Source: the human T2T-CHM13v2.0 reference genome, Homo sapiens
DNA length: 64,000 nt
Assembly (NCBI RefSeq): GCF_009914755.1
Contig: NC_060939.1
Strand: one strand, 5' to 3'
In this document: positions 1 to 64,000 of the stretch, in pieces
Layout of the letters: every line of letters begins with the position of its first letter
Position numbering within the stretch: the stretch's first letter is position 1
The notes under the pieces: generated by a model
Told to the model about the DNA's origin: nothing
The model's input: only the letters and a program-made list of their open reading frames with translations
Databases searched by the model: none
Program-made: the position numbers and the translations under genes

Positions 1-75
1 ATGGTCTCGATCTCCTGTCTTCGTGATCTGCCCGCCTCGACCTCCCAAAGTGCTGGGATTACAAACGTGAGCCAC
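1..75 (-). mobile_element. Alu left-arm 5' part, cut by the window edge
   Basis: gtgatctgcccgcctcgacctcccaaagtgctgggattaca...gtgagccac is the reverse complement of the Alu 5' end. Confidence 0.9.
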
Positions 76-201
76 ATATTTCTTATATTTTGAATATATC
101 TATGTTTTCTACGGTCTACTTTTGAAATACTGAAAAAAAATTTCCACATCTCCCACAATAAGTGTATTTCTATTCATTTTTCTTGTATTGCTTTTCTTTC
201 C

Positions 202-501
202 TTTTTTTTTTTTTTCTCACCCTATAGAGTCTCACTCTGTTGCCCTGGCTGGAGTACAGTGGTGACACCTTGGCTCACTGCAACGTCTGCCTCCCGGGTT
301 CAAGCGATTCTCTTGTCTCAGCCTACCGAGTAGTTGGGATTACAGGTGCATGCCACCGTGCCTGGCTAATTTTTATATTTTAGTAGAGACGAGGTTATGC
401 CATATTGGTCAGGCTGGCCTCGAACTCCTGACCTCAGGTGATCCACCCGCATCGGCCTCCCAAAGTGCTGAGATTACAGGCATGAGCCACCGCGCCCGGC
501 C
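202..501 (-). mobile_element. Full-length AluS (Sx/Sz-like)
   Basis: Poly-T, both antisense arms, ends cgcgcccggcc; similar flanks tttcttgtatt / ttccttgtatt are a probable TSD. Confidence 0.93.
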
Positions 502-509
502 TTTCCTTG

Positions 510-1900
510 TATTTCCGATAATGGATTACTAATATTTTTGCTCTGTGTTATGTCTCATATGAACATCTGCTGCTTTTATATCACCATGATGAACTATACC
601 TTCTATATAAGTAGAAAATGACTTTTTTTCCTGCTTAATGGCTTCTGGTGAAATCATATTTGCAATAATGGCATGGCCTTATTTTTTGTTTGAATTTTCC
701 TACCAAATCTTTGGTCCTTTTTTCCCCATTTTTCTTTTTTTCTTCTATTCTGTGCATGTCCTGTAAATAGCATTTAGTCGTGATTTGGTTTTTTTGTTTG
801 CTTGTTTACTTATTTGTTTTGGATGATTTATCAGAAATTATCTTTGTAGCACTAATATTTAATTTTTACTCTTTGCAATATCATTTTAAGTTCTTTAAAT
901 GTTTTATTATTGCACTTTTAGCTTAGCTTTCTAGTCACTGAGAGTCAGTTTATTTTTTGATTGATTTTGTTTGGACAATTTTATTCCACTTTTCTTTGAT
1001 ATCCTTCTTCCCCTGCTCCCCTCTGTGTCAGTATTTTTAAGCTAATCATCTTATTCTAAACTTGTTTATAATTACTTTTGAACTTTACAAAGATATTACT
1101 TAATTTTTATTTTTCTAAATATCGAAGTTTAAAATACATTCTCCTAATGAAAATGAGGAATCAAACATATCCTTATTCTCCCCACCAGCATTCTATGTGC
1201 TTGTAATTTTTCCTGGAAATATGTTCTTAGTTTTATTTACTGTTGCTCAATCATTTTATTCTTTACAAACATTTTAAGAGCATAATCTTTGATGTTAGAA
1301 TCTAATACTATAATCAAATTTAACTATCTAGAATTGCTATCAAAATTTGTTATATTTATATAAATTCAGTCCTTTTTATAGTGAATTTTATGTTCAATAT
1401 TTGTATTTATCTCTTCTTTGACTGGACTATATTCTTCAGGTAATATTGCGAACATTGCACAAGTTGTATATTTTCTTAGCTATTACATACTTGAAATTTA
1501 CAGTAGAAAAGTGGGCTATTTAGAAATATAGTATATCAAAACCGTTCCTCTTCATAAATGTATAGCATTTTCCAAATGTGTTTCGTCATTCAGTGCTGCA
1601 AAAAATGTCTGAGTCTAACCTATTTTGTGGTTATTAGTGGAGCTGTAAATCAGAGAATATTTTTCTTAACCATGTGACTGTAATTTTTCCTTTATAAATA
1701 ACATGTAATTTTCTTTTCATTGCATTTGGAAAGAGGATATGTCACTTAGATCGTATTTCTCTTTTGAGTGGCAAAGTGGTATCTGAAGACAGTTTTCCTC
1801 ACTATACCATGTTTTCATTTGCTGCTTCTGTTTCACTTTTCTGAGGGATGCCTAAAATTCTTAGATAGTTTTCCATTGTTCATTTCTTCATTCACATCTA
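510..1900 (-). mobile_element. Highly diverged old L1 (L1M/L1ME-like) fragments
   Basis: T-rich sequence with weak antisense L1 similarity; boundaries approximate. Confidence 0.4.
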
Positions 1901-2006
1901 TCTCTTTGTGTTTAGTTGTTTTGAAGGTTACCATCTGACAACATGTTTAAAGAAAGGTAGTGACAGGAGAAGTAAGCCACACTTTGGCTCTTGAAAAGCA
2001 GATTGT

Positions 2007-2905
2007 GGGCTGATACCCAGAATCTACAAAGAACTTAAAAAAATTTACAAGAAAAAATCAAACAACCCCATCAAAAAGTAGGCAAAGGATATGAACAGAC
2101 ACGTCTCAAAAGAAGACATTTATGCAGTCAACAGACACATGAAAAAATGCTCACCATCACTGGCCATCAGAGAAATGCAAATCAAAACCACAATGAGATA
2201 CCATCTCACACCAGTTAGAATGGCGATCATTAAAAAGTCAGGAAACAACAAGTGCTGGAGAGGATGTGGAGAAATAGGAACACTTTTACACTGCTGGTGG
2301 AACTGTAAACTAGTTCAACCATTGTGGAAGACAGTGTGGCGATTCCTCAAGGATCTAGAACTAGAAATACCATTTGACCCAGCCATCCCATTACTGGGTA
2401 TATACCCAAATGATTATAAATCATATGCTATAAAGACACATGCACACATATGTTTATTGTGGCACTATTCACAATAGCAAAGACTTGGAACCAACCCAGA
2501 TGTCCATCAATGATAGGCTGGATTAAGAAAATGTGGCACATATACACCATGGAATACTATGTGGCCATAAAAAAGGATGAGTTCATGTCCTTTGTAGGGA
2601 CATGGATGAACCTGGAAACCATCATTCTCAGCAAACTATTGCAAGGACAGAAAACCAAACACCACATGTTCTCACTCATAGGTGGGAACAGAACCATGAA
2701 ACACTTGGACACAGGGTGGGGAACATCACACATTGGGGCCTGTTGTGGGGTGGGGGGAGGGGGGAGGGATAGCATTAGGAGATATACCTAAAGTAAATGA
2801 CGAGTTAATGGGTGCAGCACATCAATATGGCACATGTATACATATGTAGCAAACCTGCACATTGTGCACATGTACCCTAGAACTTAAAGTATAATAATTA
2901 AAAAG
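2007..2905 (+). mobile_element. 5'-truncated L1PA (L1PA5-like): ORF2 C-terminus and 3'UTR
   Basis: ORF track gives L1 ORF2 C-terminal peptides ([31 protein letters not shown]); 3'UTR ends ctagaacttaaagtataataa. Confidence 0.95.
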
Positions 2906-3192
2906 AGAACTTAAAAAAATTGTGATATAATTTATATATAATAAAATTAATATATCTTAAATATACCAATCAATGAGTGTTGACAAATATATATACACTA
3001 ATGTGGTCATTACAGAAATAAACTTGTAGAACATTTTCATCACTCCTGAAATTCCCTTGTGCTCCTTTACAGACAGTCCCCTTACCTGTTCCAGAAGCAA
3101 CTAGAGTTCTAATTTCTATAAGTAAAGGCTTGTTTTACCTATTTCTAAATTTCATAACAATTAAATCATACAGTGTGTAAAAAAATAAAAAA
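2906..3192 (+). other. 3'-transduced segment (antisense old L1M 3' end) with ATTAAA and poly(A)
   Basis: Lies between the L1PA end and the downstream TSD copy gaaaagcagattgtgg (1993-2008 = 3193-3208); ATTAAA 3160-3165, A-tail 3179-3192. Confidence 0.85.
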
Positions 3193-3779
3193 GAAAAGCA
3201 GATTGTGGCCAGTTTTCTGTTTGGGTGAGAGTAAGTTTCAGGTCCAGTTGTTAAATGTTAGCAGGGACTGAATGACAGTGACTTCTTGTCCACTCTCAGA
3301 CTGATAGATTTGCTCTTCTTCACTAAGCGAAGTGTTGTTATGCCAGCAGCCTTATATTTTCAATCTATTTCAGCATTCCTAAAGTTAGTTCCAATTCATT
3401 CAGATACATCAATACCTGATAGGCTATTCATTGTACTTAGAATGACTCTATGATAAAAATAAACCAATTGCTCAGAAAAGAAGTAAAAATAACTGCTATT
3501 TAAACACAGAAAATAAAGAAACTTCCCCTAAATTCTCAGTCTCCAAAATATTTAATAGCCTTCCATGAAAACCTTTCATATTATCTTCCAAATAAATACC
3601 TAAAAGGAAATGAGAAGGATTGTTCTTCATCATATTGTAAATACAGGCTTGTGACACACTATCAGAGCATATTCCCAACCTTACAGTTCACTGAACTCTC
3701 TCGCTCTCATTGAGCCCAAGGGCATATTTTAGAGTACAAAAAGGTGTGAATAGACAGCATAACCAATACCTTGGTATTA

Positions 3780-4450
3780 TTCTTTAAACACAGCAAACGA
3801 TATCTTTTGGTATGGTATATACTTTTAAATCCTTTATCTTTTCTTACATTAATTTCCATTATCTCACTTTTATGATATTTTCATAGAATGCTTATGTCTG
3901 TTTTTTTTCATTTTTTGCTTTTAAATACCTATTTTTATTTATGTTGTGTTTCATATAAGCAGCACATAAATGGCCTTGTTTCTTAGAGCCTGAAATTCTC
4001 TGGATTTTAATTAAAGTGTTTAGACAATTTACTTTTAATGTAATTTTCAATTTATATGAGTTTAAGCCTCCAATCTTGCTATTATCCATCCCATTGGGTC
4101 ATTGTTGCTTTCCCCCTCTTCTTCTTCTTTTGTATTGAATATTTTAGTTATTTCATTTTATTTATTCTATTGGCTTAATCTACATCATTTTTTAAGTGAC
4201 TGCTCTAGAAAAACCTCTCTGATTGTAAGGTAGGTTTATTTCTATTGATTTATTTTCAAATTCATTGACTCTTCTATTAGCTCTATTGTGCTGTTAAAAT
4301 ACATCCTTGGAAGATTGTGCTTCAGTTACTGTTCTTCTTAGTTCTATAATTTTCATTTCGTTTCTTTTCCTATTTCTACTCTCCTAATATTTCATATTTT
4401 AAAAATTTATTACATGAATATTATGACCTCGGTAACTGTAATTATAACAG
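3780..4450 (-). mobile_element. Old L1M fragment (endonuclease/ORF1 region)
   Basis: gtgtttcatataagcagcacata resembles the antisense L1 EN ICCLQETH region. Confidence 0.55.
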
Positions 4451-4873
4451 CTGCTATACATTCTTATATGCCGAAAAGACTTCTGACCAATGACAAATGA
4501 GAAGGTCATTCAACCCTCTCCACAACAAATCAAATATAATGGTGGACAAAGTTGACAAAAAAAAACCCCACAACTTCAGCACCCTGGAAATCAGCTGATA
4601 CCATACAACAACCCAAGAAGCATTTATGCTCGACAAATTGCTGAATTGCAAGTAAAAGAAGTAAAAGTGTGAATCTGTGAGTTTCTTACCTGGAGATGTT
4701 CCCATCCTAGTTCTTCCGGTGTGAAGGTTCTACCACAGTGAAACAGACAGTGAGGACTGGCAGATCTTCTGACATAGCTAAATGGGTTTTCTCCTTTCCC
4801 AACAGTTGTTGAAGCACTCATTCAGCACCACTGACAGTGGCAGGAACAATCTCAGTGGTAGGTAAGCAGGCGG

Positions 4874-5874
4874 TGAGAGGTGACAGTGTGTTCGCAGCCC
4901 TCACTCGCTCTCTGCGCCCACTCTGGCCTCGCTTGAGGAGCCCTTCAGCCCCCAGCTGCACTGTGGGAGCCCCTCTCTGGGCTGGCCGAGGCCGGAGCCG
5001 GCTCCCTCTGCTTGCGGAGAGGTGTGGCGGAAGAGGCGCGGGTGGGAACGGGGGCTGTGCCCGGCGCTGGCGGGCCAGCGCGAGTTCCGGGTGGGCACGG
5101 GCTGGGCGGGCCCCGCACTTGGAGCCGCTGGCCGGTGACACTGGCCCCAGGCAGTGAGGGGCTTAGCACCCGGACCAGCAGCTGCGGAGGGTGTCCCGGG
5201 ACCCCCAGCACTACCGGCTCTCCTGCGCCGCGCTTGAATTCTTGCCGGGCCTTAGCCGCCTACCCACGGGACAGCGCTTGGGACCTGCAGCCCGCCATGC
5301 CCAAGCCCCCAGACCCCGCATGGGCTTCCGCGTGGCCCCAGCCTCCCCAACGGGCGCCACCCCGTGCTCTGCGGCCCCGGGTCCCATCGACCACCCAAGG
5401 GCTGAGGAGTGCGCGTGCACCGCGCTGGAGTGGCAAGCAGCTCCACCCGCGGCCCCGGCGCGGAATCCACTAGGCGAAGCCAGCTGGGCTCCTGAGTCAG
5501 GTGAGGACTTGGAAAACTTTTTTTTTTTTTTTTTGAGACTGAGGACTTGGAGAACTTTCATGTCTAGCTGGAAGATTGTATAGGCACCAGTCAGTGCTCT
5601 GTGTCTAGCTAATCCAGTGGGGACTTGGAGAACTTTTGTGTCTAGCTAAAGGAGGTAAATGCACCAATCAGCACTCTGTTTAGCTCAGGGATTTTAAACG
5701 CACCAATCAGCGGGACCACGAACCCACCCGAAGGAAGAAACTCCAGACGTATCTGAACATCTGAAGGCACAAACTCTGGACACAGCATCTTTAAGAACTG
5801 TAGCACTCACCGCGAGGGTCTGCGGTTTCATCCTTGAAGTCAGCCAGACCAAGAACCCACCAATTCCGGACACA
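4874..5874 (+). mobile_element. Solo ERV9 LTR (LTR12D-like), internally deleted
   Basis: Starts tgagaggtgacag, ends ccaattccggacaca; GC-rich U3 and tctagct/ccaatcag repeats; flanks gcgg/gagg are an imperfect 4-bp TSD. Confidence 0.93.
5518..5539 (-). mobile_element. Extremely 5'-truncated Alu-like retroposition (GTCTC + A17)
   Basis: T17-gagac between direct repeats tgaggacttggaaaacttt (5502-5520) and tgaggacttggagaacttt (5540-5558). Confidence 0.7.
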
Positions 5875-6783
5875 GAGGGACAGCGGCTCTACCAGTTTGG
5901 GGTTGTGGTTGTGGTAAGCACATCCCTGGTTGATGCATATGCCATGGAGATGAGAGGGTACCCAAACTATCCACATAGTCTTGTCCAACCTTGGAGTGTG
6001 TACATGCATAGAGAAGAAGTGAAAGGGCTGAGCAGAGAAGATAAGGTGAGACAGACATCACCGTGGCTGAAGCTTTGAACACGTTCCCCTAGCCACATGT
6101 AGATCCCCTGCGGTGGCTGATCACTAAGCGCTATCAACATGGGGAAGCTCCAGGGTAGAACAAGAATGAAAATGAGCAGAGGTATCAGAAACCACATAAT
6201 ATAGGGGAGAGAAATTTCAGATTTAGCCTAGGAAAGTTAAAGAAACAAATACATCAACAAAAGCAGTAACAAACTTCAGTACACATAAGAGAGAGTGATT
6301 ATAGTAATATCAGAATCAATTATAGTGAGATAGTAAATACTAGACACCAAAATATTGGAGTCAAAAAATATATTTTGCTAATAGTTTAATGTATGAGGAA
6401 AACAATTATAACAGAGCCTCAAAATATATGAAATAAATTATGACAAAATCAAATTAAAAATAGTCATTTCAATTTTAATGCTGGGAGACTTCAGCATCCC
6501 ATTGAAAATAATTGATAGCATACCTATGGATAAAATGAGCAAAAATATAAAACATCTTATCAACAGTTTCAACAAATCTGACCTAACAGGCATATATAAA
6601 ACTCTCTAGAGAGAGACCATATAGATTATAATATTTTATGCACACAGAATATATTATTCAGGATGTATCATACACTAGGCCACAGAATAAGTCTCAATGA
6701 TTTTCAAAACATTAAAATTTCACAAAATGTAATATCTGATTATAATGTAATTAAGTTAAAAATCAAAAACAGAAGGAAATCTG

Positions 6784-7091
6784 GGCTGGGCACTGTGGCT
6801 CATGCCTGTAATCCCAGCACTTTGGGAAGCTGAGGCGGGCAGATCGCTTGAGGTCAGGAGTTAGAGACAAGCCTGGGCAACATGGCAAAACCCCGTCTCT
6901 ACTAAACATACAAAAATCAGCTGGGCACAGTGGTGGCACGCGCACCTGTAGTCCCAGCTACTCGGCGAGGCTGAGGCACGAAAATCGCTTGAACCTGGAA
7001 GGCAGAAGCTGCAGTGAGACAAGATCGTGTCAGTGTACTCCCGCCTGGGAGACAGAGACTCTGTCTCTGCCCCCGCACCCCGACGCCCCGC
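6784..7091 (+). mobile_element. AluS/J element with a C-rich tail
   Basis: ggctgggcactgtggctca...gagactctgtctc; TSD agaaggaaatctgg (6771-6784) / agaaggaagtctgg (7094-7107). Confidence 0.92.
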
Positions 7092-7783
7092 AAAGAAGGA
7101 AGTCTGGAACGTATCCAAATACTTGCACATTTAAATAATCTACTTCTAAGTAACTTATGGGTCAAAGAAGAAAGCCTATAGAAAATTAAAAAATATTTTG
7201 AACTGAATAAAAATGAAAGTACATTGTATGAAAAATTATGGGACACAGCTAAGTAGAACTTAGATGGGACTTTTCTGTTTCAAATGCTTATATTAGCCAA
7301 GAAAAGTCTCAAAGTAATCATCTAAGCTTCCACCTTAAATAATTAGAAAAAAAGTAGAAAACTAAACTTAAGTAGAGTAAAAAGAATAATAAAAGAAAAG
7401 AAAAAAATGAAGAAAATCAATTAACTCAGAAATTGGTTTCTTAAAATTTCAAGAAAATTGATCATCCTTTAGCTAAACTAACAGAAAAAAGAAAGAAGAC
7501 ATAACTTATCAAAACTAGGAATGAAAAAATGGATATCATCATTAACTCTAACAAATGAATATGATTATAAGGGAATATGATGAACATTTCTTCATATTTT
7601 ATATTTTGATATGTCAGAAAATTAGGAGAGATAAAATGGCACGTGCCTTAAGAGACGCAAATTACCAAAATTGACTTATGAAGAAATAGAACATTTGAAT
7701 ATACTGATAACAAGCATAGAAAGTATGTAATAACAAATATCCCTCTCTCCCAAAAATTTCAGGCTCAGAAGATTTCTTTGGTA

Positions 7784-8199
<416 letters not shown>

Positions 8200-9258
8200 T
8201 CACGATTACTCTGAAACTGAGGCCTGATGAAGACACCACAATAAAATAAAACTGCAGACCAGGAACCCTTATAAACAGAAACACAGGTATCTTTTAAAAA
8301 AATTAGTGAATGAAATCGAGCAACATATTAAAAAAGCATCATATATCATGACAAGTGAGGTTTACTCTAGGAATCAAAGCTTAGTTTAGCATCCAAAAAA
8401 ATTAATGTAATGTACCATATTGATAGAATAAAAAACAAAAATAGTATCCTTTTAATAGATTAAGGAAGCATATTACAAAGTTTAACACACATTCAACAAT
8501 TTACCAATTTAACAATCATTCTGCAAATTGGTTATAAAATGGAACTTCTCAATTTAATAAAAATATCTATTAAAAATGCTTCACAGCTGACATCAAGCTT
8601 AATGGTTAAAGACTGAACCATTAGTGTTTCTAGCTAAGATGGGGGACATGACAAGTTTGTCCAGTCTCACCACTTTCTGTTCAACATTTTCCTTGATATC
8701 TAAGTATATTTCATAGTGGGGGAGAAAAAGCAATGGGTTTGGAAAGGAAAATTTCACGTCATTTTTTGCACCTAACTCGATACTTTGTGTAAAAAATCCT
8801 GAGGAATCACCTCAAAAACTACTAAAACAAACATTTTCAGCAAGGGCAGAAGATACAAATTCACTCTCCAGAAATCAATTGCATTTTTGTTTACTAGCAA
8901 GGAACAATTCAAAACTAAAATTAAGAAAATAACTCCATTGATAATATCATAGAAAGAAAAAACACCTAGGAATAAGTTTAATAAAATATTGCAAGATTTG
9001 TATATTAAGAAAAATAAAACATTGTTGAGAGGGATTAGAAAAAGATTTAAATAAAAGAACATTTATTCAATGTCATAGATTGAAAGGCTTAACATTATTA
9101 AGATGGCAATTCTACCTCAAATGACCTACCAATTCTGTGCAATCCTGCAGACCTCTTTGTAGAATTTAACAAGTCAAATTTCAAAATTTGTATGAAAATG
9201 AAGAGTGCTTAGGACATCCGTATCAATTTTGAAAAAGATAAAGTTGAAGAATTTACAA

Positions 9259-10057
<799 letters not shown>

Positions 10058-11359
10058 TACCTTATAGAAAAGATTACTGTAAAGCCAGATTAATCAAAAG
10101 GTGCTGTGATTATGCAAATATAAGCATTTAGATTAATGGAACAGATTTCAAATTCCATAGGTAAATTTGTACATCTGTGGGCAATTGGTATCTTTAACAA
10201 AGGTGCCAAGGTATTTCAATCAGGAAAAGAAGAGTCTTTTCAACAAGTGAAGTTAAGACAAGTAGATACTGCATGCACAAAATGAACTTGATCTCTATCT
10301 CTCACCATTTGCAAAAGCTAACTCAAAAAGGATAATAAGCCTAAACGTAACGGATAAAAAATATAAGTTCAAGATTAAAGATTTGTGAGAAAATCCTTCC
10401 TAACTGTCAATACACAAAGAGTTGATAGATATGACACTGAGGTCTTGATATATAGAAGAACAGTTGGATACATTTCACTTCATCCACATTCAAAAGTTCT
10501 GCTTAAAAGGACAGTGTTAAGAGAATAAAAAGAAGTGAAAGCATGAGAATAAATATTTTCAAATCATATATCTGATTTTAAAAAATCGTAGATCTAAAAT
10601 ACATAAATATCACTTACAATTTAATAATAAGAAAGTAAAATCTAATTTAAAACATGGGCAACAACTTCAATAAAATTTCACCAAAGACCAAATAAACCCA
10701 TGAGAAAATGCTCAACATCATTAGTCATTAGGGAATACAAATTTAAACCATAATGAGACAACACTAAATGTCCACTGGAATCATCATAATGCAAAAGTCA
10801 GACAATGACAAGCATCGGTGAGATCATGGAGTAACAGGAACCTTCATACATTGCCCAGGGGTATGTAAAATAGTACAGCTATTTTGAAAACTCTTTGGCA
10901 GCTTCTTAAAAAGTTAAACGTAAACTAACCATATAGTCTCGAAATTCAACTTCTAGATAGCTGCCCAAAAGAAATCAAAAGATATATATTCATTTCAATG
11001 GCATACATGCAAATATTTATGGCAGCATTAACCATAATAGCCAACAACCTGGAAACAATTTAGGAGAAAGACATTCTATAAGAATTTTTTAAAGATAAGG
11101 AGAGATGAGAGGGCAGTGTAACTCTCTTCAGGGAACCCGTATTAAGTGTAAACCTTATCCTGCATACTAAGATTAGCGTATTTTAAAACACGGTCAAGAT
11201 AAATATTTAATTAATTGAAAATCACTTCTTGGGTACTTCTTGGGTACTAAGCTCTGTAGTCAGTACTTAGGACAGGCTTAATAATGTAAACTCATAAATA
11301 ACTTGGTCTACGATATCTGCATTTCCTTAGAAGTTGAAATGCTGTATCTGTTTATGCAT

Positions 11360-11590
11360 AATAATAATTAGTTAACATTTATTGAGTATAAATTCTTTTT
11401 TATATCCTAGGCTCAGTACTTTACATACATTCACTTATTTAATTGTTGTATGCCTAGATAAGCCAATTATTATTTTTATTATAATGTTGCAAAGAAAAAA
11501 AATAATAACTAAAGAGGCAAGTTAGTTACTTGGTTAAGGTCATTCTGGGGTAAATGATGGGAGAAGGACTCAGATGCTAGCCCTGTGTTA
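11360..11590 (-). mobile_element. MIR fragment
   Basis: taacatttattgag...actaaagaggcaagttagttacttggttaaggtca matches the MIR core. Confidence 0.6.
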
Positions 11591-12571
11591 GTCATTAGAA
11601 TGATAAAATAACAACAACAATAATATAATATTAACAATAATAAGAAAATCTAACTAGTAGATTACTAATATTTTCAGTGTTGATGGGTGGGTTAGTTTCA
11701 AAATTGAGTAATTATGTGCAAAGACATCTTTTACCATCATCCAGATAATAAAACACACTAGTGGCATGTATGTGTTACACATATGTGCACATATATATGT
11801 ACAATTGTTCAAAGGATGTAGCTATATACTTTACATGGGTTCTATGGGGGATCACTTTTCTGAATATGGGCTGCATCCCACAGCTAGTCCTGCCTGCTTT
11901 CTGTGGGTGGCCCACAGCCTTTTTTTGGGGAGTCTTTTTGTCCAGCTGATATTTTAAGGCTTTGTCTTTCTGGAGATTAGTGCAGGAGGAGCACACCTCA
12001 TTTCCTTAAATGGGATGTATGCTTGGCTCTTCATTCCACATATAACTGTGTGGGAGCATGGGGATTCACTGCATCAGCTTGTCAGGTGAAACATTATCTC
12101 AACACGGGCGTTCCAAATGTGTGTCTTTGCCTAAGTACTTCAGTTTCTACATTTGAGAAATAATAATCTCCTGTCTTACGTGGCTGTCATGAGTTTTAGC
12201 TCATGCAAGCAATTATTAAAAAAAAACGGTCTTGCGAAGGTAAACTTTGAAAAACTATCTGTTCTATGCAGTGGGCTAATCTTGAATTTAGTCCTAGCAT
12301 CATTCACAGTTATACTGGTAAGTTTTTTGAATACTTTTCTAACTTTAGAATTATTATATCTACATTCTGTGAAGATATTTTCTTAATGTGTTCCTTTCAG
12401 AATTAAATGCAAGCATGCGTACCCCTCCATGACAAAAATATGAATTTTATAATATAATATCCTGTAAAAGCTGACCTCTCAGTTCTCTTTGAGATAATTC
12501 TACTAATGTGGAAATCATGTGAAACAAATAACTAAATCATATACAAATATATTTTTCTGAGCCTACTTTTT

Positions 12572-12706
12572 ATGAAGAAATAAAAGAAGAAAGGAAGGAA
12601 AGACGAAAGAGAGGAAAGAAGGAAGGAGGCAAGGAAGGAAGAAAGGAAGGAAGGGAGGGAAGGGAGGGAGGGAGGGGAGGGAGGGAGGAAAGAAGGAAAG
12701 AAAGGC
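12572..12706 (+). repeat. Polypurine (GGAA/GGGA)n low-complexity tract
   Basis: Directly visible. Confidence 0.95.
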
Positions 12707-15126
12707 AGACTGACACATTTAATATAATTTAATAATAATACATTTATAAAGGAAGAAAAAACAGTGTTCAAAAGTGAAACTGAAAGAACCAAATTAAACC
12801 TTTCTTTTCCTCTACATAGTTCCCTCCTAGGCTTACTCTAACCAAGAAATTGCCATGGAGGCTTATTTGTAGGGGAATCGGCAGAGAGCATTTGGTCCAG
12901 GAGAATTTCAGCTCTTGCTTAATTTCTAGTTAAATCTCTAAGATGGGGGGACGATCGCCCAAGATATTTCACTTAAAACAATGTGAAGAGGTCTCTCGCA
13001 AACTGTTTTCTCTCCAGGACTCCCATCTCAGATGAATACTTAAAAAACGATGCCTGGGCTGCACTATTCCCCAATTTTACCTGCTTAAAAAGGAATGTAT
13101 AACCTGCACACTGACAAAAAGTTCTTCCCTGCGTTCTTGGAATGATAAATTATTCAAGTGGTGTGCTCCGGAAAGAGCCACCAATGAGTTTACTATCTTG
13201 TTGCAGTAAAGATATTTTCCTAATCTGGAGACATCTAAAAAGGTTCTTGAAATATGTGTTTATGTATCATTTTGAAAAAAAATACATGTCTGTGTGAGTG
13301 TATGCTTTGTATTATAAGCTTCTGGAGGATAGGAATCAAATCTGGTTAATTTGCTTTTAGGGGTACTTTATAAATTTTGGATACTTTTAAGTGAAAATTG
13401 TTTTTTAAAATAACTTATCTTGGCACAGAAACATCAGTAAAGTTGCATAGCCATATATTTTTCTCATATCAAGAAAGAGTATACATAACAAAACACAGGT
13501 TTCTTCTGCTATAAGTTATCACACCATTGCCCCTTTATCAGTTTGGGGGCTCCGTGCTACTGAACACTTCAAAATCTGGCCAGAAGTCTAGAAATAGCTA
13601 CTACTATTCTCTTTTTGTAAATAAATTCCCATAGATCGAGTCAAAGGAAAAAGTGTGTTTTTCATATGTGAGTAATTTTCACTGACACACATTTCCCTGC
13701 ATAGGAAGACAGTACTAATGTAGCAATCTGAAAGTCCTTGTGATGAAAGCGTGTGTCACCATGTGCAAACTGTGAAATGTAATTGAAAGTAAAATGTTTA
13801 ATTAAAATGGACATTTCTGAGCCTGCTTCTGGCAGCAGCCATCTTGCTGAAAAATTATATTTGTTACACCGTCAACCTGGGAGAACAGTTCAAGAGATTG
13901 TGAGTGCCAGGTTTCATCCAAAAGTAAATGGGGTGAAAATCGGAAAGAGAGCTTAAATGCTGATCCTTTTGTAACTGTGCATGTCTCCAACACATGTGCC
14001 CTGGTACAGACCAGTCAGAACAAGGGGACCTGCCACGTGTAGCTGTTCCTAAGTCAATATTAATTATAGCAAAGCATCCTTTTCTGTCCAAATAATTGTC
14101 CCTTTCACTCACGTCAGCAAGTTTCCTTAACAATTGGGCTTTCACGTACCGTGCAGTCATTGTACAGCTTGAAATGTGAGGATACTCATCATTTCCAAAA
14201 TTATTTCTCCATTGAGACCACTGGGATCTTCTTCCACCACTCCCCAATAAGAGCCACTGATCCTAGATAATTCACATACTTGAGTGGAGATGAGCTTCAC
14301 TGATGTCTTCAGTGCAAATGTGAGAACTGAATTGGAAAACAAAATTCTGTCTGGCATCCAAAGGGCAGCTTCTTCTGCCTTGGGTTTCCGGTATCAAAGA
14401 GCCCCTGGCCTGAATGGGCAGGTTGGATCATCCAGGAAGTGTCACAGTTTCCAGAAATTTCCTTCTTGGAGAAAATTGTCTTTGACATTTTATAAAGGGC
14501 AAGTGAAATAAACTTTCTCTTCCATCTCTCACTTAATCCTCTAAAATCTCAGTAGCCAGTAGTGGATCCCGTGATAGAACAGAATATGTGTACTGCTTCA
14601 TAAAGGCAGAAGTCCCAACTTTTATCCATTTTTCAATGTTATTAGGCTTACTTGCGCTTTTTATATGTCTACCTGCTCCTGAGTCCAGCGACCATCTCCA
14701 AAAATGAAGAAATGAAACAAACCAACAAATAGATAAATAAAAGATCTGTAAATGTAAAACCCGTTAAAAATGTAAATAGCCAAGTATTGTGGAATAAATT
14801 TAGAAGATTTGATCACTGTTCTGTAAATCATGATTTGGGCATGAAAAAAACTCTCATGGTCTAGATCCAGCAGCCATGACATTTGATCATTTTTCCCTAC
14901 CTGACCTTGTTTAGTGAGCTCTTTCTCAATAATATGTTCTTTATTGCCGAACGAATGCTCTTTGAATTTACTTTCTTTATGATGTGATTAAAAATCTTCA
15001 TGACATCCCTAATGATTCATCTCTTTTGGAGCTGGGCAGAAGGGTAACAATTTCTATAATGCACACATTTCATTTAAGGTGAAACCAGAAGGAGATTTAT
15101 CAATCAGAACAGCGTTTTCAATGTCG

Positions 15127-15587
15127 TGAGAGGTGAAGCCAGCTGGACTTCTGGGTGGAGGGACTTGGAAAACTTTTCTGTCTTACAAGAGGATTGTAAA
15201 ATGCACCAATCAGCACTCTGTAGCTGGGATTGTAAAACGCACCAATCAGTGCTCTGTAGCTAGCTAGAGGTTTGTAAAATGCACCAATCAGGACACTGTA
15301 AAATGGACCAATCAGCACACTGTAAAATGGACCAATCAGCAGGACATGGGCAGGAAAAATAAGGGAATAAGAGCTGCTTACCCCAGCCAGCAACGGCAAA
15401 CAGCGCAGGTCCGCTTCCCGTCTGTGGAAGCTTTGTTCTTTAGCTCTTGACAATAAATCTTGCTGCTGCTCTCTCTTTGGGTCCATGCCATCTTTAAGAG
15501 CTGTGACACTTACAGCCAAGGTCCGGGGCTCCATTCTTGAAGTCAGCGAGACCACGAATCCACCGGAAGGAGCAAACTCTGGACATG
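15127..15587 (+). mobile_element. Solo ERV9 LTR (LTR12F-like) with promoter region retained
   Basis: Starts tgagaggtgaagccagctggactt; five ccaatcag boxes; AATAAG TATA-like box ~15366; AATAAA ~15452; ends ctctggacatg; flanks gtcg/gtag. Confidence 0.92.
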
Positions 15588-16618
15588 GTAGGGTGAACTG
15601 CAACCATTGTAAACGAATCTTCGGCACATTTTCTGCCTGAAACATCCAATAACCCTTTAAATAGGAGGTTGCTTTTAATTTGTACATGATCTAGACCACG
15701 ATATTTTTCCTCTGACAACAAATGTAAAATTTAGCCTAAGCCATAATATGGAAATTTTTAGTGAATATGGAAAGATATTAGCTAGATTATTTTACGTATA
15801 TTAAGTAAAATAGACTACTTAATTTGAACTTAGATTAGTGGTTGTTTCCTGGGTTTTGCCATTTATCATTAAAATTTTTAAAGAGATTTCAGGGATGCTA
15901 AGATGAGAAATCCTCTTCTTTTTTGGGGGGGGGGGGTTGGAATTCACTTTAGTGAGCCACCTGCTTCATACTATTAACAATATTGCCCACACCTTTGACA
16001 AGCTTTCAGTCCTAGATTTCAATGGCCTCAGCAAGGTGTTCATGATTGGAAAATCCTGAGTCCCATGGGGTAAATATCTCTCCCAAAATGTTCTAGCTCC
16101 ACAGTCTTGTGAAAACAGAAAACTACATGAGCAGATTACAAACCTATTCAGGAGAAGCCAACAACAGGGGAAGAAAGCCTTCTGCAAAAATACTTTTGAA
16201 CTTCAGAAGAGGAGGCACATGCTCCGTCCACGAAGCTACAACAAATAGAAGTTTTTTTTTCTTTACAGACATATGTAGAACATTTGTTTCCATTTTATTT
16301 CTGCTGTCATAATATGATGGTTTTATTCAGTTTTTAAACATGCTTCAGCTGGAAACACTACATCTTTAAATCAGGCAACCCTGGCTTCAGTGTGAATTCC
16401 CTTGCCGCACTCCCTCACCTTACCCAGGTGCATGTTAAATCAGTATTAATGACAATATCATTCTTGTGCAGTCATCTCCTGCCTGCAATTTGGTTTTAAT
16501 TACCCGCCACGTTGTCTTTCCCCCTCACTGACAGCCATTAAATAGGGAATGACACCGGAGCCATAGTTGTGTGGAATATTCACTTCGCCAGATTTCATCC
16601 CCTTCATAAAGCAGGCTG

Positions 16619-16637
16619 CAGTGCCTCCTAGTGGCAG
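16619..16637 (-). promoter_or_regulatory. Candidate CTCF site
   Basis: Minus strand reads CTGCCACTAGGAGGCACTG, one mismatch to the core CCASYAGRKGGCRS, in unique sequence. Confidence 0.5.
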
Positions 16638-19004
16638 AGATCAGAAAGGGAACGGTGGACTTTCTGGGCACTCTGTAGGTGAATTTGGAGATCTGGGCAG
16701 ATTTGTAACTGCAATGACTATATTTAAAGAAAAAAATAAAGTTTAAAGAGCACATATTAATTAAAGGACAATAAGTGCGATTTGGTTAAGTTGTTTTAGA
16801 AATTGATATATAGCAATAAATCGATGCACTATTTAAGCCTTGTCTGACCATCTATAAAAGTGAAAATGAGGATTCAGAAACAACAAACTTGTGGAATAAA
16901 ACGTAACTGACAAAGTTCTCAAGGCCAGTTGTTCAACAGAGGTGAGCTGCGAGTGCCCAGTGAGTTAGAACTTCAACCGTTTCTATTTCCTCTTTCGCCA
17001 CAGCACGGATCTTCTTGTTTTCGTTTTTGTTTTTCTTTCTTATTTTCTCTTTTATTCCATTGTACAAAATAATTTTATATATGATCTTAAAACATTCTTC
17101 TAAACTACAAATGCATAAATGTCTGTGAACAGTATCTTTTGTGTACAATTAGGTCCTTAAGTGTTTTTTTTTTTTAACAAAGTTTTTCCTTAAAGAGGAG
17201 TTTAAAATTAAAATTATTTGTCTAAATGTTCAATTTAGACACTGTGCAGATGCTCTGGATTGAAGGTATTCATAAAATGGCTATCACGTTTTGAATCTTT
17301 GAAAATTTTGGTTAAATCTGCAGGCATGTGCTTTTGCAGGAAGGACGTTGGACTCTTGCACTATAAGTTGAAAACATCGCTTATAAACAATACATCACAG
17401 CACACTTGCAGAGAGAGCACTGGTAAGATATCACATTTGGTTTTTACTTTCTGATTTTTCTCTCTACCAACTTTTTGGTTTAAAGGTTGCAGATCTATGA
17501 GATGCTCTTTCACAGTTGCTAAGGCTGTTTCGTAGCCTCTTTCAACAAGCATAATTACTCATTTTACGTGCTGCTAAATGAGAGTCATAGCTAACTGCTT
17601 TAATTAGAATTTTAAGTATACATAGTATATGCAATAACTTGTACATACATTTATTGTGTGCATTTGTGTTTGTATGTGCATGTTTGTAAAAATCCAAACA
17701 TAAAATAGAGAAACCAATAATTATAGTGCATCTCAGTCATTCCCCATTCACCAAACGAGCAGGGCAATGATAAACATAAATTCATTCGCGGTTATTGCTG
17801 CATATTTTAATAATAACTTTATATTTTTATATGAGACTCTGAATATTTTCTTGGTAAAAAGGGAAGTGCCTTATAGTAAACTAAAATAATTTTAAGCAAA
17901 TTATATTGGTTAGAACTTGATCTTGAATTAAAAAAGCAAAGACTTTGGAATAAGAACTTTTTTGCTAAATGAGAATCTTCAGATTGCCTTATAAACTGAT
18001 TTTTAGTACCTTTGATAGCATCACTAAAAGAGTAAAAGTATTACTCCCTTTAAAATTTAAGAAATTAACATTTTAGAGGGAAAATGTGCTCATGTGATTC
18101 ATGCTTTTCTTTCAAAGAGAACAATATTTGGTCTTTTGAATGTTGCCTGAATTGATTTGATTTATTGTTTTAAGGAATATTTTACATCATTAAATAACAG
18201 CTAGGAAAATGGTTATTCCTTCCAGATTGAAATGGGAAGCTCACAAATGCAACGATGACGGCTTAATCTCTGATACTGCTTACATATATTGGTTTACAGC
18301 TATATTGAGTCCAGTTAGACTGATTTTTTCATTCCTAATATGAAACTTGATGCTGGGAAATCTGATAAGTGAGTTTCATTTCCCTGGAAATTTATTGCTT
18401 CTGCATCCAAGTGCAAAGAAATAGCACAAGTAAAAACAATGAGGAGTCTGTGCGCAAGGCATTAATGAGGACCACTGTTTTCTCACAGAGATTCTGCATT
18501 GGGAAAAAAGAGGTTTCAAGCCATTAACATTACAAAACACGCTATTCCTTTTAGAATCGATATCGTTTTCTTTGTCAGAATGGTGTAATATCAAATCAGC
18601 GTATTGTTCAGGCCTGTTAGATCAAGAAAGAGAAACATTATAAATGACGAGAGGGTGTTCATGTGCCATTCTCATGGCGCTTGGTTAGAGAAACGACCGA
18701 GTGGCCTGTGTAGTGGGGCAGCGCTAACCCTCAAAGCCCTTTGCTGGCTATAACCCCACCTCCTCTCGACCCTCTCACCTGCAGCTTCTGTCCCAGAGCC
18801 CTCACCCTTTTCATCCCTGCAACATGCTTTGCACATTCCCATCGCCACTGCGTTGTCTATGCCTATTGCTTGGTGTGTTACAGATGGGATAACAGAAGCT
18901 GAGGAACTTTACAGAGAGCAAACAGTATCATTCCATTAATTAAACCAATGACTAAAATCGTTCAGTAACTATAAAAGGCTAGGCATCATGGGAGCGACAT
19001 GACA

Positions 19005-19455
<451 letters not shown>

Positions 19456-20889
19456 TGTGAGACCTCATCCGACAGCCTGACTACAAAGTTGATCCATTTT
19501 TTAAAGAACTGAACAGTGATTGATGATTTCAAGAACTTAGACTGGCAATTTGCATATGTAAAAATGAGAACTGATGTGATACCAGGTGTAAACGGCAGGA
19601 CATATAAGATAGTAAGGGCTGAAGCCATCTCGGTCAGGGAGAAAGTCATCGTCTGCTAGACATGACAGGAGAGGCTCAAATGGCACAGTGTGGGTGTGTC
19701 AAAATGTGGGAGAAAAGGATTCCTAGGGGAAGGAGGACCAGGGATGTGGTCAACTTGAGAAAACTCATGCACACGCATACACACAGACACGCACAGGCAC
19801 ACACTCAGGAAATAGGGGTGGGGGCATACGTTATTTGGAAAGAGAAAATAAATTAGTCTCATTGAATAATTTTTTCTTTTACGACAGTGTCTCTCCAGTT
19901 GGTTGTGCCTCAAATGGCAAAAGTTGCTTTGGGGTTGGGTTGGTTGTTCACTTCATTTGGTTGGATAAGTTCGAATTAACTGAAATCAGGCCAGTTTCTT
20001 TAATGCAGGACTTCTCAGAGCCTTTATTATGTTAAGTACAGTATGAATACTTAGAGAAGCTTAGAATATGTTTCTCGATCTAATTGGACCTCAATTTTAA
20101 TTTTGTTATAGAACTCTGTGAGAAAAAGCTTATAGACACGTTGTAACAAACACTGTGGCCAAGAGGATAGGTGATTAGAGCTAATGGACGGGAGCCCTTA
20201 AAGGCTAGGTAAGATAGACTTGATCCTGTAGGCAAGGAAAAGCCACCGAAGCTCTTTGCAAGGGGAGATGATTTTTTACTATTATTTTAATGATAGTTCC
20301 AATCTCCAAGGTTGAGACAGCAAGAGTAGCATATTCTCAAACCCTGTGGGGCCAAACTTGTCAAAACAAACACTATACACTCCCTTCTTGGTTTACATAG
20401 TCAGCAAGCATGCGCTTTGCAATGATGTTATACTGGAATTAGTCCAAACACTGTGGTTGGAAGTAACCTGCACTCTACAGGTTCTATGGAGTACTGGGCT
20501 GATATTTTAATCTTGCTGAGTATTAAAGAGAACAAAGAAAAGAAGCTGGTGTAGATCACTAAGCAAAATCTCTCAAAGGTTTTTGAGCACATATGGCACC
20601 TCACGAGAGGAAAACAGGAGTTGTGAGCCCAAGTAAAAACTAAGGCTGCCTTGGGGAGCTCAGACATGTGTTGCTCTTAATTAATATTTGCAGCTGTGGA
20701 TTCTGAAGGTTCCAGACTTTTCCCCAGAAAATAATTTTTCTAAATATTGCACTTGTCCATGTAGATTTTTAAGAGCTTCCAAGAGTATAGAAGTGCAGCA
20801 ATGGTTGTTATTCTAATGATGTTATCAGATACTGAGCTGTAGTGAAACCTGTAGATGCTCAAGGAATGATAAAAGGTGGATGTGTATAG

Positions 20890-21170
20890 AGTAGTCACAT
20901 GTGTCAGGGACTGTTCCAAGCACCTTCAACCTATCTGCACATGTCATTCTCATAACAATCTCAGAACAAGTGCTATCAATTATGCTTGTTTTCCTAATAA
21001 GAAAACTGAGTCATAGGTTAAATACTAATAGTATGCCAAGATCTTACAACTAGGTAAGTTAGAGTAAGATGGAGTTAATTAGAGTTAGGCTTAGTTGGGG
21101 CTGGATAGGGTTAGTAAGTGTCAAACTCAAGCAGTCTGACCCAGATCCGTTGCCCTTAACTACTCTCAGC
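20890..21170 (-). mobile_element. MIR fragment
   Basis: ataagaaaactgagtcataggttaa...aactcaagcagtctgac...cttaactact. Confidence 0.65.
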
Positions 21171-21231
21171 CACATGCTGGTTAAGGATGTGGTTTACGAA
21201 GACTTCCCTGTCCCTTCTGTTTTGATAATAT

Positions 21232-21475
21232 AACATTAATAATAGCTAACAGATTTAATCATGCACCAGGAACTGTATTAAACATTTAACTGTTTATCTT
21301 ATGTAATTCTTATAACTGTTGTATAAAACATGCCAACTTATTAACCCCGTGATATATATGAGAAAACTGAGATACAGAAGATTGAAGTCCGTACTGAAAC
21401 TCACACAGCTAGTAAGAGTTAATTCTGGAATATGAATCTAGATCTGACTCCAAAAACAGTTGTCACAACTACTTA
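21232..21475 (-). mobile_element. MIR fragment
   Basis: aataatagctaac...tgagaaaactgagatacagaag...cacacagctagtaag. Confidence 0.7.
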
Positions 21476-22349
21476 TTCTGTGTAATCATAGCCTTTGGAA
21501 ATTTGTTAAATAAATTACAGATGAAAATCCCAGATCAGATCTTGTATTTCATGCTTTTCATTTTCTTCCTTTGCCAAGGAAGACTGTGGAAAAATATTGT
21601 TCCTGAATCCCTGTGCTTTTGAGAGCTAAATAGGTGTACCTATGATTCATCTACAACATTCATTATGACCTTTAAAAATAGCTCCTTTCATTCACTTCTT
21701 TTAAAAAAATGTTCTAAATAAACAAAAATTATACATGGATGAATTTTTTTTCCTCAAACACTAATAAAGCTCAATTGCCCTATTTATATAGCATTTTTCC
21801 CTGTATTGATCAAGACAATTGAAAGAAAATACATATGCAAGAATGGCAGGTTATATATAATAATATACCAGTTGAATACTCCAAAAACTGAGAGTTAGAA
21901 ATACCACAATCAAAATGGAAGATTTGTACACTCAAATGATTTCTTACATTGTCATTTTTCTTTGAAGAAATAAGTTAAATATTTCTTTATGAACTATTTG
22001 CCACAAAAGGAATTGCTAATAAGTAAATGCTATACGTAATCTATCTCTTGAATTAAAATTTTAAACCATTTACAGTGAGTTTTCTCATTTTCTTTATGTT
22101 CTTGACAACCTTTTCTCCAAATCATTGAAAATGTTGGTATGGGGCTTTCAGATTCTGATTTTCCTGTCTGTAATAAGTGTATTACCATATGTCAATATTT
22201 CCCTATAAAGCACTATCATTAAGCAAAATATTAATATTTTTATCATCAACCAACTTTTCATTTTCAAGTATGTTTGGAAAGCTTTGAATACCAGTTGATT
22301 TTTCTTTTTATTTTTAAATTTCTTTTAAATTTATCTTCTAAAGGTTTAT

Positions 22350-25300
22350 AAATATTTTAATTTAAAAAATTGACAGATAACATTGTATTTTTTGTTGTGA
22401 GCCACATGATGTTTTGAAGTATTTATACATTATGGAATGGTTAAATCTATCCAAGTAACAAATACATACATCTTCCCAAACTCCCGTGTGCTCTAAATCC
22501 CCAGTCTCTGATAACTATAATTACACTCTGTTTCTATGAGATCAACTATTTTCGAGTCCACATATGAGAAAGATCATGCAGTATTTGTTTTTCTGTGCCT
22601 GGCGTATTATACTTAGCATAATGTCCTTCAAGTTCATCCATGTTGTTGCCAATGGCAGAATTTCATTATTTTTTGTTGTTGTTGAATTGTATTCCTTTGT
22701 GTGTATGTACCACATTTTCTTTATCCATTTATTCATCAATGGGCACTTGTGTTGTCTCTATATCTTGGCTATTGTGAATAGTACTGCAATAAACACGGGA
22801 AGGTGGATATCTCTTTAATGTACAGATTTCATTTCCTTTGGATATATACTCAATAATGGGGTAGTTGGATCATATGGTAGTTCTATTTTGAATTTTTTGA
22901 GGAACCTCCATACTGTATTTCATAGCAACCGTATCATTTTACATTACAATCAACAGTGCATTTTACATTACAATAAACAATTCTAAGTTCTCCACATCCT
23001 CAGCAATACTTGTGTTGTTTTCCATTTTGTTTTGTTTTCATAATGGTCATGCTAACAGGTATAAGGTAAAATTTTCTTGTGGTTTTGATTTTTATTTCCC
23101 TAAGGACTAGTGATATTGAACATCTTTTTATATTCTCATTGGCCATTTGTGTATCTACTTTGGAAACTGTCTATTAAGTCTAGTGCTAATTTTTAAATTT
23201 GACTAATTGGTGTTTTTTGATGTTGAGTTATAGGAGTTTTTGCGTACTTGTGAGATTTATCCGTTATCAGATATATGGTTTGCAAATTTTTTCTCATTCT
23301 GTCGGTTGCCTTTTAACTCTGTTGATTGTTTTGCTTGCTGCACAGAAGTTTTCAAGTTTGGTGCTATCATTTATCTATTTGTGCCTTCTTGCTAGTGCTT
23401 TTGATGTGGTAACCAAGAAATCATTGCAAAATCCAATGTTACAAAACTTTTTTTTCAACTTTGTTTTTCCCTAGGAGTTTTATGGTTTCAGGTTTTGAGG
23501 CCTTTAATCCATTTTGAGATAAACGTTGAATATGGTGTAAGGTAGGGTTCAAATTCATTCTTCTGCAAGTGAGTTCTACTGCTTGAGAAGTATCACTTTA
23601 GTTCACACTAAATATTCCCCGAGTAAATATCTACTTTAATAGTACTATAGTTGTATTTAAAATAACATTAATTAATAAACACATTAAGAAACTAGACATG
23701 AACAAAAATATCTAGAGTTGACTTATCCTTTATAAACTCCATTTTCTTCTTGAAAACAGGCACAATACAATAAGCAATTGCATTTTCAATAACAAACTCA
23801 AGCATTACGAATATACGTTAACTTTCCTACAGCTATTTGTTGAAGAGACTATTCTTCTCCATTACAAAGCCTTAGCAGTTTGTCAAAGATCATTTCATTA
23901 TAAATGTTAACAGTTTTTGTAAAGCATTTTTTTCTGTTTTGTTTCATAGACCTATTGGTCTATCTTTATGCCATTACCATACTATATTGATTATAGTAGC
24001 TACGTAATATGTTTTGAAATTAGGAAATACGAGGGCTCCAGGTTTTTAAAATTTTTCTCAAGATTGTTTTGGCTATTTGGAGTCATTTTTTTTATTTCTG
24101 CAAAAATGTCATTGGGATTTTCACAGAGATTGCATTGAATCTGTAGATGACTTTGGGTACTATGTGCATTTTAAGAATATGAAGTCTTCCAATCCGTGAA
24201 AACAGGATGTCTTTCTATTTACTTATATTGTCTTTACTTTCTTTAGGCAATATTTTGTAGTTTTAGTGTACAGGTGCTTCACCTTCTAGGTTATAGTTTT
24301 TCCTAAGTATTTTTTCTTTTTGATACTATTATAAATGAATATTATTTTCTTTTCAGATTATTCATTGTTAATGTATGGAAATGTAATTGATTTTTGAATG
24401 GTGACTTGTATCCTCAACTTTGCTTAATACAGTGATGCCATTTGGTCCTGTGCTTTTCTTTGCGGGGGAATTTTTATTATTATTACTGATAAATTACTCG
24501 TTCGATCTCATTAGTTATAGATTTTTTATTTTTATCTCTTCATGATTCAGTCTTGGTTGGTTGTATGTTTCTATAAATGTATCCATTTATTCTATGTTAT
24601 TTAATTTGTTGGCCTACTATTGTTCATATAGTTGTCTCTTATGATCCCTTTTCTTTCTTTTGCATTGGTTGTAATGTTTCCTCTTTTATTTCTAACTTTT
24701 GCTAACTGGGTCTCTACTTGTAGTCCAGCTAAAAATCTGCCAGTTTTGTTAAACTTTTCAAAGAACACACTTCATTTTATGGATTTTTAAATTGTTTTTC
24801 TATTCTTTGTTGAGTTTATTTCTGCTCTATTCTTCATTATTTCCTTCCTCTGCAAACTTCGGGTTTAGTGTTCTATATATGTCTGTTGGTCTAATTTGTT
24901 CATAGTGTTGTTCAAGTCGTCTATTTTCTTGTTGATCTCTCTGGTTGGCCTATCTCTTATTGAAAACAGGGTATTAAAATTTCCTACAATTATTATGTTG
25001 CTGTCTATATATCTCTCCATTTCTGTCAATGTTTGCTTCATATATATAAGTGCTCTGCTATTAGGTGCATATATAGTTACAATTGTTATATCTTCCTGGT
25101 GAATTAAACCTTTATAACAATATATTGTACTTCTTTGTCTCTTGTGATAGTTTTTGACTTAAGGCCTATTCTGTCTGATATAAGTATTGCCAACCCTCCT
25201 CTCTTTTGATTAAAATTTGCATGGAAAAATCTTCCATCTTCTTGTTTTCAACCTATGCATGTCTTTTTTATTTAAAGTCAGTCTTTTATAAACAACATAT

Positions 25301-27480
25301 AGTTGGATCTTGATTTTTTAAAAATTTATTTAGCTACACTGTGTCTTTTGATTGATGAGTTTAACCCATTTATACTTAATTACTGAATTATTATTTCCAT
25401 TTTGTTAATTGTCTTCTGTATGTATGGTATTAGTTTGGTCCCTCTTGTTCTCTCTTGCTGTCTTCCCTTGGGTTCATTGATCCTTTGTAGTGTCATGCTT
25501 TTATTTCTTTCTTAATTGATTTTGTTCATCTTCTATAAGTATCTTCTTTGTAGTTATCATGGGGATCCCATACAACATCGAGAATTGTAGCAATCTATTT
25601 TAAAATGAGAACCGCTTAGCTACAATTATATACAAAACTACTCTTTCAGATCTCCTTACCACATACTTGTTACTGATGTTACAAATTACATTTTAAAAAA
25701 TATTTTGTATTCATTAACATTGTTTTACAGTTGTAGTTATGCTTATATTGCTTACATTTTTTACTTGAATTAAAAGTGCTGTATGCAACACCATTACAAT
25801 ATTATAGAATTCTGTATTTATCTCTATATTTGGCTTTACCAGAGAGCTTTATGTTTTTCTGTGCTTTTATGTTGCTACATAGTGTCCTTTTTGTTCAACG
25901 CCAAGGACTGTCTTTGGTAGTTTTTATGTAGGTCTGGTAGTGATGAACTCCCTCCACTTTTGTTCATCTGGGAAGTTATTTCTTTTTGGTTTATGAAAGA
26001 TAGTTTTGACAGATACAGTTTTTATGTTTGGCTGCAATTTTTATTTATTTTTGCCTTTTGAATGTATCGTCCCACTCACTTCGGCCTCTAAAGTCTCTGC
26101 TAAAAAATCCACTGATAATCTTATGGCAGCTCCTTTCATGTGATGAGTTGCTTTTCTCTTACTAGTTTCAAGTCTCTCCTTTCACTTTTGTCAGTCTGAA
26201 TATAATGTGTCTTGATTTGTACCTATTTGGGTTTTTCTTAGTTAAAGTTATTTGAGCTTCTTGAATTTAATGTGGTCTGTTTTCTTCCTCACATTTCAGA
26301 TAATTTTGGCCATTATTTCTTCAAATAAACTCTCTGCTCTAATCTTTCTCTCTTCTCTTTCAGACTCTCACATAATGTGTATATTGGTCTGCTCGTGGGT
26401 GCTGGTACATCAATTAGACTTTCTTTACTTTTCTTCATTCTTTTTTCTTTTTATTATTATGACTTGATAATTTCAAATGACCTGTGTTAGAGTTTACTGA
26501 CTTTTTTTTTTTTTTTTGCTTTGTGAGATCTGCTGTTGATCTGCTGTAGTGAATTTTTCAATTCACCTATTTTATTTTCCAGCTCTAAAATTACTTCGCT
26601 TTTTCTCATGTAGTTTCTATCTCTGTACATATTCTCATTTTGCTCATTTGTGGTTTTTCTGATTTCATTTAGTTGTCTATCTGGCATTCTCTTGCAGCAC
26701 ACTGAGCTTCTGTAAAGCAATGATTTTGAATTCTTTTTTAGATAGTTTGTAAATATCAATTTCTTTAGAGTCAGTTTCTAGAGATTTAGTTTGTTCCGTT
26801 AATTGGGTCATGTTCTCCTGTTTCTTCATGTGTCTTCTTATTTTTTGTTGTAATTTTTTTATTTGAAAAAACAACTAACACTTCGAGTTTTTACAGACTG
26901 ATTTCATACAGGGGAATACCTTCATCAGTCAGCATGACTAGAGATTCAGAGGGCCTCTCAAACATGTTATGGAAATGCATTTTCTCTGAGCTTGTGCATG
27001 TAATTTCCAGATTAGAGAGATTTGCTGGTTTCTTTTTTAGGAGTTTGTGGGCTCTTGCTCTCTCTTGTGTCTGTCTGTGGTACTGCAGGTTCTCCAGAAC
27101 TATATGCCAAGCTCTCTTTTGTTCTTTGCAGTCCCCAGGCATTCAAACTATGACAGCTCCTCATCAGTGCCCTAAGTCACATGAGACAAAAATCAGTCCC
27201 TTAGGTAGCCTCTTAAAAAGCTAAAAAATTGGACATATATTCGATTCTTCTCTTTCCATCTCATTGTAAAAGTCATTAGCAGGATACTTTTTCCCAATTG
27301 TGGTGAGCTGTTTTGGCCTTTGTCTACAGTGTGACAAGTACTGGCACTTCTGGCACTGCAAGAAGCCACTGAACTCTCTTTTGTACTAAGTGGCTACCAG
27401 TTATCCAAAGTATTTTGGTTCTATATCAGTACTCTGAGTCAGGTGAAAAAAATACCAGTCTCTTGGACAACCTTCCAAAA
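22350..27480 (-). mobile_element. Long old L1MA-like element (3'UTR through ORF1/5' region, internally deleted)
   Basis: L1MA-type 3' end (ttgacagataa...catgatgttttgaagtat); ORF2-like WIKKMWYIHT peptide; ORF1-like RQLNEIRKT peptide. Confidence 0.88.
23571..23808 (+). repeat. Local duplicate of 27815-27991 + 32450-32509 inserted in the L1MA
   Basis: Colinear match of roughly 80-85% by eye; L1 sequence stops at ttctgcaagtg and resumes at ~23810. Confidence 0.9.
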
Positions 27481-27481
27481 A

Positions 27482-27482
<1 letters not shown>

Positions 27483-27515
<33 letters not shown>
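27483..27515 (+). repeat. (CA)n microsatellite
   Basis: Directly visible. Confidence 0.97.
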
Positions 27516-27519
<4 letters not shown>

Positions 27520-28005
27520 TCTATTCCTGTATTTTTTTCTTTAAGCTAAATTAGAAGATGATTAGTTGCTTCAGGTTACAATTTATATAGGAATATTTTA
27601 AATATTTTTAGAGAAATATATTCACTTCATTAATGGATTTGGAAATAGATTCCTGAAATAGAAACTTGAAAAAATACTACACATTTACTTATTTAAAAAA
27701 TCCATTTTATATTCTGCTTTGTTTTGAGAATGTAGTTTGAGTACAAACCAGATTATTTCTGTAAATATGGAGAAAATGTTCATCTTAGTGTATCAAATAT
27801 AGTGAAAGAAACCAGAATTCCACTGCTTCAGAAGTATCACTTAAGTTCACATTAAATATTTTTCTGAGGAAATATCCAGTTTAATAATGCTATAGTTATA
27901 TTTAAAATAACATCTTAATAAACATGATAAGGAACTAGAAGTGAACAAAAATATCCAGAGGTCACTTATTCTTTGCAACCTCGATTTTCTTTTTTTCTTT
28001 GTGTG

Positions 28006-28585
28006 TGTGTGAGAGACCAGAATTGTTTAAATACTCAAATCAATCTCCCCAAGCATTAGGGGAGCAGAGTTTTTAAGGATTACGTGGTGGATTGGGGGAA
28101 GCCGGTGAGCCGGGAGTGCTGATTGTTCAGGGATGAAATCTTAGGGAGTCAAAGCTGTCTTCTTGCGCTGAGTCAGTTCCTGGGTGGGAGCCACAAGATC
28201 AGATGAGCCAGTTTATTGATCTGGGAGGTGCCAGCTGATCCATCAAGTGCAGGCTCTGCCAAATATCTCAAGCACTGATCTTAGAAGCAGTTTAGGGAGG
28301 GTCAGAATCTTGTAGCCTCCAGCTGCATGACTCCTGAACTATAATTTCTAATCTTGTGGCTAATGTTAGTCCTACAAAGGCAATCTAGTCCCCAGGCAAG
28401 AAGGAAGTCTGCTTTGAGAAAGGACTCTAACCGTCTTTGTTTAAACTATAAACTATGTTTCTCCCGAAGTTAGTGCAGCCTATGCCCAGGAATGAACAAG
28501 GACAGTTTGGAGGTTAGAAGCGAGATGGAGTCAATTAAGTTAGATCTCTCACTGTCTCAGTCATCATTTTGCTATTGCGCTTTCG
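28006..28585 (-). mobile_element. LTR8 (ERV1/MER4 group) 3' LTR, U3-R only, U5 absent
   Basis: Minus strand matches recalled LTR8 (gcaaaatgatgactgagacagtgagagatctaac...ggggagattgatttgagta...ggtctctcaca) and stops at the poly(A) site, followed by an A-rich tail. Confidence 0.85.
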
Positions 28586-31500
28586 GTCCCTCCCTTTGGG
28601 TTTTATAACACCTTAATCTTTAGGTGTAGGCTATGAAGATGGGAAGAGGCTGTTGATCACTCTAGATTTTTCCTGCTTACAGGGGACATAGCGGGAATGG
28701 GAGTGAACCCCAAGGAGAGAAGAGTAGACCTGCTTCACAACTGTCTGAGTGTATTTATGCAGGCTTGGCTGGGCTTGCAAGGCTTGTGTGGTAAAAATAT
28801 ACTTTCATTTATGTTTCAGGATGATATTTAAGTAAACAGCATGTTTATAAGATAAATAACGAGTCCTAGGATGAGGACTACAATTCCCAATTTTAAAAGC
28901 AAAGATTTGAAAACATTAGTTTGGAGACTTCTAACCCACAATGAATTTAGAATTTAGTCTAAACTGCAGAAAAAACCTTAAGAACGGTTAACAACAGTGT
29001 ACTTCAGTTTTTCTTTTGAAGCATACTTTTGTCTCCCTCCAGTCCCCATTTTTATTAAAAACAAATCACAATAGAACTGATTTGTTTACAAAAGAAACTT
29101 TAGTCTTACTGTATTTGGCCTGATTATTTGCATAAAGTGCAGCAAGAATAATTATTTTTTACTTAGGTTTTTTAAATTGGCTTTGTTAGAACTCTGTTCC
29201 ATGAAGAATCTCAGATAACACTTATTAAAAGCCGAGCCCAGCCATGGGTCTGTACCCTCAAGTACCTATGAGTTGGGCAAATTCCTCTCCTCTTGAGGTC
29301 CCAAGGTAACTTGGGGTTCCTGGGCCTGTTAGAAAGTGACATTCTTTACTTACCACAGGTCAGGAACCTTGTACAGGTTCCTGTACAGGTATCTTGTACA
29401 GGTACTCTATGCGGACAAAGTATGAGGCCAGATGCCCCAATGGGCTTTAATTGGCTCTATAAGTCAACTTTGATTCTTTAAAGGAGGCATGCCATTCCAG
29501 TCAAAGCCTTGGTAAAATAACCAATTTCTCCAATTATATCCTGTTACAAAAGAAAGCAGATTCTTATTGCACTTATGCAATTAACTGTACTGCCATAAAT
29601 TGAGAATACTCACAAATAGTTTCCAAATTCTGGAGAAATCAGGTAGAGGGGAACAAATATGCTCCAAATTTTGTTCACAGGAGTATATTTTACTCACTTG
29701 TTAAAGTTGCAAATAGCTTTAAAGAAATAAGTTATCTTGACTCTGAAAACAAAAGGATCAGCAACGTTTAACACATCAGATCTCCATGAGACTCCTAGAA
29801 GTTTCATTTTTTCCTCTATTCAAATAGCACAATTTTTAAAGTTGTCTGAGACCTGCACTCACAGTCCTATATCTGATTATAAACTGCCTTTTGAAAAGGA
29901 TCAAAACAAGACAAAATGTCTGTGGATGACAAGTAAATAGCCCCTATTAAAACTACAGGTGACTAGGAATTTTGGTTACTTCTGTGGCATACAACAATTT
30001 TATATAACAATTATTATTAATAATGTACATTAAATCATATCAGAATTATAGAAGTTTCCCATAAATTTTGGAACACATACTAATAATATAATATTTATAC
30101 AAATACAGTCCAAAGAAAACCAAACACCATTCACTCTTCTATTTGAAAGTTTTCCCTCTCTTCTAATGTCACAATCTCCAGAGTTATTAGTCAGAATCCT
30201 GCATTTAAGAGCACCTGTTAAATTTTATAGCTGATTATAAAACCATCTTTTAAAGAGGATGAAAATGAGACAACAATTGTCTGTGAATGACAAAAACACT
30301 TTTAGGCCAGCTGCAGTTAAAGACATGGTTGACAAGTAAATTTTTTACCTCTGTGGCACACAGTCATTTAACATAATAATTATAATTATTACAGATAGAT
30401 AACATATACTAAGTCATATTAGAATTATAGGAGTTTTACTTAATTTCAGAACATACGCCTATAACACATTTACACAAATATAACCCAAAGAAAGCCAAAC
30501 ACCATTTCATATTTGGCAGTGCTTCCTGTATGATTTCTATACAAAATGAGCCAAATGTCATTTTTGGACTTTAGAGAACCTAATATCTAAAAGATTAGTC
30601 CAGAAAGAGACATACTTTATAATTTGATTTTGGAAAGTTTGTCAAATATCAAAGGTTTAAAACACTTGATATCACAAAATAGAATCCCAGGTTACCTTAA
30701 GTCATTCATTTTGGCCAAAATGATAACTCTAAATAAGCTTTAAAAAAGAAAACCTTTACTCTAGTAGAGGAGACTTAGCTTTCCAAGCAACATCCAATAA
30801 AGGTAGCATGAGGCTAAATTTGTCTTTTCTCTCTCCTCCTTTTTTTCCCTGCCATTTACCCATGGGAGAGAAAGCAAAACTCTTTCATTATCTTTTAATG
30901 TTACACAAAAATCATCTTCAAAAGAGAAAAACAAATTTCATGTTTGCATTAGTGCATCCTTAACGTAAAAGCTAGTTTTTTAAATAAAATTTTGTATCTC
31001 TGTCCAGTTTTAATTAGTTTGAACATAAGATTTCAATACACTTTTTAGATCCCTTTACAATTTTCCATCAAACAGCAGGTCAATTTTCTAAGAAAACCCT
31101 GTTTTTCGGACACATGGGCCCAGATTCTGGCCTTACAACATCATTATCTTAATGTTTTAATCTGCAGATAAAAGCTAAATAATTTCTTTTAAATTTTAGC
31201 CAATTTGTTTATACCCACAGAATTTTTTTATCAGATCAATCCTTTTTACAAATCCTTTTTACTTTGCTTAAACCTTCAGTTTTCTTCCGTTACTCTTTTA
31301 GGTTAAGACAATCTTTAAAACCCTCTGAACTAGACAAAATTACATTCCCTTTAACAAAAGCCATATTCCTATGCCTTCTTATAATCTTTTACCAAAAACA
31401 CATTCCCTACACACCTTGTTTGTAAAATTGTCTCTCCAGTGGTCTCAATTGCATGTTACAATGTTAACTCTTAGCAACTTTTATTTTTAGTGAAAAACCT

Positions 31501-32435
31501 GATAAGTAAGTGATTTTAATTATGTACCAGGGATGGAGCCTAGGAAATCAGACAGAAATGAAGATAAAGTCTGACTCTTTTTAGCATATCTAGAGGGGAT
31601 GGCTCTCCATATGTCCCCAGGCTTATCTATAATCTAATGCTCCAAAGTAGGTAAATCGAACAATTTTCAAAAGTCAAAGAAATAATTTGACCTTAAAGCA
31701 TTTAGCAAATCTGATCTCTGACCTTAATTTAGACCAAATGTCTACATTTTCAAGGCTTTTTATTTACCAATAATCTTTAAAAGTGTCTTTATTTCCAAAA
31801 GATTACTAAAGTCACGAGAACAAAAGGCATTAAAGTTTCTATTTTTGTGACAAAATATTTAAGTGCTTATCTTTCTAAGCCAATTAATCAGAGCTCTTAT
31901 AAATGCCACACACACACACAACACATACAGGTAGAAGATTTGGCATTTGCAAGATTTTTCATTTGCCAGTTTCTTAATTGGATCACTGGCTTCAGGGTGG
32001 AGCCCTTGGAGGAAGAGGGCCAGGAAAGCATTTCTGGGGCCAAATAAGCAGCAAATAAAGAGCTGAAGGCAAAGACAAACCCCCAGAGTTAAGTGCGCCA
32101 TTTTATACTGGATCCTGGATCCCCAAAAGGAGGGAAATATTACGGGAGAAGACAGTGTGGTGCTTTTACCGACGGTGCATTTCATAGCAAGGCAACCCAA
32201 AGCTAATCAGCCCATTTTGTAATTAGACCATCACCCATGGGAGTCTCATCTCTCAGTGGGGGGTGGGGATGTTTCCATATCTTCCAGGTGGTCAAGAGCA
32301 TGCTTCTCTGATCCAAGTGTGCAAAGAGTCAAGTGTCCCTTCATAACTACTATTAGGCATCCCCTATAGCATGTTTTCTACCTAGTTATTACACACCAAA
32401 GCTCTCATAATGAGAAGTAATTTTTGATACCCTAA
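28586..32435 (-). mobile_element. MER4-group ERV internal sequence, 5'-truncated, non-coding
   Basis: PPT aaagggaggga (28587-28597, minus) abuts the LTR; MER4-int-like AT-rich sequence; no 5' LTR or PBS at the distal end. Confidence 0.82.
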
Positions 32436-32944
32436 AACCTCTTTCTCTTCTAGAAAATAAGCACAATACAATAAGTAATTGCATTTTCAGTAACGAATTC
32501 AAGCATTACATATTTTTGTTGATTTGAAAACACTTTGGACAAGGGTGATGGGAGGGCAGTGGCCTAAAAGAACTAATGAGGAAGCAGGAACCAGGGAGAT
32601 GCCAAAAAAATTACTATCAGAAAGGATATTTGTTAAGTGACATCATAAACATGAAGTCAAACATATGCCATAGTGTGTAGATGACAATTCCAGGAAAATG
32701 TTAAGAATGTAAACAAACTTCATGGTAGAGTGGGAATTTCAGTACCACCATCATTAAACAATTTCAGGGGACACTAGTTCTGTGCAGTATAGTGTAAGTG
32801 TAGCCCTTTGTATCTGTACAACATGATGGCTCAAGCATAGTCCTATAAACAGATAGAATTTAGAGTAAGATTAGAAGCAGCAGGATCAACTAGGTGTCCT
32901 GGGGGTTGAGACAAATGCTAATGAGAACACCCGGGCGGAGGAGG

Positions 32945-33312
32945 TGATATGGTTTGGCTCTGTGTCCCAATCCAAATCTCATCTTGTAGCTCTCATAATT
33001 CCCATATGTTGTGGGAGGGACCCAGGGGGAGATGATTGAATCATGGGGGTGGGTCTTTCCTGTGCTGTTATCCTGATAGTGAACGGGTCTCATGAGATCT
33101 GATGGTTATAAAAATGGGAGTTTCCCTGCACAAGCTCTCTTTTTGCCTGTCACCATCCATGTAAGATGTGAATTGCTCCTCCTTGCCTTCTGCCATGATT
33201 GTGAGGCCTCCCCAGCCACGTGGAACTGTAAGTCCATTAAACCCTTTTTTTCTGTATAAATTACCCAGTCTTGGGTATGTCTTTATCAGCAGCATGAAAA
33301 TGGACTAATAAC
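32945..33312 (+). mobile_element. THE1C-like MaLR solo LTR
   Basis: tgatatggtttggctctgtgtccc...gcagcatgaaaatggactaata. Confidence 0.93.
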
Positions 33313-34117
33313 GGGTGGTATGGCAGATTGGGTGGTAATACACAGGTAAAAAATGGTTTGGATAGGGAATATAGAGAGACAGATGACTCTAAACCATCAT
33401 TGGCTCCTATGCAGTTTTGCTTTATTTGATTGTATCACAGTTCTGGATTTGGGTATAAGTCTTGAGAAGAGAATTGTAGAAATGCAAGTTGTTTCAAAAT
33501 GTGTCTAAATCCTATAGAAAAATGGGGACTCATCAATGGTTTTTGCATATAGAATTACCATGACAATACCATTATAGTAGAAAAACTATTCTATAATGTA
33601 GGATAAATTTCAATGTAACACTGAGGTGGAAATTTAGGAGTTCTTCTGTATATACAAGTTTCTTTTCTCATTAAAGATTATCTTTATAAGGGTTAATGTG
33701 TATAATCCTTAAGATTTTTCTTCTTCTACCATTAAATAATGTGTTAGTAATATCTAATGTTTCAGTGATTACAATTTGGAGGTTATTTAGAGACCAGAAA
33801 TGAGATGTTTAGGATCTGAAAGCAGTTAGTTTAAAGAAAAGGAACTGAACAACCAAGGATACTGAAATGAGAGTCAATAGGACTTGAGACTTTGAAGTTC
33901 TTAAGGACAGCTTAGAACAAATTAGAGGAATGACACTATTATCCCTAAAAATGGAAGTCATTGTTTGTGGGGTTGGGTATTGTAAATGAATCTGTTTAAT
34001 GGTGAGATTATGTGTTGTAAACACCTCTTCACTGTAAACTGTCATTGTTCTAGAATCTTTAGAATTTACAAAATCATGTTTTAGATCATTGTGAACAAAA
34101 TACTGCTTTTGGCATTT

Positions 34118-34860
<743 letters not shown>

Positions 34861-35604
34861 TTGTTGAGAAGACTGCATTTAATGTAAAGGCTTTCAGAGA
34901 CTCCTCCTTTGTGTCAATAAAAAAGACACAGCATCAGATGGCTGTCATTATTTTGACATAGCAAAGGGCCCTGGAGTCTGTCAGTTGACTTCTCTAATCT
35001 ATGGCCATAAACTCATTCTTGAATACTGGAAAATTTGCATTTCTCAAATTTCTTTCACTGGTATCTACAAGTCAATCCCATAGTCAAAATGAAGTTTGTA
35101 GAATGAATATATTGTGGGAATATTCTTCCACTCATTTTTACTGCCTCAAGTCATTTAGGTGGCCTTCTGTATATAGAAGAGTTTATTTTCCCATTGAAGA
35201 TTATCTTTTCAAGGGCTTATATGTCCATTTTAGATCCTTTTATTTATTTCAAATGGTCAAGCTTAATTTTCCGTGGAGATTTTTCTTTTTCTAGCATTAA
35301 ATAATGTATTAGTGATGTCTAGTGTTTAGGCAATGTATTATTTTTAAAAATGTTGGCATTATCTTCATTTTAATCTTGAATTTTTTCAGAGCTCAAAGTC
35401 ATTTTTGATATTAACCATTGCTTTGAAAAAGGAATTCCATAACCACATTTACTTGTGGGATATCATGTGGACAGAATATAAAAAATTCCATCTGTACCTT
35501 TCCTTTTTTTTACCCCAGTATTAGTTTCAATGGGCAAGTATCTAACTTTCCAGAACTTCCTCCTCCACAATCTGTGGGTCCTTGACGGTATAAGAGTAAT
35601 GTTA

Positions 35605-35881
35605 GGCTGGGCGCAGTGGCTCATGCCTGTAATCCCTGCATTTTGGGAGGCCGAGGCTGGTGGATCACTTGAGGCCAGGAGTTCGAGACCGACCTGGCCA
35701 ACATGGTAAAACCCCATCTCTACTAAAAATACAAAAATTAGCCAGGCGTGGTGGTGCACACCTCTGTAGTCCCAGCTACTTAGGAGGCTGAGGCAGGAGA
35801 ATCTCTTGAAGCCAGGAGGTGGAGGTTGCAGATTGTACCACTGCACTCCAGCCAGGGTGACAGAGCAAGACTCCATCTCGA

Positions 35882-35928
<47 letters not shown>

Positions 35929-35940
35929 GTAAGTAAGTAA
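35605..35940 (+). mobile_element. AluS with a (TAAA)n/(TAAG)n microsatellite tail
   Basis: Full dimer; tail 35881-35940; TSD agtaatgtt. Confidence 0.94.
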
Positions 35941-37964
35941 TGTTGATTTTCTAAGGTTAGATGACATGTTCATTAGTCATTCTTATCTTCTGTGTCCTAT
36001 CAGGGGAAAACTTTGCTACCTAGTCATTTTTCTTTAGTTTTACTGCTTTGTCTTACCAATATATGTACATTAGTGTTGGCAATAAAGTAAATGAGATTAA
36101 TAATAATAATAATTTAGAAGAATACTTATAAAAATCCTAAGAAAGGGTTATATATAAACTAATGGGGTAAAAAGGGCCATCAGCATCCCAACACTCAGTG
36201 TTGTTATTCTTTCTCTTCCCATGTGGTTTCCATCTGTTGCTTGTGAATAATTTCACTGAGGTCCAGTTCACAGTAGGGCTAACTGAGCCCTTTAGAAGAG
36301 CCTGACCCTCAGCTGAGAGTTTGGGTCTAAGGTGTAAATTGTGGATCTGATTACGTCTTCCATCCTGGCCCAGTTCAGGAAATTAGAACCTGGCCAGCTG
36401 TGTTTCCCAGTTTGTAGGTTGCAGGCCGTTACCTGGCTCTCTCTCAGACAGCCTGCTGTCCTTTACTTGAGAGTAGACACAGATGTATCCACTAAGCCAG
36501 TTTTATCCAATGTTCAATCATGATTTTGATCTATCAGTACCACCTACCTTCTTATTTACTTAACAGTTTGCATGAATGTAAGATATAGAGTCATTTTTTA
36601 CAGTATTTAAATGTATTTTTAAAAGTTTGCGTGGTAAGTGAAATGGAAAACAACTACTACCATTTGAAATAAAAACTAGATAGCTATGAAAATGCTGTGA
36701 AATCAAAGCAAAGTTTCTAAATGTGAACTATATGTTATGGCATGCCTGAGGCTCTGAGCCTGTCTCCATTTGTTTAAAAAGGGTGAGAATAGAGTGTTAA
36801 GAAGAGGAGCCTCGAACTTAACTTTCCTTCTTGAGATAACAAGAAAGACACACAGACCTTTCAAGAGAGAATTGCTTTTTACTTGGTGATTTATCATTTA
36901 TTGAATTTCTTATTGATATATCATTTTAAATAATTTTTATAGCTGCAATGTCTACATCCTACGTTTTGGGAAACTTAATCCATTTTCAGCCAGGAAGACA
37001 ACACCAGCTTCCACTGGTGATGGGTGATGGCTGGACTCCTGCAGTGGAGAAAGGCATCCTGAAATGAAGCTTCGATGCTCCTGTGAACTCCCTCCCACCC
37101 TATGCTCTGAAATCATGTGTTCCAACATCTTTTCCTTCAGTGTTTTTATTTAGGGCTTTCTCCATGACCTTATTCCAAGCCACATGATCTTTCTTTCTTT
37201 ATGCACTAGTTCAGGATATTGGCTCCTCTTATGTTCATTAAGGCGGCCCTAACCAAGCACATTTAATTCCTCAATGACTAATTTGGTTCTGAGAGGTTAA
37301 GAACTGGTGAGGCTAAGGCAACGGTCTATAGTATCTGGTGATGAGATAAGTGCAGATTAATTTGTGAGATAGAACATTTCTACCCTTTTCCCTTTGGCTT
37401 TAAGGTTTATTTAGAATTCATGAAGTTGTGTCTGTGCTGAAAAGCTTTGAACCGTTAAAGGGAATTATTTAACAAAATTTCTAAAAATGCCTGTGCAAAT
37501 TGGTTTGTCTTGAAATTCTGGTGCTTTGTTATTTTTGCCACCAAGAAAAAGGCTTAAAAAAACGCTTGAGGGAGAATATGAATGTAATAAATATTTCATT
37601 TTTGTAGCACATCGTGCAGTGTTCTTCAGTTTCAGACATTGCCAGCAGTCAACACAGTAGTAAATTTCAGCACCTGTGGACCTGTTTTGGTAATTTATGA
37701 TTTCCATTAGATTTCCATTAGAGATGGGCTGAAATGATTCAGGCAGGTTCATGTACCCCAGCCATGAGCATGCTTGGCCTGAGGGATTGTTTGCATGTAG
37801 GTACTTGGCAGCATGCACACGTTTTGTTGCCCTTTTTTTTTCCTGTCATTGTTATCATTTGGGGGCTGCTCAGGACATTGCCCCGAAATGTCAAAACGCA
37901 GAAAGATGTTACAGACTTCTACCATTTAGGATTCCTCTTCTGTCACAATCTGTACTTGTTCTAT

Positions 37965-38390
37965 AATTCATTTAGCAAATATTTAGTGAACCGTTGTTAA
38001 TGCATTGGAGATACACAGAGGAATAAGAGATGATCTCTGATGTCAAGAGGTTTCTAGGGGAAGAACAACTCATTAAAAATAAGTGCAATTAAGTATTACA
38101 TCAGAGTATTAAGTACAGTTAAACAAGTAGAATAAATGGCTAGTGCAACTAGAGCCACCCGAAAAGAACTCATGGATGAAATACTAAGTGGACAGGAGAA
38201 AGCAGTGCTGAACATAGGAGGGAAGGGGATTTTAAGCGGGAGAATAGGTTTCAGCAAAAACTCAGAGGCAGGAAGCATCTCTCGTCTGCACACGAAGCAT
38301 AAGACATCTGAAACATGGACTGGCAAAATAAACCAGGAGCTCAGGGAGCCATGAACATTCCTAGAGAGCACTTGAGGGATTGACTGTAAT
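37965..38390 (-). mobile_element. L2 3' fragment
   Basis: ttcatttagcaaatatttagtga...ggagatacacagaggaataaga matches the antisense L2 3' end. Confidence 0.6.
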
Positions 38391-39747
38391 GATGGTAATA
38401 TTTTCCTACATTTTACTGAGATTTTCTTTCATGCGGTTTTGTGTACTTTCCCTTTTCCCTAATCAGTTCAAGCTATCTGTCAGCCTGGTAGTGAAAGAGG
38501 ATTAGAATTGTTACAACAGGAATGAGAAAAGAAAGAAGCATTCATGTTCATTCTTTGCCATCCAACACGGGAACTTGGGATTTTTGTCTCCATAACAAAG
38601 CAGTGTGCTCCAAAACCTGACTTAAGTCAAAAGTGGGGAGTGGGGAAGATGTTCTATTCTCTTCACCTTGAACAAAGGGCAACCTGACAGACTTGGTCAT
38701 AGAGTTTTCCTGTGCGCTATGAGTAGAGGAACAAAAGACATAGCAAAGGAAATGAAAATCCTCCATTCATCATATCTGAGCTAGGGGACCGGGGGTCAAA
38801 GAAGGGAAAAATAGGAAGATCTTATTTCTCTCCAAAACTTCACTGTGTGCAAGGAGAAAGGATAGCACTTTGAATTCAACATGTATTAATATGTATAGGA
38901 CACATTTTTATAGGAGCACTACAGAGAAAAATGGCACTTTTTAAAGGGGATACTCCACACATAGCCACTTCCTACATAATATAGAAATGTTGGCAGGAGG
39001 TAGTAGAAAAGAACAGAATGGTAGATGAGCTTAGGAGAATGGTCCTGGTTTCCTTGAAGCCTGTCTTTGGTGCTCACAGAGCAGTATCCAGGGGTGTCTG
39101 TATATTCCAGCAAGGTCATGAGAAAAGGCCACCAAGCTCGCAGGTGGCCCCTCAGAGGCCGAGGATCCTAGTGAGGAGGCCACAGAGATTTTGTGTCCAG
39201 AGCCAAATGGCTGAAGCTGCAGCACTACTAGTGGGTGGAGGCTTGTCGTTCTGAAAAGCTAAGTGGGCCAATAGTCCTCATGGTGTCCAGGCTAAGCAGG
39301 GGGCCAGACCAGTCATGCAGGGGCAGTGAGGCTCCACAGGGCTTAATTTGATCTCACTTTTCCCTAATTCTGAATACCAGAAGGCCATATATGCCAGATT
39401 CCAACAATTTTGTAGAGAGCAAGGGAAAGGATAGAAAATCTAAGACACTGGACGTTGTACCTAAATAACCGAGGTTCTATGGGGCTAAAGTTCTTTTTAA
39501 ATTTTTACATGGGACTACATTTGCTCAGACTGAACTAACATCTGTTATTTTTTTACTCTTCTCATTGGATCGAAGTTTATTAGGAAAGACATTTTAATTA
39601 TTAAGAAAAATTCTACATTTTATGTGCCCATCAACCTTGACCTGTGACTTTTAGTGAGTAAATATGCTACAAATCACTGAGATGCTTAATATAGCTTGAT
39701 TTAATCTCTTCTTTATACACAGTCCTACAAAGTCTAGGAGCCTGAGC

Positions 39748-39778
39748 AAAATAAATAAATAATAAATAAATAAATAAA
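39748..39778 (+). repeat. (AAAT)n microsatellite
   Basis: Directly visible. Confidence 0.9.
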
Positions 39779-40998
39779 CAAAATGAGAGCAACATTTTCT
39801 GACACAAAAGTGTTCGTTTCACACATTACTTAAAATGACAAAACATTGCAACAACTATATTCCTACTTTAAAGACTTAATAATGCATACCATAGCACAGA
39901 TATAAAATTAAATAATATGTCATTGTTAGGAGTTTTATGTGGAATTTTTAATAACATAAAATGTATATTTCTATCATTAGTTAAAAATATACATTTGGAC
40001 ATAAGTTATTGTTCAATTAGAGATAACTAAAGAACATTAACAGGAAATACATCAAAATCTTAAGGAAATTCATTGCTGAGTGTAGATTTATGATTGGTTC
40101 TTTTACGTCTTCAATAAAAGTTTTGCATATAGTAGATAGTACACCTAATCTAGTTTCATATTGGAAAACCTGAAATGAATTTACTACATATTTTTTAAAA
40201 AACGAAGAGGGGAAAGAGGAGGAGACATGGTGTAAAAGAGATCAGAGGAGTAGATCTTCTCTTCCTATCCTTTGAAAAGCGTTGATAAACAGGGATTTAG
40301 GAGGCATAAATACTTATACTTGATAAAACTAAAGTTGGTTCAGTAAGCTGGGACCTACCACAGAATCTAGGAATTGGGCAGAGCTTTACTGATACCTTTA
40401 ACCTACCATTTTTGCTGCCTTTAAGATGTTCTCTGTCTCTTCTAAAACTTTCATTGAACATAAATCTAAATCATTCATCTGGTATTTTCTAATGTAACTT
40501 TCCTTCTAGTCCTAGAAAAAGATAAAAAAATCTCATCAGCTCCTCTGAACAAACAATTGTCAGCCCTCCATGAGTAAATGCAAAAGCTCACTGTGGTTTT
40601 TGTCAGTAGGTGCATGGTCCTCAGGACCTGGGAGGCACATTGGACATCACTTCAACAGCATTTCTAAGGTGTGTCCTTGGCCGCAGATTAGCAACGAAGT
40701 GTTCCTGAACAAAGGGTTGCATGACTTTGGAGAACTCTTTAAACAAAATTAAACAGATTCCTTCACCAGAGAATTTCTCGGTTTGTGTCTCACTGACTCA
40801 TAAATCTCTAAGGGAGAATTGAATTACACACTTCCCAATTTTATTTGACTCAAAGCCCTTTGTATACATTAACAAAGGGATTATATTTTAAACTGACTTT
40901 TTCTGGAAGCTCCATACATTTACTGACTTCCATGAGAATGCTGGTCAAACACCTAGCTGGAGTGGATTTACAGCAAGGTAAGGAGAGAACTGAAAAGT

Positions 40999-41030
<32 letters not shown>

Positions 41031-41630
41031 CTCATGGAGAGAGAGTTGGGGTCTCCCAGAAGCCAGGTAGCAAGATGGGGTTAACTGAGAGCCTGGAGGT
41101 GGGCAGGCTCCACAGCTCACAGAGGAAGATCAGGAGCAGATGCAGCTGAATAATCTGCTTGTGCGATCACCAGCCTTCCTCAGAATCACTGCGGTTCCTT
41201 GTAGTAGTCTCCGCATTAACATGAAAAAGAGCATTAAATTTGTTTGGCACTGCCTGGAAATCTTCTCCCAGGATGAATCACATGCCTCAGAATTTTGGCA
41301 TTGCTAGGTGGTGAGGGATCTGTACTCCAAATAACACAACTTCAAGTCTCTTCAAAGATAACAGACAAAATGTATTGCATCCTTTTCTGACTGGCTTAAT
41401 TGAGTTGATGGTAGATTCTTCTCTTGGATGGATTTTGAGAAACAGTTCCAGTTCTAATACAGACCACTTATTTGAGAAAGTTAATTGTCACCGTTAAAGG
41501 TCAGTTTTCTCACCTTAAAATAGAACCCTATATATAACCATATGTGTATAGATAGATGGATAGATAGATAGACATAGATGTAGATATAGGTATAGATATA
41601 AATGTAGATAACCACATATGTGTAAGGCAT

Positions 41631-41992
41631 TGATATGGTTTGGCTGTGTCCCCAACCAAATCTCATCTTGAATTGTAGCTCCCATAATTCCCACGTGTTG
41701 TGAGAGGGACCCAGTGGGAGATGACTGAATCATGGGGATGATTTCCCCCATACTGTTCTCGTGGTGGTTAATAAGTCTCACCAGATCTGATCATTTTATA
41801 AGGGGTTCCTCCTTTTGCTTGGCTGTCATTATCTCTTGCCTGCTGCCATGTAAGATGTGACTTTCACCTTCCACCATGATTCTGAGGCCACCCAAGCCAC
41901 GTGGAACTGTGAGCCCATTAAACCTCTTTTTCTTTATAAATTACGCAGCCTTGGGTATGTCTTTATCAGCAGAGTGAAAACGGACTAATACA
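41631..41992 (+). mobile_element. THE1C/D MaLR solo LTR
   Basis: tgatatggtttggctgtgtcccc...cggactaataca; 5-bp TSD ggcat/gacat. Confidence 0.94.
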
Positions 41993-42879
41993 GACATAAA
42001 TGGTCTTACACGTATATGGTTATATATGTGTGTGAATGCATACACAAACATATGCACAAAACCATACATACATATATAAGCAATGGGGTTATTGTGTGGA
42101 TTAAATGACATGATATTTATCACATACTCAGAGGAGGGTCTGTCCCTTTTCAAGCACTTGATTAATAGTAGTTATTATTACTGAATTTGTAGTGCTTAAT
42201 ACACAGTAGTATTAGTGTTGTTTCATATATTTACAGCATATCACACCTGAGAAGGACATTAGAAATTAATATTGAAGTGACAAGGAACAGAGTCGTTTAA
42301 ATAACAGAGATTTTGACCTGAGTACTTATCGTAATCTTATTTCATTGTGGTTTATTAATTCTTTAAACATATATTGAAATCATTCACAGCTATAAGAAGT
42401 GGGAGTAAGGGATGCATGAGTAATTAAATCCTCATTGGCTCCAGACTACATAGATTATTTTAGTAACTCCTCATGGGTCATTGTTTTGACATTGTTAAGG
42501 ACCACTTAACAATTTCAGTTTTTAACTATTCAAGTTTGAGAATATGGCAATCCCGTCAAGCAAAAGATATATTGAATCTACGATTCACTTAGTGCTATTC
42601 ACCAGACTGGAAACACAGAGATGAACAAAACCAACAAAACACCTCCTTTATGAAGCCCTCCTGCAATTGCAATGTAATTTATGCCTATGGATATGAAAAT
42701 CAAGAAAACAGTGAAAATATCTGCTAGTAAGACCCTGTAAAGCTTACCCATGTTTCGTCATGACCAATTTCCCAGAATTTGTAGGACTTTTAGTTAAATG
42801 CTGTTGTAAATTCCTCCTACACAGATTATAAAGGTTAAGGAACCATATCACACTGACACTACTAAAGCCAAAATCCGTT

Positions 42880-43310
42880 TACCATTCACCATGACCATTG
42901 TAGTAGTAGTCTCATGATTTTTCTGTGCCTTCTGCCCCCTGTAATCTTTCTGATATACTATTAGAGTCATTGTCCTGGAAAAATGTTCTGACCAGGCCAT
43001 TCTGAGGCTTCTGAAATTTCAAAACCTTCTTGGTACTGAATGTAGTAATCATGATTTGAATGTCTAACCCCAACCCCCTGGCTCTTCTATGCCCTATGCT
43101 CCAGCCAAATTGAATTCCTTCTGTTTCCCGTAAATGTCCTAGGCTTTGTCTCTTATGCTTATGCCTCCCGTGCCGTTTCCTTCATCTTCATGTGAGCAAA
43201 CCCCACCTGTCTTTCAAGGCACAGGTCAAATGCCTTCCCTGACTCCTTCCCTGTCAACAATAATTTATACCTCCTCTGAATTCGCATGGGTAGGTATCCC
43301 TTATGGCACT
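42880..43310 (+). mobile_element. L2 fragment
   Basis: ctccagccaaattgaattccttctgtttccc...caggtcaaatgccttccctgac. Confidence 0.55.
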
Positions 43311-43337
43311 TGCGACTTTAGGAAGATTCTTTTTGTG

Positions 43338-43373
43338 ACACACACACACACACACACACATATATACACATAT

Positions 43374-43428
<55 letters not shown>
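43338..43428. repeat. Compound (AC)n-(AT)-(GT)n alternating purine-pyrimidine tract
   Basis: Directly visible. Confidence 0.96.
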
Positions 43429-43504
43429 GCTGTGTCTTGAGCGATTTTAGTACCAAATCCTTGGTCTGGTCATCATGGCATTCATGCAGCATTTTGGTTT
43501 GAGT

Positions 43505-43538
43505 GACACACACACACCACACACACACACACACACAC
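43505..43538 (+). repeat. (CA)n microsatellite
   Basis: Directly visible. Confidence 0.93.
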
Positions 43539-44609
43539 AATTAATTTAAATATGGGTTGATATTGATAAGGAAAAAACAATGAAATAGGGGAAGTCAGAG
43601 ATGTAAACACACACTCACACTGTTTTAGTCTATTGTAATAATGAATTGAGTTCTCTATATCGATGCAAAAAAAGGTGATGAAATGATACAATGTTTGCAT
43701 CTTTCTCTTTTACAAGACAAACACCAAAATGAGATGAACTAAATTATTTTTTTCATGTGACTGAGTTGACTCTTATTAACCTATTTTGGGTCCGTTGTGG
43801 CTTTGTGTTCATAAAAATATTCATCATACTTATCTCCCTTTCCCTTGAACCCTCAGTAATTCTACTTCATAAATTCTTACTTTTGTATATTGGGTTTGCC
43901 TAAAGAAAAAATACTCTTGTTTCACCGTAGTTTTTAAAGATGTTTATCAATAATGTGTGACTTTCTGTGTTTCTGTTTTTTAACTTTTCTACCATTTTCT
44001 GTGAATAGAAACGTGTGAGTACTTGGAAGATAATGCAGTGGGTGTATATTTGCGAGAATAAAAACTGTGAATATTGTAGCAAGCAGTAAGTTGCTTCATC
44101 TAAGTGCAAATATTCTGCTCCTCACACACTCCACTTGGGCTGCTTTCCAGGATCTATCATTTAGGCTGTGGGCCACTCCAGGGCATGTGTCTTGCTGTCA
44201 CAATGCCTTACTACAAGTACATTTTACAGTGATTTTCAACAAGCTGAAGAGTGACATTATCACAGTGGGATTTCTGATCTTCACATTCCAGAGGGGATCT
44301 TCATCCAGGAGGTCAGTAAAGATGGAGTTTAAAGCAGTGTTTTAGCCACTATGTCTGCAAATTCAGGGAGGCAAACAGAGAGAGCTACAAGTCTCCAAAG
44401 GCGTTATTCATATCATTTTAAAAATTAGGTGCAGTAGTATGTTGTGCCTGTGAGTTTCTTCCTATATATTTTAAAGGATATATGTGGTTTCCCTGCATTA
44501 ATTCCTCTGTGACAAAACTGGAAAATAAAACAACATAACTGATATTTAATGTATATCCTCAAATAAAGAACAAGAAATGTGATAGACACACAAACAGATA
44601 GATAAACAG

Positions 44610-44735
44610 ATAAGAAAAAGAAAGGAGAAGAAAGGGAGGGAGGGAGGGAGGAAGGAAAGAAGGAAGGAAGGAAAGGAAAGGAAAGACAGAAAAAAGAAGA
44701 AAAGAGAAAGAGAAGTAAAGAAAGAGAAAGAAAGA
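44610..44735 (+). repeat. GA-rich polypurine tract
   Basis: Directly visible. Confidence 0.93.
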
Positions 44736-45210
44736 TAGTAGTTTCTTGGGGCTGCCATTACAAAATACTTCACCACAAACTGGATGATTTAAAATAATAG
44801 GAGTTTATTATCTTGGTTCTGGAAGCTAAAAGTCAAAAACCAAAGTGTCAGCAGGGCTGTGCTTTCTTTGGCATTTCTAGGATATAATCTTTCTCTCAAT
44901 TGTACTAGATTCTAATGTTTGCCAGCAATTATTGGCATTCTTTGGCTTGTAGATACATCATTCCAGTCTCTCATGGCCATCTTCTCCCTGTATGTCTTCA
45001 TATCGTCTTCTTTCTATGTATGTCTGTTTCTGTGTCCACATTTTCTCTTTTTATAAAGATAATAACCATTGGATTAGAGCCTATCCTAAGGATCTCGTTT
45101 TAACTTCATTACCTTTGTAAACTTACTTTCAAATAAGATCAAATTCTGAGGATTCTGAAGGCTAGGATTGCAACATTTCTTCTTGGGAGAACATAATTCA
45201 ACCCATAACA
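44736..45210 (-). mobile_element. MLT1A/B-like MaLR LTR
   Basis: ggggctgccattacaaaatac...ggttctggaagcta...ataattcaacccataaca. Confidence 0.85.
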
Positions 45211-46049
45211 GATCCAATAGATTTGTAAATCGATAATTTAAAATACATTTTGGTGACTATTTGAAATATACTTAATTTACTATGAAGATTTTTCTCCTGA
45301 CAACATCAACATGCCCATTATATATCTATATGTGTTGATGTATGCTTAAGTAGGGAATATTTATAAATAAATTAAATAATTAAGAATAAACCATTTCTGA
45401 TCATCAGTTTTGTGCAAAGGACTCCCAGTACTCTGTGCTTGGTGGGTAAAACGGTAAAGCAGACACAGGTCTTCTCTTAAGAACTTGGATCTGAGGGTTA
45501 TTGTGAATGTCTCCAACTTTAATTGGTCCATCTTGCACACGGTTTCCAATCAGCACTAGTGCTCCAATTTATAATTCTGAACCTAACTACTATTTCACAC
45601 CTTCAGGCTGCTCCACTCTGCCCCACCTGCCTGCTCTTTGTTGATTGTCTTAATTTATGTAAGTATTTTTTCTTACCCCATCCTCCCCTTCCTAAGTGGA
45701 AGCTCCTTTGACAGCTGAAAAACAGATCACAGACTCCATTTTGTGGTACATTCTCATCCCTCTATCCAAGAACAACTATTAGTGTTTTACACTTGTATGT
45801 TTAATCAAATACCAAATATGTGGAGAGCAACTTTTCAAATTTAAATATCACTCTATCAAATAATCTGGGGATACTAAAGATGTTTGAAATTTTTTTGCCT
45901 TCAATGTATTTAAATGTACAGTGAGACAAGATTTTCACAGTGCAACATTTAGAGGACAAGATAGTTTCTGTGATTCACGTTTGAATTATACGAATATAAC
46001 ATAAGCTATGTATTAAAAAGTCCAGTCGATACTAAAGTAGGCTCAAAGG

Positions 46050-46646
46050 AACCTTAACATTAACATATTCAAAGCTGAATGCCTGGTCTTATTTCCCATC
46101 AGTCCCTCACTGGGATTTCTCTTCTTCTGTGTTTCCCAACTGGTTGCCCAGGCCATATACCTAGGAGTCACCAGTAATGCTATTGCTTCCCTAACTTCCC
46201 ACTGATTCGTTGTTGAGACCCCTCTCTGAATCTATATTGTGTTCGACATATCCACCACAGAGGCTTTAGTCTACCTATGCTTGTCCAGTCCATGAAAATG
46301 CCTCCTCATGTATCTACCTGCATTCACTGTTCCAATCCACTTTCCACAATGCAAACAGGATATTTTAAATATATAAATTTGATTACTTAAAAACACTTCA
46401 AGAGCTTCTCTTGGGTAAAGATAAAATTTCATAACATGATTTCTAAGATTCTGTATGGATTTTCCTATGTACTATTCTCCTTTTTGAATATCGACTATTC
46501 CCCCAATGAGACTCCCTTTCTTTCCATCCTTCTACTAAGCTTGCTTTCCTTTTCTTGGGACCTTTTTATATATTGCACAGCCTGAAGTACTCCTTGCTCC
46601 TTCTTTAGTCCCAGAAGTTTCTTACCACTCCTCAAGTCTCAGGTCA
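46050..46646 (+). mobile_element. L2 fragment, continuing after the L1/Alu at ~53005-53185
   Basis: aacattaacatattcaaagctgaa...ggttgcccaggcca...cctaggagtca; typical L2 end tgttgaatgaataaa at ~53175. Confidence 0.6.
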
Positions 46647-46882
46647 CCCACCTGTTTATTTATTTATTTTTTTTTTTATTATACTTTAAGTTTTAGGGTA
46701 CATGTGCACATTGTGCAGGTTAGTTACATATGTATACATGTGCCATGCTGGTGCGCTGCACCCACTAACTCGTCATCTAGCATTAGGTATATCTCCCAAT
46801 GCTATCCCTCCCCCCTACCCCCACCCCACAACAGTCCCCAGAGTGTGATATTCCCCTTCCTGTGTCCATGTGATCTCATTGT

Positions 46883-50709
<3,827 letters not shown>

Positions 50710-50772
50710 TATGATGTTAGCTGGTTATTTTGCTCGTTAGTTGACGCAGTTTCTTCCTAGTCTCGATGGTCT

Positions 50773-51789
50773 TTACATTTTGGCATGACTTTGCAGCGGC
50801 TGGTACCGGTTGTTCCTTTCCATGTTTAGCACTTCCTTCAGGAGCTCTTTTAGGGCAGGCCTGGTGGTGACAAAATCTCTCAGCATTTGCTTGTCTGTAA
50901 AGTATTTTATTTCTCCTTCACTTATGAAGCTTAGTTTGGCTGGATATGAAATTCTGGGTTGAAAATTCTTTTCTTTAAGAATGTTGAATATTGGCCCCCA
51001 CTCTCTTCTGGCTTGTAGGGTTTCTGCTGAGAGATCCGCTGTTAGTCTGATGGGCTTCCCTTTGAGGGTAACCCGACCTTTCTCTCTGGCTGCCCTTAAC
51101 ATTTTTTCCTTCATTTCAACTTTGGTGAATCTGACAATTATGTGTCTTGGAGTTGCTCTTCTCGAGGAGTATCTTTGTGGCGTTCTCTGTATTTCCTGAA
51201 TCTGAACGTTGGCCTGCCTTGCTAGATTGGGGAAGTTCTCCTGGATAATATCCTGCAGAGTGTTTTCCAACTTGGTTCCATTCTCCGCATCACTTTCAGG
51301 TACACCAATCAGACGTAGATTTGGTCTTTTCACATAGTCCCATATTTCTTGGGGGCTTTGCTCATTTCTTTTTATTCTTTTTTCTCTAAACTTCCCTTCT
51401 CGCTTCATTTCATTCATTTCATCTTCCATTGCTGATACCGTTTCTTCCAGTTGATGGCATCGTTTCCTGAGGCTTCTGCATTCTTCACGTAGTTCTCGAG
51501 CCTTGGCTTTCAGCTCCATCAGCTCCTTTAAGCATTTCTCTGTATTGGTTATTCTAGTTATACATTCTTCTAAATTTTTTTCGAAGTTTTCAACTTCTTT
51601 GCCTTTGGTTTGAATGTCCTCCCATAGCTCAGAGTAATTTGATCGTCTGAAGCCTTCTTCTCTCAGCTCGTCAAAATCATTCTCCATCCAGCTTTGTTCC
51701 ATTGCTGGTGAGGAACTGTGTTTCTTTGGAGGAGGAGAGGCGCTCTGCGTTTTAGAGTTTCCAGTTTTTCTGTTCTGTTTTTTCCCCAT
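50773..51789 (-). CDS. LINE-1 ORF1p, intact 338 aa
   Basis: MGKKQNRKTGNSK...; REKG, ARR and YPAKLS motifs intact; canonical length. Confidence 0.93.
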   Translation of the reverse strand: MGKKQNRKTGNSKTQSASPPPKKHSSSPAMEQSWMENDFDELREEGFRRSNYSELWEDIQTKGKEVENFEKNLEECITRITNTEKCLKELMELKAKARELREECRSLRKRCHQLEETVSAMEDEMNEMKREGKFREKRIKRNEQSPQEIWDYVKRPNLRLIGVPESDAENGTKLENTLQDIIQENFPNLARQANVQIQEIQRTPQRYSSRRATPRHIIVRFTKVEMKEKMLRAAREKGRVTLKGKPIRLTADLSAETLQARREWGPIFNILKEKNFQPRISYPAKLSFISEGEIKYFTDKQMLRDFVTTRPALKELLKEVLNMERNNRYQPLQSHAKM

Positions 51790-53001
<1,212 letters not shown>

Positions 53002-53209
53002 AACCACTTCTTTCTCAATGCAACATTCTCCGACACCAAGACTGCTCAAAACTGTTATGGGCATCTGCTGTACCACATTCATCCCCCTCAGAGTTCATAA
53101 CCAAGTTGCAATTTTTTATTTATTTCATGTCGACATATTACTGAAATCTAAGCTCTGTTAATATTTATATATATGTTGAATGAATAAAGAGGATACAATA
53201 ATAATTATT

Positions 53210-53670
53210 TGTACTAATTATAATACAGGCTAAACTATTATACAAAGACACTCAAATATGGGCTGACTTACACGGGATAGTTTATTTTCCTCTCTCTAAA
53301 TAGTACTTATGTCAGCAGTCCATAGCTGGAGATGTGGCTGCTCCTCTCCAAGAGGTCCATCTTCTCTCCCTGTCACCTCCCCACAGGGTCATCTTGGTGG
53401 TTGTGACTAAAGCCTGGGTGCCCACTCTCCAGCCTGTGGGAAGTGGGAAAGAAGTCCTGGGAAGCAGCTGCATCTTCAAGGAGGTGGTCCAAAGTCACAC
53501 TCATCACTTGCCAACCCCTCTAGTTCCTCCAAACTTGATCACATGGCCATTTCTAGCTGCAAAAGACGCTTTAGTTGGGTTGCTATGTGTTCAGTTAAAG
53601 CCCAGCGTTCTCTAATTCAAAGGAAAAAGGGAAAATGAACATCATGTTTCAGTTAGCAACAACTGCTATA
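53210..53670 (-). mobile_element. Old MLT1 (J/K/L-like) LTR
   Basis: gatcacatggccatttctagctgcaaaag and related MLT1 motifs. Confidence 0.55.
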
Positions 53671-54084
53671 AGCCCTTGTCGCTATACATGGTCTGTTCTA
53701 TTTCCCAAGAAGTTCCCATCGTTAACCAACTTCAGCAATTTCTTATATACAACACGGTTGCAGCACAGCATGTGTCTGCACATATACACACATGCACACA
53801 CTCATCAATATATACAAATGTTTTTTGTTGTTTCCTTCTCTTTGCTGTATTTTCTTCCATACGAATTATTGCCCCATTATACAGACTATTATGTATCTCA
53901 CTTTTTTCACTATATAAGTCTTGGAATTATTTTCATATCTTACCACCTTTTTTGTTTTTTAACCAGTATATTATGTATCATATGTTTGATAATTCATGGG
54001 TCTCTCATTGATGGATATGCAGATTGCTTCCATTTGCTGTTGTTGATTTTGCTGTTACCAGTTTGGCCACAATGACTATCCTAG

Positions 54085-54485
54085 CACAGTGAGAATAGGG
54101 GTTATGAGGATGGGCTCTGAAGTCAGACTGTCTTTGTTTCATATCTGCTTCTAACACTTCCCAGCATTTTAACTGTGAGAAAGTTATGTAAATTCTCTGT
54201 GATCCCATTTCTGAAAATGGGAAAAACTATAGTTATTTTTAATTTTTAATTTTTTTTAAAGACAGTATCTCACTCTGTTGCCCAGGCTGAAGTGCAGTGA
54301 CATGATCATAGCTCATTGCAGCCTTAAACTCCTGATCTCAACTGATCCTCCCACTTCAGCTTCCCATGTAGCTAGGACTAGAGGCACACACTATCTTATC
54401 TCTTTATGTTATAAAGATTAAATAAACTTGTAGACTTAATAATACCTGCATATCGAAAACCTTCATAAACATTAGCTATAATTGC
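54085..54485 (+). mobile_element. MIR interrupted by an Alu monomer
   Basis: gggctctgaagtcagactg...ctgtgagaaagttatgtaaattctctgtg...ctgaaaatggg. Confidence 0.65.
54243..54392 (-). mobile_element. Old Alu monomer (FLAM/FRAM or AluJ arm)
   Basis: gacagtatctcactctgttgcccaggctg...gatcatagctcattgcagcc...ctgatcctcccac. Confidence 0.85.
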
Positions 54486-55035
54486 TAGTTTGTATTTTAA
54501 TTTTTTATTTTGAAATAATTTTAGACTGACATTGAAGCTTCAAAAATAGTATACAGAAATTCCAAGTACCCTTCACTCAGCTTCCTTCAGTGATAACATC
54601 TCACAAAAGAGAATAACTATCAAAACCAAAAATTGACTAAATAATTTTGGCAGTTTTCCTGCCATTTTCTTGGTGAACACTTCCATGAAATTTTCTCAAA
54701 TGTGTAGATTTGTGTAACCACCACTAAAATTAGGGTATGGAACTGTTATAATATCATCCCTCAAAAATTCCCTCACACTACAATTTTATTTCACACATTT
54801 CACACAACTCTGTTGACAACAATGGTTGTGTTTTCCATCATCACAGTTTGGCCATTTACAGAAAGTTTTTAAAATGGAGTAATACAGTATATGATCTTTT
54901 GAGAATGGCTTGTTTCACTAGGCATAATGTCATTGAGATTTATCCAATGTATTGCGCATTTCGATTGTTTGTTCCTTTTGATTGCTGAATAATATTCCAT
55001 TGAATAGATGTGCCACAGTTTATTTATTCATCCAG

Positions 55036-55535
55036 TGTATTAGTTACCTGTGGCTGCTATAAGAAATTAGCACAAATTTTATGATTTAAAACTGCAGAAA
55101 TGCATTCTCTCACAGTTCTAGCTGCCAGCAGTCCAAAATCTACCAGTGGGCAGAAGTCAAGGTGTTGGCCGAGATATGGTGCCGTGATCCCTCTGGATAT
55201 TCTGGTGGAGAATCTATCTCTTGCTTCTTCCCACTTCTGGAGGCTGCTGGCATTTGTTAACTTGTGGATACATCAATCCAATTTCTGCCTTTGACTTCAC
55301 ATCACCCTCTCCTCTTATGTCTATCTGTCCAATCTACCTCTAGCTCCTCGTTATCATGAAGTGTGATCTCCTTTAAGATCCACCTGGGTAATCCAGGATA
55401 ATCTTCCAGCTCAAGACTCTTAATTTAATCACATGTACACACAAACCCTTTTTTTTCCACATAAGGTGACATTTACAGATTCCAGAGTTTAGTATCTAAT
55501 ATCCTCTGGGGTCATTATTCAGCCAACTCTGCCTT
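55036..55535 (-). mobile_element. MLT1C/D-like LTR
   Basis: tgtattagttacctgtggctgctataa...tctctcacagttct...ggggtcattattcagcc. Confidence 0.85.
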
Positions 55536-57587
55536 GGGGAAGATATTTCGGTTGTTTCCAGTTTGGGTATATTACAAAATAAAGCTGCTAAGAATATTGA
55601 TGTGCGGATTCTTGTGTGAACATAAGTTTTCATTTCTCCAGTGAATACCCAGGCAATTGCTGGGCCATATGGGAAGTGTACATTTAATTTTATAAGAAAA
55701 CTACTAAGCAGTTTTCCACAGTGGCTATGCCATTTAACCTTCCCACTTGGCAATGTATGAGAGATGCATTTTCTCTGACTTCTCTCCAGCATGTGGTACA
55801 ATGTTACCAGTATGTTATTCTAGCCAGTCTAATATGTGAGCAGTAGTATCTCCTCATGGCTTTACTTTGCACTTCCCTAATGACTAATAATATTGAGATC
55901 TAGTCATGTAATTAATTGCCATCCTTTTATCTTCCATGAAATATCTTTTCAAATCTTTTGCCTGATTTCTAATTTGATTGTTTTCTTACTACTGAGTTCA
56001 GAGAGTTGCTTATTCTGGAAATAAGTCATTTGCTGGTTATTGCAAATATTATCTCCCAATATGTGGCTTATCTTCTTGTTCTCTTAAGAATGACTTTTAC
56101 ATAACAAAAGTGCTTAATTTTGATGCAGTCCCATTTAATGATTTTTTATGTTTAAGGATTCTGGTTTTGGTGTCATGTCCAAGAATCTGTCACTAGCCCC
56201 TTTGTGGTAGATTTTCTGTAATGTTTTCTTCTAAAAGTCTTAGAGTTTTATATTTAAACTTAGATCTATGGTACATTTTGAATTAATCATTGTAGAGAAT
56301 ATGAAGTCTAGGTTGAGGCTAACATTTTCACCAATTGATATCCATGTTCTCTAACAACATACGTTGAAAAAACTATCCTTTTTACATTAAATTGTTTTTG
56401 CAACTTTGTATAAAATCAGAAGGCTGTGATTATATGGGGTCTATTTATAGCTCTCTATTCTTTTCCCTTGATCTATGTGTCTCTCCTTCCTAATGCCACT
56501 GTCTCTCTTGATTGCTGTAGATATACAGAATGTTTTAAATATAGGTAGTCTTTTTTCAATTTTTTTGTATCTATTTTACTTCCTTTGTCTTATGTGTATA
56601 TTTTAGATTCAGCTTCACAGTACAGAAAAAACTCATGCTGAAATGTAGATACGAATTGTGTTAAATCAACAGACAAATTTAGGGTGAATTGACATTTTAC
56701 TATATGGAGTCTTCAAAATCATGACTACAGTATGTCAATTTATTTAGTTATTCTTTGTTTCATTTCATTAGCATTTGTAGTTTTCAGCATACAGTGGCTG
56801 TAAATAATTTGACAGATATACATAGATGGATTTTATTATTTTTGGAGCTATTGTAAAATGTATGTTTTTTATTTTTGTGTTTTTATGTTCATTGGTAATA
56901 TACAGAAATAAAACTGATTTTTGTATGTTGATGTCATATCCTGTGACCTTGCTGAACTTACTAGTTCTAGGAGTTATTTTTTCGTTAGATTCCTTATGAC
57001 TTTCTATATAGAAAAAAATAATGTCTTCTTCAAGTAAAGACAGTTTGATCTCTTCCAATTTAATCTGCATGGGTCTGCCTGTCTTTCCTTGCCTTATTGC
57101 CCTTGCTTGGGTTCTCAGTACAATGTTGAATAGGAGTGGTGAGGATGAACATCTTTGCTCTGTTTCTGATGTCTGGGGGAATGCACTCAATTTTTCACTG
57201 TCAAGTGAAATATTAACTATTGGTTTTCAAGATCCTCTTTATGAAGTTGAAGAAGTTCTCTATTCATACTATGTGAGACTTTTTGTCATGTATGGTTGTT
57301 AGTTCAGTCTTTTGTCTGCATCGAGATGATTATGATTTTTCTTCTTTAAACTCTTCGTAGGGTTGTATACTTGATTGATTTTTCAAATAATAAACCAGCC
57401 TTGCATTTCTGAAATAAACAACTCTTGACACTGTGCACAACACAAAAAAACTCTTGGTTGTCATGCATTATTCTTTTTATGTGTTGTTGGATTTAATTTG
57501 CTTATATTTTGTTGAAAATTTTGTATCTACATTCACGTGGGATATTGGTTTATGATTTCCTTTTTGATTTTTTTCTTCTTTTAAAAA

Positions 57588-58250
57588 CCTTTATTTTAAA
57601 TTCAGGGGTACAAGTGCAGGTTTGTTACACAGGTAAACTTGTGTCCTGGAGGTGTGTTGTACAGATTATTTCATCACTCAGGTATTAAGCCTAGTACTGA
57701 TTAGTTATTTTTCCTGATCCTTTCCCTTCTCTCACCCTCCACCCTCCAAAAGGCCCAAGTATGTATTGTTCTCTTCTACGTATTTATGTGTTCTCATATT
57801 TTAGCTCTTATCTATAAGTGAGAACATGCAGTATTTGGTTTTCTGTTCCTTTATTAGTTTGTTAAGGATAATGGCCTCCAGCTCCATCCATGTCCCTGCA
57901 AAGGACATGAACTCATTTTTTTTTATGGCTGCATAGTACCAACAATCGTATGAAAAAAGTTCAGCATAACTGATCATTAGAGAAATGCAAATCAAAACCA
58001 CAGTGAAATACCATCTAACACCAGTCAGAATGGCTACTATTAAAAAGTCAAAAAACAACAGATGTTGGTGGATTGTGGAGGAAAAGGAGTGCTTTTACAC
58101 TGTGGGTGGGACTATAAATTAGTTCAGCCATTGTGGAAGACAATGTGGCAATTCCTCAAAGACCTAAGGACAGAAATATCATCCAACCCAGCAATCCCAT
58201 TACTGGGTATATATACAAAGGAATATAAATCATTCTATATAAAGACACAT
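57588..58250 (-). mobile_element. L1PA13-16-like 3' end with 5' inversion (twin priming)
   Basis: 57588-57938 is the antisense L1 3' end; 57939-58250 is sense-oriented upstream ORF2 sequence. Confidence 0.88.
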
Positions 58251-59809
58251 ATTTTTTACTTTTCTTTCTTTCTTTCTTGTACTGTCTTTTTCTGGCTTAA
58301 GTATCAAGGTAATGCTGGCCCTATAAAATGAGTTGAGATTTATATTCTATTATTCTTTGACAATATTGTGTAGAATTAATGTTTTCTCTCCTTTAAATAT
58401 TTGGTGACATTTACAAGTGAAATCATCTGGGCCAGAAGATTTCTTATTTGGAAGGTTGTTGATAAATTCAATTACTTTATTAGTCATAGGAGTATTTCAT
58501 GTTGGTTGAATTATAATAATTTATGGTTTTTCAGGAATCTATCCATGTCATATAAGTTTTCTCATTCATATGCATGGAATTGTTACCATAATCTCTTACC
58601 CTGTTAATGTCTTAGGTTCTGTGATGATATCCGATATTTCCTTCCAGATATTTGTCATATGTGTATTCCTTCTCTTTTTCTTAGTCATACTTGCCAGAAA
58701 TTAATTATTTTACTGATATTTTGAGTTATCAGCTTTTTGTTTAATTTATTTTCTCTATTATTTTTCTATTTTGAATTTTATTGATTTCTAATACAATCTA
58801 ATTTTTTAATTCTATTTGCTTGACATGTATTTCTACCTTTTTTTAGTTTCTTGAAGTGGAAGCTCCTATTATTGGTTTTAGACTTTTCTTCGGTTCTAAC
58901 ATAAACAGTTTATTCTATCAATTTCCCTCACAGCCCTGCTTTCACTGCAGCCCATGGATTTTAATATGTAAATCTTTTAATTTTTGTCACACATCTATAT
59001 AATATATATATATGTATATAATATGGCTTAGTGTTAATTGCAAAAATAATACTTAGAGATCACTGAATCCTTTCTCCATTTTCACCTAATGGTAAAATTT
59101 ACAAAATATTTTTCTTGTACAATATCAATACAGAAAATTATAGCAGCACGACATTGTCAATTATATTACAGACTTTATTCTAATTTCATAAATATTTACT
59201 GCATTCACTTGGGTGTTGGTGTGTGTAGTTCTATGTAATTTGATTCCATTTAAATATTTAATATTATATATTTTCTAATTTTACTGCTGTTTCTCTTTTG
59301 CCTGTGAGTTATTGTTACAGGTGTTGTTCAGTTATGAAATGAATGGAGATTGTCTCATTTACTTTGTTACAATTGTTTTCTAGTTTATTCTATTATGGTC
59401 AGAGAAAATACTTTGCTACTTGGTATAAGTTTAGTTCTTTTTAGTATTACTTTTGATGGGCCTCATATGGGTTATCTTGGTAAATATTTCATATAAAATT
59501 AAAAATACCTTGTATTTATCTGTTGTTAGATGCAGTGTTCTAAAAATACAGGTAGATTTTACTGAACGATAGTGCTATTCAGTTTCTCTATATCCTTACT
59601 AATTTTCTGTCTAGTGGACTTGTCTATTATTTCCTTCAGCTATGTTACTTCTTGCTTCATGTACATGGAAACACTCCTGATTATATATTAAGGACTATTA
59701 TGTCTGCATGATGAATTGGCCATTTTATCTTTAAGTAATAATGTTCTTTGTTCCTAGTTTTCTTAGATATAAAGTGTATTCTTCCTGATATTAATATTGT
59801 AATTCCAGG

Positions 59810-61936
59810 TTTTTTTAAATTATCATTATACTTTTAAGTTCTGGGGTACAGGTGCAGAACATGCAGGTTTGTTACATAGGTATACATGTGCCATGATGGT
59901 TTGCTGCACCCATGAACCCGTCATCTACATTAGGTATTTCTCCGAATGCTATCCCTCCCCTACCCGCCCCCCACCCCCTGATAGGCCCCAGTGTGTAATG
60001 TTCCCCCTCCCTGTGTCCATGTGTTCTCACTGTTCAGCTCCCACTTATGAGTGAGAACATGCGGTGTTTGGTTTTCTGTTCTTGCGTTAGTTTGCTGAGA
60101 ATGATGGTTTCCAGCTTCATCCATGTGCCTGCAAAGGACATGAACTCATCCTTTTAAATGAGTGCATAGTATTTCATGGTGTATATGTGCCACATTTTGT
60201 TTATCCAGTCTATCAATGATGGGCATTTGTGTTGGTTCCAAGTCTTTGCTGTTGTGAATAGTGCTGCAATAAACATACGTGTGCATGTGTCCTTATAATA
60301 GAATGATTTATGATGCTTTGGGTATATACCCAGTAATGAGATTGCTGGGTCAAATGGTATTTCTGGTTCTAGATCCTTGAGGAATCTCCACACTGTCTTC
60401 CACAATGGTTGAACTAATTTATACTCCCACCAACAGTGTAAAAGTGTTCCTATTTCTCCATATCCTCTCCAGCATCTGTTGTTTCCTGACTTTTTGATGA
60501 TTACATTCTAACTGGCGTGAGATGGTATATCATTGTGGTTTTGATTTGCATTTCTCTAATGACTAGTGATAATGAGCTTTTTTCCATATGTTTGTTGGCT
60601 GCGTAAGTATCTTCTTTTGAGAAGTGTCTGTTCATATCCTTTGCCCACTTTTTGATGGGGTTGTGTGTTTTTTTCTTGAAATTTGTTTAAGTTCTTTGTA
60701 GATTCTGGATATTAGCTCCTTGCCAGATGGGTAGATTGCAAAAATTTTCTCCCATTCTGTAAGTTGCCTATTCACTCTGATGATAGCTTCTTTTGCTGTG
60801 CAGAAACTCTTTAGTTTAATTAGATCCCATTTGTCAATTTTGGCTTTTGTTGCCATTGCTTTTTGTGTTTTAGTCATAAAGTCTTTGCCTATGCCTATGT
60901 CCTGATGAATATTGCCAAGGTTTTCTTCCAGGGTTTTTATGGCTTTAGGTCTTACATTTAAGTCTTTAATCCATTTTGAGTTAATTTTTGCATAAGGTGT
61001 AAGGAAGAGGTTCAGTTTCAGTTTTCTGCATCTGGCTAGCCAGTTTTCCCAACACCATTTGTTAAATAGGGAATCCTTTCCCCATTGCTTCTTTTTGTCA
61101 GGTTTGTCAAAGATCAGGTGGTTGTAGATGTGTGGTGTTATTTCTGAGGTCTCTGTTTTGTTCAATTGGTCTATATATTTATTTTGGTACCAGTACCATG
61201 CTGCTTTGGTTACTGTAGCCTTGTAGTATTTTTTGAAGACAGGTACCGTGATGCCTTCCGCTTTGTTCTTTTTGCTTAGGATTGTCTTGGCTTTGTGGGC
61301 TCTTTTTTGGTTCCATATGGAATTTAAAGTAGTTTGTTCTAATTCTGTGAAGAAAGTCAATGATAGCTTGATGGGGATAGCATTGCATCTATAAATTACT
61401 TGGGGCAGTATGGCCATTTTGATGATATTGATTCTTCCTATCCATAAGCATGGAATGTTTTCCCATTTGTTTGTGTCCTCTCTTATTTCCTTGAGCAGTG
61501 GTTTGTAGTTCTCCTTGAAGAGGTGCTGCACATCCCTTGTAAGCTGTATTCCTAGGTATTTTATTCTCTTTGTAGCAATTGCGAATGGGAGTCCACTCAT
61601 GATTTGGCTCTCTGTTTGTCTATCATTGGTGTATAGAAATGCATGTGATTTTTGCACATTGATTTTGTATCCTGAGACTTTGCTGAAATTGCTTATCAGC
61701 TTAAGGAGTTTTGGACTGAGACAATGGGGTTTTCTAAATATACAATCATGTCATCTGCAAACAGAGACAATTTGACTTCCTCTTTTCTTATTTGAATACC
61801 CTTTATTTCTTTCCCTTGCTTGATTGCCCTGGCCAGAACTTCCAATACTATATTGAATAGGTGTGATGAGAGATGGCACCCTTGTCTTGTGCAGGTTTTC
61901 AAAGGGAATGTTTCCAGTTTTTGCCCATTCAGTATA
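59810..61936 (-). mobile_element. 5'-truncated L1PA7/8-like element (~2.1 kb)
   Basis: 3' end ttaagttctggggtacaggtgcagaacatgcagg; ORF2 peptides ([19 protein letters not shown]). Confidence 0.92.
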
Positions 61937-63247
61937 ATTAGAGTCTGTATGGTATAACTTTCTTCATCCTTTTACATTTAAAATTTTGTTTACATTGGAA
62001 GTAAGTTTCTTATAGATTGCATATAGTTGGATCATTTTTTGGGTAACAAGTTTGACAGTCTTTATCTTTTAAATGTTGTGACATGATCATTTACATTTAA
62101 TGTAATTATAGATATGCTAGAATTTAAATTTGTTATGATATTATTTGTTTTTTATTTGTTTACCTCTGTTTTTCTTTTCTCTTTTTTCTTTCCTGACTAC
62201 CTCTGGGTTGCTTGAACATATTTTAGTATTCTGTTTTGATTTTTCTGTACTTTGCTTTGTGTCTATATGCTCTAGGATTACAAAATCCATACTTAAAATG
62301 TCTGTCTGTTTTTAGAAACATTTCACCCCTTCATGTGTAATATAGAAAGCTTTAGTTTCTTTTCCCCACATCCCTTTACAATATAAACATCTTAAATGTT
62401 ACTTTTATATACATTTTATAAAACCACCAATATTATGGCTTTTTGCTTTCAACCTTTAAACAAAATTTAAAACACTAAAGAAGAGATGAATAATCTGTAT
62501 TTTTTAGTTAGTCATATTTATTATATCTACTCCTTTGTATATATTAGGAAAGATCAGTGGAAAGTGTATGGGCATGTGTTTCCTTAATCGTTCTTAATAT
62601 ATACATTGATCTTTTTTCCACTGCTTTTTCTTGATTACTGATGTTCCAAATTTTCCTTTATTATTTTTTTCTGCCAGAAAAATTTGGTTTAATTTATTCT
62701 CTCAGAGAAAGTCTGCTGCTGACAAATACTTTTAATTTACCTCATTTTTTTAAATCTGTGAACATATTTATTTTACTCATATTTCTAAAGGATAATTTTA
62801 GAGGTTTAAAATTTTGTATCAACTGTCCTGTTTTTATTAAACTTGAAAAAATTTTGTGCCACTTTTTTCTGGTCTGCGTCCTGATGAGTAATCTGCCTTG
62901 TTTGAATTGTTGTTTCCTACAGGTAAGGTGTTATTTTTCTCTAGCTGTTTTTAAGTATTTTCCTTATTTTAGGTTTATAAAATTTGGTTATAATGTGTCT
63001 GGCCATACACTTTCTTAGGCTTATCCTGTTTAGGATTCACTTGGCTACTTGAATCTGTAAGTTTTTGTTTTTCATCACATTTTGGAAGTTATTATTGCTT
63101 CTAATATTCTTCATCTGTATGCTTCCCTCTCTTTCTTGGACTCTGTTGACATAAATGTTAGATCTTTGTTAGTTCCTCACTGAGACTGTGTCTTTGTTAA
63201 TTTTCTGTATATTTTCTGATGTTTTTAAATAGACTTTGTTTTCTAGT

Positions 63248-63450
63248 TTTTAAAAATAAATTTTATCATGTCTATTTGAGGTCTACAACATGATGTTATG
63301 AAATACAAATAGATAATAAAATGGTTACTATAGTGAAATAGATGAACATATCTATTATCTCACATACATTTTGCAACAAGAGCAGCTAAAATCTACTTAT
63401 TTAAGAAAAATCCCAAATACAGTACAATTTTATTGACTTTAGTCTTTATA
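63248..63450 (-). mobile_element. L1MA 3'-end fragment
   Basis: tacaacatgatgttatga...aaatggttactatagtgaa. Confidence 0.75.
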
Positions 63451-63765
63451 GATTTTATTTTTAGACCCATTTCAGGTTTACAAACTGAGGAGAAAGTACA
63501 GAGGGTTTCCATATATCTTCTCTCACACATGCACAATCTCTCCCACTATCAACATCCTGCACCTAAGTGTTACATTCATTATAATCTATGAACCTATTTT
63601 TTACATGTTATTATCACCCAAGGTCTATAGTTTATATTCGGGTTCACTCTTGGACGTGTATATTCTATGTTGTTTTTTTTTTTTTTTTTGACAAAGTTAT
63701 ATTGACTTGTATCCACCATTATAGTATCATGTAGAATAGTCCCAGTGCCCTAAAAACTCTGTGTT
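63451..63765 (-). mobile_element. L1MC/MD 3'-end fragment
   Basis: agaaagtacagagggtttccatata...ttatcacccaaggtctatagttta. Confidence 0.7.
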
Positions 63766-63799
63766 TGTGCTAGACATATCATAGAATCATATTTTCAAT

Positions 63800-64000
63800 C
63801 CTCAAACCTCTTGAGATTGGGTATGGCCATGTGACTTGATTTGGCCAGAGAAATGTAAGCAAAAGTGAAATGTGTCATTTGTGGGCAAAACTTAAACAGC
63901 TGGTGGTTTCCTGCTCTCTCTTTCTGCCCTGGCTATTGGCTGGGTTCTGAGTAGTAGATGCTATATCAACCTGTTTCCTGATAAGGATGGCATGAACAAA
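63800..64000 (+). mobile_element. Old MLT1 LTR fragment
   Basis: ggccatgtgacttgatttggcca...gcaaaagtgaaatgtgtcattt. Confidence 0.65.

What the first reader, a model, noticed from the sequence alone, without database searches (positions are those of the whole stretch)
23571..23808. Local templated copy preserves the empty pre-insertion site of the neighbouring ERV retrocopy
Seen: the old L1MA is interrupted by ~240 bp of non-L1 DNA (gagttctactgcttgagaagtatcac...tcaagcattac). Its first ~180 bp match 27815-27991 (gaattccactgcttcagaagtatcac...). Its last ~60 bp match 32450-32509 (...gcacaatacaataagtaattgcattttc...aagcattac). These are the two flanks of the 4.4-kb ERV insert, joined without it. The copy has the junction once (aaactccattttcttcttgaaaac), which independently supports the TSD call. 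It is in the same orientation, 4.2 kb from the donor, with no poly(A) or TSD of its own, and the L1 resumes almost in register. Inference: a DNA-repair templated insertion (SDSA or template switch) made before the ERV landed. The order is L1MA, then duplication, then ERV retrocopy, and the copy acts as an in-cis fossil of the ancestral allele. Identity of roughly 80-85% by eye suggests an early-primate event.
Basis: partly seen in the sequence, partly recalled or inferred. Interest (0 to 1): 0.75.

Follow-up and report, generated by a model that had tools for sequence, protein, structure and literature searches.

The report
Repair-made local DNA copy inside L1
A 238-base piece of nearby unique DNA was copied into an old L1 element, most likely while a chromosome break was mended, and it still shows what its source looked like before a 4.4-kb retro-element split that source; this kind of event is already catalogued in the human genome.

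Summary
Window 23571-23808 (238 bp) interrupts an old L1. All 11 other L1 copies aligned run straight through this point. The window's L1 loses no bases, and the insert has no poly(A) and no flanking repeat longer than 2 nt.

The insert's first 181 bp match 27815-27994 (82%) and its last 75 bp match 32435-32509 (85%). These are the two flanks of a 4.4-kb insert, and 17-18 bp (23734-23751) match both flanks. A whole-genome search finds only these three places. The donor lies in otherwise unique DNA, so a dispersed repeat is not supported.

Substitution distances fit the proposed order. The L1 shows 0.29 pairwise, the copy versus its donor 0.16, and the 4.4-kb insert versus its relatives 0.12-0.16.

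The 4.4-kb insert is a 5'-truncated, U5-less, A-tailed copy of an LTR element with a 17-20 bp target duplication, which marks L1-type insertion.

The event fits a described class: the 'repair-mediated duplications' of Pace et al. 2009 (824 proximal cases in human). Paralogous 'related empty sites' are also an established idea. This is a valid but ordinary new member of that class.

No primate genomes were available here, so the order of events was not tested against orthologues.

The parts
22834..23570 (+). Upstream part of the old L1 (ORF2 3' region) that hosts the copy
   Evidence: It matches other L1 copies in the window and in the genome (query 1-323). Median K2P to 11 copies is 0.288. It ends at ...GCAAGTG, where 11 of 11 other copies continue GATATCC.
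23571..23808 (+). Acceptor: 238-bp copy of nearby unique DNA (repair-mediated duplication)
   Evidence: It is 82% identical to 27815-27994 and 85% to 32435-32509, and these are the only matches in 3.1 Gb. It has no poly(A) and no TSD longer than 2 nt. Rfam gave no match.
23734..23751 (+). Single copy of the target site (a 'related empty site') of the 4.4-kb retro-insert
   Evidence: It aligns to both 27978-27994 (14 of 17 identical) and 32435-32452 (13 of 18).
23809..24594 (+). Downstream part of the same L1, resuming in register
   Evidence: GAATATACGTT... aligns to GATATCCAGTT... of the other copies. Searches confirm the L1 match.
27815..27994 (+). Donor, left part (ends with the left TSD copy, about 27978-27994)
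   Evidence: The flank upstream of it, 27482-27814, has no other genome match apart from the (CA)n run at 27483-27517, which matches only the (CA)n stretch at 43338-43539 of the window.
27995..32434 (-). 4.4-kb 5'-truncated processed copy of an LTR-element transcript (sense on the minus strand), with a short A-rich tail at its left end in window coordinates
   Evidence: It belongs to a dispersed family, mostly 81-88% identical over pieces of 1 kb or more. It ends at the R end after an AATAAA-like signal, lacks U5 and has an A-rich tail. Copies L017 and L020 continue about 1 kb beyond its 5' end. No Pfam domain was found in 39 ORF pieces.
32435..32509 (+). Donor, right part (starts with the right TSD copy, about 32435-32452)
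   Evidence: The flank downstream of it, 32510-32936, has no other genome match. A high-copy, Alu-like repeat starts at about 32937.

Best explanation
A chromosome break inside an already resident L1 was mended by copying about 238 bp from unique DNA 4 kb downstream on the same chromosome, in the same orientation. [quoted passage not shown] A broken 3' end invades a nearby ectopic template, is extended, falls off, and is joined to the other end with little or no homology. Later, an L1-driven insertion put a 5'-truncated, polyadenylated copy of an LTR-element transcript into the middle of the donor and duplicated about 17-20 bp of target. The acceptor copy therefore keeps the donor's pre-insertion sequence with the target site present once. 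What is shown: the insertion into the L1, the donor-acceptor relation, uniqueness in the genome, the absence of retroposition marks on the 238-bp copy, and the long TSD and processed structure of the 4.4-kb insert. What is inferred: the repair pathway (SDSA rather than another templated or capture route) and the order of the last two events.
For: The L1 is interrupted cleanly, and 11 of 11 other copies lack the insert. The 238 bp are collinear with donor left part + donor right part, and removing one TSD copy gives 237 bp against 238 bp. There are only 3 places in the genome, from 3 of 3 candidates scored. The donor's flanks 27482-27814 and 32510-32936 have no other genome match apart from a (CA)n run at 27483-27517, so the donor is embedded in continuous single-copy DNA while the acceptor is an intrusion. 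That fixes the direction of copying. The copy has no poly(A), no TSD longer than 2 nt and no terminal inverted repeats. It fits the published class (PMC2671141; abstract and sections 6-7 read): a TE interrupted by 50 bp or more of DNA found at one other locus, donor within 5 kb in 824 cases, mean size 162 bp and maximum 619 bp, and none of 39 proximal cases inspected had poly(A/T). K2P distances: L1 versus 11 copies, median 0.288; copy versus donor 0.162 +/- 0.031 over 217 sites; 4.4-kb insert versus 5 relatives 0.116-0.158. This gives the expected order. The 4.4-kb insert carries L1-type marks: a TSD of about 17-20 bp, a target reading TTTTC/AAGAAG on the insert's sense strand, an A-rich tail, a 3' end at the R end without U5, and 5' truncation. 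A provirus of the same family, by contrast, has a 4-bp flanking repeat.
Against: The junctions are too old (about 8% change per lineage) to read repair signatures firmly. There is only a 2-nt GA ambiguity at the left junction and one extra A at the right. SDSA therefore cannot be separated from end-joining capture of a free DNA or cDNA fragment, or from replicative template switching. The distance for the duplication (0.081 +/- 0.015 per lineage) is not significantly larger than that for the retro-insert (about 0.06-0.08), so dating alone does not prove the order. No orthologous primate sequence could be examined. I did not find the locus in Table S1 of PMC2671141, so its membership in that catalogue is by features and not by listing.
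Confidence: 0.72

Rival explanations
1. A free fragment was captured by end joining. In this reading a 238-bp piece of DNA, or a cDNA made from an intronic transcript of the same locus (a class 2 'templated sequence insertion'), was ligated into a break in the L1 without strand invasion of the donor.
For: Class 2 templated insertions likewise have no TSD, no poly(A) and end-joining junctions (PMC5110952, abstract and passages). Donor and acceptor lie in the same intron of a + strand lncRNA gene, according to the hub's annotation. The junctions show at most 2 nt of homology.
Against: In the passages read such insertions are described as templated from distant genomic regions. Here the donor is only 4 kb away, which is the signature of the proximal class, where 824 of 1,136 duplicons were within 5 kb (PMC2671141 section 6). 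Nothing in the sequence speaks for an RNA step.
Confidence: 0.13
2. The retro-insert came first. The copy was made from a donor that already carried the 4.4-kb insert, and the copying polymerase (or a later deletion) jumped between the two identical 17-20 bp TSD copies and skipped the insert.
For: The two dates are not statistically separable. Chimeric acceptors built from two donors up to 3.4 kb apart are documented, 5 of the 20 chimeras in PMC2671141 section 6. This shows that template switches during such repair do occur.
Against: This reading needs an extra, precisely placed switch. The point estimates run the other way: 0.081 per lineage for the copy against about 0.06-0.08 for the insert. 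A later hit of a 238-bp target by one of the many retro-insertions of the last 40 Myr is the commoner event (my estimate, not computed).
Confidence: 0.05
3. Replicative template switching (FoSTeS/MMBIR type) at a stalled fork, rather than break repair, produced the dispersed 238-bp duplication.
For: It gives the same end product: a short, templated, nearby insertion with minimal junction homology. MMBIR-type templated insertions are described in the abstract of PMC8421209, which I saw only in the search listing.
Against: It cannot be told apart from SDSA in this sequence. The published survey of this exact configuration attributes it to SDSA.
Confidence: 0.07
4. Two independent insertions of a rare 238-bp mobile element.
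For: The unit has sharp ends at the acceptor.
Against: There are only two loci in 3.1 Gb, and 3 of 3 candidates are accounted for. There are no terminal inverted repeats, no TSD and no poly(A). The donor copy has no visible boundary within about 1 kb of unique DNA. Rfam gave no match.
Confidence: 0.02

Closest known systems
[quoted passage not shown]
   Same: A transposable element is interrupted by 50 bp or more of non-repeat DNA whose only other copy lies within 5 kb on the same chromosome. The size falls in the published range (238 bp; proximal class mean 162, maximum 619). There is no poly(A), and the junctions have little homology. The divergence (31 of 217 sites, 14.3%) lies in the upper range of the 'All primates' rows of Table S1 that I read (3.1-17.3%).
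   Different: The donor was later split by a 4.4-kb retro-insert, so the acceptor maps to two places 4.4 kb apart. I found no row for this region in Table S1. Prefix searches 9550-9567 found no chr15 row. The 'All primates' block in part 2 has no chr15 row between 88.4 and 99.7 Mb.
Related empty sites (RESs): paralogous sequences that lack a given TE insertion
   Same: A paralogue of the flanks, without the insert, shows the target site once and so proves the insertion and its TSD. The definition was seen in a passage of PMC4054914.
   Different: In the usual cases the paralogue comes from repeats or large duplications, mostly in plants. Here it was made by a 238-bp repair copy only 4 kb away on the same chromosome.
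Class 2 templated sequence insertions / TSIPs (Onozawa and Aplan 2016, PMC5110952)
   Same: A templated patch sits at a presumed break, with no TSD and no poly(A).
   Different: Those are described as coming from distant regions through RNA. This one is local and shows no sign of an RNA step.
HERV-W processed pseudogenes made by L1 (for the neighbouring 4.4-kb insert)
   Same: The copy is collinear with an LTR-element transcript. It ends at the R end without U5, has an A-rich tail and a long TSD, and is 5'-truncated.
   Different: It appears to be a different family. The U5 is about 100 nt, the LTR is 737 bp, there are about 2,000 first-look LTR candidates, and 69 ORF pieces gave no Pfam retroviral domain. 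The family name was not determined, and my recollection of HERV-W's own LTR layout comes from no call.
'Doublets', short local paired duplications (Thomas et al., seen only as cited in a passage of PMC2671141)
   Same: Short duplicated segments lie close together and are not explained by transposition.
   Different: According to that passage, those surveys dealt with shorter, near-identical pairs. I did not read the paper itself.

Membership tests
Repair-mediated duplication (Pace et al. 2009) | The acceptor interrupts one transposable element, whose two parts resume within +/-30 bp of the same consensus position | tested here: met
   11 of 11 other L1 copies are continuous across the site. 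The window resumes with no loss and at most 1-4 extra bases.
Repair-mediated duplication (Pace et al. 2009) | An insert of at least 50 bp that is not itself a repeat and has exactly one parental locus elsewhere | tested here: met
   the 238 bp have only one other locus in the genome. It is seen as two matches because a later insert splits it. The published pipeline's literal filter ('more than one other location') might have dropped it.
Repair-mediated duplication (Pace et al. 2009) | Donor on the same chromosome within 5 kb and more than 50 bp away (proximal class) | tested here: met
   There are 4,006 bp between the acceptor's end and the donor's start, and 4,244 bp from start to start.
Repair-mediated duplication (Pace et al. 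2009) | No poly(A/T) tract of 5 bp or more at an end of the insert, and no retroposition-type TSD | tested here: met
   the ends read GAGTTC... and ...CATTAC. Only a 2-nt GA could count as duplicated.
Repair-mediated duplication (Pace et al. 2009) | Junction signatures of break repair (microhomology of 2-9 nt, filler, or a small deletion) | tested here: inconclusive
   there is a GA ambiguity at the left junction, one extra A at the right, and ATAT two bases in from the junction in both the donor flank and the L1. The event is too old to be sure.
L1-mediated processed retrocopy (for the 4.4-kb insert) | A TSD much longer than the 4-6 bp made by a retroviral integrase | tested here: met
   About 17-20 bp are shown once in the empty-site copy and twice around the insert. 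A provirus of the same family has a 4-bp flanking repeat.
L1-mediated processed retrocopy (for the 4.4-kb insert) | A 3' end at the polyadenylation site (R end, no U5) followed by an A-rich tail | tested here: met
   the window copy and 6 others of the 24 sampled lack U5 and run into A-rich sequence, while 17 of 24 keep U5. The window's tail is short (about 11 nt, after a CA run).
Endogenous retrovirus (for the family of the 4.4-kb insert) | Paired LTRs with TG..CA ends and a short TSD | tested here: met
   one provirus has 737-bp LTRs that are 90% alike, TG..CA ends and a 4-bp flanking repeat.
Endogenous retrovirus (for the family of the 4.4-kb insert) | gag/pol/env coding remnants | tested here: not met
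   0 of 39 ORF pieces in the window copy and 0 of 30 in the 5' internal part of a provirus match a retroviral Pfam family. The element looks non-coding or non-autonomous.
DNA transposon / MITE (for the 238-bp unit) | Terminal inverted repeats, a fixed-length TSD and multiple copies | tested here: not met
   none of the three is present.

The most novel reading that the evidence does not exclude
The most novel point lies with the neighbour rather than the 238-bp copy. The empty-site copy gives direct proof, on the same chromosome, that the 4.4-kb LTR-element copy went in with a 17-20 bp target duplication. In a sample of 24 copies of that family, 7 have the processed form (no U5, A-rich tail). 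This points to a second LTR-element family that L1 mobilised repeatedly, older and apparently non-coding, whereas a 2017 review abstract calls HERV-W the sole HERV group mobilised this way. For the 238-bp copy itself, the boldest reading not excluded is an RNA-templated patch made from the locus's own intronic transcript.
Probability: 0.3. Interest if true: 0.5.

Novelty: new member of a known kind. Interest (0 to 1): 0.25.

Why it matters
The locus is a clean, self-documenting example of three layered events: an L1 insertion, a repair-made local duplication, and an L1-driven retro-insertion. The repair copy acts as an internal control for the later insertion's target site. It teaches nothing new about mechanism, because hundreds of such proximal repair duplications are catalogued in human. 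It does show that catalogues which demand a single parental match can miss cases whose donor was later split. It also gives a ready presence/absence marker set for primate phylogeny. The side observation, that processed L1-type copies occur in an LTR family other than HERV-W, may be worth a genome-wide count.

Tried and rejected
1. Dispersed repeat or mobile element. This is rejected: there are only 3 places genome-wide, and no inverted terminal repeats, TSD or poly(A).

2. Small-RNA pseudogene. Rfam gave no match at E <= 1 over 23450-23930.

3. Coding content.
- Of 97 stop-free ORF pieces of 40 aa or more from 21000-26600 and 27995-32440, none reached a Pfam cut-off.
- Two were sub-threshold chance hits: BPL_LplA_LipB at 16.2 bits (cut-off 21) and DUF5841 at 17.4 bits (cut-off 25).
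- Pfam therefore did not confirm even the L1. The L1 identity rests on DNA matches to other L1 copies. An L1 ORF1 and RT were seen only in a neighbouring element of another locus, which turned out to be unrelated to the LTR family.

4. Whole six-frame translation of the insert.

5. Counting U5-less LTR ends with a U5+R probe. This failed: all 40 scored hits were full-length LTR ends. I replaced it by fetching the ends of 23 internal-bearing copies.

7. Pavlicek et al. 2002 is not held. What I say of it is recalled, or comes from the reference list of PMC5537654.

8. Phrase searches such as 'chr15 955' do not work across table cells, so I used numeric prefixes.

9. I tried to name the tRNA primer site of the LTR family from memory, and dropped this as unreliable.
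Full report
**What is there**

Window 23571-23808 is 238 bp of AT-rich DNA (28% G+C) inside an old L1 on the + strand.

A genome search with 23250-24150 scored 40 of 6,122 first-look candidates and returned 64 matches. Other L1 copies match query 1-323 and 575/586-899. The only match to the middle, apart from the window itself, is the stretch at window 27815-27994.

I aligned the junction with 11 of those L1 copies. All 11 are continuous there (...GCATGTG GATATCC AGTTTTCCC...). The window reads ...GCAAGTG [238 bp] GAATATACGTT.... The L1 therefore loses nothing and resumes in register. The insert has no poly(A) or poly(T) end, and the only candidate for a flanking duplication is the dinucleotide GA.

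**The two matches**

- 23571-23751 aligns to 27815-27994 with 149 of 182 columns identical.
- 23734-23814 aligns to 32435-32513 with 68 of 81 columns identical.
- The repeat finder and an in-window BLAST give the same picture and no other partner.
- The whole-genome search with the 238 bp alone found 3 first-look candidates and scored all 3: the segment itself, the left flank (E 3.1e-41, 82%) and the right flank (E 5.1e-15, 85%).

The tool warns that it skips very common words, but the L1 flanks gave thousands of candidates under the same settings.

**Direction of copying**

The donor's surroundings have no other match in the genome: 27482-27814 on the left and 32510-32936 on the right.

- In one search the 6 weak non-self hits all fall in 27203-27481.
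- In one search all 39 non-self hits fall at 32937 onward and belong to a high-copy, Alu-like repeat.
- The one exception inside the left flank is a (CA)n run at 27483-27517, which matches only the (CA)n stretch at 43338-43539 of the window.

So the donor segment lies, with no visible boundary, inside about 1 kb of otherwise unique DNA, while the acceptor is an intrusion into a repeat whose relatives lack it. The copy went from 27815... into the L1.

**The empty site**

Positions 23734-23751 of the copy align to both the last 17 bp of the left flank (14 of 17 identical) and the first 18 bp of the right flank (13 of 18 identical). Left flank plus right flank minus one copy of this stretch gives 237 bp, against 238 bp in the acceptor. 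The acceptor therefore carries the donor as it was without the 4.4-kb insert, with the target site present once.

**What the 4.4-kb insert is**

It belongs to a dispersed family. One search scored 35 of 6,170 candidates and returned 100 matching pieces, mostly 81-88% identical over pieces of 1 kb or more.

- *Orientation and 3' end.* Its sense strand is the window's minus strand. Its 3' end lies about 20 nt after an AATAAA-like signal inside an LTR, followed by a CA run and a short A-rich tail, and then the TSD.
- *The family is an LTR element.* One provirus (G000:C12:14906816-14915242) has 737-bp LTRs that are 90% identical, TG..CA ends and a 4-bp flanking repeat.
- *The window copy lacks U5.* I sampled 24 copies that carry internal sequence and this LTR end: 23 taken rows with query start <= 19, plus the window. 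I dropped rows that started further in. Of the 24, 17 keep about 100 nt of U5 and 7 lack it and run into A-rich sequence. The window copy is one of the 7.
- *A full-length processed copy exists.* Copy L017 starts inside the 5' LTR at the presumed R start and has an 18-bp flanking repeat.
- *The window copy is 5'-truncated.* Two other copies continue about 1 kb beyond its 5' end.
- *Target motif.* On the insert's sense strand the empty site reads TTTTC/AAGAAG..., which resembles the L1 endonuclease target. The motif itself is recalled, and it is also quoted as 5'-TTTT/A in PMC5110952.
- *No retroviral coding domain was detected.* 0 of 39 ORF pieces in the window copy and 0 of 30 in the 5' internal part of a provirus matched one.

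The element looks non-coding, and I could not name its family.

**Relative ages**

Kimura two-parameter distances, substitutions only:

| Comparison | K2P distance |
|---|---|
| L1 flanks versus 11 other copies | median 0.288 |
| Copy versus donor, TSD excluded | 0.162 +/- 0.031 (217 sites; 22 transitions, 9 transversions) |
| 4.4-kb insert versus 5 relatives | 0.116-0.158 |
| Those 5 relatives among themselves | 0.096-0.161 |

Halving these gives about 0.14, 0.081 +/- 0.015 and about 0.06-0.08 per lineage. At 2.2e-9 substitutions per site per year (the rate used in PMC2671141), the duplication comes to roughly 37 Myr ago, with a wide error. 'Before or around the split from New World monkeys' is a fair reading. 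It was not tested on orthologues, because no primate genome is available here.

**Mechanism**

- A retroposed origin of the 238 bp is unlikely, because it has no tail and no TSD.
- A cut-and-paste element is unlikely, because it has no inverted ends, no TSD and only two loci.
- Rfam finds no RNA family.
- A large duplication followed by deletions would not leave the L1 in register.

What remains is a templated or captured patch at a break. The configuration is the one that Pace et al. 2009 searched for and attributed to synthesis-dependent strand annealing (PMC2671141; abstract, sections 6 and 7, and passages read):

- a TE interrupted by 50 bp or more of DNA that has one other copy;
- 824 of 1,136 such pairs within 5 kb of each other;
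- proximal inserts averaging 162 bp, with a maximum of 619 bp;
- none of the 39 proximal cases inspected carried a poly(A/T) tract;
- junctions with 2-9 nt of microhomology, filler or small deletions.

Here the junctions offer only a GA ambiguity and one extra A, which is too little and too old to choose between pathways. I hold the class assignment at about 0.7-0.8 and the specific SDSA route as the best guess within it.

**The main caveat on the 'fossil allele' reading**

If the retro-insert came first, a polymerase copying the donor could have switched between the two then-identical TSD copies and skipped the insert. The published set does contain two-donor chimeras (20 cases, 5 of them with the second donor 289-3,432 bp from the first). 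This reading needs an extra, exactly placed switch, and it runs against the point estimates of age. I give it about 0.05. Only orthologues can remove it.

**Is this locus already listed?**

- Numeric-prefix searches 9550-9567 over all four supplementary files found no chr15 row.
- The 'All primates' block of Table S1 that I read (part 2 of 15) has no chr15 row between 88.4 and 99.7 Mb.
- I did not read the other 14 parts line by line.

**Comparison with what is known, and verdict**

- The event is a new member of the repair-mediated duplication class.
- Using a paralogue without the insert as evidence for an insertion and its TSD is the established 'related empty site' idea (passage of PMC4054914).
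- Class 2 templated sequence insertions (PMC5110952) share the junction features but are described as distant and RNA-derived.

The finding is real and well read by the first stage, but it is ordinary in kind. I score interest at 0.25.

The more unusual item is the neighbour. Processed, L1-type copies make up 7 of 24 sampled copies of an LTR family that does not look like HERV-W. A review abstract calls HERV-W the sole HERV group mobilised by L1 (PMC5537654). My two literature searches on this turned up only HERV-W work. The sample is small and chosen from the best-scoring rows, so this is a lead and not a result.

Noticed in passing
window 27995-32434 (minus-strand sense); loci L017, L019-L021, L024/L025, L056-L078: The 4.4-kb insert's LTR family has two kinds of copies. 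Proviral ones keep U5 (17 of 24 sampled), and one of them has 737-bp LTRs and a 4-bp flanking repeat. Processed ones lack U5 and have A-rich tails (7 of 24, including the window), and the two checked have flanking repeats of about 17-20 bp. A review abstract (PMC5537654) calls HERV-W the sole HERV group mobilised by L1. The family was not named here.
   Followed up: partly
window 27995-32434 and L024/L025: No retroviral Pfam domain was found in 69 ORF pieces of this roughly 8.4-kb LTR element (39 from the window copy, 30 from a provirus's 5' internal part). It appears to be a non-coding, presumably non-autonomous element.
   Followed up: partly
window 29868-30131 and 30221-30506; L023 5075-5360 / 5413-5710: The LTR element carries an internal direct duplication of about 300 bp (68-73% alike). 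It is present in the window copy and in two other copies, so it is a family feature and not a local event.
   Followed up: no
window 27483-27517 and 43338-43539: (CA)n microsatellites. The first lies about 300 bp upstream of the donor. The retro-insert's 3' end also runs into a short CA run before its A-rich tail.
   Followed up: no
window about 32937-33313: A high-copy, Alu-like repeat (90-93% identical to many loci) begins about 430 bp downstream of the donor's right part.
   Followed up: no
PMC2671141 Table S1 / section 6: The published catalogue reports 5 'chimeric' acceptors whose two donors lie 289-3,432 bp apart. Some of these might be single donors later split by an insertion, as here. 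This was not checked.
   Followed up: no

What the first reader, a model, noticed from the sequence alone, without database searches (positions are those of the whole stretch)
27977..32449. LTR8/MER4-group ERV RNA apparently retroposed by LINE-1 (an ERV processed pseudogene)
Seen: on the minus strand, the 4.4-kb insert reads ERV internal sequence, PPT (aaagggaggga), then an LTR that stops at ...ggtctctcacacacacac. An A-rich tail aaagaaaaaaaagaaaa follows. There is no LTR at the other end (~32435). The insert is bracketed by a degenerate ~15-bp repeat, aacctcgattttctt (27977-27991) and aacctctttctctt (32436-32449). Knowledge: as I recall the LTR8 consensus, the poly(A) signal and ggtctcccgcaca are followed by ~100 bp of U5 ending gttaca, which is missing here. 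Integrase-made proviruses have two full LTRs and 4-6-bp TSDs. A U5-less 3' LTR, poly(A), 5' truncation and a long TSD are the L1 TPRT signature best known from HERV-W processed pseudogenes. Inference: a non-coding LTR8/MER4-group transcript was mobilised in trans by L1, a route I do not know to be well catalogued for this family.
Basis: partly seen in the sequence, partly recalled or inferred. Interest (0 to 1): 0.85.

Follow-up and report, generated by a model that had tools for sequence, protein, structure and literature searches.

The report
LINE-1-made copy of ERV RNA
A 4.4-kb piece of an old, non-coding retrovirus-like element (HUERS-P1/LTR8) on human chromosome 15 was inserted as a copy of its RNA by the LINE-1 machinery rather than by retroviral integration, and dozens of sister copies suggest that this family used the route repeatedly.

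Summary
On the minus strand, 32437→28001 is colinear with the 3' 4.4 kb of HUERS-P1/LTR8 elements. The LTR stops about 20 nt after the family's AATAAA position, where 19 of 19 other copies run on into about 105 nt of U5. A short A-rich tail follows.

No U5, 5' LTR or 5' internal sequence lies anywhere in the 64-kb window. The 5' end is a truncation inside the internal region.

The duplication is real. An 82-84% paralogue of the joined flanks at window 23571-23814 carries no insert, and both flanks overlap on it by 16-18 bp.

This copy is not a one-off:
- 54 places in the genome have this R end followed by A-runs (reversed-pattern control 1). The same test at a U5 position gave 0. 1257 places continue into U5.
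- At least 16 of 80 internal/3'-LTR junctions belong to such copies.
- One copy on chromosome 12 is a full-length R-U5…U3-R-tail retrocopy with a 14-15-bp duplication.

The mechanism is the HERV-W type. I found no printed report for this family, and a 2017 review calls HERV-W the sole such group. It is a new member of a known kind, of moderate interest.

The parts
32436..32451 (-). 5' copy of the target-site duplication (agaagagaaagaggtt). Its last bases, gaggtt, are also microhomologous to the element at the truncation point.
   Evidence: It aligns to paralogue 23751-23734, which has one copy only.
28001..32437 (-). Retrocopy body: the 5'-truncated HUERS-P1 internal region plus LTR8 U3-R.
   Evidence: colinear with L077 over insert positions 14-4458 (85.4% over 4516 columns) and with provirus L075 in two blocks; 19 of 19 other copies continue upstream of the break.
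28586..32437 (-). HUERS-P1 internal region, 3' portion of about 3.85 kb, with no recognisable protein domain.
   Evidence: 82-86% identity for the 20 best other places, 79-86% over all listed; link to the published HUERS-P1/LTR8 locus; no Pfam retroviral family in 13 sense ORF fragments or in 3 read-through frames.
29868..30510 (-). About 375-bp tandem duplication inside the internal region, a feature of the family.
   Evidence: repeat families D2-D4, D10 and D11, with spacing 358-403 between copies; off-diagonal hits also seen in L075 and L076.
28587..28597 (-). Polypurine tract aaagggaggga, directly before the LTR.
   Evidence: The junction motif is found at 80 genomic places with control 0, including this one.
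28048..28585 (-). LTR8 U3, with a TTAAAAA box at about 28076-28070.
   Evidence: 86-90% identity to the other 39 full-length matches listed. The U3/R border is inferred from the 5' end of the full-length retrocopy L077.
28008..28047 (-). LTR8 R (about 40 nt). The AATAAA position is mutated here (28033-28025). R ends at the family's poly(A) site, YRCA.
   Evidence: Homology to other copies stops between 28008 and 28004.
28001..28007 (-). Extra CA repeats between the R end and the tail, probably microsatellite growth.
   Evidence: A similar CA run sits at the R end of L077.
27994..28000 (-). Remnant of the poly(A) tail (aaagaaa), running into the A-rich start of the 3' duplication.
27977..27993 (-). 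3' copy of the target-site duplication (aaaagaaaatcgaggtt).
23571..23814 (-). Paralogous empty site. One uninterrupted copy of both flanks, 84% identical to the 5' flank and 82% to the 3' flank, with a single agaagaaaatggagtt at 23751-23734. It sits as a patch inside an old L1 ORF2 remnant.

Best explanation
The insert is a processed pseudogene of a HUERS-P1/LTR8 endogenous-retrovirus transcript, made by the LINE-1 machinery.

Proposed sequence of events:
1. A proviral RNA was cleaved and polyadenylated at the R/U5 border of the 3' LTR.
2. L1 ORF2p used its poly(A) tail in trans. It nicked the target at a pyrimidine-run/purine-run junction (...TTTTCT/AGAAGA... on the insert strand) and primed reverse transcription from the nick.
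3. Copying stopped, or the cDNA was joined, about 2.7-2.9 kb into the internal region, at a GAGGTT/GAGTTTT microhomology.
4. Staggered second-strand cleavage 16 bp away produced the duplication.

What is shown: the anatomy, the duplication and its empty-site proxy, the exact coincidence of the break with the family's poly(A) site, and the recurrence of the structure in the family. What is inferred: that L1 was the agent (from these hallmarks), and where the source RNA started (the copy is 5'-truncated).

The copy is an inert relic in an intron of LINC02253, antisense to it. It has no detectable coding capacity.
For: 1. 3' end. 19 of 19 other LTR copies carry about 105 nt of U5 after GGTCTCCYRCA. 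The window copy has CA repeats and an A-rich tail there instead.

2. That point is the family's poly(A) site. With up to 3 mismatches, 54 genomic places have the R end followed by A8 (reversed-pattern control 1). The same test at a U5 position of the same LTR gave 0. 1257 places continue into U5.

3. 5' end. 19 of 19 other internal copies extend upstream of 32438 with shared sequence. The insert is colinear with L077 and L075 over 4.4 kb. No further family sequence lies in the window.

4. Duplication. The paralogue at 23571-23814 lacks the insert, and both flanks overlap on it by 16-18 bp. Both window copies share gaggtt where the paralogue has gagtt.

5. Sister copies show the same syndrome.
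- L077 starts at R, about 30 nt after the TTAAAAA box. It has R-U5-PBS at the 5' end and U3-R-tail at the 3' end, and a 14-15-bp duplication of an L1 ORF2 target.
- L073 has a 15-bp duplication after TTTT.
- L053 has a 10-12-bp duplication.
- 5' ends differ among the 7 copies examined.
- L072 joins an L1 3' end directly to 19-28 nt of the LTR8 R end plus A13.

6. Defining features. The features of HERV-W processed pseudogenes quoted in PMC5016936 (passages read) are the same: 5' LTR as R-U5, 3' LTR as U3-R, and a poly(A) tail.
Against: - The tail proper is short (about 7-9 nt) and impure, and 7 nt of CA repeat separate it from the last homologous base.
- The AATAAA position is mutated in this copy (5 of 10 positions differ from the other copies).
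- The inferred nick site (bottom strand ...TCTTCT/AG...) is not the canonical TTTT/AA.
- The two duplication copies differ at about 4-5 of 16 positions.
- The empty site is a paralogue about 82-84% identical, not an orthologue.
- For 3 of the 5 other copies examined (L054, L065, L078) I found no clear duplication. L065 has an Alu in its tail.
- L1 involvement is inferred, not observed.
Confidence: 0.93

Rival explanations
1. It is an ordinary integrase-made provirus that later lost its 5' LTR plus 2.7-2.9 kb, and separately its U5, through two deletions. An A-rich stretch and similar flanking words would then be there by chance.
For: Old proviruses are often truncated. The tail is short and impure.
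Against: The 3' break falls on the family's poly(A) site, where 54 other places have A-tails against 0 at a control U5 position. The flanks overlap by 16-18 bp on an uninterrupted paralogue. Deletions would not create that overlap, and 16 bp is far from a retroviral 4-6-bp duplication.
Confidence: 0.02
2. It is an L1-made retrocopy, but of a host or read-through transcript (for example a lncRNA) that merely ran through part of a HUERS-P1 element and ended at its LTR8 poly(A) site. It would not derive from an LTR-initiated proviral RNA.
For: The copy is 5'-truncated, so the start of its source RNA cannot be seen. LTR8/HUERS-P1 sequences are exonised in host transcripts such as THOLE (PMC6862598, passages read).
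Against: The 4.4 kb is unspliced and colinear with proviruses. The sister copy L077 starts at the inferred LTR transcription start, which shows that LTR-initiated full-length RNAs of this family were retroposed.
Confidence: 0.05
3. It is a DNA-level (segmental) duplicate of another truncated HUERS-P1 copy, not an independent insertion.
For: L077 and the window copy both have CA repeats at the R end.
Against: The flanks are unrelated: L077 lies in an L1 ORF2 remnant, the window copy in low-copy sequence, and each has its own duplication. Window against L077 is 85.4% identical, no closer than to other copies.
Confidence: 0.01

Closest known systems
HERV-W processed pseudogenes (Pavlicek et al. 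2002 and Costas 2002, neither read here; described in PMC5016936 and PMC5537654, passages read)
   Same: ERV RNA retroposed by L1. The 5' LTR is reduced to R-U5 and the 3' LTR to U3-R. There is a poly(A) tail, a long target-site duplication and frequent 5' truncation. All of these are seen here or in sister copies.
   Different: The ERV group differs: HUERS-P1/LTR8, with a tRNA-Pro-type primer-binding site in relatives. Its internal region shows no Pfam-detectable gag, pol or env. The retrocopies seen are a smaller share: at least 16 of 80 internal/3'-LTR junctions, and 54 against 1257 LTR ends. As I recall, they are a majority of non-solo elements in HERV-W. R is very short, about 40 nt.
Processed pseudogenes of cellular mRNAs and other L1 passengers (Alu, SVA)
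   Same: Trans use of L1 target-primed reverse transcription: A-tail, 7-20-bp duplication, 5' truncation.
   Different: The template is a non-coding LTR-element transcript, so the copy brings along a complete U3 promoter region.
Integrase-made HUERS-P1/LTR8 proviruses and solo LTR8 (for example the THOLE locus, PMC6862598)
   Same: Same sequence family: 86-90% LTR identity and 79-86% internal identity.
   Different: Those have complete U3-R-U5 LTRs (691 bp per that paper). The window copy lacks U5, the 5' LTR and the 5' 2.7-2.9 kb, and it has a 16-bp duplication.

Membership tests
L1-mediated processed pseudogene (retrocopy) | The 3' end lies at the transcript's poly(A) site and is followed by an A-rich tail. 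| tested here: met
   The break falls at YRCA about 20 nt after the AATAAA position. 54 sister places carry A-tails there, against 0 at a U5 control position.
L1-mediated processed pseudogene (retrocopy) | A target-site duplication of about 7-20 bp flanks the insert. | tested here: met
   It is 16 bp (15-18). The single-copy state is seen in the paralogue at 23751-23734.
L1-mediated processed pseudogene (retrocopy) | Colinear with the RNA: no U3 at the 5' end, and either full length from the transcription start or 5'-truncated. | tested here: met
   The copy is truncated inside the internal region. Sister copy L077 starts at R.
L1-mediated processed pseudogene (retrocopy) | An L1 endonuclease-type target (TT/AAAA-like on the insert strand). 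| tested here: inconclusive
   The site reads ...TTTTCT/AGAAGA... (paralogue ...TTTTCA/AGAAGA...). This is a pyrimidine run followed by a purine run, but not the canonical motif. Sister L073 has TTTT/AAGA.
L1-mediated processed pseudogene (retrocopy) | An empty orthologous site in an outgroup species. | not testable with these tools
   No other primate genome is held. Only a paralogous proxy was available.
HUERS-P1 / LTR8 (ERV1, HUERSP supergroup) | LTR homologous to copies annotated as LTR8. | tested here: met
   86-90% identity to the other 39 full-length matches listed. The published primer LTR8.THOLE.as maps uniquely to C1:109842322-342 at the R-end motif of such a copy. U3+R here plus about 105 nt of U5 gives about 685-690 bp, against 691 bp in PMC6862598.
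HUERS-P1 / LTR8 (ERV1, HUERSP supergroup) | Internal region homologous to HUERS-P1-int. | tested here: met
   The best hit of the window's internal 5' end (L022, 86%) lies 2.77 kb downstream of that primer site, inside the published HUERS-P1 provirus. Primer THOLE.s, in HUERS-P1-int per the paper, is exact in L075. No direct Dfam or RepeatMasker run was possible.
HUERS-P1 / LTR8 (ERV1, HUERSP supergroup) | A tRNA-Pro primer-binding site after the 5' LTR. | tested here: inconclusive
   The window copy lacks this region. Relatives L075 and L077 have an 18-mer after U5 that resembles the tRNA-Pro site as I recall it. PMC10602909 (passage read) lists HUERS-P1-int among elements with PBS-Pro.
Integrase-made provirus or solo LTR | Complete LTR(s) with U5, and two LTRs for a provirus. 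| tested here: not met
   There is no U5 and no second LTR anywhere in the 64-kb window.
Integrase-made provirus or solo LTR | A short (4-6 bp) target-site duplication. | tested here: not met
   the duplication is 16 bp.

The most novel reading that the evidence does not exclude
HUERS-P1/LTR8 is a second human ERV group that LINE-1 amplified in trans on a family scale. The evidence is at least 54 polyadenylated, U5-less copies, and at least one in five elements that keep an internal/3'-LTR junction. This would contradict the printed view that HERV-W is the sole such group. It would also describe a non-coding LTR element that spread by borrowing both retroviral and L1 machinery. The L1/LTR8-R chimera (L072) and an R-only copy (L065) would then be by-products of the same traffic.
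Probability: 0.5. Interest if true: 0.6.

Novelty: new member of a known kind. Interest (0 to 1): 0.5.

Why it matters
L1-made ERV pseudogenes are usually presented as a peculiarity of HERV-W. [quoted passage not shown]

A second family with dozens of such copies matters in three ways:
- Copy counts, age estimates from LTR pairs and 'provirus' lists for HUERS-P1/LTR8 mix two insertion mechanisms. PMC4724089 states that processed pseudogenes were not separated from proviruses.
- U3-R LTR8 promoters were scattered by L1 with L1's target preferences.
- The R borders of LTR8 (transcription start and poly(A) site) can be read directly from these copies.

For this locus itself, the element is an inert intronic relic.

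Tried and rejected

2. Pavlicek et al. 2002 could not be opened by PubMed id or PMC id. Whether it mentions families other than W is unknown to me.

3. Six literature searches found no paper treating LTR8/HUERS-P1 retrocopies. Co-occurrences of the terms were incidental in PMC5753468, PMC4724089 and PMC5537654, the three I opened; the other four papers listed I saw only as titles and abstract starts.

4. Coding remnants gave nothing.
- 41 stop-free sense fragments gave only three sub-threshold, non-retroviral Pfam matches.
- Three frames of the L075 internal region and three of the window insert, read through with X at stops, gave no family at E up to 0.01.
- This is a weak negative for very decayed genes.

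5. Both flanks were searched for an older repeat that could serve as an empty-site model. The 5' flank is unique. The 3' flank gave the single local paralogue that turned out to be useful.

6. Duplications for L054, L065 and L078 were not found.

Their duplications and 5' ends are therefore unexamined, apart from six seen earlier.

8. Only 100 of the 1257 U5-type places were listed. I could not count how many of the 80 junctions have U5. Eight were seen: four by position and four in loci.

9. No other ERV family was put through the same A-tail test, so I cannot say whether about 4% of LTR ends is unusual.
Full report
**1. What is at the coordinates.** Read on the minus strand, the stretch runs in this order:
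- unique flank;
- agaagagaaagaggtt (32451-32436);
- about 3.85 kb of AT-rich sequence;
- the polypurine tract aaagggaggga (28597-28587);
- an LTR from about 28585 that ends ...ctggtctctcacacacacac at 28001;
- aaagaaaaaaagaaaatcgaggtt, then unique flank.

The tail has one A fewer than written, and its distal part belongs to the 3' repeat.

**2. Which family.**
- The LTR has thousands of relatives in the window's own genome: 3032 first-look candidates, 40 scored, and the 39 other full-length matches are 86-90% identical.
- The 5' 640 nt of the insert matches 39 other places at 79-86%; two further short rows are second pieces of two of them.
- I had no Dfam, so I tied the name to print. PMC6862598 (abstract and passages read) describes a RepeatMasker-annotated HUERS-P1 provirus flanked by two 691-bp LTR8 copies upstream of CSF1, and it gives primers.
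- Its primer in the LTR8 maps uniquely to C1:109842322-342. That is 2.77 kb upstream of L022, the best hit to the window's internal 5' end, and 6.9 kb upstream of a PPT/LTR junction. This spacing matches provirus L075.
- Its primer in HUERS-P1-int is exact in L075.
- Kojima 2018 (PMC5753468, table passage) and Vargiu 2016 (PMC4724089, passage) pair HUERS-P1 with LTR8.

So the LTR is LTR8 and the internal part is HUERS-P1-int, not a MER4-group internal.

No Pfam retroviral domain is detectable in the internal region of L075 or of the window copy.

**3. The 3' end.**
- All 19 other LTR loci examined continue past ...AATAAAACTCYGGTCTCCYRCA for about 105 nt, to GGTTACA or a close variant. This is the U5.
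- In the window copy, homology stops between 28008 and 28004, about 20 nt after the AATAAA position. Seven nt of CA repeat and the A-rich run follow.
- Blasting provirus L075 against the whole window finds no U5, no second LTR and none of the 5' 2.7-2.9 kb of internal sequence.

**4. The 5' end.** All 19 internal loci examined share sequence upstream of the point where window homology begins, at about 32438. The copy is therefore truncated inside the internal region. It is colinear with L077 from insert position 14 to 4458 (85.4% over 4516 columns) and with L075 in two blocks split by an Alu in L075.

**5. The duplication and an empty-site proxy.**
- The 3' flank has exactly one other match in the genome, inside the window at 23571-23747 (82%).
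- Read out and aligned, window 23814-23571 is an uninterrupted copy of both flanks.
- The 5' flank aligns to 23814-23734 (84%) and the 3' flank to 23751-23571 (82%). They overlap by 18 bp around a single agaagaaaatggagtt.
- Both window copies read gaggtt where the paralogue reads gagtt, as expected if they descend from one target.
- The duplication is thus 16 bp (15-18), far from the 4-6 bp of integrase.
- The paralogue sits as a roughly 260-bp patch inside an old L1 ORF2 remnant. The L1 identification rests on my reading against recalled L1 sequence.
- The target on the insert strand reads ...TTTTCT/AGAAGA.... This is a pyrimidine-to-purine junction but not the canonical TT/AAAA.

**6. The same structure elsewhere in the family.**

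| Pattern (up to 3 mismatches unless stated) | Places | Reversed-pattern control |
|---|---|---|
| R end, then 0-10 nt, then A8 (exact match) | 6 | 0 |
| R end, then NNNN, then A8 | 54 | 1 |
| U5 segment of the same LTR, then NNNN, then A8 | 0 | 0 |
| R end continuing into U5 | 1257 | 0 |
| PPT/LTR junction | 80 | 0 |

- Two of the 54 places, both on C10, look like one event later duplicated.
- The window copy itself is too diverged to be among the 54.
- Of the 80 junctions, 14 have an A-tailed R end 561-898 bp downstream on the same strand. With the window copy and L077, judged by eye, that is at least 16 of 80.
- Eight junctions were seen to have U5. The rest could not be checked, because only 100 of the 1257 U5-type places were listed.

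The copies I could read:
- **L077** (chromosome 12) starts about 30 nt after the TTAAAAA box. It runs R-U5-PBS...U3-R, ends in a short degenerate tail, and duplicates 14-15 bp of an L1 ORF2 target.
- **L073** has about 270 bp of LTR, an A15 tail, and a 15-bp duplication after TTTT.
- **L053** has about 460 bp of LTR, an A21+ tail, and a 10-12-bp duplication.
- **L078/L074** has about 2.5 kb.
- **L065** has only about 45 nt, starting within 3 nt of L077's start.
- **L072** joins an L1 3' end to the last 19-28 nt of R plus A13.
- For L054, L065 and L078 no duplication was found.

The 5' ends vary, as in L1-type truncation.

**7. Mechanism.** The simplest account is target-primed reverse transcription by L1 of a polyadenylated HUERS-P1 RNA, as set out under Best explanation. 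The anatomy and its recurrence are shown. The agent is inferred from the hallmarks.

For dating, LTR pairs of two true proviruses differ by 4.0% and 7.3% (Jukes-Cantor). The window LTR differs from three other copies by 11-14%. PMC6862598 reports its HUERS-P1 locus only in Hominoidea. A rough age of one to a few tens of millions of years is my inference, not a measurement.

**8. Known or new.**
- The kind is known. [quoted passage not shown]
- For HUERS-P1/LTR8 I found no report in six full-text searches.
- PMC5537654 (abstract) calls HERV-W the sole HERV group specifically mobilised by L1.
- I could not read Pavlicek 2002 or Costas 2002. No supplementary files were consulted. No other ERV family was tested for comparison.
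- I file this as a new member of a known kind. The family-scale reading remains the bolder possibility.

Noticed in passing
window 23571-23830 (minus strand), within 23300-24300: A patch of about 260 bp copied from the pre-insertion state of the locus 4-9 kb away interrupts an old L1 ORF2 remnant and replaces about 8 bp of it. It looks like a templated repair patch or a short local duplication. Only these two copies exist in the genome.
   Followed up: partly
L072 (G000:C10:77529986-77530018): An L1 3' end (...aataataataat) runs straight into the last 19-28 nt of the LTR8 R region, followed by A13. This may be a template-switch chimera between an LTR8-terminated RNA and L1 RNA.
   Followed up: no
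L065 (G000:C7:158608020-158608052): A retrocopy of only about 45 nt of LTR8 plus a tail. It begins within 3 nt of the 5' end of the full-length retrocopy L077. This would fit an 'R-only' transcript that started and was polyadenylated within one LTR. An Alu sits in its tail.
   Followed up: no
window 29868-30510; also L075 and L076: HUERS-P1-int carries an internal tandem duplication of about 375 bp (about 77-83% identity between units). It is shared by other copies, so it predates this insertion.
   Followed up: partly
window 28001-28010 and L077 3' end: Both retrocopies have extra CA repeats between the R end and the A tail. This could be a shared source lineage, a variant cleavage site or independent slippage; I did not resolve which.
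   Followed up: no
G000:C10:46843261 and C10:50781316: Two A-tailed LTR8 ends share the same two substitutions in the first 28 nt. They are probably one retrocopy carried in a later segmental duplication.
   Followed up: no
window 28025-28033: The AATAAA region of this copy differs from other copies at 5 of 10 positions, well above the roughly 11% divergence of the rest of the LTR.
   Followed up: no
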